A DNA stretch of 64,000 nt from the IMG/VR virus record IMGVR_UViG_3300024272_002379, one strand, 5' to 3'. Below, piece after piece: positions 1 through 64,000 of the stretch (positions within the stretch are counted from its first letter, which is position 1; each line of letters opens with the position of its first letter). Made by a program: the position numbers and the translations under genes. The stretch is from a virus (lineage: Duplodnaviria > Caudoviricetes). The notes under the pieces were generated by a model. It did not search any database, had not been told where the DNA came from, and was given only the letters and a program-made list of their open reading frames with translations.

Positions 1-238
1 GTCCAAATAAAGTAAATGATTTATCCGTTTCGTCACAAACAACATCTAATCCATTAGAAGCCGCTTCTTCTAGTAAAATCTTTAAGTCATTGTAAAATAC
101 CTCAGTATACTCTTTTACCTGATGATAAGGAACATATCCGCCATCTTCTGTATTAACCGTATAAAACCCTGTAGGGTCATTTAAGTAACATGTAAATGTA
201 TCAAGTATTTGTTCGTTTAATCGTGATATGTATGGCAT
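1..238 (-). CDS. hypothetical virion-module protein (partial, runs off window)
   Basis: ATG at 238 just after the stop of the 97-aa ORF, GGAGG SD upstream, frame open to window edge (MPYISRLNEQILDTF...). Confidence 0.7.
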   Translation of the reverse strand, partial: MPYISRLNEQILDTFTCYLNDPTGFYTVNTEDGGYVPYHQVKEYTEVFYNDLKILLEEAASNGLDVVCDETDKSFTLFG

Positions 239-532
239 TTATACTTCCTCCTCTATCTGTATTACATTATCTGTAAAAGTAAATGTTGTTCCTGTTAATA
301 TATTTAACGCTGGTTCATATATTTTAGTACAGTAATAATCGTTAGTTGTAGTGTCATAATCTGGAAACTTTATATCAAGACCACCACTAGATGATGTTTC
401 TAATTTTCTAATTACATCTCCAAGTTCTTTTAAAGTAATACCATCAAGTACATATCCTTTTTCTTGCAAAGCTTTTTTAATGTCCTGAACGGCGTTACAT
501 GTGTATTGTATTTTTTCGATTAAAGTTCCCAT
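239..532 (-). CDS. small tail-fibre-associated hypothetical protein
   Basis: 97-aa ORF coupled to upstream fibre gene (stop/start overlap). Confidence 0.6.
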   Translation of the reverse strand: MGTLIEKIQYTCNAVQDIKKALQEKGYVLDGITLKELGDVIRKLETSSSGGLDIKFPDYDTTTNDYYCTKIYEPALNILTGTTFTFTDNVIQIEEEV

Positions 533-2181
533 TATACCACCTCACCGTTCAACTCATCTAAAATTTGCTCCAACAAGGCAATTTCCTGTTCAAGTTTTTC
601 ATCGGTATTGATATATTGAACTGTAACATTGTCTGCACAAAAATATGTTGGTTCATATTTAATATAAGAAAATGGTCCTAATACAGCCCCAAATAACCTT
701 ATGTCTCCTAAACCACGATTTGAATTACCTGTAGTATGAGTAGAGTAAACAATTATTCGAAAAAATTTATATCTTATATTAGATACTAATTCATAGTCAT
801 AATATTTGACGTCATCATCAGGTAACACATCCGTTAATAGCGTATCAAAATTTATACCATCTTCAGAGGCTTGAACTTCAAAATCCTTACATCTATTAAC
901 AGAACCGTATTTTATATTACGTAAACTTATTTTGTCTATTTTTCTTACTTTACTGTCAATAAATTCTATTTGTATATAATCTGATACTGTATTGTTTGCA
1001 AACCAACCTGTTGAATCACTTCTATCAAATGCATAATACCCTTTATATGCCGTAGAATATTCACTACCTTGTGTAACAATACAAGTATTGTTGTAGTAAT
1101 TATTCATTTGAGGCACCAATCCATACACTGTGTCATTTTCCGTGTTAATATTGAGATTGGGTACACAAAAAGTATTAATGCCATCTCCACCAAAATAATT
1201 ATAACTACCAAATTCATTTAGTATATGCTCAGCTAAATATGTGTAATCTGCAATATTATATTCGCTACCATCACATGCTAAATAATGCTTGGGAACTTCC
1301 ATGCCCATGTGAGAGATTGTATGACCTACAGGTGTATCTTCAATGCCAATAACTTCATTTTCATATCCTAAAATATTAAGATTATATTGCTTACCATATT
1401 CAATAGAAGAATTAACGAATTCCATATCAGCAGTGTAATTTGACAATATTTCTTCTTGAGCAAGAATTCTGTCGTAAATTCTTATTCGATACATATTTCC
1501 TTGAAAATTAGCTGAACCGCTATAAGAACGTCTGCCTATATATGTTCCTGTAAAAGTTGATGTATTCCAAGTATCAGTTTTGTCTTGCTCTTCAAGTTTT
1601 ACGCCGTTTACATATATAGTCATAGTGTCTTCGTTTTCATAACAAATAGTTAGCAAGTTTACTTTGTTTGTTAATTCAGAAAAATCGTAAAGAAAAGTTT
1701 TGCCTCCTTTGTGTCTTCCGCTAAAATAAGTACTCCAATATCCGCAAACTATTCGTGGACTATAGTTTTCAAAAAATACAATTTGATTTTTTGAGCTATC
1801 AAATTGCAATAAAAACTCTAATGTTACTGGATATTGTATCTTAATATCTTGTGCGTGCAAATATTGGCTATTTCCAAAAACACCTTTTTTATTGTTAATA
1901 AAAACTCCATTATTTTGAGCATATTGTTCATTATTAATAACGTTATAAACATAGCTAACATCAGGACTTCTATAAGAATCCAGAAAATCTATGTAGTATG
2001 TTAGACCCTCAGTAATAATACCATTACAAGGGTCATAATCATCTACAAAGATAAAATTACTTCTGTTAAGTTGTCTTCTGATTTTGTTATCAGCAGCATC
2101 AATATATTCAAGTGCTCTTCTGTTATTTTCAGATAAGGCTAATTCTAAGTTAGCCTTATCAATAGCCTTACCTTCCGCCAT
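532..2181 (-). CDS. tail fibre / receptor-binding protein with LamG-like, tail-collar and F5/8 type C (discoidin) domains
   Basis: LamG-type motif IYVNG...YIGRR...FQGNMYRIRIYDRIL; collar motif TPVGHTISHMG...YLACDGSEYNIADY...FGGDGINTFCVPNL; discoidin motif YYAFDRSDSTGW...YIQIEF...KDFEVQASEDGINF...YKFFRII. Confidence 0.8.
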   Translation of the reverse strand: MAEGKAIDKANLELALSENNRRALEYIDAADNKIRRQLNRSNFIFVDDYDPCNGIITEGLTYYIDFLDSYRSPDVSYVYNVINNEQYAQNNGVFINNKKGVFGNSQYLHAQDIKIQYPVTLEFLLQFDSSKNQIVFFENYSPRIVCGYWSTYFSGRHKGGKTFLYDFSELTNKVNLLTICYENEDTMTIYVNGVKLEEQDKTDTWNTSTFTGTYIGRRSYSGSANFQGNMYRIRIYDRILAQEEILSNYTADMEFVNSSIEYGKQYNLNILGYENEVIGIEDTPVGHTISHMGMEVPKHYLACDGSEYNIADYTYLAEHILNEFGSYNYFGGDGINTFCVPNLNINTENDTVYGLVPQMNNYYNNTCIVTQGSEYSTAYKGYYAFDRSDSTGWFANNTVSDYIQIEFIDSKVRKIDKISLRNIKYGSVNRCKDFEVQASEDGINFDTLLTDVLPDDDVKYYDYELVSNIRYKFFRIIVYSTHTTGNSNRGLGDIRLFGAVLGPFSYIKYEPTYFCADNVTVQYINTDEKLEQEIALLEQILDELNGEVV

Positions 2182-2183
2182 AA

Positions 2184-2582
2184 TTATTCACTCCAAATTC
2201 CAGCTATCATAGCAGTAATTTCTTCATCACTGTAGCTTTCTAAAGTTACTGTAATACCTGCAAGTAATTCATCAATTTCTGTTTTATTGTAGTAGTTGCT
2301 TAAATCTACAGAGCCTGCATCAACCTGTCCTAAGATTTCCCAACCAACACCTTCTTTGTAAACATATTCGTTATAGATGTTATTAGTGATTGTTGATAAA
2401 TCACTTTTTACAAGGTAGATAGTAGTTGTTGAGATGTCCGATTCAGGTAATGCATCAACCCACTTGATGTCAATAACTTTAACGTTAGCAATTTGGGCTT
2501 CTACCCATTCTTTCATTTTTGTGTTGTTTTGTGACATAGCAGCTTGAAGATTGCTCATGCTTAATGTTTTTTGGTCAGCCAT
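2184..2582 (-). CDS. tail fibre-associated protein
   Basis: VDALPESDISTTTIYLV...YNEYVY...WEILG...VDLSNYYNKTEID motif common in phage fibre proteins. Confidence 0.6.
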   Translation of the reverse strand: MADQKTLSMSNLQAAMSQNNTKMKEWVEAQIANVKVIDIKWVDALPESDISTTTIYLVKSDLSTITNNIYNEYVYKEGVGWEILGQVDAGSVDLSNYYNKTEIDELLAGITVTLESYSDEEITAMIAGIWSE

Positions 2583-2594
2583 TATTTTGTCCTC

Positions 2595-3299
2595 CTATAA
2601 TAATCTTTGATAATACGGAACGATAATATTTATTATCTGTTCTCCGTCTGGGTACTTAATTTTCACATTATATTCTCCAGATTGAGTGAATGTACCTTTA
2701 ATATATCCTGGCATGTACATTAAAGCATCTGGAAGATTAGTTACGTCTATTACACTATCTGATAACTTTATTTCTATAAAACAGTTCTTTTGAACTACAA
2801 TAGACATATCAGAATAATCCGTTATTTTTTCAGGTATTACAACTTGCACCTTACTATTTACATTAACAGACACACCAGCAAATGTTAAAACACTTTCTTT
2901 TTGTTCTGAGTCAAGAACAATTGCCGATTTTGGATTGTATTTAATATTGGTTGACTGCAATTTTGACACGTACACTTCTTTGATTTTACATTCTGGATTT
3001 TGCTTGTCATTTGCAACAGCATTCCTTATACACATAAAAGTTTGCGGTTTAAGAGATTCGTACTCTTTTTCTTTATACACTTGAACAGTATAAGGAATTA
3101 ACCCATTTGAATAGTGTATTTTTGTATTATTTAAAATATTTGGATTATTGGTATGTAACGGATAAACGAATGCTTCACTTCTATTTCTCATGATACAGAT
3201 AGGATATTCGTTTTCATGTATTACAAATGCATGTCCATGCTCTGAGATAAAATTTTTAACATTTATATTTTTTACAAATGCTTTTCCGTCAAAATTCAT
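2595..3299 (-). CDS. hypothetical structural protein, possible C-terminal Ig-like domain
   Basis: C-terminal NLPDAL...GYIKGTFTQSGEYNVKI resembles putative Ig domain; context. Confidence 0.5.
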   Translation of the reverse strand: MNFDGKAFVKNINVKNFISEHGHAFVIHENEYPICIMRNRSEAFVYPLHTNNPNILNNTKIHYSNGLIPYTVQVYKEKEYESLKPQTFMCIRNAVANDKQNPECKIKEVYVSKLQSTNIKYNPKSAIVLDSEQKESVLTFAGVSVNVNSKVQVVIPEKITDYSDMSIVVQKNCFIEIKLSDSVIDVTNLPDALMYMPGYIKGTFTQSGEYNVKIKYPDGEQIINIIVPYYQRLL

Positions 3300-3310
3300 A
3301 TCATCACATC

Positions 3311-4867
3311 CTAACTGATAAATTTAGGATAAATAGTAATTGGACTAGCTCCTGTTATAGTAAGACCGATTTGTTGTTTGCCCATTCCATTGTATGTAAA
3401 TCTTAATGTCGAAGTATTATTTTCTGCAAACACCGCTGGACCACTAATTGTAAGTTCAAATATACCAACAAAGTGTTCTTCGAGATAGTTCAATGCAGAG
3501 AATTCTATGTATGTACTAATTGATGAACCTGTATAATCATAGTACTCCTTTTCGAATTCAATTTCAACTGATTGTGCATCTTCCATGTTAATCATATGAA
3601 CTGAACTATCAGTTTTAAGATACCAAACTCTTTGAAGTTCATCTAATCCCACTGAGTAGCACCCTGTGATTTCAAAATTAGTAGATTCGTATCTTAATGT
3701 TGTCTGATTGAATTTCAGAATCTGGAATGCATTTTGCTTAGCAATTAGCAAATGTTCTTTAGATTCATTATAGATAAAACCACCGATTTGTTTAGCTTCA
3801 TCTATTTGATTATATCCTGTAAAAGTCAAACTTGTTGCAGAATTAATTCGAAATGTATAAATACCTTGAGTAGCTATAAAGCTACCGTGCTCGTAATTGT
3901 ATCTATACACAACTACATTAAGATATTTAATGCCATTAAAATCAGCGATAAAATTCCTAACTGTATTATATTGAGAATTATTATAACTTGCAACCGTGTC
4001 AAAGAAATCTATTTTAGTTTTCCCTCCGCTCCATGCAATTGTAGTTTTTTGCATCGTAAATCCTTCAGCGTAAGTTTTACTTGTATCAAATTGATAAAAA
4101 TCAATTGGCTGAGCTGGGTCAGTTACATTACACAAGAATAAACCAAATGTATTATCATCTATCTGATAAGGATTATCACTAATATTAGTTAAATAATAAT
4201 TACCACCTATATCTGATTGTCCTCTAAATATTGCTTGAGATGTACTAAACCCATGAGATGATTTATTTAATGTTGCAGCGTACATATTTTGTTCGGAAGC
4301 ATATACAAAGTAAATATTAACATCATCTTCATGTATTTTTCTCAAACGAGCATAATTATAACTAGCTGATGTATACCATATTCTTGATACACTAAAATTG
4401 TCTTTATTAAAACTATATATTGAATATGTTGTATTACTTCTTTGAGTCCAAAATACATAATGGTCGTTTTGACCTACGAACTCTAAAAATTGATAATCGC
4501 CCATATTATATACATTAAGAACTGTAGTTTCTCCATTTTCGGTTTCTTCCATAGTGATTAATCTTGATTCTCTACTTCCAGAGATATATCCAGTAAGAGT
4601 TCTTAAGTAATATCTATTAGGGTACACAGAGTCTCTTAAAATGCCAATTTCGTCATTAGGGTCACTCCATGAGAAACCCTGTAAATATAACTGTTTTCTA
4701 GTACACAAACTATAAGGGGAGCCGTATAAATCACACACCTCAAAAGGTACAGGTGATAACTTTTCTTTTGTATAGTATTGTGTATTTAATAAAAACCCTT
4801 TAGTTGTTTCTATTACCTTAGGTGCTATGTCTGTAATTGTTGTATTTGCTGGATTTATTATTTTCAT
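3311..4867 (-). CDS. putative virion protein, beta-rich; paralog of 4878..6452
   Basis: 518 aa; shared N- and C-terminal segments with neighbour. Confidence 0.6.
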   Translation of the reverse strand: MKIINPANTTITDIAPKVIETTKGFLLNTQYYTKEKLSPVPFEVCDLYGSPYSLCTRKQLYLQGFSWSDPNDEIGILRDSVYPNRYYLRTLTGYISGSRESRLITMEETENGETTVLNVYNMGDYQFLEFVGQNDHYVFWTQRSNTTYSIYSFNKDNFSVSRIWYTSASYNYARLRKIHEDDVNIYFVYASEQNMYAATLNKSSHGFSTSQAIFRGQSDIGGNYYLTNISDNPYQIDDNTFGLFLCNVTDPAQPIDFYQFDTSKTYAEGFTMQKTTIAWSGGKTKIDFFDTVASYNNSQYNTVRNFIADFNGIKYLNVVVYRYNYEHGSFIATQGIYTFRINSATSLTFTGYNQIDEAKQIGGFIYNESKEHLLIAKQNAFQILKFNQTTLRYESTNFEITGCYSVGLDELQRVWYLKTDSSVHMINMEDAQSVEIEFEKEYYDYTGSSISTYIEFSALNYLEEHFVGIFELTISGPAVFAENNTSTLRFTYNGMGKQQIGLTITGASPITIYPKFIS

Positions 4868-4877
4868 TTTAGCCTCC

Positions 4878-6452
4878 TTATGTGTTTTGCGTAATAATCA
4901 CTTCTATAGAGCCATACCCTGTAATTGTTACAGGAACTGTTCGCTGTCCAGTTTTTAATGTAGAAACTACAAGTTCGGTCGAATTATTTTCTTTAAAAAC
5001 CACTGGTCCAATCAATGTAAGCTTTACACTTGTTTCTAGGTACTCATCTAAAAAGTTTTTAGCATAAAAACTTACAGTGGTGTCTACAGGACCTGTGTTT
5101 TTTTCATAAATTTCATTCTGAAAATCTGCCTTAAGTATACAAGCATTTGTTTCCGTTAGTATTTCTATTGCGTTTGACGAATGGTGTATGTAGAAACGAT
5201 TTAACGAATCGAATCCTGCTAATCTTGGAACAGCACCTTTTCTAAATGTCTGTACAAATCTTTGTTTTGTATGGTCGAATGAGTAAAATATACAAGCATT
5301 TTCCAAAACAAAAACTGGCTTTTCATAATCTTCTTCTACAAACAACACGCCTTTACATCCGTCTGTTAATGGTATTATTTGCAATATATAAAATCCATCA
5401 TCCTTTAATTCCAATAGTACATGCTTGTGCTGAGCGTAAGTTGATTTATAATTTGGCGATGAATAAATGGTGCATTCGACATAAATATGTCCGTTAGATT
5501 CAAATGTTTGTAATTGGTTCCATAGCTCATGTCCATATGGCAATGTGTTATCAACAGAACTATCCATTTTAAATGAATCATAGTTTTTAATTTCTACGGT
5601 TTCATAGGCTATTGTGTCATCATTCGTGTTTAACTTTAGCTTTCTAAAGCCGTATTTATGCGAAGCACTTGCTGAATCATAATTATCAAACAACATATAG
5701 TAGTATCCATTTATTTTTATAGGATTACTACCTATACGATTTGTTCCAGGTATTGTTTCTCCTATCTGTGCAAGTGTATTGGCTGAAGTATTGATTTTAT
5801 ATATTACATAACTTGCATAACTAAACCTTAAAACATATCCAATATCATTAGAATGTTCCATGTAATATGTCTGATTGTATACGTTACAATTATTAGTTAA
5901 TAAATAAGTAGGAGCTAATGTTTTTTTATTTAACTTTCCTAATGTATAACAAGTGTATTGTCCAAAACCATGATTGTAATAGTCTCCTTTGTATGTAAAA
6001 ACAAAATCGTTTTCTGTTTCATATAATATTACAAAGTCAGCTTTATTAATCCATTCTGTATTACCAAAACCATTAGATACTAATCGAGTTTCCACTGTGT
6101 ATTCATTATTTTTTTCTCTTATTTTTGCAATGTACTGACTGTCGTAACTGTTCCATTTACCTATAACATAAAAAACATCACTATCGTATTTGTCTCTAAT
6201 AATATTTTTGTAATTACCTATTCGTTGACAGTTTGCGTATAACAAAGAACTTTGCTCAAAAGTAGAATCGTATATACCTGTATTTAAAACACTAGTTGCA
6301 TATCCGCTTTGAACAGGGATACTAAATTTCATAGGAATAGGCTTTAGTGTTTGTTTATCATGAATCTGTGTATTCATGATAAGATGTTTGGGAGTTTCAA
6401 AAATTTTAGGGATAGCTCCCTGTATAGTGCTTACGTCATTAATTAACTCCAT
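4878..6452 (-). CDS. putative virion protein, beta-rich; paralog of 3311..4867
   Basis: 524 aa; GGAGG SD; shared termini with neighbour. Confidence 0.6.
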   Translation of the reverse strand: MELINDVSTIQGAIPKIFETPKHLIMNTQIHDKQTLKPIPMKFSIPVQSGYATSVLNTGIYDSTFEQSSLLYANCQRIGNYKNIIRDKYDSDVFYVIGKWNSYDSQYIAKIREKNNEYTVETRLVSNGFGNTEWINKADFVILYETENDFVFTYKGDYYNHGFGQYTCYTLGKLNKKTLAPTYLLTNNCNVYNQTYYMEHSNDIGYVLRFSYASYVIYKINTSANTLAQIGETIPGTNRIGSNPIKINGYYYMLFDNYDSASASHKYGFRKLKLNTNDDTIAYETVEIKNYDSFKMDSSVDNTLPYGHELWNQLQTFESNGHIYVECTIYSSPNYKSTYAQHKHVLLELKDDGFYILQIIPLTDGCKGVLFVEEDYEKPVFVLENACIFYSFDHTKQRFVQTFRKGAVPRLAGFDSLNRFYIHHSSNAIEILTETNACILKADFQNEIYEKNTGPVDTTVSFYAKNFLDEYLETSVKLTLIGPVVFKENNSTELVVSTLKTGQRTVPVTITGYGSIEVIITQNT

Positions 6453-6463
6453 ATTTGTACCTC

Positions 6464-7282
6464 CTATACATAAGTAACGTACAAAAATAACTGATAGTTA
6501 CCTTTTATAAATATTTCTATATTAGGAATATTAGGTAACTTATATCTTTGTATTTCTGATTTGGCTAATGTATCATTTAAAGTTTGAATACCGTTTTCCA
6601 GTATTTTTACGTTTATTTGGTCAGTATCTGATTTATTGATTAACATAAATTCTAAATCCAATATAACATCTGATGACAAACTATACAATGTAGAAATATC
6701 AATAACACTATCGAGAAACAAATTATAGCCATTGTATTCATGTGTTTGAGATTTGGTTGTATTGCCAGCAATAACTTTAATTTTCTCTGTAATTATATCA
6801 TATCTTTCATTGAATATTTGGGTTTGTTGGATTATTTTGTCATCTATTTCATCTTTTGCCGCATCTATATCATCTGTAGTAGCGTTATTTGCTGGTATTT
6901 TTGGTACATAATACCCATCTGCATATTTTGTCAGGGCGTTATTAACTTGCCCAGAAATCAGGAAAGCTTGTACGTAATATCCGTTACCATACTTAACTAA
7001 AGCGTTGTTTGCTGCTGGAGAGATGACAATATCTTTATCGACAACAGTGGTTCCACCGCCTGTAGCTATATCATTCCACTTACCGTTATAATACTGAAGT
7101 TTTTTATTATAGTACCTTAAACCATGAATACCCGCTTCTGTATTTACACTTAACGTTTCATGTGTAGATGTAGCTATTATTGGTTTTCCTTTATATAGCA
7201 AAACAGAATCGGGTGATTCTGTAAATTGCTTCAATATATCATAATTCTCGTGTACATGTGTTTTTATCAATGAAGAACTCAT
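6464..7282 (-). CDS. putative tail/fibre structural protein
   Basis: 272 aa with short internal repeat IS...NNAL.KY..GYYV (x2); context. Confidence 0.55.
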   Translation of the reverse strand: MSSSLIKTHVHENYDILKQFTESPDSVLLYKGKPIIATSTHETLSVNTEAGIHGLRYYNKKLQYYNGKWNDIATGGGTTVVDKDIVISPAANNALVKYGNGYYVQAFLISGQVNNALTKYADGYYVPKIPANNATTDDIDAAKDEIDDKIIQQTQIFNERYDIITEKIKVIAGNTTKSQTHEYNGYNLFLDSVIDISTLYSLSSDVILDLEFMLINKSDTDQINVKILENGIQTLNDTLAKSEIQRYKLPNIPNIEIFIKGNYQLFLYVTYV

Positions 7283-7293
7283 CTAATCACCCC

Positions 7294-8808
7294 TTACCAT
7301 AAGCTATCAATCATGCTAATAACTTCATCACTGGTGTAATACACTAATTCAGCCCCATCTAAAGTATACATGTTTGCTCTTTGGATATTTATCAAAAGAC
7401 CAGTACTAATTTTTATACCTAATGGTTTTATATAATTTTTAGGGCTATCTGTTAATGCCCCCACTGATTCATCAGATAAATATAATACAGTTCCATCTGG
7501 ATAAGCATCATACATACTTGTCTGAAATTCGCCAGAAACTGTAATAGTAAAATTGTTAGCATTTGTTACTTCGGTCACAATACCAACTACTTCTATTCGT
7601 TCTGTATCTTCTCCAAATGCTTTTGCATATTTACCGTCTGTTTTTAAATACACAGGATTCCCAACTGTTAATCCATGACTGTCTTGCTGTATACTTAGAA
7701 CATTACTATTAGAACTTCCTGGTCCACTACCGCCACCACAATACAAACCATTATCTCGGACTACTAAATGATTTCCATCATCTGGCGAAATAATAGCTGT
7801 AGCCTTTAACGGACCTTTTCCTTTAAAGTAAATATCTGTAAAATAAGACTTTGCCTGTGACTGGTTACAATAACCATACTGCACTCTTCCAGTAAAATAA
7901 TGTCCCCACTCATAATCATGTAGGTCTATAGAAATTACAGTGCTTAAGTTAATATCTAATGAATTCCAGTTACTTATGCTACACTCGACAGCGTTACCAG
8001 ATTTAGACACTTCCATGGTAATGTAACTATTACTCCAACCGTTTCTATTATGACCGCTACTCATTGTACCAGTTTTAATTACCTGCTGTCCTGCTAAGCT
8101 TTTATTGTAGACTAACGCATAAAAGAAACTACCTGCATGAGATTCTCCGCCTTTATTAATGATACAAGATAAAGTATGAGGGTGACCATTTTCATCCAGT
8201 ACATATGCAATAATTAAACCGTTTGCATCATTATCGCCGTCACTAGAACGTAATGTAGCTCTGTGAGTATATGTTCTGTATTTAATATTTGATACAAAAC
8301 CTGTAAATGTAGTAGTATTTTTAGGTTGTACAAAGGACTGCAATGTATAGTCAAAATACCAAGCGTTTGCTTCTGAGGCACTTGCAATATTGTTTGTTCC
8401 ACCATTATGTGAAAATACATTACCACCATGATACATGGTTTCAAGAGTTTCACCAGCACCTTCTGTGTATAAATGAATAGAAGCGGTATCCTCTGTTTCT
8501 ATTTCTGGATATTTATCAACGAACAATCCAGTTACTTTTTCTTGTATAGCATTATCTTCTGAATCAAATATTTTTACATTAGCAGTTAACGTATCAGTAT
8601 CTTCATCTATATCGAAATGTATTGACCTTGAATCTTCATAATTTTTTACAAGACCATCCAATATTTCCTGTAGGCCAGTAATAGCACTAATAGGATGTTG
8701 ATTTGCTAAATCACGGTTTACTAATTCATTATGGTCGTATGTGCCATCAACGTTACCGCCACCGCCAGAAATAACGCCATTATTGTATCTGACCAATCTA
8801 ACTCCCAT
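7294..8808 (-). CDS. putative tail fibre/spike protein
   Basis: HNELVNRDLANQHPISAITGL fibre-type motif; lectin-like central region; C-terminal HGLTVGNPVYL...YAKA domain. Confidence 0.6.
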   Translation of the reverse strand: MGVRLVRYNNGVISGGGGNVDGTYDHNELVNRDLANQHPISAITGLQEILDGLVKNYEDSRSIHFDIDEDTDTLTANVKIFDSEDNAIQEKVTGLFVDKYPEIETEDTASIHLYTEGAGETLETMYHGGNVFSHNGGTNNIASASEANAWYFDYTLQSFVQPKNTTTFTGFVSNIKYRTYTHRATLRSSDGDNDANGLIIAYVLDENGHPHTLSCIINKGGESHAGSFFYALVYNKSLAGQQVIKTGTMSSGHNRNGWSNSYITMEVSKSGNAVECSISNWNSLDINLSTVISIDLHDYEWGHYFTGRVQYGYCNQSQAKSYFTDIYFKGKGPLKATAIISPDDGNHLVVRDNGLYCGGGSGPGSSNSNVLSIQQDSHGLTVGNPVYLKTDGKYAKAFGEDTERIEVVGIVTEVTNANNFTITVSGEFQTSMYDAYPDGTVLYLSDESVGALTDSPKNYIKPLGIKISTGLLINIQRANMYTLDGAELVYYTSDEVISMIDSLW

Positions 8809-8822
8809 GCTATTCTCACCTT

Positions 8823-10154
8823 CTATTCTATCATTATTTTGAATCTGTAAGAATTAGCTGTCATGTAGAAATCCTGAATTGGTCTATCTATAAGTTTTAT
8901 ATAGATACTTTTACCTTCTGATGGATTGATGGAATCAATAACAACTTCCTTACCATAAGGTAAATCTTTTTCTGCTCTACTTTCATCATATAAGGCAACA
9001 GCTACTTCTTCTTCGCCTCCATAATACTCAGAATATTTAATAACTCTTACTTTTACATTTGTTAATACATAGTTTTCATTATTATGTAAGTCTAACTTGA
9101 CGAAATAAGAGCCACGATAAAATGTACCTAAATCATATAATTCAAGTGGATTAATTTCTTTATTGTCGATATAAAGTCTAATATCTCTTTCAATACTAAA
9201 TCCATCTCCACCATATAATTCTTCACTTAATACAAAATTATTTATCGTTGTTTTGTATTTACCGCTAGGAAATATTCTAAGTTGGGCGTTCTTTATAGGG
9301 GTTGGTAATGTCATTGTATTTATTACAAGTTTTTTACCTGCTCGATTTATCAATGGAGAATACGCTACATTGTCACTTCTGAAATAAACCGTATCTTCAT
9401 TGTAGATTTCAATTTCATGATTTTCCTCTACGCCATCAATAGTGATATATTTGTCAGTATATATGGCGAATGTTTTAAAATAACAGTGGCTTTTTCTAAT
9501 CAGTTTTTCATCTTCGGTTCCATATAAAAAGAAGCCGATAACACCAGCGTCCTTAAAAGATGTGTTACCGATTTCAATCCAAGTAAAACCATCCGTACTT
9601 GCTAAAAATCTATATTTAGTTTTTTCCTTCGAAAACTTAATATATTTATATATTTTATCAACAAAAGTACTATCTGCTATTGTAGCTGGTTTATCTAAAT
9701 CAATAGACAATGCTGCTATTGGAGACGTACTTGAATCATCTATTGAGTATGTAATGTAGCTGTCTAGTCTTTCATTCATAAGAGCGTAAATCAATTCTTC
9801 TAAGTCTCCAGAAATTTGATTACCTCCGTTTGTTATTTCAGAAGGACCTTTTGCCATATAAGACTGGCATTCAGCATAGTCTTTTGTCGTTGACATTACT
9901 ATAATGCCTGCAATGTCTTCTTCACTTAATGGAGTGTGGTCTAGTTGTACAACACAAGAATATTGCTCCATTTCTGGCTCAATAATCGTATAGGTAACAT
10001 AACTACTATTGTGCTGTATTTGAAGACCATCATCCCCAAATGACAAGCAATTTATGTCAGATGGGGATTGGGTCCACATTAAGGTTTTTTCTGAAAAATC
10101 ATCAAAGAAAAGTAATCCGCTACTTGTTTTATTTATCTTTGACATAATCATCAC
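8823..10154 (-). CDS. putative virion structural protein
   Basis: 443 aa; FFDDFS and FLASTDGFTWIEIG suggest a concanavalin-like beta sandwich; context. Confidence 0.5.
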   Translation of the reverse strand: MMIMSKINKTSSGLLFFDDFSEKTLMWTQSPSDINCLSFGDDGLQIQHNSSYVTYTIIEPEMEQYSCVVQLDHTPLSEEDIAGIIVMSTTKDYAECQSYMAKGPSEITNGGNQISGDLEELIYALMNERLDSYITYSIDDSSTSPIAALSIDLDKPATIADSTFVDKIYKYIKFSKEKTKYRFLASTDGFTWIEIGNTSFKDAGVIGFFLYGTEDEKLIRKSHCYFKTFAIYTDKYITIDGVEENHEIEIYNEDTVYFRSDNVAYSPLINRAGKKLVINTMTLPTPIKNAQLRIFPSGKYKTTINNFVLSEELYGGDGFSIERDIRLYIDNKEINPLELYDLGTFYRGSYFVKLDLHNNENYVLTNVKVRVIKYSEYYGGEEEVAVALYDESRAEKDLPYGKEVVIDSINPSEGKSIYIKLIDRPIQDFYMTANSYRFKIMIE

Positions 10155-10156
10155 CT

Positions 10157-10837
10157 TTATACAATTTCAATATACTGGTCGAGAGGAACTACCTTTCCAA
10201 TTTTTACCGACTCTTTGCCAAGCAAGTTAACTAATGTTCTTGCTTTTGCCATTGCAGAATTTAATGAAGCATAGCTTGAATGTAAAAACCATGGGTCTAA
10301 TTTAATACGTTTCATACGTTCATAGTAAACATATGGAATTTGCTTATCATCTCCTGCTGGTGGATTGTAATCTGCTTCACCAGTGACAGACTCTGATTTT
10401 GCGATGCCATCATACATAAATACCATATCGTATTTTGGATTATTTGCCGTTGCTTCATCTATAACGATTTGATAATTTGCCATATCTCTTTCTGCCTGAG
10501 CCTTTTTTGCGTCACCTGTTGTACCAGAATCAGCAGGTTCGACGATGCAATACTCTATAACAATTTGACGCTTAGCAATTTTATCCTGAATATCTTCGTA
10601 ATGTTTACATGTGTCATAGATATTTAACTCAACAACGTCGAGTAAATCTGGTCTGAGTGCTCCCGAAAGTATTGCTGTCTTAAGAGCCAGATACTGTGTT
10701 TCATTTGCTTCATAAAAATCTGAAAGTCCTTTAAACTCTTCTGCACTAATCCACTCGATAGGAGTTCTGTTTGTTAACGAACGGTTAACATTTTCATTTA
10801 AATATCTACAAAATATCTGATATTGTGTTGAAGCCAT
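10157..10837 (-). CDS. hypothetical virion protein, paralog of 10850..11839
   Basis: shared N-terminal, central and C-terminal blocks. Confidence 0.6.
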   Translation of the reverse strand: MASTQYQIFCRYLNENVNRSLTNRTPIEWISAEEFKGLSDFYEANETQYLALKTAILSGALRPDLLDVVELNIYDTCKHYEDIQDKIAKRQIVIEYCIVEPADSGTTGDAKKAQAERDMANYQIVIDEATANNPKYDMVFMYDGIAKSESVTGEADYNPPAGDDKQIPYVYYERMKRIKLDPWFLHSSYASLNSAMAKARTLVNLLGKESVKIGKVVPLDQYIEIV

Positions 10838-10849
10838 GTTTATCCCTCC

Positions 10850-11839
10850 TTATTTAATTTTTATAAACTGGTCAAATGGAACAAGTTTAATAAGCTTAAC
10901 ATTGTTGATGCCAATCATGTCTACTAGTGTTTTTGCTCTCTCAAGAGCTGCTTCTAAAGAACCATATGTTGAATTTACAAACCATGGACTTAATTGGATT
11001 CTCTTATATGTGTCCTTAATTAAATACGGTGCTTCAGTAGCTTCTTCATAATGACCAGGAATAAGTGTAGTTTTAAGCTGTGCTCTAGTAATGGTAACTC
11101 TACTGTATAAGTTCTGAGCTGTTGGTTGTCCATATACAGAAGCACTTCCATAACCTAAGTGTGTAGTCATTGCATTACCTTCAATAGCTATAGGTCCGTT
11201 GTAGTATGGTTGTGTGTCACCCCATTTATTAATGACAAGACGTACAGTGTTAGATGCAGCTACATGCTCTTCGTACCCTGTAGTATTTAATGCAAACATT
11301 GTTGCCTCGGTAATCATTTTTTCCATTTTGGCTCTAGTATAATATGGATTTTCTCGTGTTCCGCTATCGGCTTCGCTATTATCACTGGTAACGCCTATAA
11401 GCGATGGACAGTATTTTTCCATAACTGATTGTGTACAAACTACAACTCCTCCGTCTTCAGGAGTTGTTGCTCCAAGAGTTGTAAACTCTTTAGTAAAATC
11501 TCCTTGATTACCAATTCTGTCACGAATACCACTCCAGTCTCGTACTACGTAACCAACCTGTTCATTTATCCAATTCTGATGGTTGATTTTCTGTGTACCA
11601 TTATAAGCAAAAAGCATATTGGTTTTCGGATTATCTGAGCTATTCCCAAAAGTAATCATTTCCTGCTGTTCTCTCATTGCATCTGCTTTTACTGCAAGGT
11701 CAGTAGAAAATATCTTATGATTTGGGTCAGTATAAAATTCACAAACTTTCTGGTATTCGTTACTCATATCGTTTGTGATAGGTGTATTAGTAGATTCGTT
11801 GATGTATCTATAAAGCACCTGATATTTTGTTGCTGCCAT
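10850..11839 (-). CDS. hypothetical virion protein, paralog of 10157..10837
   Basis: shared N-terminal, central and C-terminal blocks. Confidence 0.6.
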   Translation of the reverse strand: MAATKYQVLYRYINESTNTPITNDMSNEYQKVCEFYTDPNHKIFSTDLAVKADAMREQQEMITFGNSSDNPKTNMLFAYNGTQKINHQNWINEQVGYVVRDWSGIRDRIGNQGDFTKEFTTLGATTPEDGGVVVCTQSVMEKYCPSLIGVTSDNSEADSGTRENPYYTRAKMEKMITEATMFALNTTGYEEHVAASNTVRLVINKWGDTQPYYNGPIAIEGNAMTTHLGYGSASVYGQPTAQNLYSRVTITRAQLKTTLIPGHYEEATEAPYLIKDTYKRIQLSPWFVNSTYGSLEAALERAKTLVDMIGINNVKLIKLVPFDQFIKIK

Positions 11840-11858
11840 ATAAAAATCCTTCCTTTCT

Positions 11859-14800
11859 TTAAGTTTCCTTAATTGTTAATCGTTTACCTTTTGTTTTATT
11901 TTGATGGTGTAGTTCCCAATATTCTGCTAATTTCTTGTAAGTTTCGCTAACACCTAAGTTACCTTTTTTAATGATATCGTATACTTCTTGCCTATTGTCG
12001 TGCAAGTTGGCAAACGCTATCATTTTTTTAGCCACTTCATCCAAAGGCTTGTTTCCAGCTTTTAACGTTGGGTCAAATTCTATAGATAGATTTTTAAAAG
12101 TACCATTTGGAACTTTAATATTACCGATATAAAATGTTCCGTTTAGATTATGAGATGCAGTTTTTTCTATTTTAACTATATTAACGTCTCCTGTATACGG
12201 TAGTGGGTAAGTTAAATTTAATGCTGACCTTGAAACTGTATCTACCAGAACATTGTTTATATATATATTAACCGAACCAATGGTATTTGACAATGAAAAT
12301 GTAAATGTAGTGTTCTTTCTGTTGTCGATTTCAAATGTTACATAGGCATCTTGTGTTCCTATGTACGCTGGATTGTTTCGAATAACACCTAACGAGGCAT
12401 CGACATACATACTGTGATTGGTTAACAAGTCATTTGGAATCAGACAAGTACCTGTCGTAAGCTTTGATTCTAAAGTTCCATATTCATAAGATACTATGTA
12501 TTGAGAATTTCTAATGATACTTGTTTCACTGTACCATCTTATCTGTCTAAATACTCTCAATGCCTGCTCTAATTGGTCAACTGGGAAATACTCCATAATC
12601 CATACATATATATAATCCAGCATTTGCTTAACAGATTGAACCATCGTCATTGTTCCGAATTCAAATATTTTGCTTTGCCATATCCTGTAATACTTTAAGA
12701 ATATCGTATGCATAATACTTGTTTCAACGTCTATATATTCAATACCTATTTTGTCATAGTCTGGAGTTGGATGTTTAATTGGGTATTTGGCTATAAACGT
12801 TGTTTCGTCTATTTTTTTAACAGGGTTTTTTGGTCTCATCTGCTCCTTATCAAATATGATATTTTCAAAATCCTCATATCTTGTATCGTTCTCTGGTAAC
12901 AATAATTCATCAATACCATACCTTACGCCATCAAATGGGTCTGGGTCTTCGTACACCCATACCCAATTACCAAAATCATTTGGTAGGATATTTAATTCCT
13001 TAGATATTTGATGAGCTCCTGCTATTTGTTTAAATAACTCAGATTCTGAAATAAACTTATTTCCAAATATTTCATGGTCATAAAAACCTTTTAATTCTTT
13101 TTTTGCTGTTGCTCCAATACAATCCAGCATATGGATATTTCGTTTATCTCTGTAACCTTGAAGCTGTGTTTGAATTTGCATGTCTATTTCTTTACCGTCG
13201 CCCCAAGTAAATCCATAATCATAGTAACACATTTGACTTAATTTATCTACAAATAATGAATCTTGTGTATTTATTTTATAGCTTACTTTCGATGCTCCCA
13301 AAAATTCTTTTGTAAAGGTATCTTTAGCTTTTTTAAATACATTTGAACCTTCGTCTATAAAGACGTTATTTGCCTTTCTGAAGGCTTTTATTCCTTGGGT
13401 AAGCCACATACCATCTATTGTTCTATCTGCCCAAATTACAGCCTTTAAATCGCTCAGGTGACGTGCTTTTACTTGAGCCATTATGTCTTTACTAATTATA
13501 AGGTATAATTTTGTTCTTGTTATCTGTAAATTCTTATACTCAAGGTAAAGATTGTGCTCTTTTCTGTCACACATTAAACCTAACTCTAACTGCATTTTTC
13601 CAGACAGTACAGAAGCAAATATAGATTCAGATAAAAATCCTTTACCAATTGTTTTCTGGACCATAACATTGATGTTGTCTATATAGGCTTGGTTTTTTAC
13701 TTTAGACACTGGTATCATTAATCCACCAAAACCATGATGAAGTGCATTTACGTAATTAGCAGGAATATCATTTCTAATAACAGAATCAAAGTCAATATAG
13801 TCCATACTTACAATCTTTTTAATTAAGCTTTGACCATTTTCAAAGATTCCTGCAAAATAGTTTTCCTTGCTTGCCAATATATCTTTTATAAAGTGATTAA
13901 TGTTATGAATACCTTTTTCTAGCCATGGTGTTCCAAAAAAATACCATTCCATTCCTGTGTATGGAAGTCTATATGCAAAATCCTGATTATAATTAATCGA
14001 AGAGCCTTTTTTTATCTTCCACACAAAATCAGGTTTTTGAATGATACTAAATCGACTTGAATCTTTTAAGTATCCAGGCAGATGACTTTCCAATACAAAA
14101 GAACTAGATTCTTTTTTATAGCCAGGTAAATGGCTTTCTAACTCAAAAGAGATTCTGTCTTTTCTGTATCCTGTGGCATCATCTTTGATTTCAAAATCTA
14201 CACCATCTTTATACATAAAAACATGTTCGCCATATCTATCCTGAAGTCGTACAGGATATGACTCTCTTTCGATAAAGTATGTGGTATATAGAATTTTAAA
14301 CCATTTTCTACATTTATCTAGTCGTTCGTATTTATTATTGATAGATGTTTGTTTTTGCCCCTTATCTAATGTCTCGTGTACATTATCAATAAAAGCTGAT
14401 TTATGATTTTTCTGCAAAAAAGTTCCAGACTGAGTTACTGTATCTATTGCATCTAAATCTAATGTAACGCCAGTACTTTGATAACAAGATTTAATATTTT
14501 TATCTGTCCAGAAATATTCCCACTCTGTATCTCCGATTGTTTCCATGTCCAAGAATATAGAAATGCCATCAATGGCAAGCGTTTGCTTTGTATCTTTTTC
14601 TACAAATATATCAAATATTTCAAGGTCAAGTCCGCATAATAACCCGTGTTTACGCTGAAGAAAATACTGTTTTTCAAAGAATGTTCTTTTTGGCAACAAA
14701 TCCATTGTAATATGATTATTAAATCTGCTTGTTTCCTTACCATACTTATGACCAAACATGTGACTACTTACACAACAAGCTTGTTGATAAAGACGTTTTA

Positions 14801-15743
14801 CTTGTATTGATGACAAATAATTAGCTACTAGTTCACTTCTTGTTGATTGAACTATACCCTGTACTGCAATAAATATATCCTTGCTTCGTTCTAGGGATAC
14901 ACTAGAATCAGTTACTAAGTGTTTATCTATATTTTTTCCAGAAACAGTGCTTGTAATGTTTGTTTTAAATTCATTTTTGGATTTGGCTCCATAAGTAATT
15001 AATTGATTTAACGACAGTTTTCTTTTTGGTTTTGATGTAATCTGTTCCATGATATTCACATGGTTAACACTTTCTGGAGCTAATTCGTATAATTCTTGAA
15101 TATACAATTCTAAAACCAAAGAGCTGATTATTGGATTCTGAAACACATTAACTATATTTGTATACGGGTTGATTGCACCATAGAAGTTATTTGCGTTTAC
15201 AATATTGTCATAGCGTTTAATGCCAAAAATGTCTTTATGTGTATTGCCACCATCATTAAATAACTTATTCCCTGAGTATGCCCAATAAGGAGCATTACCT
15301 ATATTTTCATTGGTATACACTTCGTAAAACTGAGTAGTATACATATATTTACGATTACCTATGGCATTAAAACCATTTTTATCATTTGCAGATTTAATAC
15401 TTGTAACCCCTGATAATATTTTATCTTTGTTAAGACTTTTAATTTCTGTAGACCCAGAATAATTATCAGTAGTAAACGCATTCCCGATTTCATTTGATAA
15501 TCCATTGATTGAATTGGTACATACAGTATAAATATTTCTTGCTGCGAATAAATCTCTTAAGTCAGATAGCCCAGTTGCTACCTTTGTGATAACAACTGGG
15601 CTATTGAATATGCTTGCATCAGAAAAGGCGACATATCTTTGGTAAGCAAAACCGTATTCTATTGACTCAGAGAGCCAGTACTTAAAAGCCATTTCTTGAA
15701 CAGCTTCTGTAACTGCTTGATATTTAAATGATATTTCGCCCAT
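11859..15743 (-). CDS. large putative virion protein with degenerate repeat central region
   Basis: 1294 aa; tandem 16-aa repeat F.LESHLPGY.K.SS. Confidence 0.55.
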   Translation of the reverse strand: MGEISFKYQAVTEAVQEMAFKYWLSESIEYGFAYQRYVAFSDASIFNSPVVITKVATGLSDLRDLFAARNIYTVCTNSINGLSNEIGNAFTTDNYSGSTEIKSLNKDKILSGVTSIKSANDKNGFNAIGNRKYMYTTQFYEVYTNENIGNAPYWAYSGNKLFNDGGNTHKDIFGIKRYDNIVNANNFYGAINPYTNIVNVFQNPIISSLVLELYIQELYELAPESVNHVNIMEQITSKPKRKLSLNQLITYGAKSKNEFKTNITSTVSGKNIDKHLVTDSSVSLERSKDIFIAVQGIVQSTRSELVANYLSSIQVKRLYQQACCVSSHMFGHKYGKETSRFNNHITMDLLPKRTFFEKQYFLQRKHGLLCGLDLEIFDIFVEKDTKQTLAIDGISIFLDMETIGDTEWEYFWTDKNIKSCYQSTGVTLDLDAIDTVTQSGTFLQKNHKSAFIDNVHETLDKGQKQTSINNKYERLDKCRKWFKILYTTYFIERESYPVRLQDRYGEHVFMYKDGVDFEIKDDATGYRKDRISFELESHLPGYKKESSSFVLESHLPGYLKDSSRFSIIQKPDFVWKIKKGSSINYNQDFAYRLPYTGMEWYFFGTPWLEKGIHNINHFIKDILASKENYFAGIFENGQSLIKKIVSMDYIDFDSVIRNDIPANYVNALHHGFGGLMIPVSKVKNQAYIDNINVMVQKTIGKGFLSESIFASVLSGKMQLELGLMCDRKEHNLYLEYKNLQITRTKLYLIISKDIMAQVKARHLSDLKAVIWADRTIDGMWLTQGIKAFRKANNVFIDEGSNVFKKAKDTFTKEFLGASKVSYKINTQDSLFVDKLSQMCYYDYGFTWGDGKEIDMQIQTQLQGYRDKRNIHMLDCIGATAKKELKGFYDHEIFGNKFISESELFKQIAGAHQISKELNILPNDFGNWVWVYEDPDPFDGVRYGIDELLLPENDTRYEDFENIIFDKEQMRPKNPVKKIDETTFIAKYPIKHPTPDYDKIGIEYIDVETSIMHTIFLKYYRIWQSKIFEFGTMTMVQSVKQMLDYIYVWIMEYFPVDQLEQALRVFRQIRWYSETSIIRNSQYIVSYEYGTLESKLTTGTCLIPNDLLTNHSMYVDASLGVIRNNPAYIGTQDAYVTFEIDNRKNTTFTFSLSNTIGSVNIYINNVLVDTVSRSALNLTYPLPYTGDVNIVKIEKTASHNLNGTFYIGNIKVPNGTFKNLSIEFDPTLKAGNKPLDEVAKKMIAFANLHDNRQEVYDIIKKGNLGVSETYKKLAEYWELHHQNKTKGKRLTIKET

Positions 15744-15769
15744 ATCAAATACTCCTTACTTGTAGATTA

Positions 15770-17206
15770 TTATGGTGATGGAGTTACAGGTGTTGTAACA
15801 ATTCCTGATGTATCAATAATGAATTGTGAATATCTTGAATTCATTAATGGGCTACCGCCAGGAGTGATACCATTTGCAGAGTATCCAGCAACAGAAATCT
15901 TAGCTCCACAAGCAAATTTCTTCTTAGAAGAGTCTGCATCTTTAATAGCATCATAGTCGATTACGAGTTTCATGTAAGTATCACCATCAGCATTCTGGAA
16001 TCCGCCACCAAATGCAGTTGTCAATAATGATGTATCTGCATAATTGGTTGAACCGTTAAACTCTAATACCTCATTTGTGATAGCTACGCCGATAATATCG
16101 CCAGCCCCAAGTCTAAGTTCTGTAGATTGGAATGTTTCACTACCTCTGTTACCATATGCTTTAAGTGTATATGTACCACCAGTTGATGGAGCAACAAGAG
16201 TTTCGAATGAAGCATCTGCTGTTGTTTTATATGGAACTTTAACTCCATCTTCTTTAAATACTGTAAGATTAGCAAGTACAACTTCCATAACTTCTTCATT
16301 TGTAAGATACTTACTGATAGTTGAACATGCAAATACGATATTCTTAGAAGCTGCTCCAAGTTTAAGCTTAGCTGTCAATGTTAAGCCGCCAATACGTACA
16401 CGGTTCTGTAATGAGTTAGAGCTACTACCGATAACTTTAACTGATGTACCGTAAATACTATCAACCATCTTACATGCATCTTTGTAGCTGCATCTGTTAA
16501 CTGCACCTGTACTTTCATTAATACGAGGTTCGCTATAAATACCACTAGCAGAAGCAAGTGTAAGTGTATTGTCGATTACAGACCATTCGATATCAACAGG
16601 TTCAACAGACATTGTATCAACTTCCTTAGTTGCAATCAATGTTAATGGACTAGAGATATTGTTATGACCTGACCATTCAGAACCTTGCTGGTAAGAATCG
16701 TTTGCTCCTCTAATAGAAGCCCATAAAGCTGCTTGAGTAAATGTTGTATCGCTTAATACTTCTTGTGCTGTAATAGATTTTACAGTTGCTGCAATTCTTG
16801 ATGTTAAGCTTGCTTCATTTTTTGAAACAGTAATTTCAACATAACCTGCTGCATTTCCTTCGCCATATTTTGGTCTATTAGTGATTTTACCATCTTCTCC
16901 AAGGTAATCACTTAACAATGGTGCAACTATGTCAATGATACGATATGTAATTGTAGTACCATTAATACCGTTATATGAGAAGATAACATCATTTGTAAGA
17001 CCATTCATGTCTTGAGCTGTATTTATCTTATTTACGGCAGTTGCATGGTCAATTACACAACATGAAAAATCATCAAGAGCATTAGCTTTTACTTTTACCT
17101 TAAAGATTTTCTTGGCAGATTTGGTTTTGTTTTTAGTAACCACTTTTGCCATTAAGCTTACACCTGTATCTTTTTCTTTTCTAGTAACTAATCCGATAAA
17201 AGACAT
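15770..17206 (-). CDS. putative virion structural protein
   Basis: 478 aa Ser/Thr/Ala-rich; AAGGAGG SD; late-module context. Confidence 0.55.
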   Translation of the reverse strand: MSFIGLVTRKEKDTGVSLMAKVVTKNKTKSAKKIFKVKVKANALDDFSCCVIDHATAVNKINTAQDMNGLTNDVIFSYNGINGTTITYRIIDIVAPLLSDYLGEDGKITNRPKYGEGNAAGYVEITVSKNEASLTSRIAATVKSITAQEVLSDTTFTQAALWASIRGANDSYQQGSEWSGHNNISSPLTLIATKEVDTMSVEPVDIEWSVIDNTLTLASASGIYSEPRINESTGAVNRCSYKDACKMVDSIYGTSVKVIGSSSNSLQNRVRIGGLTLTAKLKLGAASKNIVFACSTISKYLTNEEVMEVVLANLTVFKEDGVKVPYKTTADASFETLVAPSTGGTYTLKAYGNRGSETFQSTELRLGAGDIIGVAITNEVLEFNGSTNYADTSLLTTAFGGGFQNADGDTYMKLVIDYDAIKDADSSKKKFACGAKISVAGYSANGITPGGSPLMNSRYSQFIIDTSGIVTTPVTPSP

Positions 17207-17226
17207 AATTCTCCTCCTTTATTATT

Positions 17227-17249
17227 ACCCCAGGCCTAAAGCCTGGGGT
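17227..17249. terminator. intergenic hairpin (terminator or stabiliser)
   Basis: ACCCCAGGC-CTAAA-GCCTGGGGT; T-rich tail is on the plus strand. Confidence 0.45.
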
Positions 17250-17255
17250 TTATTT

Positions 17256-20200
17256 TTATATAACTACTGGCTCAAATGTAACCTTAATTTGTGAATTAAC
17301 AGTTACATTATCAAGTTTAATTCCCTGATAATTTACACCAGCTATATCAATTGTTTCAAATGATGTAATGACTTCCATAACAGCATTTGTGTCTGCGTTA
17401 ACAACTGTTACTCCTTTAATTGCATAACCATCAGCAGGAATCAAAGGAAGTGTAAATGTTCCATCGTATTCAACATTTGTACTAACTGATGTCACTACTT
17501 GATTGTTATATAACATAGTACCTTTACCACCTTCAATGTAAGTATTGATATAGCAAGGATACTGCAACAACCAGTTGTCATCATTTGATGAATCCTTAAG
17601 AGGAGTGCAAGAGAATTTTGTAATGATAAATTTCTGTACTCCATTTGTATCCATTTCTTCTTTTACAGAATATAATACAAGGTACTTATCTGGAGCTGCA
17701 TCTGTTAACATGATGTCTCCACTTGGAATACTGTCGCCAATTTCACCAGTAAAAGGTACGCCATTAATGTTATACTCAAATGCTTCATTATCTACTGTAC
17801 CGTCATGTAAAACAACTTTAATTTGAGCACCTTCACCAAATGAATTAATTGGATTAGCTGAAATACCATAGAAAACTTTTTCGTCAGTATTAGGGTCAAA
17901 TCCTGCAATACCAACATAAGCTTTTGTACTATCTGCTTTAATTGTACCTTGAGAAAGAGTAACGCCAATTGTTGGAAGAATTGGATTATTTAAGTCACCC
18001 TGATACTCGCTTGTATTGATAACTGCAAGCTGAACAGGTACATAATCAGATGGAGTTGATTCATCACCAATCCAAGCTGTATCTGGAAGAACTTTCCAGT
18101 AAACACTACATCCGTTACTTGTTGTATCTCTTGGAATAATATCTTTATCCACAGGCCACCAAGCTTCTTCTGCAAGTTTTCCAAGCTCATCTATAGCAAT
18201 CTTAAGAACTTTGTCTTCATCAGCATATTCAGGCTCAACTTCCTGCTTCTTAATTGCAAGACCATATCTTGCATTAGGAGAGTCGCTAAGCGGTGAATAA
18301 GGAGCTGTAATTGGGAAGTATACGAATGTTTCTTCGTATTCGTCTGGTTCCTTTTCGAAATCCTTGTTGATTACTAATTCATCAAGAGCATATAAGCTTG
18401 AGCTGTCAATAACAAGTAAATCACTTAATGTTCCACGAGGACCATCGTTACCATGAGTAACTTTGATACGGTCTGCATAGTATTCGCCTGTATAGCTTGA
18501 TTTACCATACATAACCTTACTCATATACTCTTCTGTTGTTGCGAACATCATGTGATGTTTCTGATAGTAAGCTTTTGAGCGTGTATGATACATCATGATA
18601 GATGTAACACCATCTGATGTATTGTTACCGTAATCTCTGATTTTATCTACATCAATTACATTGCCGAATACATCTCTTGAAACGCCGCTATTGATAACAA
18701 ATTTTTCCTGATAATATCCGAAGCTTATAAAGATTGTATAAGTTTCGTCATATACATGACTTGGGTCAACAGTTAACTGTAAGATATCTGCTTTGCCATT
18801 TGTCATAACAAAGTTTCTCTTGTATGCTGTAACCACTCCAGTAACTGGTTTACCAGATGGGTCAACGATAACATATTTAGGCCAGTTCTCTCTGTTGAAG
18901 TAATTGTTTTCAGCTAACTGTACATAGTATGCACTACTATTTGTACATGGGCTGCTCCAAGGACATGAATCAATGAATTTCTGGAATTCATCTGCATCAT
19001 AAGTACCATCAGTAGCTTCTCTTTCTGTCATTGCGTAATTTGACATTGCATAGTTCACTTTTTCTGTTACTAATGTTGTATTACAAGGTTCTGTACTTGA
19101 TGAAGTAAACAGTGCAAAGTTACCTGCTGTATCGTTAATTGAGTTCTCGAATGAATCAATCTTACCACAATAACAAGCTGAAACCAAATGACGGTCTCTT
19201 TCGTAATCAAGAGAAGGATTACCCATTACAATAACAGAGAATCTGTCATTATTGGTATTAATCCAGTATCTCATTTTTGTATCAGCATTTAAACCTGCTG
19301 TTTCCAATGGAACCATTACTGTACCGTCATGGATACTTGATAAGTTTACGTCTTCGTCAATTGCGTCAATCATAACTTCTTCAAAGTCCTGATACCATGA
19401 CAACTTAGACCATGGAGAAATATGAGAATTTGTCTGAATAATTTCTCCGCTTGAATTGTAAACATTATCCATTGGGCCATTCATTTCTTCGTTAATGTTA
19501 TCAAACAATCTCATTAATACATAGTGGTTGTTTAATAAAGTAACTCTATCAGAAATAATGCTTTGACCTGATGTATCATATGTATATCTGATTACCAATA
19601 AACCGTCGATAGACGCTTCAAAAGTAACAGTATCGTCAAAGATGATACGCTTATTATCTACATGATACAATGCTGTATCTAATGGAATATAAATACCATC
19701 TAAGTAGAATTCAGGATTCAACCCTTCTGCTGGTACGTGCTGTACAACAAATTCACTACCTCTTGGAATAGTGTAAGTTGTTAACTTCTTAAGACCCTGG
19801 AAGATTACCGTATAGAGGTCTCCCTCTTTTGTAATCTCAATAGTAAGAGAATTTAGTAATGAATATTCTTTAGGTTCAATACCTTCTCCACCATCAAGAG
19901 TTCTAAGAATTAAATCGTATAAATCAGCATCGTCCTGTTTAATCTTTGTAAGGTAAGCAGCATTAACTACGATAGATGTTGAATTACCATCTGTAGATGG
20001 AACAGTGAATGATGTGCTACCATAAATGTTATTAAGTTTGCTTACGTAAGCATCGCAAACAGTAAATGTCATTTCGGTAGAACCAATAGTTGTATCGTCT
20101 TTCTTATCAACGCTACAAATAGAAGATGTATAGATATACTCTTCTGTTGCATGACGAGTTCTTAACGATTCTTCATAAAGCTCTTTTGTGATTACTTTAG

Positions 20201-20669
20201 GTGTAATACCTTTTCTCTCACAATCAAGAGGATAGCTTTCTGGGTTTGCAATGTAAGTAGGTTTGTAAATCTCTAAGTACATTGTCAAAGATGATTTGTT
20301 TTGGTCGCTATCAACTGTTAAATCGTCAATTTCTTCCTCAGCCAACTCTTTTGGAGTTGTGGTAGTTTTTAAGATAACTGTGTCTGAAATCTTATTAACC
20401 TGATTGAGAATCTTTCTTTCGTATTCTTCTGTTGTTAAGTTTTCAAGGTCAAGTCCCAATGATACATCTGGTATAGGATATACGATATCCCAGTTCTTTG
20501 ATTTAAGAATAAAAGGTTCTTCAATGATTTTACCATCCGTATCTCTAACTGGTTGTGACTTTACACCTAATGCTAATACTTTTGCTATTTCCTTTGGAAA
20601 GTCAGCAGAAGAACATAAGCCTTCATAGTATTTGAATACTCTGTATTCTCCACTAGCATTTGCAGCCAT
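17256..20669 (-). CDS. large virion structural protein
   Basis: 1137 aa, acidic, AAGGAGGT SD, preceded by GTATATTATA motif; context. Confidence 0.6.
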   Translation of the reverse strand: MAANASGEYRVFKYYEGLCSSADFPKEIAKVLALGVKSQPVRDTDGKIIEEPFILKSKNWDIVYPIPDVSLGLDLENLTTEEYERKILNQVNKISDTVILKTTTTPKELAEEEIDDLTVDSDQNKSSLTMYLEIYKPTYIANPESYPLDCERKGITPKVITKELYEESLRTRHATEEYIYTSSICSVDKKDDTTIGSTEMTFTVCDAYVSKLNNIYGSTSFTVPSTDGNSTSIVVNAAYLTKIKQDDADLYDLILRTLDGGEGIEPKEYSLLNSLTIEITKEGDLYTVIFQGLKKLTTYTIPRGSEFVVQHVPAEGLNPEFYLDGIYIPLDTALYHVDNKRIIFDDTVTFEASIDGLLVIRYTYDTSGQSIISDRVTLLNNHYVLMRLFDNINEEMNGPMDNVYNSSGEIIQTNSHISPWSKLSWYQDFEEVMIDAIDEDVNLSSIHDGTVMVPLETAGLNADTKMRYWINTNNDRFSVIVMGNPSLDYERDRHLVSACYCGKIDSFENSINDTAGNFALFTSSSTEPCNTTLVTEKVNYAMSNYAMTEREATDGTYDADEFQKFIDSCPWSSPCTNSSAYYVQLAENNYFNRENWPKYVIVDPSGKPVTGVVTAYKRNFVMTNGKADILQLTVDPSHVYDETYTIFISFGYYQEKFVINSGVSRDVFGNVIDVDKIRDYGNNTSDGVTSIMMYHTRSKAYYQKHHMMFATTEEYMSKVMYGKSSYTGEYYADRIKVTHGNDGPRGTLSDLLVIDSSSLYALDELVINKDFEKEPDEYEETFVYFPITAPYSPLSDSPNARYGLAIKKQEVEPEYADEDKVLKIAIDELGKLAEEAWWPVDKDIIPRDTTSNGCSVYWKVLPDTAWIGDESTPSDYVPVQLAVINTSEYQGDLNNPILPTIGVTLSQGTIKADSTKAYVGIAGFDPNTDEKVFYGISANPINSFGEGAQIKVVLHDGTVDNEAFEYNINGVPFTGEIGDSIPSGDIMLTDAAPDKYLVLYSVKEEMDTNGVQKFIITKFSCTPLKDSSNDDNWLLQYPCYINTYIEGGKGTMLYNNQVVTSVSTNVEYDGTFTLPLIPADGYAIKGVTVVNADTNAVMEVITSFETIDIAGVNYQGIKLDNVTVNSQIKVTFEPVVI

Positions 20670-20725
20670 ATTTGTTACCTCCTTTTAGAATGTCTTAATA
20701 TATAATATACCAGTAAGATGAATGA

Positions 20726-21247
20726 TTATGAGCCCAAAATGGCGTCCATTTCTACACTCGTTATTTCGCCTGTTGGTTCTGATACAGCAAAAGTATCTAT
20801 TAAATCAACAGTTATTCGTTCCTCTTTAACTGGATTTCTTAGCGTTCTTACGCCAAGCCATACTTTCTTGGCAGTGCCACTAATGTTAACGAATTTAAGC
20901 TTAATATTTGAAGTAGGTGGAAGTTCATACACATATGTAGATGTACCTACATATAAGCCTTCTTTTACTTCCGTAGGAAACCAAGTATCAAACCATAATT
21001 CGTCATTTACGTATAAATTATAATAGTCGTTTTCTCCGTACCCACTACATGTAACAACTAATGACAATAATTCCATCTTTTCGTCTGGACTTGTATAATC
21101 TAAGTCATACACGCCAGCTATGGCTGGAATATTAATCATTTTCATTTTATTGTAAGGTTGGCTAAGCTGAGCGAAGTTCTTGATTTTCTGAACGTACTTG
21201 ACTTTATCAAGTTCTCCGCCAGCTACATATACAACTTGGAATCCCAT
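20726..21247 (-). CDS. hypothetical structural protein
   Basis: 173-aa ORF with SD in late operon. Confidence 0.55.
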   Translation of the reverse strand: MGFQVVYVAGGELDKVKYVQKIKNFAQLSQPYNKMKMINIPAIAGVYDLDYTSPDEKMELLSLVVTCSGYGENDYYNLYVNDELWFDTWFPTEVKEGLYVGTSTYVYELPPTSNIKLKFVNISGTAKKVWLGVRTLRNPVKEERITVDLIDTFAVSEPTGEITSVEMDAILGS

Positions 21248-21257
21248 ACTGTCACCT

Positions 21258-21926
21258 CTATCCTATACTTTGAACATAAGGCACATTATTATTAAACAAA
21301 TCAGGGTCCCCAATAAACTGATAATCATGAATGTCTTCAATGGGCAATACAACAGTATACTCGGTGTCTTCTGTTGTAATTAAAATATCATCATAGCTTA
21401 TACCAGAAATTTCATTCTGTGTTAAGCCTTCGAAATGAGCTTTGATATATCCAATATTGCTTTCTGGAATAACGTCACTAATTTCGTTGGCGTCTCGTAT
21501 ATCATAACTTACACACTCTACATATAAGTCATTAACCAATACCTTAATTACAAATCTCTTTGTTAGTTCGCCATCGCTATTAGGAACAAGTAAATTTACA
21601 ATATCCTGAGCTGTTAACCATTTATCATTTGCTTCGCTTTTAAGTGTAATATAAATATCACCAGGCTCCGCATCACTAACAACGGTGTTCATTTTATAAG
21701 TGATAAGCTCTGATATGATGTATTTGGATGATTTCAGTGAATTTATAACATTGTCTAACATGTTATTTATGAGCATTTTTGTATTTTTTGAAACGCCTTG
21801 AGTGAGTAAATACTCTTTGAAATCCCCTACAGATACCTGTTTTGTGTCTTCTCCGTCCTGTATAACCAAAATATCAGTATCTTGTATTTCAAGTGACGTT
21901 TTGGTTGTCATGTTATTAATTTTCAC
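21258..21926 (-). CDS. hypothetical structural protein
   Basis: 222 aa; N-terminal KINNM...QDTDILVIQDGEDTKQVSV resembles fibre-attachment motif. Confidence 0.5.
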   Translation of the reverse strand: MKINNMTTKTSLEIQDTDILVIQDGEDTKQVSVGDFKEYLLTQGVSKNTKMLINNMLDNVINSLKSSKYIISELITYKMNTVVSDAEPGDIYITLKSEANDKWLTAQDIVNLLVPNSDGELTKRFVIKVLVNDLYVECVSYDIRDANEISDVIPESNIGYIKAHFEGLTQNEISGISYDDILITTEDTEYTVVLPIEDIHDYQFIGDPDLFNNNVPYVQSIG

Positions 21927-22998
21927 CTTCTACACCTCCAGTCGTAACTTGAATCAGATTGCCACTTCTGAGCGTTTCAAGGAATTCTAATTCTTCCACT
22001 TCATCTATATTTACAGGAGTAAATATAACATAAGTTACGTCATAATAAGCATCATACACAACAGTCCATTTACCGTCCACTGTTTCATGTGCGTATTCCT
22101 CATGTTCTTCATCAAAACTTTCACCATAGACATAGCAATCATCTAATTTAAGTCTATTTTCATCAACTTTCCCTTTTATTTTAATATAAATAATATTCGT
22201 TTTCAAGTTATTATTTATACTGTCATCAGCAGGGAAAAACTCAAGAACTTCAATAGGCTCCTCTAATCCATCAAGAAACTCTTCAAGATGTATAATTTCT
22301 GGTGTATCCTGTTCCGAAACCACTGCATCTGTGATTTCTTTTATAAATATTTGATGGACATTACTCCATTCACCATTCTCACTTTTAACCCTTACATGAT
22401 ACATTCCTTCTTTAGCGTTAAAGCTAGGAGTGTACTTCATATTGTCTTCTATCTTATTGCCAGGAATTATCTCGTTACACAACAAAAGCTCGAAAGTATT
22501 ACTCTTTGAAATCTGGAATACATAAGACTCAGAGCATTGGTTCTTCCATACAAATTCAGGAATTGCATTTACAATACTTCCGTATTTTGGTGAAATGATT
22601 TCACATCTTGGGAAGCTTGCAATTGATTCTGTATAGAAGCAAGACACATGCTTCTTAATCATTTTGTTTCCAGTAATATCAGTGATACCATCGCTTAACA
22701 TTACCACATAACAGGTATCTGTATGGAATGGTTCGTTAGGCGTATAAGTAAGGACCTTATCGTTATACGATATAGAACCCTTAACAACACTGTATTGCGA
22801 ATAATCTTTCAAGCTATTGATATTTTTATATATTTTGTTGTAGTCTTCAAGAACGACAATATTCTTTACGAAGCTTGCAGGGTTAATATCAGCACTAAAC
22901 TTAATTTCTATACTTGAATGTACATTTATATTGTTAGTCTGGTTACTAGGAGATACTTCCAACACTCTTAAACCAATCGTTTCATTGTTGTTGTTCAT
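21916..22998 (-). CDS. Ig-like (Big_5/SbsA-type) domain virion protein
   Basis: VLEVSPSNQTNNINVHSSIEIKFSADINPAS...LTYTPNEPF...Y.V.LSDGITDITGN. Confidence 0.7.
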   Translation of the reverse strand: MNNNNETIGLRVLEVSPSNQTNNINVHSSIEIKFSADINPASFVKNIVVLEDYNKIYKNINSLKDYSQYSVVKGSISYNDKVLTYTPNEPFHTDTCYVVMLSDGITDITGNKMIKKHVSCFYTESIASFPRCEIISPKYGSIVNAIPEFVWKNQCSESYVFQISKSNTFELLLCNEIIPGNKIEDNMKYTPSFNAKEGMYHVRVKSENGEWSNVHQIFIKEITDAVVSEQDTPEIIHLEEFLDGLEEPIEVLEFFPADDSINNNLKTNIIYIKIKGKVDENRLKLDDCYVYGESFDEEHEEYAHETVDGKWTVVYDAYYDVTYVIFTPVNIDEVEELEFLETLRSGNLIQVTTGGVEGEN

Positions 22999-23015
22999 AT
23001 CTTCACCCTCTATTT

Positions 23016-23384
23016 TTATTCAGCATCTTCTTTGGCTTTTTTGCCTTTTTTAGCTGCTGGTTTTTCTTCTACAGGAGCTTCCTGTTCAGCTTTATTATCG
23101 CTTACTTTTTCTGGTTCAGAACTTTTCTGTTCTGGGGCTTTTGCTTCCTGAGCAGGTTTCTTCTCTTCAGCAGTTTTAGCCTGCTTGCCCTTAACTGTAC
23201 CTGTTTTAATGTCGATTACTCCATCAACATCCAAGACTGTTTCAGCTTTAAGAGCCTTTAAAATAGCAGGAGTAACCTCGTTGGCATAACCAACGGGGCT
23301 ACTCACTGTTAAATGCAATCTTGAAACAGGACAGAAGAAAGCATAGTTATTAAATTTACGAGTATTTAACGCTAATTTGAACAT
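23016..23384 (-). CDS. small head-associated protein with Lys/Glu/Pro-rich tail
   Basis: 122 aa directly downstream of major capsid gene. Confidence 0.55.
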   Translation of the reverse strand: MFKLALNTRKFNNYAFFCPVSRLHLTVSSPVGYANEVTPAILKALKAETVLDVDGVIDIKTGTVKGKQAKTAEEKKPAQEAKAPEQKSSEPEKVSDNKAEQEAPVEEKPAAKKGKKAKEDAE

Positions 23385-23407
23385 CTGCTTTTCCCCCTGT
23401 TCTTATA

Positions 23408-24583
23408 TTACGGATTTAAGATGATTGTTCTTTCTGGTGTAGCGTAAGACTTAGCCATGCTAATATTCTTAGCTGAGCAGATTGCACGACCTTCATTATA
23501 TGTACCGAAACCGTAACGTTCGATAACTTTAACGTTGTTAAGGTCACGAGATGGGTCTCTGAACTCTTCTGTCTTTAACTCATCTTTAACAATCTGAACA
23601 CCAACGTTGTTTGCGTCAACACAGAACATATCGAATGTCTTGCCAACTCTGTCGATAGGAGCAAATGGAGAAAGATTAACATTGAACGAGAATGGTAATC
23701 TACCCTGAATGCTTTCTGGTCCTAACTTGAACTGAGCATTAGGCATTTCTCTCTTTGTCTCACGGTCAAATGGAGCTGTAAGAGAACCTGTTAAACCGTT
23801 ACGTGCAAATACTGTCCAAACGAGTGGATGCATGATAAGGTCTGTAGGTGTGTATTCATTGTTGTAAACAGCAATGATGATATCAAGTAAGTCGTCGATA
23901 CTCATTGTATCGTTTAAATTACCCTGGAAGTCAAGACCTGTTGTACCTGCTTCTGGGATTTGAGCTCTTAACTTGTTATCAAAAACTGTCCAGCCATGAC
24001 GTAACCATTCGTCAAAAGCTTTCTGTTCTTTTAAGCGTGCCATTGCACGACCAGCTTCCTGTAATAATACAGAGATAAGGTCAAATTCTAAATCAGACTG
24101 AAGTTCATCAGAGTACTGGATTCTTACACCACTCTTACCAACGTGGATAAGAGAATTTTTGTGTAACTGCCAGTCAACTGTTTCTTCTGGAATTTCCTGA
24201 CCTTCGGCTACGTCATGAGCTCTCATAACACCGATGGATGGGAACATTACCGCCTGACCATTTTTAAGACGAATTTTCTTATAGAATTTTGATGCTAAAT
24301 ATACAGGGTCTGCTGCCTGTCTCATTGTACCGATGATTACTCTAGGAATCAAAACTTTAGCTGAAGGAGATGCTAAGAAGTCCTTAAAGTTAAAGCCTGG
24401 TACATTTTTGCCGTCAAGAACATCACCGAAAGCTTTGAATACTTTTTCATCGCTATCAGTAAGCTGATACTGGTCTAATTCAGCATCTGTAAGACTTTGG
24501 CCTTTTTCTAATTTATCTTGTAATTCTTTCTGGAGAGAGGCATTTGCCTGCTCCATCTGGTCTAAAATGTTTACTAATGCCAT
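23408..24583 (-). CDS. major capsid protein (HK97 fold)
   Basis: 391 aa; AHDVAEGQEIPE, KSGVRIQYSDEL, AGRAMARLKEQKAF, PTDLIMHPLVW, IERYGFG motifs; position after protease. Confidence 0.85.
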   Translation of the reverse strand: MALVNILDQMEQANASLQKELQDKLEKGQSLTDAELDQYQLTDSDEKVFKAFGDVLDGKNVPGFNFKDFLASPSAKVLIPRVIIGTMRQAADPVYLASKFYKKIRLKNGQAVMFPSIGVMRAHDVAEGQEIPEETVDWQLHKNSLIHVGKSGVRIQYSDELQSDLEFDLISVLLQEAGRAMARLKEQKAFDEWLRHGWTVFDNKLRAQIPEAGTTGLDFQGNLNDTMSIDDLLDIIIAVYNNEYTPTDLIMHPLVWTVFARNGLTGSLTAPFDRETKREMPNAQFKLGPESIQGRLPFSFNVNLSPFAPIDRVGKTFDMFCVDANNVGVQIVKDELKTEEFRDPSRDLNNVKVIERYGFGTYNEGRAICSAKNISMAKSYATPERTIILNP

Positions 24584-24609
24584 TTTATATTCCTCCTATT
24601 TTTAATACC

Positions 24610-24631
24610 GCTGCCTCAATTAAGAGGCAGC
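24610..24631. terminator. intergenic hairpin upstream of capsid gene
   Basis: GCTGCCTC-AATTAA-GAGGCAGC. Confidence 0.4.
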
Positions 24632-24638
24632 TTGTTTA

Positions 24639-25835
24639 TTATTTCTTAAGCAGAACATACATAGCACCCTGAACACCCTTGAAATCAGCCCAAGATGGAG
24701 TTCCATAGTGAAGTGCCTTGTAAGTTGCAGTTACTGTCTTACCAGCATCTGCTGCTGTCATTGCTACAGAGATAAGACCTTTCTGGTAATTGATTGTTAC
24801 TCTATCAGCAGGTACTTCAACGTTGTCAATCTTAACAACAACGCCATTCTGAAGATTTGCTAATTTACCACCAGCAAAGTCAACAGCCTGGAACTGCATG
24901 ATTGTACCATCGCTGATACCTAATGTAACAGTACCAATTTCCATATTGGTGTACTCTGTATCATTCTTACCGAAGCCATCATAGTTACCAGAACCGTCAT
25001 GTAAACCAACGATACCTGTAGGATTGTTGATAAGTCTTGACTGGTAATTCTGGAAGATTGTATTGCCTTCAGCGTAACCTGGGTCAAATGGATATCCTTC
25101 ATCAGAAGGTAAGTTAGAAACACCTGAACGGTTGATGAACTGGTCATCATCTTTGAGATACTGTTCTTCCCATAACATCCATTTCAACCAGCCTGTAGGC
25201 TCAGCGTTAAGGTCTGATGCAAGAACCTGACCAACGATTTCATGAGGAGCGTCTGTACCTGGAATCCATTTTGTTAAACGTCCTGATGGTGTAGCTTTTA
25301 AGTAATCACCATTCTGACATTCGCCAATAACAGCACCCCAAGGCATTCTGTTATCAACTGTAAGTTCCTGTTCCTCTTTTAATACGCCAGTTACGTCGTA
25401 TGTAGTCTGAGCTGTAAAGCCAGGCATGTATGGTAACTGAACATAGTCAAGAGTGATGATTGATGGCTGATTACCACCAAATCTGTCCATTTGGAACCAA
25501 TCTTTTGTAAAGTTGTATGGAGCCATACCGATTGTGTTTGCATTTAATGCAAGACCTGGTAATGTAATAGATGCCAAGAATTTCTTTGAAACATAATCTT
25601 TAACTGATGCACCAACGCCGACAACACGACCCTTTGGAATAACTACTTCATCCATACCAGGACCGCCATATTGGTAGTTGAATAATACACCATCTTTAAA
25701 GATGCTGCTCATTTTCTTGTCTAAGAACTGTGGGTCAAGAATCCATTTCTCTGCTGGTGACATATGACCAGAACGTACTAACGCTGTATGAGAACGTGAA
25801 CCCTGTTGGTTTTCATAACCTCTAAATAAAGCCAT
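24639..25835 (-). CDS. putative head decoration/minor capsid protein
   Basis: 398 aa between scaffold and capsid; VVIPKGRVV and GDYLKATPSGRL...IVGQVL cement-protein-like motifs. Confidence 0.55.
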   Translation of the reverse strand: MALFRGYENQQGSRSHTALVRSGHMSPAEKWILDPQFLDKKMSSIFKDGVLFNYQYGGPGMDEVVIPKGRVVGVGASVKDYVSKKFLASITLPGLALNANTIGMAPYNFTKDWFQMDRFGGNQPSIITLDYVQLPYMPGFTAQTTYDVTGVLKEEQELTVDNRMPWGAVIGECQNGDYLKATPSGRLTKWIPGTDAPHEIVGQVLASDLNAEPTGWLKWMLWEEQYLKDDDQFINRSGVSNLPSDEGYPFDPGYAEGNTIFQNYQSRLINNPTGIVGLHDGSGNYDGFGKNDTEYTNMEIGTVTLGISDGTIMQFQAVDFAGGKLANLQNGVVVKIDNVEVPADRVTINYQKGLISVAMTAADAGKTVTATYKALHYGTPSWADFKGVQGAMYVLLKK

Positions 25836-25852
25836 CTTTTTTTCCTCCTTTA

Positions 25853-27325
25853 TTATTTAAACAACTTACCAACAATGTCATTTGCAAAGTCGTCTACGGT
25901 CTTCTTTGCGTTGCTGTCAGTAGTTTTTTGTTTATTAGCATCGGCAGAGCCGTTACTATCTTTGTTATCGTCCACTTTCACTGGACTTGCTACCTGTGCA
26001 GGTGTGCGTGGAGCTTTGGAATCTGCTGCATCTTTCTGGAGTTCACTTAACTCTTTCATAGACATTGCAACCAATTCCTCTTTACGAGAATCCTTATTCT
26101 CTTCTGTTAAAGAACCTGCTGTGAGCTCTTTAACGATAATGCTATCAGCTACTAATTCTTTATTGGCTACTGCAAGTGTATGACATTTTTCTTTCATGTC
26201 ATTAGCCTCTGTCTGAGCTGCTGTTAATTCCTCTTTTGCTTTTTCAAGAGCATCTTTTGTCTCTGTTAATTCTGCTTCAAGAGATTCATTTTTAGCAGTT
26301 GCATCAGCTAATTGCTGTTTTAACTGTTCTAATTCCTCATTAGAATCATTCACCTGTGAATCAGTTTCTGGTGTTTTGCTGTCATCTACAGTTCCTTCTG
26401 GTGTTTTATCATCACCTTCTGGAGTTTGTGGTTCTTGCGAATCTGTAGTTGACGCTGTTGCATTACCTAATAACTGGTCAATCATATCACAAACGCTTTT
26501 CTTTACATTTTCAGCGTTCTGGTTTTTGTCAGTATTAGTTCCAGCCATTGCGTTTTCCTCCTTATTATCCTTTTTCTCATTACTGTCTGTTACAACAGTA
26601 ACTTTTATAATTTGTGCAAAGTCATCAGCAGGATTATTAACTGTAGATACCTCATGATATTCAATATCTTTGGCACCCCAGTAACATATCTGGTCTTTGT
26701 ATGTTTCTCCTCGCCAATGTCCACAGAATTTAAATTTACCGTCCTTTAGGATGGTTTTGCCACAAACGTTACATGTGACAGTACCCATTGTTCCACCAAT
26801 ACTTACTGTACCATAACGTCCATCAAGGAACTTAGGAATTGCATCCTGGTCTGTGATTCTTGTTTTTAAATGAATAGCACTTCTTTCATCTGTTAATTGA
26901 GATGGTCCATGCCAAGCTTGAGTAATACGACCAAGTGGCTCTCCACTATAATCATTATGATTTTTTAATACTGGTTTCTTAAAAGGATTAACGAATGATT
27001 CAGCGTCTTTCTCCATGCTGTCTTCATAATATATACAGTAATTATGATTCTTACCAGAATGGGTAGCTTCCATTTCGACATCAAGAGCAAGTACCTGAGT
27101 TTTACCAGATGCCATGTCTTTCAATAATTGCATTGAATCAATGACTTGTCCATTCTGGTCTACATATTCAACGTCGTGAACTTTTTGTACTCTATTCTTT
27201 ATACCGTCAGTGATGGAAGCAGATGAATTTTCACCTAAATCACCGTTAATATCACAAATTTTAGACACATCTACGGAAAAGCTTTTTCCGTTAGCGTCTG
27301 TAACTTGTTGAATTACATCTGCCAT
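25853..27325 (-). CDS. prohead protease fused to scaffold
   Basis: N-terminal ATHSG..N, PVLKNH...PLGRI, DGRYGTVSIG, YHEVSTVNNPAD; acidic coiled-coil C-terminus; internal AAGGAGG-ATG (MAGTNT) could give a separate scaffold. Confidence 0.8.
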   Translation of the reverse strand: MADVIQQVTDANGKSFSVDVSKICDINGDLGENSSASITDGIKNRVQKVHDVEYVDQNGQVIDSMQLLKDMASGKTQVLALDVEMEATHSGKNHNYCIYYEDSMEKDAESFVNPFKKPVLKNHNDYSGEPLGRITQAWHGPSQLTDERSAIHLKTRITDQDAIPKFLDGRYGTVSIGGTMGTVTCNVCGKTILKDGKFKFCGHWRGETYKDQICYWGAKDIEYHEVSTVNNPADDFAQIIKVTVVTDSNEKKDNKEENAMAGTNTDKNQNAENVKKSVCDMIDQLLGNATASTTDSQEPQTPEGDDKTPEGTVDDSKTPETDSQVNDSNEELEQLKQQLADATAKNESLEAELTETKDALEKAKEELTAAQTEANDMKEKCHTLAVANKELVADSIIVKELTAGSLTEENKDSRKEELVAMSMKELSELQKDAADSKAPRTPAQVASPVKVDDNKDSNGSADANKQKTTDSNAKKTVDDFANDIVGKLFK

Positions 27326-27326
27326 T

Positions 27327-29201
27327 TTAGGAACTCCTTTCCACCAACTGCGTTTGCAGTGATTTATAATTTGTTAAGTATTTAATTAAAGAGTCCTTAT
27401 AAATACTTATTCGGACATCTATAATATCAATAATTGAAGATTCCGTATTAGCAAATGTATTCATACCAACCATATCGCTATGTATTTGATTTGCCAAACG
27501 AGCTGACATGTTTGCTATTTTATTTTTTATATCTTCTGTATTGTCGGAACTTCTTGAGATAGTGTATAACATTTCTTTGTTACAAGCAACTATTTTTTCA
27601 TTCAATTTCGTTTGTAATATCTGTGTATCAGTTGCAAAACATTCTTTAATGTAATTATCTATTGAATTTTCCATATTGTCAATAGAATCCTTAACTAAAC
27701 CAATGGTTTTTGGGTCTAAACTATCTTTTTTACTTGAAGATTTCTTGTTTCCTGTACCACCAGAAGTTTTGCCACCTTGGTTTTTCTGTTTATTGTTTGT
27801 TTCACCAGTACCTTGCTGCTTAGCAGCTTCTTTTTGAGCCTGTAAATTAAGCTCTGCTTCAAGTCTAAGATTTTCTCTAGTAATAAGCTCAACAAACATT
27901 TTTTCTCTATCACCATCAGGAATTGGGTCTTTACCGAGTTCATCACGCATTTCATCTTCTGTGATAGCGTTATGTTCGTATTTGTAAATTGCATGAACCT
28001 CTTTCTTAATCATTACGTCAACTTCATTGTCATTGAACTTGAATTCAACAGCTTGGTCTGGATTAAGAACAGGGTCATAACCACCTTCCATGAGAAGTTC
28101 TTTTATAATGAAAGAGTTAAAGAACATTTCTATAACTCTACAGATAGCTCTTATTCTATCAGCCATTTCTGATGTCATATTATCGCCAGTGGAACGATTT
28201 GCTGTATTACCACGACCAAACATGATTTCAGGAATACCCATACCAGAAAATACTCTGGCTTCCATATATTTAAGATACGGTTCTGCATCTATAACTTTAT
28301 CAGAAGCAATTGGAGTGATTTTAACTCTTTCGGTAGTAACCAATCCACCTTCCACATCCATACCATCTAAGGCTGTCTTTAACTGGTCTACTTCTTTTGA
28401 TGTACCAGTTTGTTCTTCTGTACCAACAGCTATATGATAAAATGGATAGATGTTACGATACATCATCTTAAGAACATTTTCTTCCGCTTGTCTTAATGCC
28501 CTTACGTCATCAAGTACTGGGATTAAAAAACTTGTTCCGTAAGCATTCCCCTTTTCACGCTTATAATAGAAGTGGACCACATCTTCTGGAGAAAATGTTT
28601 GAGTACCTCCATCATTATCCTGTTGCCATTCGGTTATTGTTCCGTACTCGTCTCGTTTACATTTCATTGTAACTGGATTAGCACAAAAATAACCAACTAC
28701 TGGGTCTTTACCGTACAAACCTGTTACAGTTGTGCCTTGAGGTAAAGCATTTTGGTCGCTATTTCTTGCTTTAACAATCATACAGTTACCGTATTTTACA
28801 ACGTCTTCGGCTATATCCATGAGCAACTGATTTGTTGGAGTATTACTTGCCTCTGCGATATAAGCAAGTCTAAGTTTTAAGTATTCTACAGCATTTGAAT
28901 CTGTACCGTAAAAACTATAGCCTTCCTTAAATATCTGGTCTACGTATTTATCAACGCCTTGCCGTATGTAAGAGTCGGTATTGTATCCGTTTTGTATGTC
29001 GGCAAGGTCAAAATCTGGGTCTTCAAAGTCAGTATCATTATTTTCTTTGTATGTAACCCTTTTGACAAATTCAGATGCTAACTCTCTACCAGCACCACCG
29101 CCGCTTCCTGATGCATCCTTTTCAATTCCAGATACGGGCAATAATTCTTTAAAGAATCTTTTGGCTACGAACATTTTAATTCGATTCATATATTTCACCA
29201 T
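27327..29201 (-). CDS. portal protein
   Basis: YGNCMIVK, EDVVHFYYKREKGNAYGTSFLIPVLDD, GIPEIMFG, ITEDEMRDELG; position between terminase and protease. Confidence 0.85.
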   Translation of the reverse strand: MVKYMNRIKMFVAKRFFKELLPVSGIEKDASGSGGGAGRELASEFVKRVTYKENNDTDFEDPDFDLADIQNGYNTDSYIRQGVDKYVDQIFKEGYSFYGTDSNAVEYLKLRLAYIAEASNTPTNQLLMDIAEDVVKYGNCMIVKARNSDQNALPQGTTVTGLYGKDPVVGYFCANPVTMKCKRDEYGTITEWQQDNDGGTQTFSPEDVVHFYYKREKGNAYGTSFLIPVLDDVRALRQAEENVLKMMYRNIYPFYHIAVGTEEQTGTSKEVDQLKTALDGMDVEGGLVTTERVKITPIASDKVIDAEPYLKYMEARVFSGMGIPEIMFGRGNTANRSTGDNMTSEMADRIRAICRVIEMFFNSFIIKELLMEGGYDPVLNPDQAVEFKFNDNEVDVMIKKEVHAIYKYEHNAITEDEMRDELGKDPIPDGDREKMFVELITRENLRLEAELNLQAQKEAAKQQGTGETNNKQKNQGGKTSGGTGNKKSSSKKDSLDPKTIGLVKDSIDNMENSIDNYIKECFATDTQILQTKLNEKIVACNKEMLYTISRSSDNTEDIKNKIANMSARLANQIHSDMVGMNTFANTESSIIDIIDVRISIYKDSLIKYLTNYKSLQTQLVERSS

Positions 29202-29227
29202 CCCGCCTTAATTTATAATATACTTCG

Positions 29228-30265
29228 TCAATTCTGCGAATTGTAGTTAAAACTAGCGTAAATATTCATTAAAAAATGCTTTTCTTGTTCTAAACTAGCT
29301 ACTTCTGATAAAAAGTGTTGATTTCCAACAAATGTTCTATTGATATTAGTAACTGCATTGTCCAGATGTTTTTTGCATTTTTCGATTTTACTTCCTATGA
29401 AGACAGATTCTTGATTCTCACTAAATATATCATATAGAGCAATTATTTTTTGTCGTTCAATATAATAATTGTATAATGTTTTCTGCATTATTTCAACACT
29501 TTGTTGCTCTCTATATGAAGCTTTTCGATATTCTATTTCTTCATTTACCTCTTCAAAAAGCTTTTTTATTAGTGATGCTTTTGATGGATTCGTAGAAGAA
29601 TCCTCTAATTTAGTTACAACATTTGCCATATCTATTGCTTTTTTATTTATACCAAAAGCATACATTGATACGGAGCGACTTAAAAGCGAGTCATACGATA
29701 TACTTAGATAATTTATTTTCTGAGTATCATTACTTGTCTCATATGATTGCATTTTTTGCAAATAAGCATTGTCGATACTTTGTACTTCTTCTAATGTAAG
29801 ATTTGAATTACCATAACATAACTCCTTAAGGGTTTCTTGCAATGATTCAAGCCTCTGTTCTGTATTATGTATTGCACCGATTAATTCAGGAACGATACTG
29901 CCTGTAATATTGTTTTTATGATATTCAATAAAATTGTTAATATATTCTTCATTGCCACTTTCGATAGCACTTAAAAATGAAGATATTTCACCATACTGAC
30001 TCCAATTTCCATTTTTAAATGAAGTTGCCAATTTATCAATTAACGTTTTCATACTATTTATAGCATAATCAATATTAACAAGAGCATTACTAGGAAGATT
30101 ATTTGCAAAACTATTTAAAGTTTTACTGTACTTTACCTTTCCAGAATAATCAGTAGCAGAGGAGGTGTCTAACACTTGCTCCTCTGCGTTATTGCTCTTT
30201 TTATATTCTAACGTAGGTTTATATCCGATGACTGCTCCGCTGTCTTCAAGCTGATTTATACCCAT
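29228..30265 (-). CDS. hypothetical helical protein between terminase and portal
   Basis: 345 aa coupled to terminase stop. Confidence 0.6.
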   Translation of the reverse strand: MGINQLEDSGAVIGYKPTLEYKKSNNAEEQVLDTSSATDYSGKVKYSKTLNSFANNLPSNALVNIDYAINSMKTLIDKLATSFKNGNWSQYGEISSFLSAIESGNEEYINNFIEYHKNNITGSIVPELIGAIHNTEQRLESLQETLKELCYGNSNLTLEEVQSIDNAYLQKMQSYETSNDTQKINYLSISYDSLLSRSVSMYAFGINKKAIDMANVVTKLEDSSTNPSKASLIKKLFEEVNEEIEYRKASYREQQSVEIMQKTLYNYYIERQKIIALYDIFSENQESVFIGSKIEKCKKHLDNAVTNINRTFVGNQHFLSEVASLEQEKHFLMNIYASFNYNSQN

Positions 30266-32169
30266 TAGAATTTCCTCCTCTGATATGTGCTGGCTCTTTT
30301 GTTAACAGTCTGATTACTAAAATTAGTTACTCCAATAATTCCATAAGTACTACTTGGAGCAAATGAGCCAAATAACTTTTCTTCGTCTTCGTCAAATGCA
30401 CGACTCTTAACATCAACATCACGGTTATCAAGTGTTCCGATGAATACTGTCTTTATTGAGAAAACTTTCTTTAAGAGAGTACCATATTTCTGTTCAAATA
30501 TCAATAATGCCAAATTCATTGAGTCAATAGCATGTTCATTTTCATCAGTATACTGAGGCAAGCCTGATGAACTAATAGATTTAACACGATACTCTTCAAG
30601 CTGTTGAATCATGGTTTTATCCTTAGGGTCAAGAACAATCTTGCCTTTTTCAAATAGATTAACTGAATTGTTAACCATAAATGGTTTAAGATGTTTTTGG
30701 TCTTTCTTTCGAGTATATGGGTCAGTTACTTCAATTTTTTGTGAGAACTGATAACCAATAACTTTATCAGCAAGTCCTGTTTCTGGATGTTCTTCACCAT
30801 ATTTATGAAGCATTTCAAGCTGAACTTCACCATAACCACGGTCAATTGCTATCCAATCGAATTTATATTCATCATTTAATTCGATAATTTTATTCATTGC
30901 ATTTACATATGTAAATTCTGAACGAGCAATTTCTATACGGAATAACATTTTGAAGATAGGTACGATACGACCTTCTGCATCTTGATGGAACCTATCAAAT
31001 TCCATACATACCATATTGGTAGCCGCTGCATATTTATCCCAGTCAACACCAAGAATTCTGATACACTGACCCTGAGTACGCTTAAGATATGATTCTCTGT
31101 CTTCTGGAGCCCATTTAGTAATGTATCTATATTTAAGTCTTTCACCTTCCATAATGGCTTGCTGAATGTATTTCTTCTGGTATACACCGAGTTCTTCTTC
31201 ACCAAACTCAGCCATAACTTCTTGGACATAACGCATTTCAGATAATTCATCTCGAATGTCTTCAAGATATGTCTGTAATGTATCAGGGTTCATCTTAAGA
31301 AGTTCTTTATTAACGTTTGAAGGGGCATAGATTTCAGTCCAACCATTACCTTCACCAACGGCTTTTTCTTCTATCTGATATCCACTAAATCTATTGTTCT
31401 TAATGTCTTCCTGTGTAGGGAAATACTTTTTAGAAGCACCAGTACACCAACGATAATACTCTTCATGTTTACCAGATGGTGTTGAGGCACAAATAAGTCG
31501 AATACGTTCAGGAGCTTCGTTACGAATATTAAGGATATTAGTAACCTGACTAGAACCTATGTAATCACATTCATCAAGGATAATAACATCGGCACGCTGA
31601 CCACGAGTAGAATTCGCTCCGCCAGATGCATTGTTAGCACCAGCAGTAAGTCCTAATATATTGGAAGTAACTCCATTAATATTAAAACAAATATTATGAT
31701 GAACGTCTCTTGAGAGTAATCCCATAAGTAATGGAGATATTTCTATTAACTGATGAAGACGCTTAAAAATTAAGTCAATCTGTGTCTCATATGGTGTTGC
31801 AATGATAATATCATATTGATTATTTGGACCTTTATTATATTGCGTGTATGCAAACCAGAGAATCAATACGCACATATCGTCTGTTTTTCCAAGACGACGA
31901 CCCAATCTGAGTACTAATTTCTTGGATTTTTTACCTTCTGTTAATATAGCAAACTGATAATCTCTTGCTTCCCAGTCTAAGTATACCTTAGCCCAGAGAA
32001 CAGGATTATCAGTTACAATGTATTCAAGAGCTTCATTTTTAGTCATGTTAAAGTTTTTCATGACATAGTTAACTCTTTTATCTAATTGATTATCGAGAGG
32101 GGTGAGTAATTTAATGACCTCATCTAATTGAGCATCATTTAACCCCATTATAGTTTGACTAGCTGCCAT
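30265..32169 (-). CDS. terL: terminase large subunit
   Basis: Walker A LGRRLGKT, Walker B IILDECD, ASTPSG coupling motif, RNase H-like GVDWD, IDRGYG, EHAIDS. Confidence 0.92.
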   Translation of the reverse strand: MAASQTIMGLNDAQLDEVIKLLTPLDNQLDKRVNYVMKNFNMTKNEALEYIVTDNPVLWAKVYLDWEARDYQFAILTEGKKSKKLVLRLGRRLGKTDDMCVLILWFAYTQYNKGPNNQYDIIIATPYETQIDLIFKRLHQLIEISPLLMGLLSRDVHHNICFNINGVTSNILGLTAGANNASGGANSTRGQRADVIILDECDYIGSSQVTNILNIRNEAPERIRLICASTPSGKHEEYYRWCTGASKKYFPTQEDIKNNRFSGYQIEEKAVGEGNGWTEIYAPSNVNKELLKMNPDTLQTYLEDIRDELSEMRYVQEVMAEFGEEELGVYQKKYIQQAIMEGERLKYRYITKWAPEDRESYLKRTQGQCIRILGVDWDKYAAATNMVCMEFDRFHQDAEGRIVPIFKMLFRIEIARSEFTYVNAMNKIIELNDEYKFDWIAIDRGYGEVQLEMLHKYGEEHPETGLADKVIGYQFSQKIEVTDPYTRKKDQKHLKPFMVNNSVNLFEKGKIVLDPKDKTMIQQLEEYRVKSISSSGLPQYTDENEHAIDSMNLALLIFEQKYGTLLKKVFSIKTVFIGTLDNRDVDVKSRAFDEDEEKLFGSFAPSSTYGIIGVTNFSNQTVNKRASTYQRRKF

Positions 32170-32181
32170 ATAGTCTCTCCT

Positions 32182-32700
32182 TTATATAGCACCTCTGTAA
32201 TAAGTACGAGCTTCGTTTCCTAGTACAGATTGTGTATTTAAACCATTACTTCGAATAGCATTCAAGCTACGTTGCCTCATAGTATATCCTGCTTGTGTCA
32301 TTTCAAAATAACCAGAGCCAAGTTTTCCTTTGTTCCTATATGCTTGATTCATTGTTTTGGCTGTATGCTGTGCTGAAGCAGAAATTAATTTAGTACCTGC
32401 CGTTACTCCAATATATGCTGCCATCATGCCAACATTACCAGCAACACCCATCGCTGTACCTAATTTACCAGCACCAAATACTTTTGTTGCAGTATTGGTT
32501 ATTGCAGAACTTGCTCCGCCAAATACAGCTTCACCAAACACAAAAGAACCTGCTGCTTTAGCAACTGAAACAGCTTTGCTATTACCTTGTTCTCTAGCAT
32601 AATTATAATCACCCACAGCTCCAATGACGTTAACTGCGTCGCCAACAAAACTGCCAACATCTAACCCTTGTAACGCTGTTTTAATCATTGCTCCTGCCAT
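32182..32700 (-). CDS. Gly/Ala-rich hypothetical protein
   Basis: 172 aa, hydrophobic GxxxG-type helices. Confidence 0.6.
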   Translation of the reverse strand: MAGAMIKTALQGLDVGSFVGDAVNVIGAVGDYNYAREQGNSKAVSVAKAAGSFVFGEAVFGGASSAITNTATKVFGAGKLGTAMGVAGNVGMMAAYIGVTAGTKLISASAQHTAKTMNQAYRNKGKLGSGYFEMTQAGYTMRQRSLNAIRSNGLNTQSVLGNEARTYYRGAI

Positions 32701-32702
32701 AA

Positions 32703-33125
32703 TTATCTACCTCCCATATTATACAAAGCAGATATGAGTGCTGAATTGGCTCCGTAATCGTCTATTTTTCCCATAATTCCTGGGGATGCTACTACATCAT
32801 CAGCAAGTTCAGAAAATGCGACTGGATTACCTCCAGAAATGCGGCGGATTGCTTGACCAGCACCCGTCCCATGTGGAGCTATTGTACTATGCATATAACT
32901 GGCTGAAACTTTACCTAATGATGCCCTATTGTGTCCTTTAAGTCCCTCATTTGCCAAATTAAAGGCACCCATACCTCCAAAAACAAGGGCGGCTCCTGTG
33001 CCTGTCATTTTTCTTCTCACAAGAAGAGCTGATAGACCACCGCCTCCAGCAACAGTATTTTCTACTGTTAATGCTTTACCTACTCCAATAACTCCATCAG
33101 CAACTTGTTTCATTGTCATTGCCAT
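32703..33125 (-). CDS. Gly/Ala-rich hypothetical protein (start revised to MAMTMK)
   Basis: GGAGGTG SD precedes ATG at 33125. Confidence 0.6.
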   Translation of the reverse strand: MAMTMKQVADGVIGVGKALTVENTVAGGGGLSALLVRRKMTGTGAALVFGGMGAFNLANEGLKGHNRASLGKVSASYMHSTIAPHGTGAGQAIRRISGGNPVAFSELADDVVASPGIMGKIDDYGANSALISALYNMGGR

Positions 33126-33939
33126 TATTTTCACCTCCAGAATCCATAACTGTATGGATTTCAGACTTACCTTCTTCATTAATAACTGCTTCTTCTATTA
33201 TAATTTCACCGTTATCATCAAATTCTACATCACTAATGTTGATAATTTTCTGAGTCTTTTCCAGTTCTTTTACTTGCTGGAATATCTTAATTGCAGTATC
33301 AGATGCTGATTCTTTACGCTTATCAGCAGCTTTATCTTTACGTGTAGCGTTAAGCTGATTAAGAATTTTAATCTTTCTATCTTGTAAAGTCATTAAGAAT
33401 TCTGTTTCAGGAGCTACTATTTTACCAAAATAAGGCTGACATTTCTTATCTATATCAAGTAATGTATCAGCCATGAAATCTCCATTTAACGCTATTTTAT
33501 TTTCCGCTCTCAGTATCTGTACCTCAATATTTACCAAATCTTTAATTAAAGTAGCATCAACGAGGTCTTTTGAGTCAATCATATCATTGGATGTATCTAT
33601 TTCAAAATGCATACACCACTGCTCATATCTTGATAAAATAGCAGCGATTTCCATTGGGCATCTTTGACCTAATTTACGCTGAGCAGGACTAACCATACAT
33701 ACATCTTTATATGCACAGTCAACATCTCTACATATAATAGGAACAGATGCAAACATTCCATGTTTAGAGGAATAAACCCTGTTCATGTTTCCAATTTCTC
33801 TAATAACAGCAGGGTCTATTCCCCACATGGCTGTGGTTATTTCAGTACCAGATTTATTGGCAAGGTCTGGTAATGTATTATTATTGTTATATTCTACAGG
33901 CTGATTTACATTCATGCCTTGCGTTAAAGTATCACTCAT
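33097..33939 (-). CDS. hypothetical protein with Cys cluster, candidate terminase small subunit
   Basis: C-x3-C-x4-C...C motif, helical middle, acidic tail; upstream of terL (function inferred from position only). Confidence 0.4.
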   Translation of the reverse strand: MSDTLTQGMNVNQPVEYNNNNTLPDLANKSGTEITTAMWGIDPAVIREIGNMNRVYSSKHGMFASVPIICRDVDCAYKDVCMVSPAQRKLGQRCPMEIAAILSRYEQWCMHFEIDTSNDMIDSKDLVDATLIKDLVNIEVQILRAENKIALNGDFMADTLLDIDKKCQPYFGKIVAPETEFLMTLQDRKIKILNQLNATRKDKAADKRKESASDTAIKIFQQVKELEKTQKIINISDVEFDDNGEIIIEEAVINEEGKSEIHTVMDSGGENNGNDNETSC

Positions 33940-33949
33940 AAATATTCTC

Positions 33950-34519
33950 CTATAAAAATGGCACTCCTGCTATATCTTTTCTACCATAACTATCAGCAGT
34001 TAAAGTTCCTCCAGTTAAATATCTTCCACCAATTGTTGCTCCAGCATACGCTCCTACTGCTGTTGCAATACGGGTATTTCTAATGTGTTTATCTGGATTC
34101 ATAAAGTAAGCCGCTGGATACTTCAAGGCTTTGTCTGGTATAGACATAGAACTAGCGTCTACTCCTTTAGATATTTCTTTCTGAGTAACAGTTTTAGCTC
34201 TTTCGATAACTTTGTCTACTGGTTTGTCTGTGTATTTGGCAATGTCTTCACTTAATGAATTTATTGCCGTATCATAATTTTTAGCAGTAACAGTTTTAGC
34301 CATTCTAACAGCTTCTGCTTCTGGTATGTTTATACCCTGAAACATAGAAGCTAAGCTTTTTTGTATGTTTTCATTATGTAAAGACCCAGCAAGTTTTGCA
34401 TTACTGGATATAGTCTGGTTTAATTCATTAGCAGTAGGAACAACAGCTTTACCCCATTTGCTATTTGCAACAGATGAAGCTATATCTTGAATGGTGTCAC
34501 CTATAGCTTTTTTATTCAT
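33950..34519 (-). CDS. hypothetical protein
   Basis: 189 aa, C-terminal Gly/Ala hydrophobic segment. Confidence 0.6.
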   Translation of the reverse strand: MNKKAIGDTIQDIASSVANSKWGKAVVPTANELNQTISSNAKLAGSLHNENIQKSLASMFQGINIPEAEAVRMAKTVTAKNYDTAINSLSEDIAKYTDKPVDKVIERAKTVTQKEISKGVDASSMSIPDKALKYPAAYFMNPDKHIRNTRIATAVGAYAGATIGGRYLTGGTLTADSYGRKDIAGVPFL

Positions 34520-34531
34520 AACATCACGTCC

Positions 34532-34834
34532 TTATCTTAAACCTTTAGCTATTGCTAACGCTACACCAGCAGCACTTCCGCCTACCGCACCAAGACCAGC
34601 TCCATTAAGACTTCCACTAGCCCCGCTTCCGATTCCTTCATCTATATTCATTGCTAATCCAGCGGCTGCTCCTACTGTAGCTCCACCGATTATACCTGTT
34701 CCAACTTTTTGAGCAGTATCTAATGTAATATTTCCACCTAATTTTCCTACTCCCTTATAAACGCCATAACTTGCTGCTCCTGATGCATCAGTTAAAAAAT
34801 TTCCAACTACTCCAGGTAATTTACCGATTTTCAT
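34532..34834 (-). CDS. Gly-zipper small protein
   Basis: 100 aa; GGATVGAAAG and GAGLGAVGG motifs. Confidence 0.6.
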   Translation of the reverse strand: MKIGKLPGVVGNFLTDASGAASYGVYKGVGKLGGNITLDTAQKVGTGIIGGATVGAAAGLAMNIDEGIGSGASGSLNGAGLGAVGGSAAGVALAIAKGLR

Positions 34835-34854
34835 AGTACTACTCCTTTCTTATA

Positions 34855-35214
34855 CTATATTATATTGAAACCACCACGATTTTCGTATCCTTGCTCTGGT
34901 GATTTTCCATACTTAATTTTATTCTTCATTCTTTTATATACATTATTATTAGAAGCACGTTTATTGCCCCCAATAATAGTATTACCGTACACATCATATC
35001 CTGATGCAGCCATTTTTGCTTGCATATTAACATTACCCGAAGTAAGTGACGAATACGACTGTACGGTTCCATTATATTTAGTACGTTGATTATCTAATTC
35101 AACTCTTATTTGTCTTGAAAGCTCAGCTTTGATTTCGTTGTTATTCAAAGCAGCTAATATAAGTCTTACAACTTCTTGGCTGACTCCTTGATATGGATAC
35201 CACATAATAGTCAC
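34855..35214 (-). CDS. hypothetical protein
   Basis: 119 aa in operon. Confidence 0.55.
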   Translation of the reverse strand: MTIMWYPYQGVSQEVVRLILAALNNNEIKAELSRQIRVELDNQRTKYNGTVQSYSSLTSGNVNMQAKMAASGYDVYGNTIIGGNKRASNNNVYKRMKNKIKYGKSPEQGYENRGGFNII

Positions 35215-35216
35215 CT

Positions 35217-35774
35217 CTAATCATCATCACCAAATAGGAGAGCTCCACCAGCTATACCGACTCCGCCAGCAATACCTGCCGCTAGTAATGTATTGTCATC
35301 TGCCCATTCTTTTACGCCAGACCAAAATCCTGCTCCAGATTCAGCGGCCTCTTCAGCCACTTCCATAGGTGCTGGTAATAATCTATCGCTAAATTCGGCT
35401 GCACTAGTTCCGTTACGTCTTCTAGCTTCAGCATATTCTTTATTGCTGATACTTTCCCATTTTTGTTTTCGTTTTGAAACTCCTAATGGTTGTCTTTCGA
35501 AAATTTCAGTACCGTCTTGCACTCTTGAACGGTAAGCATAATTCGGAGGACCAGCTTTACTTACACTCTTAGTTGCGGCTTCTGCTGTCTCTCCAAGTAT
35601 CTTTTTCTGCATTGCATTAGCAGCTTTTGCTCCAGAAACAAGTCCCTTACCTGTACCTTTCACAACTCCACCTACTGCCCCAACAGCGGTAGCACCTGCA
35701 AAACCAACTACAGCACCAGGAGCTTGAACAATACCGCCAAGTACTTTTCCTACAAGATTAGCCATTTTATTCAC
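35217..35774 (-). CDS. Gly/Ala-rich hypothetical protein
   Basis: 185 aa, hydrophobic Gly-rich N- and C-termini. Confidence 0.6.
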   Translation of the reverse strand: MNKMANLVGKVLGGIVQAPGAVVGFAGATAVGAVGGVVKGTGKGLVSGAKAANAMQKKILGETAEAATKSVSKAGPPNYAYRSRVQDGTEIFERQPLGVSKRKQKWESISNKEYAEARRRNGTSAAEFSDRLLPAPMEVAEEAAESGAGFWSGVKEWADDNTLLAAGIAGGVGIAGGALLFGDDD

Positions 35775-35776
35775 CT

Positions 35777-36073
35777 CTATTCGTTACAATATTGTTCTTG
35801 AATCTTTTGATTCATAATTGATTCACATTTTGGGCAACAAATTCCAGGTTTTTCTTTTCTACGGATAAAATATTCGCCACAACATTGAGGGCAAATTACT
35901 TTTTTATCCTTTCTCATGTCTTTATTATAAGTAGGAATATCATTTTCGTTACGAATTCTCTGTATACTTACTCTGTTATATTTAATTATATCAGCAATTT
36001 CAGAATCCTTCAATCCTTCTTCTTGTGATAATCTTCTAATTTCGTTTACTATAATAGGACTTGTTACGCTCAT
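35777..36073 (-). CDS. HTH plus zinc-ribbon protein, putative regulator
   Basis: GLKDSEIADIIKYNRVSIQRIR helix-turn-helix; CPQC...CPKC; SD before ATG at 36073. Confidence 0.65.
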   Translation of the reverse strand: MSVTSPIIVNEIRRLSQEEGLKDSEIADIIKYNRVSIQRIRNENDIPTYNKDMRKDKKVICPQCCGEYFIRRKEKPGICCPKCESIMNQKIQEQYCNE

Positions 36074-36075
36074 AT

Positions 36076-36234
36076 TTACCACCTTTCTTTGAATCTATAT
36101 CCAACTGCACCAATTATATTACCAATGTGGATACAAATCTGAAATTCATCTATATCTGTAAGATATGCTATTGAACATGTAATCCCAATCATGTCGGTCT
36201 TTTCAAACACCAAATAAAATCCTTTTTTCTTCAT
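36076..36234 (-). CDS. small protein, 52 aa (not in ORF track)
   Basis: MKKKGFYLVFEK...RFKERW; GGAGGT SD. Confidence 0.6.
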   Translation of the reverse strand: MKKKGFYLVFEKTDMIGITCSIAYLTDIDEFQICIHIGNIIGAVGYRFKERW

Positions 36235-36253
36235 TTTAATTACCTCCATATCT

Positions 36254-36288
36254 TATAATATACCTGATTTTTACTATAAAATGCAACA
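36254..36288 (-). promoter_or_regulatory. SigA-like promoter containing GTATATTATA motif
   Basis: minus strand TTGCAT ... GTATATTATA, then SD. Confidence 0.5.
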
Positions 36289-36351
36289 TTATCTTGCTAT
36301 TTTAGGGCGAAGCCCTCCGCTATATAACTCTTTTTTTGTAATATATGACAA

Positions 36352-36381
36352 CAAAAAAGCCCTAGATTTCTCTAGGGCTAG
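36352..36381 (-). terminator. intrinsic terminator
   Basis: AGCCCTAGA-GAAA-TCTAGGGCT followed by a T run on the minus strand. Confidence 0.7.
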
Positions 36382-36442
36382 TTTCTTGGGAAAATAACTA
36401 TATAATGTTTGGAATATAGGGTTATATGTCCTTGTTCGGACA
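36352..36442 (-). ncRNA. candidate ~90-nt small RNA
   Basis: TTGTAC-17-TATTAT promoter (36476-36448) and terminator with no ORF between. Confidence 0.4.
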
Positions 36443-36521
36443 TATTTATAATAACATTAAAATTGCACTTGTACAAGAAAAAATTTTATATATATATTTT
36501 TCAAGTCAAAGGTTAAAAATT

Positions 36522-36560
36522 AAAGACCAGTTTGGATATCTAACCCCACTGGTCTTTTTT
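36522..36560. terminator. bidirectional terminator-like hairpin
   Basis: AAAGACCAGT...ACTGGTCTTT flanked by A and T runs. Confidence 0.55.
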
Positions 36561-36634
36561 GAAAAAGGAATTGTGTAGTTAGATTAACACCTCTTGTAGT
36601 ATACCCTGCCTTGCGAAGCAAGGCAACTGGTAAA

Positions 36635-36799
36635 TTATGTATGGTTAAATAAGTACTGTTTTATATCTTCAAATTCAAATCTGTTCACATCTTTTAAAAC
36701 ATCGTTTACTTGAGTATAAGCTGTAAGTAAATCAATCTGATTATCTTTCATGTATCGAAATATCATTTCTGATACCTCTTTAATACTGAGTTTTCTCAT
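36635..36799 (-). CDS. small protein, 54 aa (not in ORF track)
   Basis: MRKLSIKEVSEMIF...YLFNHT; AGGAGGT SD; upstream TTGCAA...GTATATCATA. Confidence 0.6.
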   Translation of the reverse strand: MRKLSIKEVSEMIFRYMKDNQIDLLTAYTQVNDVLKDVNRFEFEDIKQYLFNHT

Positions 36800-36986
36800 A
36801 TTAAATTACCTCCTGTTCTATGATATACCACTTTTTGTTTCAAATTGCAAATTTGATACTGTTTTTGACAGGGGGTGTAGCTCCCGCAGGGAGCTAGAAA
36901 CCTAGTAAAATCAAGGGTTTTCAGGCTTTTATTAACAATTTTTGAAACCTAATGTAACGCACTTATAGTCTGTACTGTGCTATGTT

Positions 36987-37000
36987 CGAACGTGTGTTCG
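36987..37000. promoter_or_regulatory. LexA (DinR/Cheo) SOS box
   Basis: CGAAC-GTGT-GTTCG fits the Firmicutes consensus CGAACRNRYGTTCG; intergenic, upstream of rightward operon. Confidence 0.65.
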
Positions 37001-37145
37001 AGCAGTATAGGGTATTTTTATATATATATTTTTGGGGGTGACCTGCTTTTAAATCTTTGTGATGTTCTTTAGTTCGATACCACACCCCTATGTGAGAAGA
37101 TTGAACAACAAGGAACAAATAAAATTATATTAGGAGGTCATCATT

Positions 37146-37355
37146 ATGACAAAATTAGTAAAAACAGTAGTAAAGGCAGTAGTAGCAACAGGAGCATTTG
37201 TATTATCTTACAAAACAGGTGAATGCATTGGACGTGCAGTACAAGAAAGTGACAGTATTGATGTAGCAGACAAAGAGATAGTAACAACTGTAAGCTGTTT
37301 CGCATCAGGATATGCTATAGGTGCTATTGCTAAACGTATCATTAAACACATATAA
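37146..37355 (+). CDS. small hydrophobic early protein
   Basis: 69 aa, AGGAGGT SD. Confidence 0.65.
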   Translation: MTKLVKTVVKAVVATGAFVLSYKTGECIGRAVQESDSIDVADKEIVTTVSCFASGYAIGAIAKRIIKHI

Positions 37356-37372
37356 GAAAGGAGGAAGATAAT

Positions 37373-37465
37373 ATGAGTAAGTATAGTCTATATGTGGCAG
37401 ACACATATGTAGTAATCACATGGTTTATGAATGGTAAACTGTGCCAGTACAGAATAAACGCATAA
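37373..37465 (+). CDS. small protein, 30 aa (not in ORF track)
   Basis: AAAGGAGG SD; MSKYSLYVADTYVVITWFMNGKLCQYRINA. Confidence 0.5.
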   Translation: MSKYSLYVADTYVVITWFMNGKLCQYRINA

Positions 37466-37483
37466 AAAGAAAGGTTAAATAAG

Positions 37484-37753
37484 GTGAATATTATGACAAG
37501 ATTATTAGCAAAGGTAGTATTAGGTAAAAGAAAAGCAGGAGAAATTGGATATTACAAGAGATTAGCCATGGTAGAACGCAATATTAAGAGTGCTATATAC
37601 ACAGTAGTTGCATCTATACTCATGCTCGCACTCATGTTAGGTACATTACTAGCATGGGCTGCTGGTCCAGTAGATGGTTATGTATACAAAGATGGACATG
37701 CAGATGGCACAGGTATTTACTACTATATGAAAGAAGGTGATATTAATGAATAA
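37484..37753 (+). CDS. small membrane protein
   Basis: one long hydrophobic helix. Confidence 0.6.
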   Translation: MNIMTRLLAKVVLGKRKAGEIGYYKRLAMVERNIKSAIYTVVASILMLALMLGTLLAWAAGPVDGYVYKDGHADGTGIYYYMKEGDINE

Positions 37754-38165
37754 TAGTACTTACATTAATGGTTATAGGGTATCCCTTACTACACATGCAA
37801 AAGAACGTATTATAGAAAGATTTAAAGCTTTATCTATTGCATTCCCTACAGATGAGGAATACATAGACCTTGCTATAAGTGGTATAGAGCAGATAATAAA
37901 TAACCCATTCATGGATAAGTACCTCTATAACCTTATTAGTAATAGTAAGCATAATGATGAGAATGTTCTCGTATATGACGAGGTTAATAAAGTGGTATAT
38001 GCACTAGTAGTAAAACCATATCAGAATGGTCGTATTGTAGTAAAGACTATGGGTACAGAACACGATATTGAATGGTTATACGCTGACAGATTTCAAAGAT
38101 TATGCTGGATATACAAAGATGTATTCAAATTCAGCACTTTAAATGGAAATGTTACATGGTTTTAA
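37746..38165 (+). CDS. hypothetical protein, possible RelE/BECR-like fold
   Basis: LTTHAKERIIERF N-terminal motif and ...IVVKTM; start revised by SD. Confidence 0.5.
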   Translation: MNNSTYINGYRVSLTTHAKERIIERFKALSIAFPTDEEYIDLAISGIEQIINNPFMDKYLYNLISNSKHNDENVLVYDEVNKVVYALVVKPYQNGRIVVKTMGTEHDIEWLYADRFQRLCWIYKDVFKFSTLNGNVTWF

Positions 38166-38184
38166 GAAACAGGAGGAAAATACA

Positions 38185-38463
38185 ATGGTAAAAGAATTAG
38201 ATGGAAAATATATTGAAGTAATCGGTTGGGTAGAAGACGTATATGATATAGTAAAAATGTTTGAACAACGTGGAGCTATATTGGTTTACTTTGGAAAAAG
38301 AACTTGGTTAGGAACCATAAATCATGAAGGTATCGCTATAGGACGTGCAGGGTCACCATACAAACAATGTATGATTGCAATCCAGATAACAAAGGAACTT
38401 TATAAGGAAGTAGAAATGGATTTGGTAGACTTTGAATTTCCTGACCCATATTTTTTGGAATAA
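38185..38463 (+). CDS. hypothetical protein
   Basis: AGGAGG SD before ATG 38185. Confidence 0.6.
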   Translation: MVKELDGKYIEVIGWVEDVYDIVKMFEQRGAILVYFGKRTWLGTINHEGIAIGRAGSPYKQCMIAIQITKELYKEVEMDLVDFEFPDPYFLE

Positions 38464-38541
38464 CAATATTGCTATAGTTAGAAGGCATCTCTACGGAGGT
38501 GTCTTTTATAGTGTAGCAATACACTAATAAATAACAAGGAG

Positions 38542-38736
38542 GTGATTCCTATGGATGAGGAACGCACGCTACTAAGTATAGCTAACACATATGCTAGTAG
38601 TATGACACAAAAAGAATTGGATTTGTGGAAACAACTTCTAAAAGATAGCACTGATAGAAGAGCATACCGCATATTCAATAACGGTCACTGGTACGATACC
38701 AGGAAAGAATACTTTATCAATTACAAAGAAAGGTAA
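38542..38736 (+). CDS. hypothetical protein
   Basis: AAGGAGGT SD; likely start ATG 38551. Confidence 0.55.
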   Translation: MIPMDEERTLLSIANTYASSMTQKELDLWKQLLKDSTDRRAYRIFNNGHWYDTRKEYFINYKER

Positions 38737-38748
38737 AAAGGTGATTTT

Positions 38749-39822
38749 ATGAAGATTCAGTTTGGCAGAGGATTAAGAACAGTAAATGAAAAGGATTTAT
38801 TCGCTATTGATGTAATACCCACATGGGTAGATATTCCTTACGACATCGTTAAGAAATATGAGGATTTTATCACAGAACTTTGTGAACAAAGTGGGACTAT
38901 AGGCAGATTCAATGAAGCTGTTTATAAAGATATAGTGGCATATGCTACAGAACTTATTAACCCAGTAAAAGAAGAAATGGAGGACACAGATATGGGTACA
39001 ACAACAATTAATGAAACAACTAACAACACAAATGAAATGGAGGAAACAACAATGACAGGAACAGTAAAAGGAAACGTAGAATTAGCAGTGGAAGAAATGA
39101 TGAGTAAGTTTGTAGAAGCTAAAGAAAACATTAAGGTTAATGTTGGTGAAACAGCAGAGGAATACATTGAAAGAGTAGATGACTCAGTTGATGTAATGAA
39201 AGGTGCTCTTGGTAATGTACTTGATGTTCTTGACAAAACATTAGGCTATACAATCTTAAAAGACAGTATCCTTGAAATTATGGAAGCTGGCACTACAGGT
39301 AAATCTTCTAAGAAAGACTTATTTAAAATGGCTAAGAGATGTCGTGAGTTATTAGAAGAAGAAATTGATAACCTTGAATTCTGGGGAGACCAGGAATCAT
39401 TAGCAAAGGCTGTTCAATTAAAAGCTCTTACTGAAGCTGACAGAGATAAATCTGTATTTGAAGCATTCGTATCAGGATGTATTCATATTGCAAAGAGAGT
39501 AGCACGTAAGTTACGTAAATGGTTCCAGGTAGATAACGAGAAATCTGTTGTTGGTGCTATTTGCAGAAGTATTTCTGGATTTACAAAAGCCATTCGTGCT
39601 GGTGTTAAAATCGTATGGAATACAGCTAAGTTTGCAGTATCATTCATCATTGCTGGTGCTGTAAAGGTTGGTGACTTTATCGTAAGAACATTTAAATCTT
39701 TATTCATTAAGATGAAAGAATGGGCTACTGTTCAGTATCAGAAACTTTCTAAAGAAGATGCTGAAGATGATTTTGCAGAAGAAGACTTCATTATTGATGA
39801 AGAAGTTGTCATTGCAGATTAA
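38749..39822 (+). CDS. hypothetical helical protein with two internal in-frame SD-ATG starts
   Basis: 357 aa; amphipathic C-terminal helices, acidic tail. Confidence 0.7.
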   Translation: MKIQFGRGLRTVNEKDLFAIDVIPTWVDIPYDIVKKYEDFITELCEQSGTIGRFNEAVYKDIVAYATELINPVKEEMEDTDMGTTTINETTNNTNEMEETTMTGTVKGNVELAVEEMMSKFVEAKENIKVNVGETAEEYIERVDDSVDVMKGALGNVLDVLDKTLGYTILKDSILEIMEAGTTGKSSKKDLFKMAKRCRELLEEEIDNLEFWGDQESLAKAVQLKALTEADRDKSVFEAFVSGCIHIAKRVARKLRKWFQVDNEKSVVGAICRSISGFTKAIRAGVKIVWNTAKFAVSFIIAGAVKVGDFIVRTFKSLFIKMKEWATVQYQKLSKEDAEDDFAEEDFIIDEEVVIAD

Positions 39823-40024
39823 TCATTAATATTACTGGTCCAATGAGTATATATGACCTTAAACTATTTTACTCACTGACATACATATACTAAAAATTAC
39901 CCCTAGTTGAACTTGAAATTACTCGCTGTGTATTTCTTGAAGAGCTAGGGGTAAGTATTTTACCCTTAACTACAATGAGAACTCAGTTTTACGTGCATGA
40001 TGAGCACAGAAAGGATGGTCTATT

Positions 40025-41257
40025 ATGACAACAAATGAAAGAATTCAGGAACTTATCAACTTAGTAAATCGTTATGACTGCTACATTGAGTATATTGATG
40101 ATTATCGTCAATACAAACAGGCAGAACGTGCTAATGGAAATATTGAGGCACGTTTTATCGAAGTATGTTCAGAACTTGGCATGGAAGTAACTTCATCTGA
40201 TTTTCACAATGTTTTATGGAAATCACGCTATGACACCATAGAAGAGGCTGTTAATAAACTTTTACAAGACAAAGGCTTTAATAAGGAGGAAACCAATATG
40301 ACAACAAACACAACACCAGCAAACAACACAAATAAGGAGGAAACAAAGATGATTACTAATACTGCAAGCAAGGCATTGGATATGGTTGAGCACATGAAGA
40401 AAGGTGAAACTACTTACAAGAAATCAAACTTAGCATTAGTGTTACTCAATATCAATACTGTTACAGAAAGATTAATGTATGTATGGGATAATGTCCAGCA
40501 CGTAACTCGCACATCAGATGAACTTTATATTAGCAAGGAGGACTTAGCTCAGTTCTTATTTGATGCAGACATTATTCAGCGTCACTTATCCAAAACAGAA
40601 CTCAAGAAGATTAAAAGACAGAAATTAGTAGATACTCTGTCTACTGCTGTTAATAATCTTATCAAGGCTGGTGTTATTACCCCTATGAAAACTGTAACCT
40701 TTGAAGAAGCTGAAAAGATAGTAGCCGCAATGCCTCCTGTAAAAGAACACACCCATGTTGCATACGGAAAGACTACTTCTATGGATATACTCGAACAGGT
40801 TATTCGCAATGCTAATAAGAACAATGACCGCAACTTCATTAGTGATTGGATGCTCACAAGTATTATCTCTAAGATAGTTACTGGTAACCCATTAAAAGGA
40901 TATGAGGATGGTGAACTTGTAGAATACTACAAAGCATTTACCGAAGCTCAGAAAGATAACATCAATGAGATAAAAGCAGAGTTCTTAAGAAAGAGTAATT
41001 TTATTCCTGTTAAAGATAAACATGATGAGAATAAAAACTCAGGATATATTATTCCAGCAGCATCATTAGTATATGGTAGACATATTTGGTTGGGATATGC
41101 ATGTGTATATCGCTTGAAAAAGGATATGAATGCTAGATACGAAGTATCCCTTAACGGCATCAAGAATACACAGACTGGTGAAACAACATTATTTACACTT
41201 GAAAACAAAGCAACATTATTCGCTAAATTAGACAGCGAGTATGTATTTATTGGGTAA
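40025..41257 (+). CDS. hypothetical protein with two internal in-frame SD-ATG starts
   Basis: 410 aa; leader has TGATGAG hairpin and AAAGGATGGT SD. Confidence 0.7.
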   Translation: MTTNERIQELINLVNRYDCYIEYIDDYRQYKQAERANGNIEARFIEVCSELGMEVTSSDFHNVLWKSRYDTIEEAVNKLLQDKGFNKEETNMTTNTTPANNTNKEETKMITNTASKALDMVEHMKKGETTYKKSNLALVLLNINTVTERLMYVWDNVQHVTRTSDELYISKEDLAQFLFDADIIQRHLSKTELKKIKRQKLVDTLSTAVNNLIKAGVITPMKTVTFEEAEKIVAAMPPVKEHTHVAYGKTTSMDILEQVIRNANKNNDRNFISDWMLTSIISKIVTGNPLKGYEDGELVEYYKAFTEAQKDNINEIKAEFLRKSNFIPVKDKHDENKNSGYIIPAASLVYGRHIWLGYACVYRLKKDMNARYEVSLNGIKNTQTGETTLFTLENKATLFAKLDSEYVFIG

Positions 41258-41311
41258 TAACTAAAAGCGGCCCGTTAGGGCCGCAACTCTACAAGAAAGG
41301 ATGGTACTATT

Positions 41312-41740
41312 ATGAATACAATATTTGACAAGTTTCTTACAATCCAGCACTGTGATTACTATGCTAATCAGGTAGCTAAAAAGCTTAATCTAAAGACTTA
41401 CTCATATTACTGGGATAATTCTTCTCAAATGCAGTTTCCTGGTAATTCTAATATCTTAAACTGGGGTGTTCTTAAATCATATGAGCCGTGGCGTATTAAG
41501 TTTAACTTAACTAAACCAGCTACTATTATGAAGATGGGATTAGAAGAATATGTATCTAAGAACCATGAGTTAAGATTTAATTTAACTATAAAGGGACTAA
41601 GTATTATCTATGTTATACAGTTTTATAATCCTAGTGATGATGGTTCTATGAATGCTGTAATAGATGAGAATACTAAATGTCTCTATGTAGAAGATAAGAC
41701 CACAGGGCAGTATTCTTTTGCCTTCGGCCCTGAGGTATAG
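41312..41740 (+). CDS. hypothetical protein
   Basis: 142 aa; AAAGGATGGT SD. Confidence 0.65.
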   Translation: MNTIFDKFLTIQHCDYYANQVAKKLNLKTYSYYWDNSSQMQFPGNSNILNWGVLKSYEPWRIKFNLTKPATIMKMGLEEYVSKNHELRFNLTIKGLSIIYVIQFYNPSDDGSMNAVIDENTKCLYVEDKTTGQYSFAFGPEV

Positions 41741-42534
41741 AGGTGTGCTTGTAACCTTGATAGGTACTAAACTGAACTACGTTCAGTTTAGCAGATATTT
41801 TCTTAAAAGTCAAGAGGTAACTCAAATAAAATCAGAGCGTTATCTGCTGTGTAAAGATAGCGGTTTAACGGAGCCACAAGACTATATTCCGTGGCACACG
41901 GACATTTATACGGGGATTTTGATATATCAACCCCTAATTTGTCTGTCCGTGGCGAACAATCTTAGGATTAGTAGCCCTCACAATGGAGCAAATTCTTGCG
42001 TAATAAGGCCCTTCGGGATTGAGTTGGCGTTACAAAGTCCGTAGAGATGAGATGATAATAGAATATTATACAGTCTCTCGACGAGGGTAGCTGGTCATCT
42101 TATTCTATTTTTGAGTATTTTATAACAAAATGTAACATAGTACTACTCATCGTAGTGTTACATTCTATATGAGGAGATATTCTCTTATATAGGTTATATT
42201 CCCCTCTTGACTCTATATACATGTATCTTATTACCTCTATTATATGGCTATGGTATGCTATGTTATTTATTATATACTATAGCCATTTTATATATTCATT
42301 TATCTAAGGTTTTCTTATATTCATATCTTATCTTTATGCCATATATTCTTTTATGGTTCTTAGAGATTTTATTCTATATTATTTAGGTTTTTAAGTTAAA
42401 TTATCTCTCCCTTCGGACTTAAATAATATACATGGTTTATTTCAAATATGTCGGAGGGTTTGAGGAATTTCTTTTAATTAGTATGGATTATCACCATATC
42501 TAACAGGCTATCGCCTGGTTTAAAGATTGGAGGA

Positions 42535-42873
42535 ATGTATATTATGGATGAAAGATTTGTTGCTATTATTGTATCTGCTATTATCGCTATTATATTTGCT
42601 TTAATATATCAGAGTATTGAAGATGCTTTCTTTACTGTGAAATATGATGAAGAAAATGATGAGGATGATACAGTAGAATACGAATTCATTGATGAAGACC
42701 TTTATCCTGGTTGTTTTGTTTATGACACTATTACAGGAGAAATCGTACAATACACTGGTGTTCATCTGGGTGAAGACAATAATAATTACGCTACCTGTGT
42801 ATCTATGAAAGATAATACAGTTCGCTATTATTATTGTTTATTTGAAACTATATTACATGTAAGACAGAAGTGA
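42535..42873 (+). CDS. small protein with N-terminal TM helix
   Basis: FVAIIVSAIIAIIFALIY; GGAGG SD. Confidence 0.6.
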   Translation: MYIMDERFVAIIVSAIIAIIFALIYQSIEDAFFTVKYDEENDEDDTVEYEFIDEDLYPGCFVYDTITGEIVQYTGVHLGEDNNNYATCVSMKDNTVRYYYCLFETILHVRQK

Positions 42874-42915
42874 TGAGCTGTCTTTAAAGAAAAAACGAAA
42901 GGTTGGTATACTATT

Positions 42916-45900
42916 ATGACAAACATTAATTTTGAAGATTTAAAGGTAACTGAATTGAAAGAGCTTTGCAGAAAGGCTAACATTAAAGGCTATTCTCGTA
43001 TGAAGAAAGCTGAACTCGTTGATGCTCTCAATAATAATAAAGAGGCTAAGAAAGTTATTCTTAATGAGGCTAAGACATTTGCTAAAAATGAATTAGGACG
43101 TGACTTTGGTAAAGCTGTATCTTTCTGGAAACAGTTACGTAGCATTAAATTCATGACTGCTAACGACTATACTGAAATGGTTGATAACTGGAAAATCCTT
43201 ATCAGTTTATTCCATATCGCTGAAGTTGACGGTACTCAGAATCGTGCTTTAACCGACTCTCTTATGGGTACTGCTGAATCTCTTCGTGATATCTTCTGTC
43301 CTGGAACTGATATCAGTGGTTATTCTGATGACGAACTTAAAGAGTTTATCGAATCATCAATCGAAGAGTTTTCATTATCTGTATTCTCTAAACGCTTAAA
43401 GAAAGAGAATACTGAAATCATTAAAATGAGCATGGACCATATTTCATTTAATGACCAGGGATTGGCATACTTTGACTCTACTAAAGCATCTAAATTCACT
43501 GGCAAAGAGGTTAGAGCTCATAAAACTGATATGCGTATCGTGGAATCATCTGAAGACGGTATCTCTCGTATGCTTATGAGCAGAGGATTATCATCTATCA
43601 CTGTATTTATGGGTAAAACTGCTCAGAAAGAAGAAGAGATGAAACTCATTAATGACTGTAAGAGAAACATCTTCAAAAATGGTTTTGTTGACATCTCTAC
43701 TGGCAAGCATTATATGTTCGCATTCCAGAATCCATCATCATGTCGTAAATCTAACTTCATGTTTGTTGAGGCAAACGACTGGAATGAAGTAGTTTCATTA
43801 TGGCTTGAGATTACTGGTCTTAAGACATGGGAAGAATTCCAGCGTGCATTCTTTGATGATGAGGGTAAAGTAGTTATGGCTAAGTTATTGGCTAGAATTT
43901 CTACTAGAGGTTCTAACTCATTTAACTTATCAAAGATTAGTCCTGTGTGGGCTGATAAGATTGCGAAATCTAATATCAGATATTGTAAAGACCCATCATG
44001 GACAATTAAGAGACCTTTCAAAACAATGAAAGGACCTGGTTGTATGGAAATGCAGGAAGACGTTGAACGTACAGTTACTCCTGGTGACGGTCAGATGATT
44101 GGCTCATTTGAATTCCATGCTCTTATGGCAGTTGCTTTAAGAGTTATCTCAGAGAATGAATACAATGAGTTCTCTATGTTATGGGAGAAAGCCAATAAGG
44201 ACGTTAAGAATGTAAAAGAGGGTTCTCGTCTTTACAAACTTATTAAGAAAATCCCAGGTGTATTCCAGCTTCGTCATGGTGAAAAGAAAGGTATCTGTGT
44301 AAGATACAATATTGAGGCTATTGATGAACTTAAGGATGTAAATGCTATCGTACCAGACAGTGTTCGTAAGTTCGTAGCTGGTGAATGGGATGAGTTCCCA
44401 TTGGAAATTTGTAATTATATCAAGAAGAAAGACCAGTGGGTAGCTTTAAATCCACAGTTCATTCAGGCTCTTGAATATGAAAATCCAAATGCTTTATTAC
44501 CTATTGTTAAGTTCTGGTTTGATTACATGAAAGACTCTCTCAGCGATATTGCTAAAGCTCAGCAGTTCCATGGTATTATTAAGAACTCTGATGATGAGGA
44601 GAATAAAACAATTGCTGGTAATCTTGTTACAGCTATGCGTACTTCATCTGATTTAATTGATGATGCACAGATTTGTAACTGGAGAAAAGACCAGTATCGT
44701 AAATTCATTTCTGATATGAAAATCGGTAGAATATTAGTTCCTGGTCAGTATACTTATATGGTATGTGACCCAGCATTCATTATCAATCAGGTATTTGGTC
44801 TCGATTTACCTCATCTTGCAGAGGGTGAATATTACCACAATGGTAAAGAATGTGAATGTGGATTATTCAGAAGTCCATTAATTCATCCAAGTGAGGCTCA
44901 GAGAGTTAAGTTATCTAACAATGAGGCTTATTGGTACATGCAGGATGTAATCGTCTTTAATGGTAAAGACGGTGCATGGGATAGAATGTCTGGGGCAGAT
45001 TTTGATGGAGATACCTGTGCTGTTATCACAAACGACACTGATTTTGGTAAGATTGTTGTTGACGGTATCAGACAATTATCATTTGATATCTGGGAAGAGG
45101 CACAGAAAGCTGTAAAGAAACCATTTAATATGGATAACTTTATTGAACATCTTGTAACTTCTGCTAAAGTTGATAGAACTGGTGTTATTACCAATTATGC
45201 TTCTAAAGCATTGGATATTAGTAATCATTTAAAGAGTGCTGTATACTTTGCTAAGTTATTAGGCTGTGAGAATATCACATTAATTCACCCACAGGCATTT
45301 GGTGAAAAGCTCGGTAGTGATTTCCAGCCTAAGACTGGTATTATTGATGGTGTGAAGACATTCATGCTCAAAGGATTTGTTGAGGCTAAATATAATTCAC
45401 AGACAAGACGTGTTGAATTTGCAGACACTGGTTTTGTTGGTACATTTGATTTCGATAAAATCCTTGAAATTGCAGATAATTATCTTAACCTTGTAGAGAT
45501 TTTAAGAATCTTACAGGGTAGAGAGATTGATGGTGCTAAGACTGGTGTATATGCAGAGGGTGTATCTGGTAATGACTTCATTGATGCTGTTAAGATTAAA
45601 TTCACTCCTCATGAAATGATTGTACGTCAGGAAACATTGGATAGAGAAGTTGCTTTATCTTCTAAATGTAATGAGTATTGGTCATTATCTCCTCTTGCAC
45701 GTATTCATGATTATGTAGTAATGCATGAAAATGAGATTATGGACTATTTAACAAATGGTTCTAATAAAATCTTCTTACTTCAGTCATTACTTACAGATGA
45801 GGAAGCTAATGCAATGAATACACCATATTTAATGCAGGATGGTAGTTATAAAACTCTTATTGACATTATGGCTATTCGTAAGAAAGCATATAACTCTAAG

Positions 45901-46650
45901 ATTTATGACACTATGAAGAATCTTACAGGTGATGATGCTTCTAATACTTTGAAAGAAATCAAAGATGTTGAGGTTGATGACTTGAATGAATTAGCTACAG
46001 CATTAAATATCAGCACCGAAATCGTAGCTGTTGCAGGCTATATTGCAACATACACTAAAGACAGTAAGCAGGGCGAGGGCTTGACATATGCATGGTTATT
46101 ATTCGATGAATTATTATCAGTATTTAGCCGTGGCAACAAGAAATTTGAGCTTTTCAGATTACCTTCTTCTGTTGAGAATGCTTATATTGAAAATAAGGTT
46201 CTCTATGTCAATGGGAACAAATACATCAACATTAATGCAAATGATTGCAATAACGTTGTAATTCAGGTAATTAATGGTAGACCTTACGGTTTAATCCACA
46301 AGCTTGTGGATAAAGTAGCATCTCCTAGAAAGAGCAACGTTACTTATGGTAGTGCAGTATATACTATTGGTACTTTAGGATTTAAATATCACATTGTAAG
46401 TGAGAATCCTAAAGATGAGTGGAAGAAACTTGTCAAAGAAAATGGTTATGTATTCGACATTACTATGGATGCTACAAATCGTGCAGTTATCAGCATTAAT
46501 GGCAAATCTATTTCTGCTCTTATGAGTGTTGGTGCAAGCTTTGACTTAATGAATAAGAAAGTTAAACTTGTAAATGATATGCAGAATCCTATTAAGGAAA
46601 CAAATGCATCTATTACAAATCTTGCTGTTATTATCATTGGCGAGGCTTAA
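42916..46650 (+). CDS. single-subunit two-barrel RNA polymerase (cellular RdRP / SPbeta YonO family) with N-terminal Rho_N-like domain
   Basis: catalytic MSGADFDGD (44986-45012); RdRP-family motifs TPGDGQMIGS, PGVFQLRHGEKKG, LNPQFIQALE, FRSPLIHPSE; N-terminal LKVTELKELCRKANIKGYSRMKKAELVDAL. Confidence 0.88.
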   Translation: MTNINFEDLKVTELKELCRKANIKGYSRMKKAELVDALNNNKEAKKVILNEAKTFAKNELGRDFGKAVSFWKQLRSIKFMTANDYTEMVDNWKILISLFHIAEVDGTQNRALTDSLMGTAESLRDIFCPGTDISGYSDDELKEFIESSIEEFSLSVFSKRLKKENTEIIKMSMDHISFNDQGLAYFDSTKASKFTGKEVRAHKTDMRIVESSEDGISRMLMSRGLSSITVFMGKTAQKEEEMKLINDCKRNIFKNGFVDISTGKHYMFAFQNPSSCRKSNFMFVEANDWNEVVSLWLEITGLKTWEEFQRAFFDDEGKVVMAKLLARISTRGSNSFNLSKISPVWADKIAKSNIRYCKDPSWTIKRPFKTMKGPGCMEMQEDVERTVTPGDGQMIGSFEFHALMAVALRVISENEYNEFSMLWEKANKDVKNVKEGSRLYKLIKKIPGVFQLRHGEKKGICVRYNIEAIDELKDVNAIVPDSVRKFVAGEWDEFPLEICNYIKKKDQWVALNPQFIQALEYENPNALLPIVKFWFDYMKDSLSDIAKAQQFHGIIKNSDDEENKTIAGNLVTAMRTSSDLIDDAQICNWRKDQYRKFISDMKIGRILVPGQYTYMVCDPAFIINQVFGLDLPHLAEGEYYHNGKECECGLFRSPLIHPSEAQRVKLSNNEAYWYMQDVIVFNGKDGAWDRMSGADFDGDTCAVITNDTDFGKIVVDGIRQLSFDIWEEAQKAVKKPFNMDNFIEHLVTSAKVDRTGVITNYASKALDISNHLKSAVYFAKLLGCENITLIHPQAFGEKLGSDFQPKTGIIDGVKTFMLKGFVEAKYNSQTRRVEFADTGFVGTFDFDKILEIADNYLNLVEILRILQGREIDGAKTGVYAEGVSGNDFIDAVKIKFTPHEMIVRQETLDREVALSSKCNEYWSLSPLARIHDYVVMHENEIMDYLTNGSNKIFLLQSLLTDEEANAMNTPYLMQDGSYKTLIDIMAIRKKAYNSKIYDTMKNLTGDDASNTLKEIKDVEVDDLNELATALNISTEIVAVAGYIATYTKDSKQGEGLTYAWLLFDELLSVFSRGNKKFELFRLPSSVENAYIENKVLYVNGNKYININANDCNNVVIQVINGRPYGLIHKLVDKVASPRKSNVTYGSAVYTIGTLGFKYHIVSENPKDEWKKLVKENGYVFDITMDATNRAVISINGKSISALMSVGASFDLMNKKVKLVNDMQNPIKETNASITNLAVIIIGEA

Positions 46651-46724
46651 TAATAATTATACTCCCTGTACTGCTAACGCAGTATGGGGAGTATTTGATT
46701 TTATGAAAGGAATGGTAAATAATT

Positions 46725-46988
46725 ATGAGAAGAAGAGTTGAAAATGACAAAATGGCATGTGGAAGAATGAAAGAAGATTACTTTAAGAGTTGCAGAAATC
46801 CAGATTACACATGGAAAAGTAATCGTCTTGTATTTACTGGAATTAAGTTTTTCTGGCACAGAAACAAACCAGTAATACACATTCATTATGAAATTGTATG
46901 TAGAAAATGTGGTCACACAAGACAGTCAGGTAATTGCTTTGGATTGCCAGTCATTAAAGAATTAATCACAGGTAAAATATGTTTTTAA
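46725..46988 (+). CDS. small Cys/His protein
   Basis: 87 aa, CRKCGH motif. Confidence 0.55.
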   Translation: MRRRVENDKMACGRMKEDYFKSCRNPDYTWKSNRLVFTGIKFFWHRNKPVIHIHYEIVCRKCGHTRQSGNCFGLPVIKELITGKICF

Positions 46989-47000
46989 GGAGATGATTAT

Positions 47001-47813
47001 ATGATTACATTAGGCTCTTTTAAAGATATTTCAGATGAATATGATGAGGTATGGCTTATTGTACGTTCATTACAAAATACTCCATATGTTCCAAATACAA
47101 GTGTTTATCACGTTCCAGCATTAAGTCCATCGCCAGAATTGTTTCAAGATTATCTGGCATGGAGAGATGCTGGTATGTGGAATAAAGATATGTTTGAGAA
47201 ACGATATAAGCCACGTTTCTTAGAAGAAATGAAAAATATGATAGCTAAATGTGCATTAAACACACTGAAAAAACGCAGTAAGGATAAGCATATTCTACTT
47301 GCTTGTTATTGTAGAGATGAGGAAATGTGTCATAGAAGTCTTGTTTACCAATTGGTACAAGAAATGCAAGAAACATTTTATTTATTAATAGCAGGTTCTC
47401 GTGAATATGTTAATTATAATGAAATGTGTAAGGTTACTGATTTCTTGCTAAAGAATCAGGTTGCACAGAACAAACGCATTGTGATTGTATCTGGAGGTGC
47501 AAGAGGTGCTGATGCAATGGCAGAAAGATATGCAAAAGAAAGAGGATACCATTGTGAAGTATTTCCTGCTAAATGGTATAAAGATGACGGTAGCTATGAT
47601 AAAAGTGCTGGCTATCGCCGTAATGAAGATATGCATTTATTCTTAGCTGGCCCTTCGGACAAGGAAAGAGGTTGTGTCTGTTTCTGGGATATGACTTCAA
47701 AAGGAACTAAACATAATTTTAGTCTTTCTGTTAAATACGGTAATCCATTAAGAGTTTACGACGTTATTAATCACAGGTTCTTGTCAGAGGAAGAGGTAAA
47801 GCAGTACTCCTAG
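47001..47813 (+). CDS. DUF488 domain fused to YspA/SLOG-family domain
   Basis: N-terminal LSPSPELF...LLACYCRDEEMCHRSLV; C-terminal IAGSR, IVSGGARGADAMAERYA, FPAKW, AGYRRNEDM, FWDMTSKGT. Confidence 0.8.
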   Translation: MITLGSFKDISDEYDEVWLIVRSLQNTPYVPNTSVYHVPALSPSPELFQDYLAWRDAGMWNKDMFEKRYKPRFLEEMKNMIAKCALNTLKKRSKDKHILLACYCRDEEMCHRSLVYQLVQEMQETFYLLIAGSREYVNYNEMCKVTDFLLKNQVAQNKRIVIVSGGARGADAMAERYAKERGYHCEVFPAKWYKDDGSYDKSAGYRRNEDMHLFLAGPSDKERGCVCFWDMTSKGTKHNFSLSVKYGNPLRVYDVINHRFLSEEEVKQYS

Positions 47814-47877
47814 CGGAGTACAATTGGAATAAAAACCACCATCCTTTCTTTTACTACAGGGACTCATCATCCCTTAC

Positions 47878-47910
47878 GGGCTGAGCTAATGCTCAGCCCT
47901 CTATTTTTTT
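47878..47910 (+). terminator. intrinsic terminator
   Basis: GGGCTGAGC-TAAT-GCTCAGCCC then TCTATTTTTT. Confidence 0.55.
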
Positions 47911-47956
47911 AATCAGATTTAATTCGACGTGGCTTTTATACCAGATTGGAGGTTTT

Positions 47957-48223
47957 ATGGAGTACAATAACAGAACTCAATATTATAAAGGAGTTCCTAT
48001 TAAATTAATTATATATACTGAAAAGCATTTTGCACGTTTAAAAGCTAAACGCTTTATATTAGGAGACCCAAAAGCTCATCAAAATATTTGGATACCTAAT
48101 CAATACTTAGAACCTAATGGTTCATTAAAACCTGGTGTCGATATAGATTTCATTTTTAAAAAAGCATATCAGCAAAAGAAATTCTATTACGCACGTATCA
48201 ATATTAATCCAATGTTATGGTAG
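47957..48223 (+). CDS. hypothetical protein
   Basis: 88 aa, GGAGG SD. Confidence 0.65.
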   Translation: MEYNNRTQYYKGVPIKLIIYTEKHFARLKAKRFILGDPKAHQNIWIPNQYLEPNGSLKPGVDIDFIFKKAYQQKKFYYARININPMLW

Positions 48224-48231
48224 GAGGAATC

Positions 48232-48384
48232 ATGAAAAAGTATAGAATAAAATACAAAGAATACATATCAAAAGAAATTCACTATGCAGAAATTATTGCA
48301 GAATGTAGTCAAGATGCAGTTGATATTTTCTTTGATAATTATAGTGGAATGTTTTTAGACATAGAATTTGTAGACTACGTATAG
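48232..48384 (+). CDS. small protein, 50 aa (not in ORF track)
   Basis: AGGAGG SD; MKKYRIKYKEY... Confidence 0.6.
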   Translation: MKKYRIKYKEYISKEIHYAEIIAECSQDAVDIFFDNYSGMFLDIEFVDYV

Positions 48385-48396
48385 GAGGTATATATA

Positions 48397-48561
48397 ATGA
48401 GTCCAAAAGTAAGAATTAGACCATTTGCAAATATAAATTTATGTAGCAAATGCGGTTGTCCAGTACCACGATTAGGCGTATCTTTACGTACAGATTTTGG
48501 TAGTGTTGCTACTAAGACACCATTTATTTGTCCTAAATGCAAAAAGAAAAAGAAGAGGTGA
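48397..48561 (+). CDS. small zinc-ribbon protein, 54 aa (not in ORF track)
   Basis: AGGAGGT SD; CSKC...CPKC and poly-Lys tail. Confidence 0.65.
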   Translation: MSPKVRIRPFANINLCSKCGCPVPRLGVSLRTDFGSVATKTPFICPKCKKKKKR

Positions 48562-48565
48562 TATT

Positions 48566-48907
48566 ATGTTAGATAAAGACAAAGTTATAGAAAAAATGTC
48601 AGAATGTGATTTCACAGTTGCATCTTATAGCATGGGACCTAACGATACCATTAAAGCAATTCATTTTCAATCAGAACCATTTATCAGAAGAGGAAAGGTT
48701 CTTATTCCTTCTTTTGGTTGCAATATCTATCTTGAAGAAGATGAATTTGAATTTAAATATATTGTACCTGGTTCCATAAACATATTATGTACTCCTAAAT
48801 GTAGTTCATTCGAAAGTATGAATGGAGACCATTTTAAAAGAATATACGTAAAGTTTGAAGACCAAGTACGAATACTTTATAGAGCTTTTGGAGGAGATTA
48901 TGCTTGA
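48566..48907 (+). CDS. hypothetical protein (start revised)
   Basis: GAGGTG SD before ATG 48566. Confidence 0.6.
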   Translation: MLDKDKVIEKMSECDFTVASYSMGPNDTIKAIHFQSEPFIRRGKVLIPSFGCNIYLEEDEFEFKYIVPGSINILCTPKCSSFESMNGDHFKRIYVKFEDQVRILYRAFGGDYA

Positions 48908-49379
48908 ATTAAGAGGTAATTATGACATATTTGATTTGCCACAGAACGGCGAGGCTATGTGTGTTACCACTAATGGCATTGTTAAAGCAGACGGTCATGC
49001 CGTTATGGGTGCAGGAATTGCTAAGCAAGCAAATGAAAAGTTTAACATATCAGCACGATTAGGTCAGTATCTTACACAGTACGGCAATCGTGCTTTTAAT
49101 ATGGGTAAATTTTCAAATGGTTCCAGGTGTTTTACTGTTTTTACATTGCCTACAAAACATGATTGGAAACAAGATAGTGATATTACTCTTATCTGTAAAT
49201 CATGCGAACAACTTGTGGAAATGTGTGATAAGTTTGGCATTACCAAATGTTATCTTACGCCACCAGGTTGTGCAAATGGTCATCTTAATTATGAACGACT
49301 TGTCAAACCATGGATATCCATGATACTTGATGACAGATTTATAGTAGTTGATAATCGCACTAGCTTTAAAATATGTTAG
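48900..49379 (+). CDS. macrodomain (ADP-ribose-binding/hydrolase) protein
   Basis: VTTNG...VMGAGIAKQA, LPTKHDWKQDS, PPGCANGHL macro-domain motifs. Confidence 0.8.
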   Translation: MLELRGNYDIFDLPQNGEAMCVTTNGIVKADGHAVMGAGIAKQANEKFNISARLGQYLTQYGNRAFNMGKFSNGSRCFTVFTLPTKHDWKQDSDITLICKSCEQLVEMCDKFGITKCYLTPPGCANGHLNYERLVKPWISMILDDRFIVVDNRTSFKIC

Positions 49380-49448
49380 CAATGCCCCTATCGGGGCATT
49401 TGCGAAATAAACATAATATTTTACACAAACAATGAGGGAGGTATAATA

Positions 49449-49607
49449 ATGGCTCATCCAAACATCGCTGTTGCCATGGTTGTGGAATACATAGTCACAA
49501 GTGGTTTGTACAGCTTCAAATCATTAGCTGAAGAGACTCAGCAGAAACTTATAGGTGCATATGGAGCAGATTTTGAAAAAGAAGTTAATGCACAATTAGC
49601 ACTGTAA
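49449..49607 (+). CDS. small protein, 52 aa (not in ORF track)
   Basis: GGGAGGT SD; MAHPNIAVAMVV... Confidence 0.6.
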   Translation: MAHPNIAVAMVVEYIVTSGLYSFKSLAEETQQKLIGAYGADFEKEVNAQLAL

Positions 49608-49621
49608 AACCCAGAGGAGGT

Positions 49622-50101
49622 ATGAATATGTCATTTGGTGTTATACCAGAAGTAATTGACTGTCCTCAATGCAGATTTCCAGCTCACAAAGACGATTATC
49701 ATGTCGTTGGTGAAGAAAGAGTAGTCTGTAACTGGTGTGGGTACACCCATACGAAAAGTGCAAGCGGAACAGAATCAAGTAGAGGATATGGAAGTATTCA
49801 TTACACTCCTAAAAACGAATCTACAAATGGTTCCAATCAAACGGAGAATATTGTCCGTCTTAAAAATCCGTTGGACTTAGTAGGTAGACATAAAACCATT
49901 ATGGAAATAGAAAAAGACTTTGATATTAACAATTCTTCATTCTATGTATGGAATGAAGAAACGCAAAGTCTTGAATGTCTAATCGGAAAGTTACCCAGAA
50001 CCATAGACGAGGAATACGAGGAACGCAAGCAAGAAATTCAATATGAAATTGAAATGCGTTACACTCAAGGAATAAACTTATCAGACTGTAAAGATTTTTA
50101 A
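49622..50101 (+). CDS. zinc-ribbon hypothetical protein
   Basis: CPQC...CNWC. Confidence 0.65.
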   Translation: MNMSFGVIPEVIDCPQCRFPAHKDDYHVVGEERVVCNWCGYTHTKSASGTESSRGYGSIHYTPKNESTNGSNQTENIVRLKNPLDLVGRHKTIMEIEKDFDINNSSFYVWNEETQSLECLIGKLPRTIDEEYEERKQEIQYEIEMRYTQGINLSDCKDF

Positions 50102-50170
50102 ATCACTTATCGTGACTATGTAACAGGTCTACCGACCTAATTAAAATTCTTTACTATCAAGGAGGTTAAC

Positions 50171-50623
50171 ATGGAGAATGTAAAAGTATTAAACGTACAG
50201 GTTGAGCCTGCTAACGCAAGTACAGAAGATTTGCGTAAAACAGTTGAGGCTACAGCCCAAGCAGTAAAGGAAAGTCTTGATAGCTTTTCAGATGAAGTTC
50301 CAACAGAATCAGAAGAGACTAAAGCAAGAAATTTCCTAAATATGTTCACTGATTATATCAAAGGAGAATCATTCAAGAAAGATATCAATGATACAGCAAA
50401 GAAATATGGTGTTCCACCTAAAAAGCTTGCTGAAAATTTCTTTGAGAAAGCATTAGGCACAGTTGGTGACGTATTAGGTATCGCAATCGGAACTGTTGGT
50501 AACGCAGGTCATACACTTATTGATATTCTTGCAACCATTGCTCATGGTGCTGTTAATGTAATTATTAGTGTAGCTAACGCATTAGCAAGACTTGTTACTT
50601 TCAACAAAACATGTATTGCTTAA
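50171..50623 (+). CDS. hypothetical protein with amphipathic C-terminal helices
   Basis: 150 aa, AAGGAGGT SD. Confidence 0.65.
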   Translation: MENVKVLNVQVEPANASTEDLRKTVEATAQAVKESLDSFSDEVPTESEETKARNFLNMFTDYIKGESFKKDINDTAKKYGVPPKKLAENFFEKALGTVGDVLGIAIGTVGNAGHTLIDILATIAHGAVNVIISVANALARLVTFNKTCIA

Positions 50624-50770
50624 TAAAGAGGCAAGCCCCTATCGGGGCTTAGATGAATAGCAATATTCAAAACACCGTGCCTATCGGCACGACAATAGAG
50701 TGGTCTAGCCTGTTCCACTTTAATATTACGGGTTTAACTATTAATCGTTTTTCCAAAAGGAGGAAATTTT

Positions 50771-51460
50771 ATGAAGACATCAGTTTTAGACGCAAGAACA
50801 GTAGCTATTGTTAGAGACCTTGAAGTAAAACAGGTACAGGGAGCAAATGGTACATTTGAAAGCAAAAGCATCCTTATGCGTATCGCTGTAGACCGTGACT
50901 ATAAAGTTACACGTACAGAAAACGGTAAAACAATTAGCGAATATCCAACAGATTTCTGGTTAGCAAAAGCTACAGGTAATGTTGCTCAGGCAATTTCTGA
51001 TTATTGCACAGCTAAGAAAGAAGACGGCAAACTTGTTTCTCGTCACTTATTACTTTCTGGTAGCTTTGAAACATATCAGAAGAATCGTAACGTAAAAGAA
51101 ACAGTTCAGGTTAACATCAATGGACAGCTTTACAACATCGCTGTTGATTTACAGGTTCCAGACGTTAATACAATTTTCATGATTGACGAGTTCAAGTTCC
51201 TTGACCGCAATCCAGAAAACGTAGGAACAACAGCAACACCAGTGGCTACAGCTTCTGTTACACCTGTTGCTACCCCAGTAACACCTGTTGCTCAGCCAGC
51301 TATGACAACACCAGTTGCACAGCCAGTAGCAGTAGCACCAGTGGCACAGCCAGTTGCAACAATTCCTGTTGCTCAGCCTGCTGTAGATATGGGAGCAACT
51401 ATGAACCCACCAGTTGTAGATAGTAACTTTACACCTGCTGGACAGACAGCTCCGTTCTAA
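50771..51460 (+). CDS. ssb: single-stranded DNA-binding protein
   Basis: OB-fold motifs RIAVDRDY, TDFWLAKATG..A; long PVAQ/PVAT linker; C-terminal APF. Confidence 0.75.
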   Translation: MKTSVLDARTVAIVRDLEVKQVQGANGTFESKSILMRIAVDRDYKVTRTENGKTISEYPTDFWLAKATGNVAQAISDYCTAKKEDGKLVSRHLLLSGSFETYQKNRNVKETVQVNINGQLYNIAVDLQVPDVNTIFMIDEFKFLDRNPENVGTTATPVATASVTPVATPVTPVAQPAMTTPVAQPVAVAPVAQPVATIPVAQPAVDMGATMNPPVVDSNFTPAGQTAPF

Positions 51461-51473
51461 GATTTAAGTATCA

Positions 51474-51514
51474 CCCCTCTCCTAGTGAATTGCTAGGAGA
51501 GGGATTTACTTTTT
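51474..51514 (+). terminator. intrinsic terminator after ssb
   Basis: CCCTCTCCTAG...CTAGGAGAGGG plus T-rich tail. Confidence 0.65.
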
Positions 51515-51527
51515 ATGTAATATCATG

Positions 51528-51556
51528 TTGCACTTCTTTTTTCCTTAGGATATAAT
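51528..51556 (+). promoter_or_regulatory. SigA-type promoter
   Basis: TTGCAC-17-TATAAT. Confidence 0.7.
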
Positions 51557-51579
51557 AATCACTAGAAAGAGGTGATATT

Positions 51580-52098
51580 ATGAATCCTATTAACATCGAA
51601 GAGGCTCTTGAAAAAGATGAAAACATTCAGGCTGGAATGAACGAGTACAAAGCAATGGAACAAAAAGCAAATAGCGTTGCAGAAGAAATATCTTCTACAC
51701 TAATTGAATCTATTGTTAAAGAAGAGGGAAAATTTAATATCAGTACGGCTATTTTAGCAGTTGCTAAATCCTTATCTCATTTAACTTCTTACATGTATGA
51801 TACTGAAGAAGAATTTTTAATTGACGTTAAGAAAGCAAGAACAGCTACTGTATCTGATATCATACCAGCTTTACTTGACCCACAACCATGTGGAAATTGT
51901 GAAGATTGTAAAAATGGTGACCCATTAGATTGTCAGAATCCAGTTGTTAGAGGTGACTATACAACTAGCAGATTTCTACCAATTCTTTGTAATATGATAA
52001 TTGAGTATGACTTATTCAATAAGATATTACATATGCATACGGTAGGTAAGGAGACAAATCTCGACGAGGCTTCTATAAAAGAAAGTGAGGAAAGCTAA
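51580..52098 (+). CDS. hypothetical protein with Cys cluster
   Basis: CGNCEDC...C. Confidence 0.65.
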   Translation: MNPINIEEALEKDENIQAGMNEYKAMEQKANSVAEEISSTLIESIVKEEGKFNISTAILAVAKSLSHLTSYMYDTEEEFLIDVKKARTATVSDIIPALLDPQPCGNCEDCKNGDPLDCQNPVVRGDYTTSRFLPILCNMIIEYDLFNKILHMHTVGKETNLDEASIKESEES

Positions 52099-52099
52099 A

Positions 52100-52597
52100 A
52101 TGGCAATTTCAGAAACATATTACAGCGAAATGGAAAAACAGCGTAAAGGTTATCTTGATATCAATGCTTACGATTTTTATTTTAATAAGATGCGTCCTTT
52201 CTTAGAGGATATACTTATGAAATGTCGTACAGATGAGGAGCTTACAAGAACAATTTACAAAGTAATGAATGCAAGCGACTCATTCTGTCAGAGAAAGCAA
52301 TATGATTTACTTGCGGAATCATTTGATGTGCTCGAAGTAGCTATTACAGATAAGAATTACTTCAATGGAGTTATGAAAAAAGCTCCAGAATCAGAAAAAG
52401 AAATGGTACGTGAACTTATCGGTAAAATTGCTGATTTACGCATGATTATTAAATGTGAACCAAAGCAGGAACCAGAAGAAAAAGCTACCAAAGACAGAAT
52501 CGGTTATTCCCCTATCGGGGAAAATGAGGATTACTCTCACAGAAACATGGCTACATTAAATGAGCCTACTCCAAAGAGACGAATCCCAAACGTATAA
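52100..52597 (+). CDS. hypothetical protein (start revised)
   Basis: GAGG SD before ATG 52100. Confidence 0.6.
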   Translation: MAISETYYSEMEKQRKGYLDINAYDFYFNKMRPFLEDILMKCRTDEELTRTIYKVMNASDSFCQRKQYDLLAESFDVLEVAITDKNYFNGVMKKAPESEKEMVRELIGKIADLRMIIKCEPKQEPEEKATKDRIGYSPIGENEDYSHRNMATLNEPTPKRRIPNV

Positions 52598-52622
52598 TAA
52601 AAGAATAAGGAGTAAACGAACT

Positions 52623-61116: not shown

Positions 61117-61872
61117 ATGAAAAAACATCTTTATACAGTACTGACCTTTATGGTCATTCTCGTAATATGGTACAATGCATCATTGATTGCAAATCCATTA
61201 TTCATTCCTAATCCACTAGCAGTGTGGAATGATTTTAAAATACTTGTATCAGATGGCTCTATCTTTATTCATCTTATTTATACCTTCAGGAGAATTATGG
61301 TTGCTACATGCTTATCAGGACTTGTCGCACTACCGTTAGGGTTATTGGTGCGTAATTTCAAAATAGCAAAAGCAACCATTTATCCTGTAATTATGCTATT
61401 ACGTTATATACCTGTAACAGCATTCTATCCATTGCTTATTATGTGGGTTGGTATTGAAGAGGAAATGAAAGTAGCTTTTCTGTTTATCGCATGTTTTGTT
61501 TACATGCTCCCATCAGTAGTTCTTGCTCTTGATGAAGTAAACGACCAGCTTATTGATACAGGATTGACTATTGGAATGAGTAAATTACAAACTATCACCA
61601 GAATTCAATTACCATCTACATTACCTAGTATTATGAACAGTTTTGTTATGATGGTTGGTATTGGCTGGACATATTGTGCAGTAGTAGAAACAATCAATGC
61701 CAAATATGGATTAGGCTACGTAATCCATCAGGCAACCGCTAGAGGTAAAACTGATTTGGTATTCATGGCTATTATTGCCATTATGATTGTTAGCTTTGTG
61801 TTTGATAACACTTGTAAATTTTTAATCCATAAGGTATTTAAATGGAGGTACGTTAATGATAAAACTAAATAA
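61117..61872 (+). CDS. ABC transporter permease (NitT/TauT/SsuC type)
   Basis: FIPNP, LRYIPVTAFYPLLIMWVGI, EAA-like loop, AVVETINAKYGLGY. Confidence 0.88.
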   Translation: MKKHLYTVLTFMVILVIWYNASLIANPLFIPNPLAVWNDFKILVSDGSIFIHLIYTFRRIMVATCLSGLVALPLGLLVRNFKIAKATIYPVIMLLRYIPVTAFYPLLIMWVGIEEEMKVAFLFIACFVYMLPSVVLALDEVNDQLIDTGLTIGMSKLQTITRIQLPSTLPSIMNSFVMMVGIGWTYCAVVETINAKYGLGYVIHQATARGKTDLVFMAIIAIMIVSFVFDNTCKFLIHKVFKWRYVNDKTK

Positions 61873-62452
61873 TGTATCAATAGGCTACAATTGTCTTGCA
61901 ATTCGGAAAGATTTAAATTATAATTTCCATCAAGGTAAGATTTATGGAATCTTAGGAGAATCAGGTTGTGGCAAGACAACATTGTTAAAGACCATTGCTG
62001 GATTAATAAGACCCGTGAAAGGCTCAATAAGATGTGATATTCCTAAAAGAGAAATTTACATGATGCACCAGTCTTACACATGTTTTGATTGGTTATCATG
62101 CTTAGATAATATCTTGATAACGGAACGCATCAAACATCATAAAATTACGGACGAAATTAGAAATAAAGCAATGGAAATGCTTAAGGCTGTTGGTCTTGAA
62201 GACCATGCAGACAAATACCCAACACAGTTATCTGGCGGACAGAGACAAAGATTAGCGTTAGCACGCACGCTATTCACTTCACCTAGACTGATTTTAATGG
62301 ATGAACCATTATCAGCATTAGATGAAGAAACCCGTACAGCAATGCAGGATTTAATCCTGGATATACATAAGAAAACCTATAACACAATCATCATGATTAC
62401 ACATAGCAAATCCGAAGCGGATAAAATGTGTGATGAGATTATTAACTTTTAA
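61856..62452 (+). CDS. ABC transporter ATP-binding protein (SsuB/TauB type)
   Basis: GESGCGKT, LSGGQRQR, LMDEPLSALD, ITH. Confidence 0.92.
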   Translation: MIKLNNVSIGYNCLAIRKDLNYNFHQGKIYGILGESGCGKTTLLKTIAGLIRPVKGSIRCDIPKREIYMMHQSYTCFDWLSCLDNILITERIKHHKITDEIRNKAMEMLKAVGLEDHADKYPTQLSGGQRQRLALARTLFTSPRLILMDEPLSALDEETRTAMQDLILDIHKKTYNTIIMITHSKSEADKMCDEIINF

Positions 62453-62466
62453 GGGAGGACAAAACA

Positions 62467-63015
62467 ATGGCTAGTTTTCTTGAAAGAATGGGCTTAGTTG
62501 AAAAAACTGAAGAAGAAACATTCGACTACGAACCAACTGAATATGAAGTAGAAACAGATGAATCTGTTGATGTAAACCTTGAAGGAGTATCCAAAGAAAA
62601 TTTACAGACAAATCTGATTTCTGAAATTTACAATGCGAATGGACTGTCTGATATGTCTAATTCTATTTTTAAAGCAGAAGAAATCAGCAAGAGTTTACCA
62701 GCTACAATGACAACTGAAGCAAAGAAAGCTTCTGTAGTAGGTATTCTTGGTTCATTCGGTCTTACAGTCGAAGGATTAATCGAAGATGCATCCACAAGAG
62801 CATTTATGCTCGGAGGAGCAGCAACACGTATTACAGAAGATAATACAGCAGTTATTAACGCAAAGAAATTAGAAATCGAAGAAGCGAAAAAGCTTATCGA
62901 ACAGTGCGAAAAGACAATCGCAGAACATGAACAGGTTATCGCTACATCCATGGATTTAATCGAGGATGAAGTAAAGCGTATCACTGGTCTTAAAGAATTT
63001 TTAGGAGGTAAGTAA
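62467..63015 (+). CDS. coiled-coil hypothetical protein in ABC operon
   Basis: 182 aa, C-terminal coiled coil. Confidence 0.65.
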   Translation: MASFLERMGLVEKTEEETFDYEPTEYEVETDESVDVNLEGVSKENLQTNLISEIYNANGLSDMSNSIFKAEEISKSLPATMTTEAKKASVVGILGSFGLTVEGLIEDASTRAFMLGGAATRITEDNTAVINAKKLEIEEAKKLIEQCEKTIAEHEQVIATSMDLIEDEVKRITGLKEFLGGK

Positions 63016-63017
63016 TT

Positions 63018-63764
63018 ATGATTACTTTAACACAGATGATTTATGCTACCATAATCATTATTGTGGTAGTGGCATTAATTGTTTCAGGCAAATTACGTGC
63101 ATTAGGTAAGGCGTTTCTTAATCTTTTCGTGGAAGATTTAGCGGCATCTCCAGAAGGAGCTGAGGCTTTATTTAACCAGAAAATTGAAGAAGTTGAAGAT
63201 AAGTATCGTAAGGCTAACGATGTTTTCTCAAGAATCGCTGGTGAACGTACAAACTGCAAGAAACAGGTAGAGAATTTAAACGCTAGATTAAAAAGAGTAG
63301 AGTCTGTTTGTGAACAGTTAGCTCAGGCTCAGGATGTAGAAAGTTTAAAAATTAAAGCTTCTGAACGTGCAGAAATCGTAGAAGAAATTAAGCTTCATGA
63401 AGAAACATTAGTAACACTTGAAGCTGCATTAAAAGACGCAACTGAAGCAAGAAATGCTTGCGAAGAAAATCTTAACGAGCTGAGAAAACAGAAGAAACAG
63501 GTTGTTACAAAGATGAAACGTAACAGAGATATGAAGGCAGTTTATGATGACCTTAATGGCATCGGTGCTGGTGACCATACTTCTAAATTACTTGATAAAG
63601 TAATTGAAAGAGGTACTGATTTAAACAATCTCGTTACAGGTTCCAAAGAGGCTTATGATTCTAAGACCTCTACAAAATCAAGAAAGATTGACCAGAAACT
63701 CAGTGCTTCTGAAAACGATGCATATGTTCAAAGTTTACTGGGCAAGTACAGCAAAAAGTCATAA
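63018..63764 (+). CDS. PspA/IM30-like coiled-coil protein with N-terminal TM helix
   Basis: 248 aa; TM, then SPE..E.LFNQKIEE and long heptads. Confidence 0.6.
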   Translation: MITLTQMIYATIIIIVVVALIVSGKLRALGKAFLNLFVEDLAASPEGAEALFNQKIEEVEDKYRKANDVFSRIAGERTNCKKQVENLNARLKRVESVCEQLAQAQDVESLKIKASERAEIVEEIKLHEETLVTLEAALKDATEARNACEENLNELRKQKKQVVTKMKRNRDMKAVYDDLNGIGAGDHTSKLLDKVIERGTDLNNLVTGSKEAYDSKTSTKSRKIDQKLSASENDAYVQSLLGKYSKKS

Positions 63765-63782
63765 CATCAGGAGGGAATTATT

Positions 63783-64000
63783 ATGAAACAGTACAGAATT
63801 ACAGGTAAGGCAAAAATTTTAATCATTGTCTTTGTTATTGTAGTATTGGCAGGACTTATCGGCGGTGGCTTAAAAACAGGCCTTATCAAAAACGACATCA
63901 AAGATGGTGGTAGTAATACAGTAGTATCTCAGGACAGCAATACAGGTTCTAACAAAAAAGAAGAATCTAATGCTACAGTAAAACCAGAAGTAACAGATAC
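63783..64000 (+). CDS. membrane-anchored protein, probable ABC substrate-binding protein (partial)
   Basis: GGAGG SD; basic N-terminus, hydrophobic anchor, flexible linker; operon context. Confidence 0.5.
   Translation, partial: MKQYRITGKAKILIIVFVIVVLAGLIGGGLKTGLIKNDIKDGGSNTVVSQDSNTGSNKKEESNATVKPEVTD

Follow-up and report, generated by a model that had tools for sequence, protein, structure and literature searches.

A gp99-type two-barrel polymerase gene in the non-structural arm of an uncultured 213-kb phage genome

The window, i.e., the whole stretch of 64,000 nucleotides analysed here, comes from an uncultured phage with a 213-kb genome and carries a gene whose product (P0001) is, judged by its sequence, a catalytically intact single-subunit two-barrel polymerase of the cellular-RdRP/YonO-like clade. 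On the same kind of evidence P0001 is the counterpart of gp99 of Bacillus phage 0305phi8-36 and adds a member to an already known phage polymerase family, first described in 2007. We consider it likely that P0001 is a non-virion DNA-dependent RNA polymerase that is made early and transcribes later phage genes.

Conserved residues, domain layout and predicted fold

The gene has the features given below; the Pfam family calls were made at the curated cut-offs (RdRP 23.8, Rho_N 24.9 bits).

42916..46650, plus strand: polymerase gene P0001, a single uninterrupted ORF of 1244 aa (ORF list, translation)
42937..43032, plus strand: helix-extended-helix (HeH) of the Rho_N/SAP type, aa 8-39; Pfam Rho_N 28.9 bits against 24.9
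43048..43395, plus strand: four-helix N-terminal region, aa 45-160, from the secondary structure of the model; outside the part aligned to RDR2 and QDE-1
43399..46158, plus strand: RdRP-like core, aa 162-1081, structural equivalent of RDR2 370-1111 and QDE-1 487-1347
44083..44094, plus strand: GDGQ motif of the first barrel; D391-G392 invariant in alignments A3 and A4
44272..44292, plus strand: RHGEKKG motif, basic residues of the beta-like barrel; R453, K458 and G459 invariant
44368-44370, plus strand: K485, an invariant basic residue of the beta-like barrel
44869..44877, plus strand: R652-S-P654, the R-x-P motif of the beta'-like barrel; invariant
44998..45012, plus strand: DFDGD metal-binding loop, aa 695-699; D-x-D-G-D invariant in A3 and A4
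45451..45546, plus strand: long helix ending in EIDGAKTG (model helix 802-832); D872 and K875 invariant
46144..46647, plus strand: C-terminal extension, aa 1077-1244, two small beta-rich domains

P0001 matches PF05183 (RdRP) at 83.4 bits (E 2e-23), and so do 37 of 38 divergent homologues, the best with an E-value of 6e-46; 77 full-length homologues have identities of 34-82%. This match and the ordered invariant motifs bear out the membership of the cellular-RdRP/YonO-like two-barrel clade claimed in an earlier note, and the catalytic DFDGD named there is present at aa 695-699. The GDGQ motif pairs with TDGCG of YonO and LDGQG of gp99 (hhalign), while R652-S-P654 and DFDGD are aligned to 'RSP' and DYDGD of QDE-1 (phmmer). 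D391, R453, K458 and K485 do not vary among 50 representatives, and RHGEKKG resembles the 'RHGxKG' motif of the beta subunit. Conserved charged residues of the beta-like barrel, both acidic and basic, belong to the 'eight invariant residues' (Ruprich-Robert and Thuriaux, 2010), and we infer that D391 and the lysines of P0001 are equivalent one-to-one to D837, K979 and K987 of Rpb2. The EIDGAKTG helix is probably the equivalent of the bridge helix, as it lies in the segment that aligns with the beta' and RPA1 chains.

The structure model spans aa 45-1244, and the VIA alignments begin at model residue ~118, corresponding to residue 162 of the full-length protein. In this model the predicted fold is nearest to that of the eukaryotic RNA-silencing polymerases, and the comparison with QDE-1 proposed earlier did return a fold with two double-psi beta-barrels like that of QDE-1 and RDR2.

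The N-terminal head is probably a helix-extended-helix of the SAP/Rho_N type, so that the fused Rho_N-like domain described earlier is upheld: Rho_N, like RdRP, scores above its Pfam cut-off (E 1e-6), SAP gives a match with E 0.011, and in the PDB the best sequence matches are to Ku70 (SAP domain, E 0.002) and to Rho (N-terminus, E 0.12). The pattern L..L.v.ELk.l....gI.G.s.m.K.eLi..L is present in the head, and 65-66 of 160 full-length homologues have an HeH at the N-terminus. SAP domains bind dsDNA. The head may bind DNA, and would probably act as a tether that aids template engagement.

The family comprises about 250 representative clusters, mostly on ~210-kb contigs. One split relative is broken at the DFDGD codons by an insert that has features of a group I intron and carries a homing endonuclease gene. 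That homing introns hit catalytic codons in relatives fits a conserved and essential polymerase gene.

Genomic setting and promoter-like elements

The P0001 gene is located ~6 kb into the plus (non-structural) arm, and in L008 and L009 too the polymerase gene lies 6-8 kb past the divergent switch. Its surroundings are as follows.

42045..42534, plus strand: AT-rich, ORF-free gap of 490 bp upstream of the transcription unit
42535..42873, plus strand: small upstream ORF of 112 aa with a hydrophobic N-terminus and an acidic middle
46659..46694, plus strand: intrinsic terminator with a 16-bp stem, TAAC loop and T-run; RNAfold -26.2 kcal/mol

From its sequence, the terminator closes the transcription unit of P0001, and a hairpin with a U-tract is found at the matching position in L008, L009 and 0305phi8-36. 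The position in the plus arm, together with the shortness of the unit and its strong intrinsic terminator, makes it probable that the gene is expressed early, from this short plus-arm transcription unit. The 112-aa ORF is probably co-transcribed with the polymerase gene. A universal partner of the polymerase it is not, its conservation being weak and confined to L008 (35% over 52 aa). The gap upstream of the unit holds only a copy of the AT-rich element with three mismatches, at 42286. Neither a sigma70-family gene nor an Rpb2 domain was found in the phage genome; PF00940 (T7-type RNAP) gave no match, but its control was silent as well. Structured RNAs near the gene had previously been taken as a hint of RNA-templated activity. 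They are tRNAs, a tmRNA and a ROOL RNA, which are ordinary jumbo-phage cargo and show no link to the enzyme.

Promoters were searched for with exact k-mers in 58 intergenic gaps, with 12-mers allowing up to two mismatches, and with a Gibbs sampler set to motif widths of 14 and 20. None of these found a long phage-specific promoter; the output was limited to Shine-Dalgarno sequences, AT-rich runs and terminator hairpins, and the plus-arm intergenic regions share no long motif. Sigma-70-type sites around the polymerase gene were not enriched (64 against 69 in shuffles). The only recurrent element before the morphogenesis genes is GGTATATTATA, which resembles a sigma-A -10 box. Three copies carry a TTGCAW -35 element, with the full TTGCAW-N18 -35/-10 pair at the borders of the minus arm, while the interior minus-arm copies are without a -35 element. 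It is conceivable from the likeness to a -10 box and the -35 element in three copies that GGTATATTATA is read by host RNAP. As a statistically enriched element it was rejected, with 4 copies found against 3.43 expected; only its placement and the conservation of both the minus-arm elements and the border pairs in L008 are suggestive.

Target genes, template and alternative roles

In the reading that we favour, the product of the P0001 gene would transcribe phage DNA of the later classes (middle and/or late) and host sigma factors would not be needed. The minus-strand morphogenesis arm, which the earlier note had named as the target, was not borne out in this capacity: the proposal made for gp99 concerns middle promoters in the non-structural arm, and no long promoter was found. 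Given the best explanation, it is possible, if tentative, that P0001 reads the middle genes of the plus arm and that the minus arm is left to host RNAP, perhaps with a phage factor; the enzymology is the same and only the target genes differ. In agreement with this, a 21-bp class of middle promoters was proposed in connection with gp99 for the non-structural arm of 0305phi8-36 (PMC2147016), the late genes of P23-45 use host RNAP while its gp64 reads the middle genes, and minus-arm genes are preceded by the -10-like GGTATATTATA with -35/-10 pairs at the arm borders. On the other hand the searches brought up no long motif common to the plus-arm intergenic regions, the interior minus-arm copies should be poorly read by the host holoenzyme as they lack a -35, and YonO, the sole characterised relative, reads late structural genes.

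The template may be questioned as well. The nearest solved structures, QDE-1 and RDR2, are of RNA- or ssDNA-templated enzymes, which counts against a DNA template, and QDE-1 and RDR6 have dual template activity. P0001 could by analogy be RNA-templated or dual-template like QDE-1 and, instead of being the main transcriptase, make antisense or dsRNA from transcripts of the phage or the host, for regulation or for conflict with the host or with rival phages. We regard this as unlikely: YonO has a strong preference for DNA as template, the HeH head belongs to the SAP type, the neighbours that were scanned gave no sign of a Dicer- or Argonaute-type partner, and a transcriptase fits both the early position, which is conserved, and the lack of sigma factors. 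DNA-templated transcription by P0001 is likewise favoured over a part in replication or recombination, in which it would make RNA primers or R-loops on ssDNA and not transcribe genes. On ssDNA, QDE-1 works together with RPA and a helicase, and the two-barrel enzymes include the replicative PolD; still, no replication genes are linked to P0001 in its immediate neighbourhood and the precedent of YonO is transcription, which makes such a role most improbable.

It is also very unlikely that P0001 is packaged in the virion and injected for early-gene transcription, as phi14:2 gp66 or the N4 vRNAP are. Its gene is among non-structural plus-arm genes, outside the morphogenesis arm, and mass spectrometry of the 0305phi8-36 virion assigned only orfs 205, 209 and 81 of the right arm to virion genes, with orf99 absent; on these grounds P0001 probably falls outside the virion-packaged class (crAss-like gp66 type). 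A better candidate for an injected polymerase, separate from P0001, is a tail-module protein of 3148 aa in which R-Y-P ... N-V-D-F-D-G-D is invariant in 16 homologues and which has a weak, sub-threshold match to PF00623 (E 0.017). Pfam, PHROGs, phmmer against the PDB and a PDB search with a profile of 16 sequences gave no support for a polymerase in this protein, BLAST found no similarity between it and P0001, and a search for its region in 0305phi8-36 gave no match. A homologue of the tail protein (P0233) and one of the polymerase (P0018) both have a longest contig of 95,667 bp, which may be the same one. If a tail-borne polymerase is real, the phage group would use two unrelated two-barrel polymerases per infection cycle.

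Relation to gp99, YonO and other known polymerases

The gp99 counterpart was recognised from the profile match (hhalign 99.9%, E 4e-36, 704 columns), the common gene order and the terminator after the gene. Annotated as a 'hypothetical DNA-directed RNA polymerase' (ORF099, 1218 aa), gp99 is similar in length to P0001 and also passes Pfam RdRP. Both phages have a ~215-kb genome with two opposed arms. In each of them the polymerase gene lies early in the non-structural arm, and behind it come a hairpin terminator, then a small ORF and a SLOG/YpsA-type gene. However, the identity in the core is only about 26%, gp99 is without a Rho_N/SAP head in Pfam, and its C-terminal ~360 residues are unaligned with P0001. 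It was proposed that gp99 reads a phage-specific middle promoter, and it is absent from the 0305phi8-36 virion proteins (PMC2147016).

Similarity to YonO of SPbeta is remote (hhalign 91%, E 9e-7, 415 columns). Both are single-chain two-barrel proteins in which the motifs DG, R..KG, R-x-P and DxDGD follow one another in the same order, but YonO has 839 aa, DNDGD, no Pfam RdRP match and no HeH, and P0001 is 400 aa longer and has an HeH head and a C-terminal extension. The assignment to the YonO family therefore stands for the broad two-barrel clade and fails for a close kinship, the match being far weaker than that to gp99; with its different architecture P0001 was rejected as a family member in the strict sense and can be called 'YonO-like' only in the wide usage of PMC2919709. 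That YonO is a DNA-dependent RNAP which transcribes late genes, as stated earlier, is confirmed by PMC5467207, where its dependence on DNA is strict and its preference for DNA templates strong. YonO is the only phage enzyme of the clade that has been studied and proven experimentally, remote as it is. By Pfam match and predicted fold alike, the eukaryotic RNAi polymerases are much closer to the gp99-type branch than to YonO. This branch is large and conserved in ~210-kb phages of a widespread group, and its members often have a SAP/Rho_N-type head. Enzymes of this type bear on how a minimal two-barrel polymerase finds promoters without sigma, and on whether phage enzymes related to the RNAi polymerases were already flexible in choosing between DNA and RNA templates.

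Neurospora QDE-1 and plant RDR2 have 12-18% identity to P0001, which exceeds them by the N-terminal HeH and helical bundle and by two C-terminal beta domains; the expected template of P0001 is phage dsDNA, whereas theirs is RNA or ssDNA. A logic that may be shared is found in P23-45, where the virion RNAP transcribes the gene for the non-virion RNAP (PMC10770324). The pair consists of the TMP-fused vRNAP gp96 and the nvRNAP gp64, and the phage studied here may similarly combine a tail-borne injected polymerase with a non-virion one, a single-chain two-barrel enzyme whose gene lies in the early region.

The polymerase, its fold and its family

The 1244-aa polymerase is encoded by one unbroken ORF at window 42916-46650 (+), as seen in the ORF list and the translation, and the gene contains no intron in the window. 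Pfam matches RdRP (PF05183) at aa 443-767 (E 2e-23, 83.4 bits) and Rho_N (PF07498) at aa 8-39 (E 1.1e-6, 28.9 bits), both above the curated cut-offs of 23.8 and 24.9 bits, respectively; SAP is also matched, more weakly. The DFDGD motif occupies aa 695-699. The earlier note, which had suggested this HMM search, was thus correct in the coordinates as well as in the RdRP, Rho_N and DFDGD features. At window position 46181 a C is found where the genome record has T, a difference that turns codon 1089 from Ala in the window into Val in the record. Residues that do not vary among 50 representatives (18-45% identity) are D391-G392, R453, K458-G459, K485, R652-x-P654, D695-x-D697-G698-D699, G756, and D872. 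They fit the pattern of catalytic residues expected of two-barrel polymerases (set described in PMC2919709), and judged by this agreement the enzyme looks catalytically intact.

A structure was predicted for residues 45-1244 using a 42-sequence alignment (mean pLDDT 86.5, pTM 0.78). The double-psi barrel fold, on which the earlier note had staked its assignment, is borne out by the model, for which the top PDB matches in Foldseek are maize RDR2 (E 3e-18), QDE-1 (about 1e-16), and Arabidopsis RDR2. Lower-ranked matches include crAss-like phi14:2 gp66 (3e-6), the non-virion RNAPs P74 gp62 and P32 gp64 (1e-4 to 5e-4), and bacterial beta' (about 1e-3). The structural match spans residues about 162-1081 (full-length numbering), and three parts lie beyond it:

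aa 8-39, helix-extended-helix (HeH) of Rho_N/SAP type
aa 45-160, four-helix region
aa 1077-1244, C-terminal extension

The family is large. There are 77 full-length homologues with 34-82% identity, many of them on contigs of 199-223 kb, and when 1.84 billion representatives were searched exhaustively, 253 homologous clusters reached E <= 1e-3 and 78 of them E <= 1e-30. The identical polymerase sequence is present on 15 contigs, no name is attached to the protein in public records, and the phage has no close DNA relative among 50,697 deposited phage genomes. The best matches in cultured phages are ORF099 of Bacillus phage 0305phi8-36 (gp99; 26.5% identity, in the core) and proteins of Enterocloster phages of ~100 kb (27%). 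The family profile matches gp99 with E 4e-36 over 704 columns but YonO, the polymerase of the SPbeta prophage, with only 91% probability (E 9e-7, 415 columns); similarly, Pfam RdRP is matched by gp99 (E 1.2e-18) and not by YonO. Of the assignment to a YonO/RdRP family, the RdRP part therefore holds, whereas the closeness to YonO does not. gp99 was reported to align over its full length with the RdRP family of RNAi, and was tentatively named a DNA-directed RNAP (Hardies et al., 2007, PMC2147016); later surveys put it in the YonO-like class (PMC2919709, PMC7824862). The 1244-aa polymerase is accordingly a new member of the already known, biochemically uncharacterised gp99 branch, and its central identification is not new, having been published for gp99 in 2007.

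Accessory domain and interrupted genes

In PDB sequence searches the HeH matched best the SAP domain of Ku70 (E 0.002) and the N-terminus of Rho (E 0.12). By an HMM built from it, 66 of the 160 full-length homologues carry the domain, 65 of them at the N-terminus (52/74 close homologues and 13/85 distant representatives). Pfam detected one of the two domains, Rho_N or SAP, in 7 members of a diverse set of 38, and neither in gp99 nor in YonO. By these profiles the HeH recurs in the family as an accessory domain without being universal, and we infer a role in DNA tethering.

In about a dozen representative clusters (split pieces P0069/P0224, P0082, P0084, P0099, P0109, and others) the polymerase ORF is broken at a single, precise position, between the codons for GG and those for DFDGD, so that N-terminal pieces end in '...MGGASL*' and C-terminal pieces begin with '...LDFDGD'. 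On the related contig L016 (IMGVR_UViG_3300014203_003374, 2140-3358) about 1.2 kb is inserted between GGT (Gly) and the GAC of DFDGD. The insert codes for a 263-aa HNH/homing endonuclease (phrog_559, 8e-45; 'homing endonuclease', 2e-26; 'intron encoded nuclease', 2e-17), and its end matches the whole group I intron model RF00028 at a sub-threshold 23.6 bits (E 0.0018; gathering score 50). The last base is U in the 5' exon and G in the insert, as is typical of group I introns. The insert probably represents a mobile group I intron placed within the codons of the catalytic loop, and the split polymerases are, on the example of this one contig, most simply read as intron-interrupted genes and not as two-protein enzymes.

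Genomic setting and candidate target genes

The phage record (213,152 bp, IMG/VR) is rated complete by CheckV. In window orientation a plus-strand non-structural arm extends from about 36,300 to 121,500 and is flanked on both sides by a long minus-strand morphogenesis arm with giant ORFs of 3148, 2118, 1994, and 1898 aa. A region of the 1994-aa protein, encoded next to the 3148-aa one, matches phrog_1706 ('CRISPR/Cas system associated'), and the 1898-aa ORF encodes a tail lysin. Within the plus arm the polymerase gene is found after about 6 kb, in a position equivalent to that in the related contigs L008 and L009, and is followed by these features:

46659-46694, terminator-type hairpin (16-bp stem and T-run) directly 3' of the polymerase gene
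47001-47813 (+), SLOG/YpsA-type gene (DUF488-N3a and YAcAr domains) just 3' of the polymerase gene
53640-58891 (+), tmRNA (tag ANRPMLAAA), ten tRNAs, and ROOL RNA
57117-57810 (+), position of this ROOL RNA (231 bits)

A hairpin with U-tract also follows the polymerase gene in L008, L009, and 0305phi8-36. The SLOG/YpsA-type gene is found in the equivalent place in L008, L009, L010 (there as a DUF1848 fusion), and 0305phi8-36 (gp97), where the order polymerase, small ORF, SLOG/YpsA-type gene is the same; the neighbourhood is conserved. Three early plus-arm genes, including that of the polymerase, share the translation-start leader CTATTATGACAA (40020-40034, 41307-41321, 42911-42925, +). GC-rich hairpins with TAAC-type tetraloops and T-runs are very common between genes of both arms (e.g., 41267-41284 and 47878-47899, besides 46659-46694), and their abundance points to many short transcription units with intrinsic terminators.

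Two promoter-like classes were found, each confined to one arm:

36254-36264, 36819-36829, 32708-32716, 29214-29224, 20701-20711 (-), GGTATATTATA-type elements
about -1880 and 121048(+), further GGTATATTATA-type elements (window-frame genome coordinates)
36484-36501 (+), TTTTATATATATATTTTT
37016-37070 (+), TTTTATATATATATTTTT with the block that follows it

GGTATATTATA (core GTATAWTAT) precedes by 6-39 nt the minus-arm genes with start-codon ends 36249, 32700, 29201, 20669, and -1927; for the GGTATATTATA-type elements as listed, the distance to the minus-arm start codon is 6-48 nt. It is conserved in L008 in the first two minus-arm units, and a TTGCAW element 18 nt further upstream is confined to the arm borders (36257(-), 36824(-), 121055(+)). 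The class resembles a sigma-A -10 box and is no more frequent than expected by chance (4 observed vs. 3.4 expected), only placement and conservation being suggestive; for these reasons it could not be attributed to the polymerase. The AT-rich TTTTATATATATATTTTT has two perfect copies (36484 and 37016, +) near the start of the plus arm. It is conserved in both L008 and L009, and the block GGGGTGACCTGCTTTTAAATCTTTGTGATGTT after the second copy is nearly identical in L008. Together they could form an early promoter with leader, or a small RNA. Three motif searches of the phage genome revealed no long phage-specific promoter.

YonO, the only characterised relative, is an RNAP that depends strictly on DNA and transcribes 37 late genes (PMC5467207), in line with the late-gene role that the earlier note had given it. 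Neither a sigma70-family gene nor an Rpb2 domain was found in the phage genome. We consider it likely that the 1244-aa polymerase is a non-virion, DNA-dependent RNAP, which would be synthesised early in infection, be absent from the virion, and then transcribe later gene classes from DNA. These may include the minus-strand morphogenesis arm, as the earlier note had proposed; a serious alternative is that the polymerase reads middle genes of the plus arm. The gp99 gene is monocistronic and in the early region, and a 21-bp middle promoter with 14 copies in the non-structural arm, where orfs 205, 209, and 81 were the only virion genes listed, was proposed as the gp99 target (Hardies et al., 2007, PMC2147016). 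It is conceivable, though unlikely, that the polymerase uses an RNA template, for which the fold leaves room, dual activity being described for QDE-1 as well as for RDR6 (PMC9508822). The nearby tmRNA, ten tRNAs, and ROOL RNA belong to the ordinary cargo and show no evident connection with the polymerase.

A candidate tail-borne polymerase

One further protein may bear on a non-virion role of the 1244-aa enzyme:

G000:C1:190936-200382 in the phage's own genome record (window frame -30681..-21235), minus strand, 3148-aa tail-module protein

It carries a motif pair, R-Y-P ... N-V-D-F-D-G-D, that is invariant in 16 homologues, and the segment gives a sub-threshold match to PF00623 (E 0.017). It has no similarity to the 1244-aa polymerase, and searches against Pfam, PHROGs, and the PDB (the last by sequence and by profile) gave nothing else. 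The gp99 branch, large, uncharacterised, and near the eukaryotic RNAi polymerases, is possibly one half of a two-polymerase relay. In phage P23-45 the gene of the non-virion RNAP is transcribed by a tail-fused virion RNAP (PMC10770324). If the candidate second polymerase is real, the two phages would be alike in pairing a tail-borne with a non-virion polymerase; the enzymes of P23-45 are paralogues, however, whereas those of the present phage would come from unrelated lineages.

Follow-up and report, generated by a model that had tools for sequence, protein, structure and literature searches.

The 3′ end of the transcription unit encoding the RNA polymerase of an uncultured phage was found to carry a real and conserved feature, an element at positions 47836-47910 that is outside every curated RNA family. 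We read this element, with moderate confidence, as an anti-Shine-Dalgarno RNA that is a paralogue of a second copy in a tRNA-Pro leader and that would limit translation of the polymerase gene cluster. The window (the whole stretch of DNA analyzed, 64,000 nucleotides) corresponds to positions 105701-169700, read as the reverse complement, of an IMG/VR phage record of 213,152 bp. Its + strand holds all genes from ~37.1 kb to past the window end, and the polymerase transcription unit is composed of the polymerase gene, an 87-aa gene, and a DUF488-SLOG gene (Table 1). The typical ribosome-binding sites of the phage are of the strong Firmicute type (AGGAGG, GGAGGT, or AGGTGA). From 53.6 kb onward a tmRNA gene and ten tRNA genes were identified by ARAGORN; a perfect sigma-70 consensus (TTGACA, 17 nt, TATAAT; 53495-53523) located ~115 nt 5′ of the tmRNA gene suggests that this array is driven by the host polymerase. 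The relatives compared were loci L001 to L020, obtained by alignment-based scans, and G004; among these, the most informative is L001, a complete phage of 208,433 bp with 54% polymerase identity.

Table 1. Coordinates of the genes, RNA features, and predicted target sites in the window, with CU-rich tracts from related loci.
Feature	Position	Strand	Detail
Gene 40025	40025-41257	+	410 aa
Gene 41312	41312-41740	+	142 aa, no known family
RNA polymerase gene	42916-46650	+	1244 aa, YonO/RdRP-fold (PF05183), Rho_N-like head
Gene 46725	46725-46988	+	87 aa
DUF488-SLOG fusion gene	47001-47813	+	Stop codon 47811-47813
Predicted target: leader of gene 40025	39993-40019	+	Hairpin GTGC-ATGATGA-GCAC (4 bp), then AGAAAGGATGGT
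Predicted best target: ribosome-binding site of gene 41312	41293-41305	+	AAGAAAGGATGGT
Predicted target: polymerase leader	42861-42907	+	Hairpin AAGACAG-AAGTGATGAG-CTGTCTT, then GAAAGGTTGGT at 42897-42907
Predicted target: ribosome-binding site of gene 46725	46705-46716	+	GAAAGGAATGGT
Stop-side hairpin	47804-47821	+	GTACTCC-TAGC-GGAGTAC; loop contains the DUF488-SLOG stop codon; 5′ boundary of the 3′ UTR module
Anti-Shine-Dalgarno 13-mer	47838-47850	+	ACCATCCTTTCTT
Small hairpin	47858-47874	+	AGGGA-CUCAUCA-UCCCU; 5-bp stem, 7-nt loop; 7-nt spacer after the 13-mer
Intrinsic terminator	47878-47910	+	GGGCTGAGC-TAAT-GCTCAGCCC, then TCTATTTTTTT; ends the polymerase transcription unit
Promoter-like motif	47923-47935	+	TTCGACGTGGCTT; outside the RNA module
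Paralogous antisense copy, tRNA-Pro leader	54829-54888	+	GTCATAATTAAGACCATCCTTTT ... ATACGGGT-CTCATCA-ACCCGTAT
CU-rich tract at the element's position			L004: CTCTCTTCTCCTG; L012: CTCTTCTCCCAG; L017: CTTCCTCTCC
CU-rich tract at the element's position			G004 (polymerase ~25% identical): TTCCTTTCCTTC

A preliminary description of the site had reported a 13-nt complement of 41293-41305 that is also a 12-nt complement of 40008-40019, followed by a fully paired hairpin sharing its loop with the hairpin at 54866-54888, all between the DUF488-SLOG stop hairpin and a terminator; each of these statements was borne out. By direct reading, the 13-mer ACCATCCTTTCTT is the reverse complement of 41293-41305 at 13/13 positions, and nucleotides 1-12 of it match the reverse complement of 40008-40019 at 12/12. 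The 13-mer resembles the Firmicute-type 16S 3′ tail CACCUCCUUUCU plus one inserted A, and the CUCAUCA loop of the small hairpin is complementary to UGAUGAG in or spanning the loops of leader hairpins. Three nucleotides after the small hairpin, the terminator hairpin (47878-47899) has 9 bp, 7 of them G-C, and is followed by TCTATTTTTT, as is characteristic of intrinsic terminators; the T-run is on the + strand only. Folding of 47822-47910 is predicted to leave the 13-mer single-stranded and to form both hairpins, with a z of -5.6 that is dominated by the terminator; taken alone, the small hairpin is unremarkable (-5.3 kcal/mol, z -1.5). An unpaired, conserved seed is thus positioned between a stop codon and its own terminator, as in 3′-UTR-derived small RNAs. 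Neither a promoter-like site 5′ of the element nor a processing site was found. When 39500-55000 was searched on both strands with Rfam release 15 (E up to 10), no match was detected at 47800-47910; the confident matches were to tmRNA and tRNA only, and the rest were sub-threshold chance matches elsewhere.

The promoter-like motif that follows the terminator likely marks the start of the next transcription unit. This motif (TCGACGWGGCTT), which is also at 52061-52074 and has 3 matches in the window versus 0.86 expected, immediately follows terminators and precedes ribosome sites by 10-25 nt; we regard it as a candidate promoter for the RdRP-fold polymerase that the phage encodes. Separately, an imperfect inverted repeat (47826-47839/47929-47942) flanks the terminator and overlaps the promoter-like motif, where it could pair only in read-through RNA; a read-through helix of this kind (12/14 nt) was discarded as a candidate feature, since L001 does not conserve it.

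Four neighboring genes (40025, 41312, the polymerase gene 42916, and 46725) were found to have GAAAGG-W(1-2)-TGGT-N4-8-ATTATG in common, in which GAAAGG-W-TGGT represents a split Shine-Dalgarno sequence, that is, the full complement of the Firmicute 16S tail AGAAAGGAGGUG interrupted by an inserted base. Complementarity of the element to these genes is positioned over the ribosome-binding sites, as for an antisense regulator of initiation, and extends to 13 nt for 41312, 12 nt for 40025, 10/11 for 42916, and 11/12 for 46725 (one-base bulge). In the leaders of 40025 and the polymerase, a hairpin with UGAUGAG in or spanning its loop precedes the site, and the arrangement is collinear with respect to antisense pairing: the target has its hairpin 5′ of the site, and the element has its anti-site 5′ of the hairpin. 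Loop complementarity spans 6-7 nt, but the 47858-47874 hairpin is weak and the 40025 hairpin is only 4 bp. The sense membership of this family had to be revised, as the preliminary description had recognized two sense copies only and had credited them with the conserved loop: (i) the polymerase leader (42861-42884 plus GAAAGGTTGGT) and the site of 46725 (GAAAGGAATGGT, 46705-46716) are also members; (ii) the copy at 41293 has no TGATGAG hairpin but one with a GTTA loop; and (iii) the hairpin before 40010 is present but has only 4 bp (GTGC/GCAC) and the loop ATGATGA. The GTTA hairpin before the 41312 ribosome site (41267-41284; GCGGCCC-GTTA-GGGCCGC) is terminator-like, with a T-run on the - strand only, and its counterpart is kept in L001 (GCGCCCC-GTTA-GGGGCGC). 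Analysis by Pfam, PHROGs, and the ESM Atlas yielded nothing usable on the function of the target genes, and a RegA-like identity for a target protein was rejected, as the feature match of 0.76 was below chance level and without Pfam support.

Pairing was further compared by cofolding. When the predicted gain was ranked across 237 translation starts, 41312 was found at rank 1 (-20.0 kcal/mol), 46725 at rank 2, the polymerase at rank 3, and 40025 at rank 6. For the tRNA-leader copy, the top four were the four cluster genes, with 40025 at rank 1; the ranking of the 3′ UTR copy is less clean than this, with unrelated purine-rich starts nearly equal. Compared with a Firmicute 16S tail that was assumed from a Shine-Dalgarno census rather than taken from a host, the element was predicted to form duplexes that are 2.7-5.4 kcal/mol stronger on the split sites and ~4 kcal/mol weaker on canonical sites.

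The paralogous copy in the tRNA-Pro leader is like the 3′ UTR copy in its 10-mer complement, its CUCAUCA loop, its predicted targets, and its retention in L001. It differs in that its complementarity continues through the start codon (GTCAT), its stem is of 8 bp, and its preferred predicted target is 40025 rather than 41312; it would be freed by tRNA 5′ processing, whereas the 3′ UTR copy ends with a terminator. On the transcribed strand, anti-Shine-Dalgarno-like 6-mers are rare in the intergenic DNA of the phage genome and are concentrated at the element and in the tRNA spacers. Two more TCCTTT tracts, otherwise rare in intergenic DNA, are on the transcribed strand in tRNA spacers at 55085-55100 and 55135-55150.

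Conservation in relatives and rarity in shuffled sequence were the two points on which the preliminary description had staked its proposal. With respect to the first, the syntenic place in L001 has retained the 13-mer, a hairpin containing TCATCA, and the terminator. The core 10-mer AAAGGATGGT has six copies in L001, all within ~17 kb: three at cluster-gene starts including the polymerase, one intragenic, and two in reverse. Both reverse copies are at syntenic spots, one in the tRNA-Pro leader and the other 5′ of the terminator located ahead of the 88-aa (phrog_7070) gene. Positions 14636-14648 of L001 are identical to ACCATCCTTTCTT at 13/13 nt and are followed by AGGG-CTTCATCAC-CCCT (14653-14669), by GGGCTGGGC-TTAC-GCCCAGCCC with T7, and then by TTCGACGAGGCTT; the promoter-like motif again follows the terminator (14717-14729). 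Between the two phages the spacers beside the 13-mer have diverged and the terminator stem changes are compensatory, as are the stem changes in the counterpart of the stop-side hairpin (GCACGCC-TAAC-GGCGTGC), in which the stop codon is 5′ of the hairpin. The gene 5′ of the element in L001 encodes a different SLOG protein (YpsA). The small hairpin of L001 has a 4-bp stem and is missing from the minimum-energy fold. The L001 copy has a 14-nt complement to the start of a 141-aa gene, the orthologue of 41312, and the 13-mer and its target sites are invariant between the two phages. One coupled change was detected, with the element loop/polymerase-leader pair being UUCAUCA/UGAUGAA in L001 and CUCAUCA/UGAUGAG in the window; covariation amounts to this single loop change, since only L001 among the relatives keeps the exact element. 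The polymerase-leader hairpins of the window phage, L001, L009, and L010 have four unrelated stems with UGAUGA in every loop. In addition, the ~800 nt (41741-42534) that separate the 142-aa gene from the polymerase leader have no convincing open frame and no Rfam match, share many identical 13- to 18-nt blocks with L001 8996-9930 and some with L010 8772-9760 (e.g., ATGGTTCTTAGAGA), and may be a large conserved non-coding RNA or leader.

On the second point, the exact AAAGGATGGT is present in 4 copies in the window versus 0.10 expected, a number reached in 0/100 shuffles, and in 5 copies in the 213-kb genome versus 0 for the reversed control pattern. Genome-wide, intergenic AAAGG-N1-4-TGGT was confined to five translation starts (four in the polymerase cluster and one outside the window) and the two antisense copies. 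Intergenic hairpins with G+C-containing stems and TGATGAR/YTCATCA loops number only four in the whole genome: a scan found those at 42861-42884 (+) and, both in the complementary orientation, at 47858-47874 and 54866-54888, and direct reading added the one at 39993-40007 (+). These results uphold the earlier proposal that sense and antisense copies make up a small and non-random family, given the corrected sense membership, with a conserved loop on varying stems across the family; for the element's own hairpin the latter pattern is weak, the L001 stem being of only 4 bp and missing from the minimum-energy fold. The rarity does not hold for single matches: 12- to 13-nt complements between some intergenic site and some translation start are not rare genome-wide and have similar counts in control orientations. 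Complements of translation starts in intergenic RNA are likewise not enriched genome-wide over control orientations, and a general system in which each tRNA spacer or UTR is antisense to some start was rejected on this ground. We therefore base the significance of the element on the repeated family, the paired loops, and the conservation, and not on any single 12- to 13-nt complement.

The covariance approach suggested in the preliminary description was carried out with a model (A4, R1) of the five antisense copies. In genome-wide searches of both complete genomes (the window phage and L001), R1 recovered the training copies, that is, the two antisense copies; the next-best matches, on the other strand, were the reverse complements of three target leaders (E 0.04-0.9), and the remaining sub-threshold matches were few and weaker than all leaders except the weakest. 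Two genomes that are more distant gave no R1 match with E up to 0.9, and in the other loci only the L010 tRNA leader was matched, such that no further family members were recognized by this search. DNA-pattern scans of IMG/VR returned only the L001 contig with a strict pattern and >118 matches, mostly chance, with a loose pattern. Closer relatives exist as proteins (75-82% polymerase identity). By megablast and tblastn of cultured phages, only remote polymerase homologues were detected; single-protein IMG/VR scans for close relatives gave no match, and use of the SLOG domain and of the 88-aa protein encoded downstream as IMG/VR queries gained only the distant G004 and unrelated phages.

Among the other relatives, a copy of the element is absent from L010 (60% polymerase identity), and none is on L003/L011 (65%), the contigs of which include a partial SLOG gene and no 3′ UTR. 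CU-rich tracts are located between the SLOG gene or stop-side hairpin and the terminator plus promoter-like motif in L004, L012, L017, and G004. At the corresponding spot, a motif related to the promoter-like one, AGACATGGCT, is found in L004 (~7325), L012 (~15010), L017 (~14880), and L005, and a weaker version, GGTGTGGCTTTT, in G004. Direct reading shows complementarity of the G004 tract to one start at 11/12 positions, and its target ranking is without preference for cluster genes. L004 (10780-10995), L012 (17980-18195), and L017 (18090-18300) also have in common a conserved structured stretch with a tRNA-like T-arm that ends in ACTCCTTCTCCTTTCT directly before a strong terminator and promoter-like motif; this stretch is a candidate small RNA with an anti-Shine-Dalgarno seed. 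In the group of 49-50% polymerase identity, the tRNA-Pro leader has AGTTGATAGGTGAAA (L012 20455-20584; L017 20604-20733), which is a 12- to 14-nt complement of TTTCACCTATCAA(CT), found 5′ of both polymerase genes after terminator-like hairpins; the TTTCACCTATCAA(CT) sites compared with the leader were L012 9985 and 11252, and L017 11115.

We propose that the module acts as a 3′-UTR-derived small RNA released by processing or, alternatively, while it still forms the tail of the full-length mRNA. Its 13-mer would pair with the split ribosome-binding sites (GAAAGG-W-UGGU) of 40025, 41312, 42916, and 46725, and a kissing contact between its CUCAUCA loop and the UGAUGAG loops in the leaders of 40025 and the polymerase may come first. 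Such pairing would block the ribosome site and reduce translation, so that complete transcription of the unit would feed back negatively on the polymerase cluster. With the inserted base, the two sides would form a semi-private pair, in which the split sites are bound more strongly than by a Firmicute-type 16S tail and canonical sites less strongly. Observed directly are the sequences with their statistics, the + strand terminator, the synteny, and the conservation; that the module is expressed, processed, and paired in vivo, and that it regulates in the direction and with the sign given here, is inferred. The + strand is taken as the relevant one because of the gene orientation, the one-sided T-run, and the closing U-G pair of the L010 sister hairpin, which exists on the + strand only. 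A broader and distinctly more tentative idea is that the cluster uses a semi-private translation code: the polymerase-cluster genes would be marked by the split Shine-Dalgarno sequence, and the 3′ UTR module and tRNA-Pro leader would be insertion-bearing look-alikes of the 16S tail that outcompete the ribosome only on these messages.

Among the alternatives, we consider it unlikely that the element is a 3′-end module with another RNA-level job (exonuclease stability, termination efficiency, a processing signal, or a protein site). Its complementarity would then be incidental, since any CU-rich tract resembles an anti-Shine-Dalgarno sequence, and this agrees with the different CU-rich tracts of the distant relatives, which have no clear specific target, with the weakness of the small hairpin, and with the lack of global enrichment of complements of translation starts. 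Left unexplained, however, are (i) the match at 13/13 positions, the inserted base among them, to a rare split site; (ii) the tRNA-Pro leader copy that extends through the AUG complement; (iii) the loop complementary to the leader loops; and (iv) the confinement of the 10-mer copies to one region in two genomes.

It is improbable that the antisense copies lack a function of their own and are inverted DNA relics of a cassette of leader hairpin and ribosome site, left over from recombination or from an ancient inversion. Both copies do read like leaders on the - strand, the tRNA-leader copy as ribosome site, ATG, ACC, and TAA, yet both retain their syntenic positions in a phage with 54% polymerase identity in which the neighboring spacers are no longer alike, and their stems differ while the loops and 13-mer are kept. 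By direct reading, there is no conserved open frame on the - strand (10 codons in the window and 3 in L001), and in L010 the flanking complement is on the opposite side of the sister hairpin, an order that a simple inversion cannot yield. Slimmer still is the chance that the RNA mimics the 16S rRNA 3′ tail as a decoy for a tail-recognizing factor or a general ribosome-site sponge, and not as a cluster-specific regulator. By direct reading, CCACCAUCCUUUCU differs from the Firmicute tail CACCUCCUUUCU solely by one inserted A, and the L010 sister site has ACC-UA-CCUUCU without a matching split site in that locus, both as expected of a mimic; the inserted base, however, costs ~4 kcal/mol of predicted pairing on canonical sites relative to the assumed 16S tail, and the leaders have a matching insertion. 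Least probable of all is that the functional molecule is a - strand transcript mimicking a leader or ribosome site, or a DNA site bound irrespective of its orientation: the two strands fold with equal stability and the motif is present in both orientations, but there is no - strand gene for tens of kilobases and no convincing - strand promoter, the terminator is on the + strand only, the L010 U-G closing pair fits the + strand only, and a dimeric DNA site is disfavored because the conserved parts are loops and not stem arms.

Other candidate identities were rejected: (i) a hammerhead ribozyme (UGAUGAG on the - strand), as the preceding base is A and not C, the hairpin loop is closed with no junction, and there is no Rfam match; (ii) a tRNA or anticodon-arm mimic (loop C-U-CAU-C-A), as ARAGORN finds no tRNA, loop position 6 is C, and the other arms are absent; and (iii) a short - strand peptide or upstream open frame at the motif ATG, as frames and lengths are not conserved between the copies or in L001. 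In unrelated IMG/VR contigs (L088, L121, L057, L092, L098, and L135), a recurring block, CCATCCTTTCTT...TGTCTCATCA...GGTTTCGAC, is antisense to gene starts; viewed by eye as a possible type II hammerhead, it was not called by Rfam at those sites. Hammerhead_II matches are elsewhere in L121 and L135, and a ROOL RNA is in L088.

To our knowledge, few regulatory RNAs have been described in lytic or jumbo phages, and we know of none that controls a single-subunit, YonO/RdRP-fold polymerase encoded by a phage. If the anti-Shine-Dalgarno reading is correct, the element would be a compact example of a 3′-UTR-derived antisense RNA that feeds back on its own operon, and of a natural orthogonal Shine-Dalgarno/anti-Shine-Dalgarno pair generated by a single inserted base, which would bear on phage gene timing and synthetic biology. 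If the semi-private code is also true, synthesis of the RdRP-fold polymerase could be timed or capped independently of other translation. Should the reading fail, a conserved 3′ UTR motif remains.

Several known systems share part of this design. The c4 RNA is processed by RNase P. Like the CI RNA of P4, the c4 antisense RNA of P1/P7 is a phage RNA that is transcribed in the same direction as its target and cut from a longer transcript, and in both RNAs short complementary stretches in loops or single strands cover the ribosome-binding site (PMC12197685). The sar RNA of P22 is a phage antisense RNA that masks a ribosome site in a manner like c4 (PMC12197685). The element is proposed to mask ribosome sites as c4 and sar do, and, like c4, it is on the same strand as its targets. 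While c4 is upstream of its target in the immunity operon and controls an antirepressor, the element is at the 3′ end of a unit with its own terminator and has the polymerase cluster as its predicted targets; the two have no sequence or structure similarity. In the ColE1 RNA I/RNA II and R1 CopA/CopT pairs, kissing loops nucleate a longer duplex. The complementary 6- to 7-nt loops of the element and its leaders, on short G+C-rich stems, could likewise nucleate pairing; however, the ColE1 and CopA RNAs are transcribed opposite the target strand and are complementary throughout, whereas here only the loop and 13-mer match, and the loci are on the same strand 1-8 kb apart. Small RNAs derived from 3′ UTRs include CpxQ, SroC, DapZ, and RsaC, and Firmicute small RNAs with CU- or C-rich seeds include RsaE/RoxS. 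The element is like the former in its unpaired seed between a stop codon and the intrinsic terminator of the mRNA, and like the latter in its pyrimidine-rich seed complementary to Shine-Dalgarno sequences. It differs from both groups in that it is phage-encoded, its predicted targets are in its own and the neighboring operon, and the inserted base of its seed matches a private split site.
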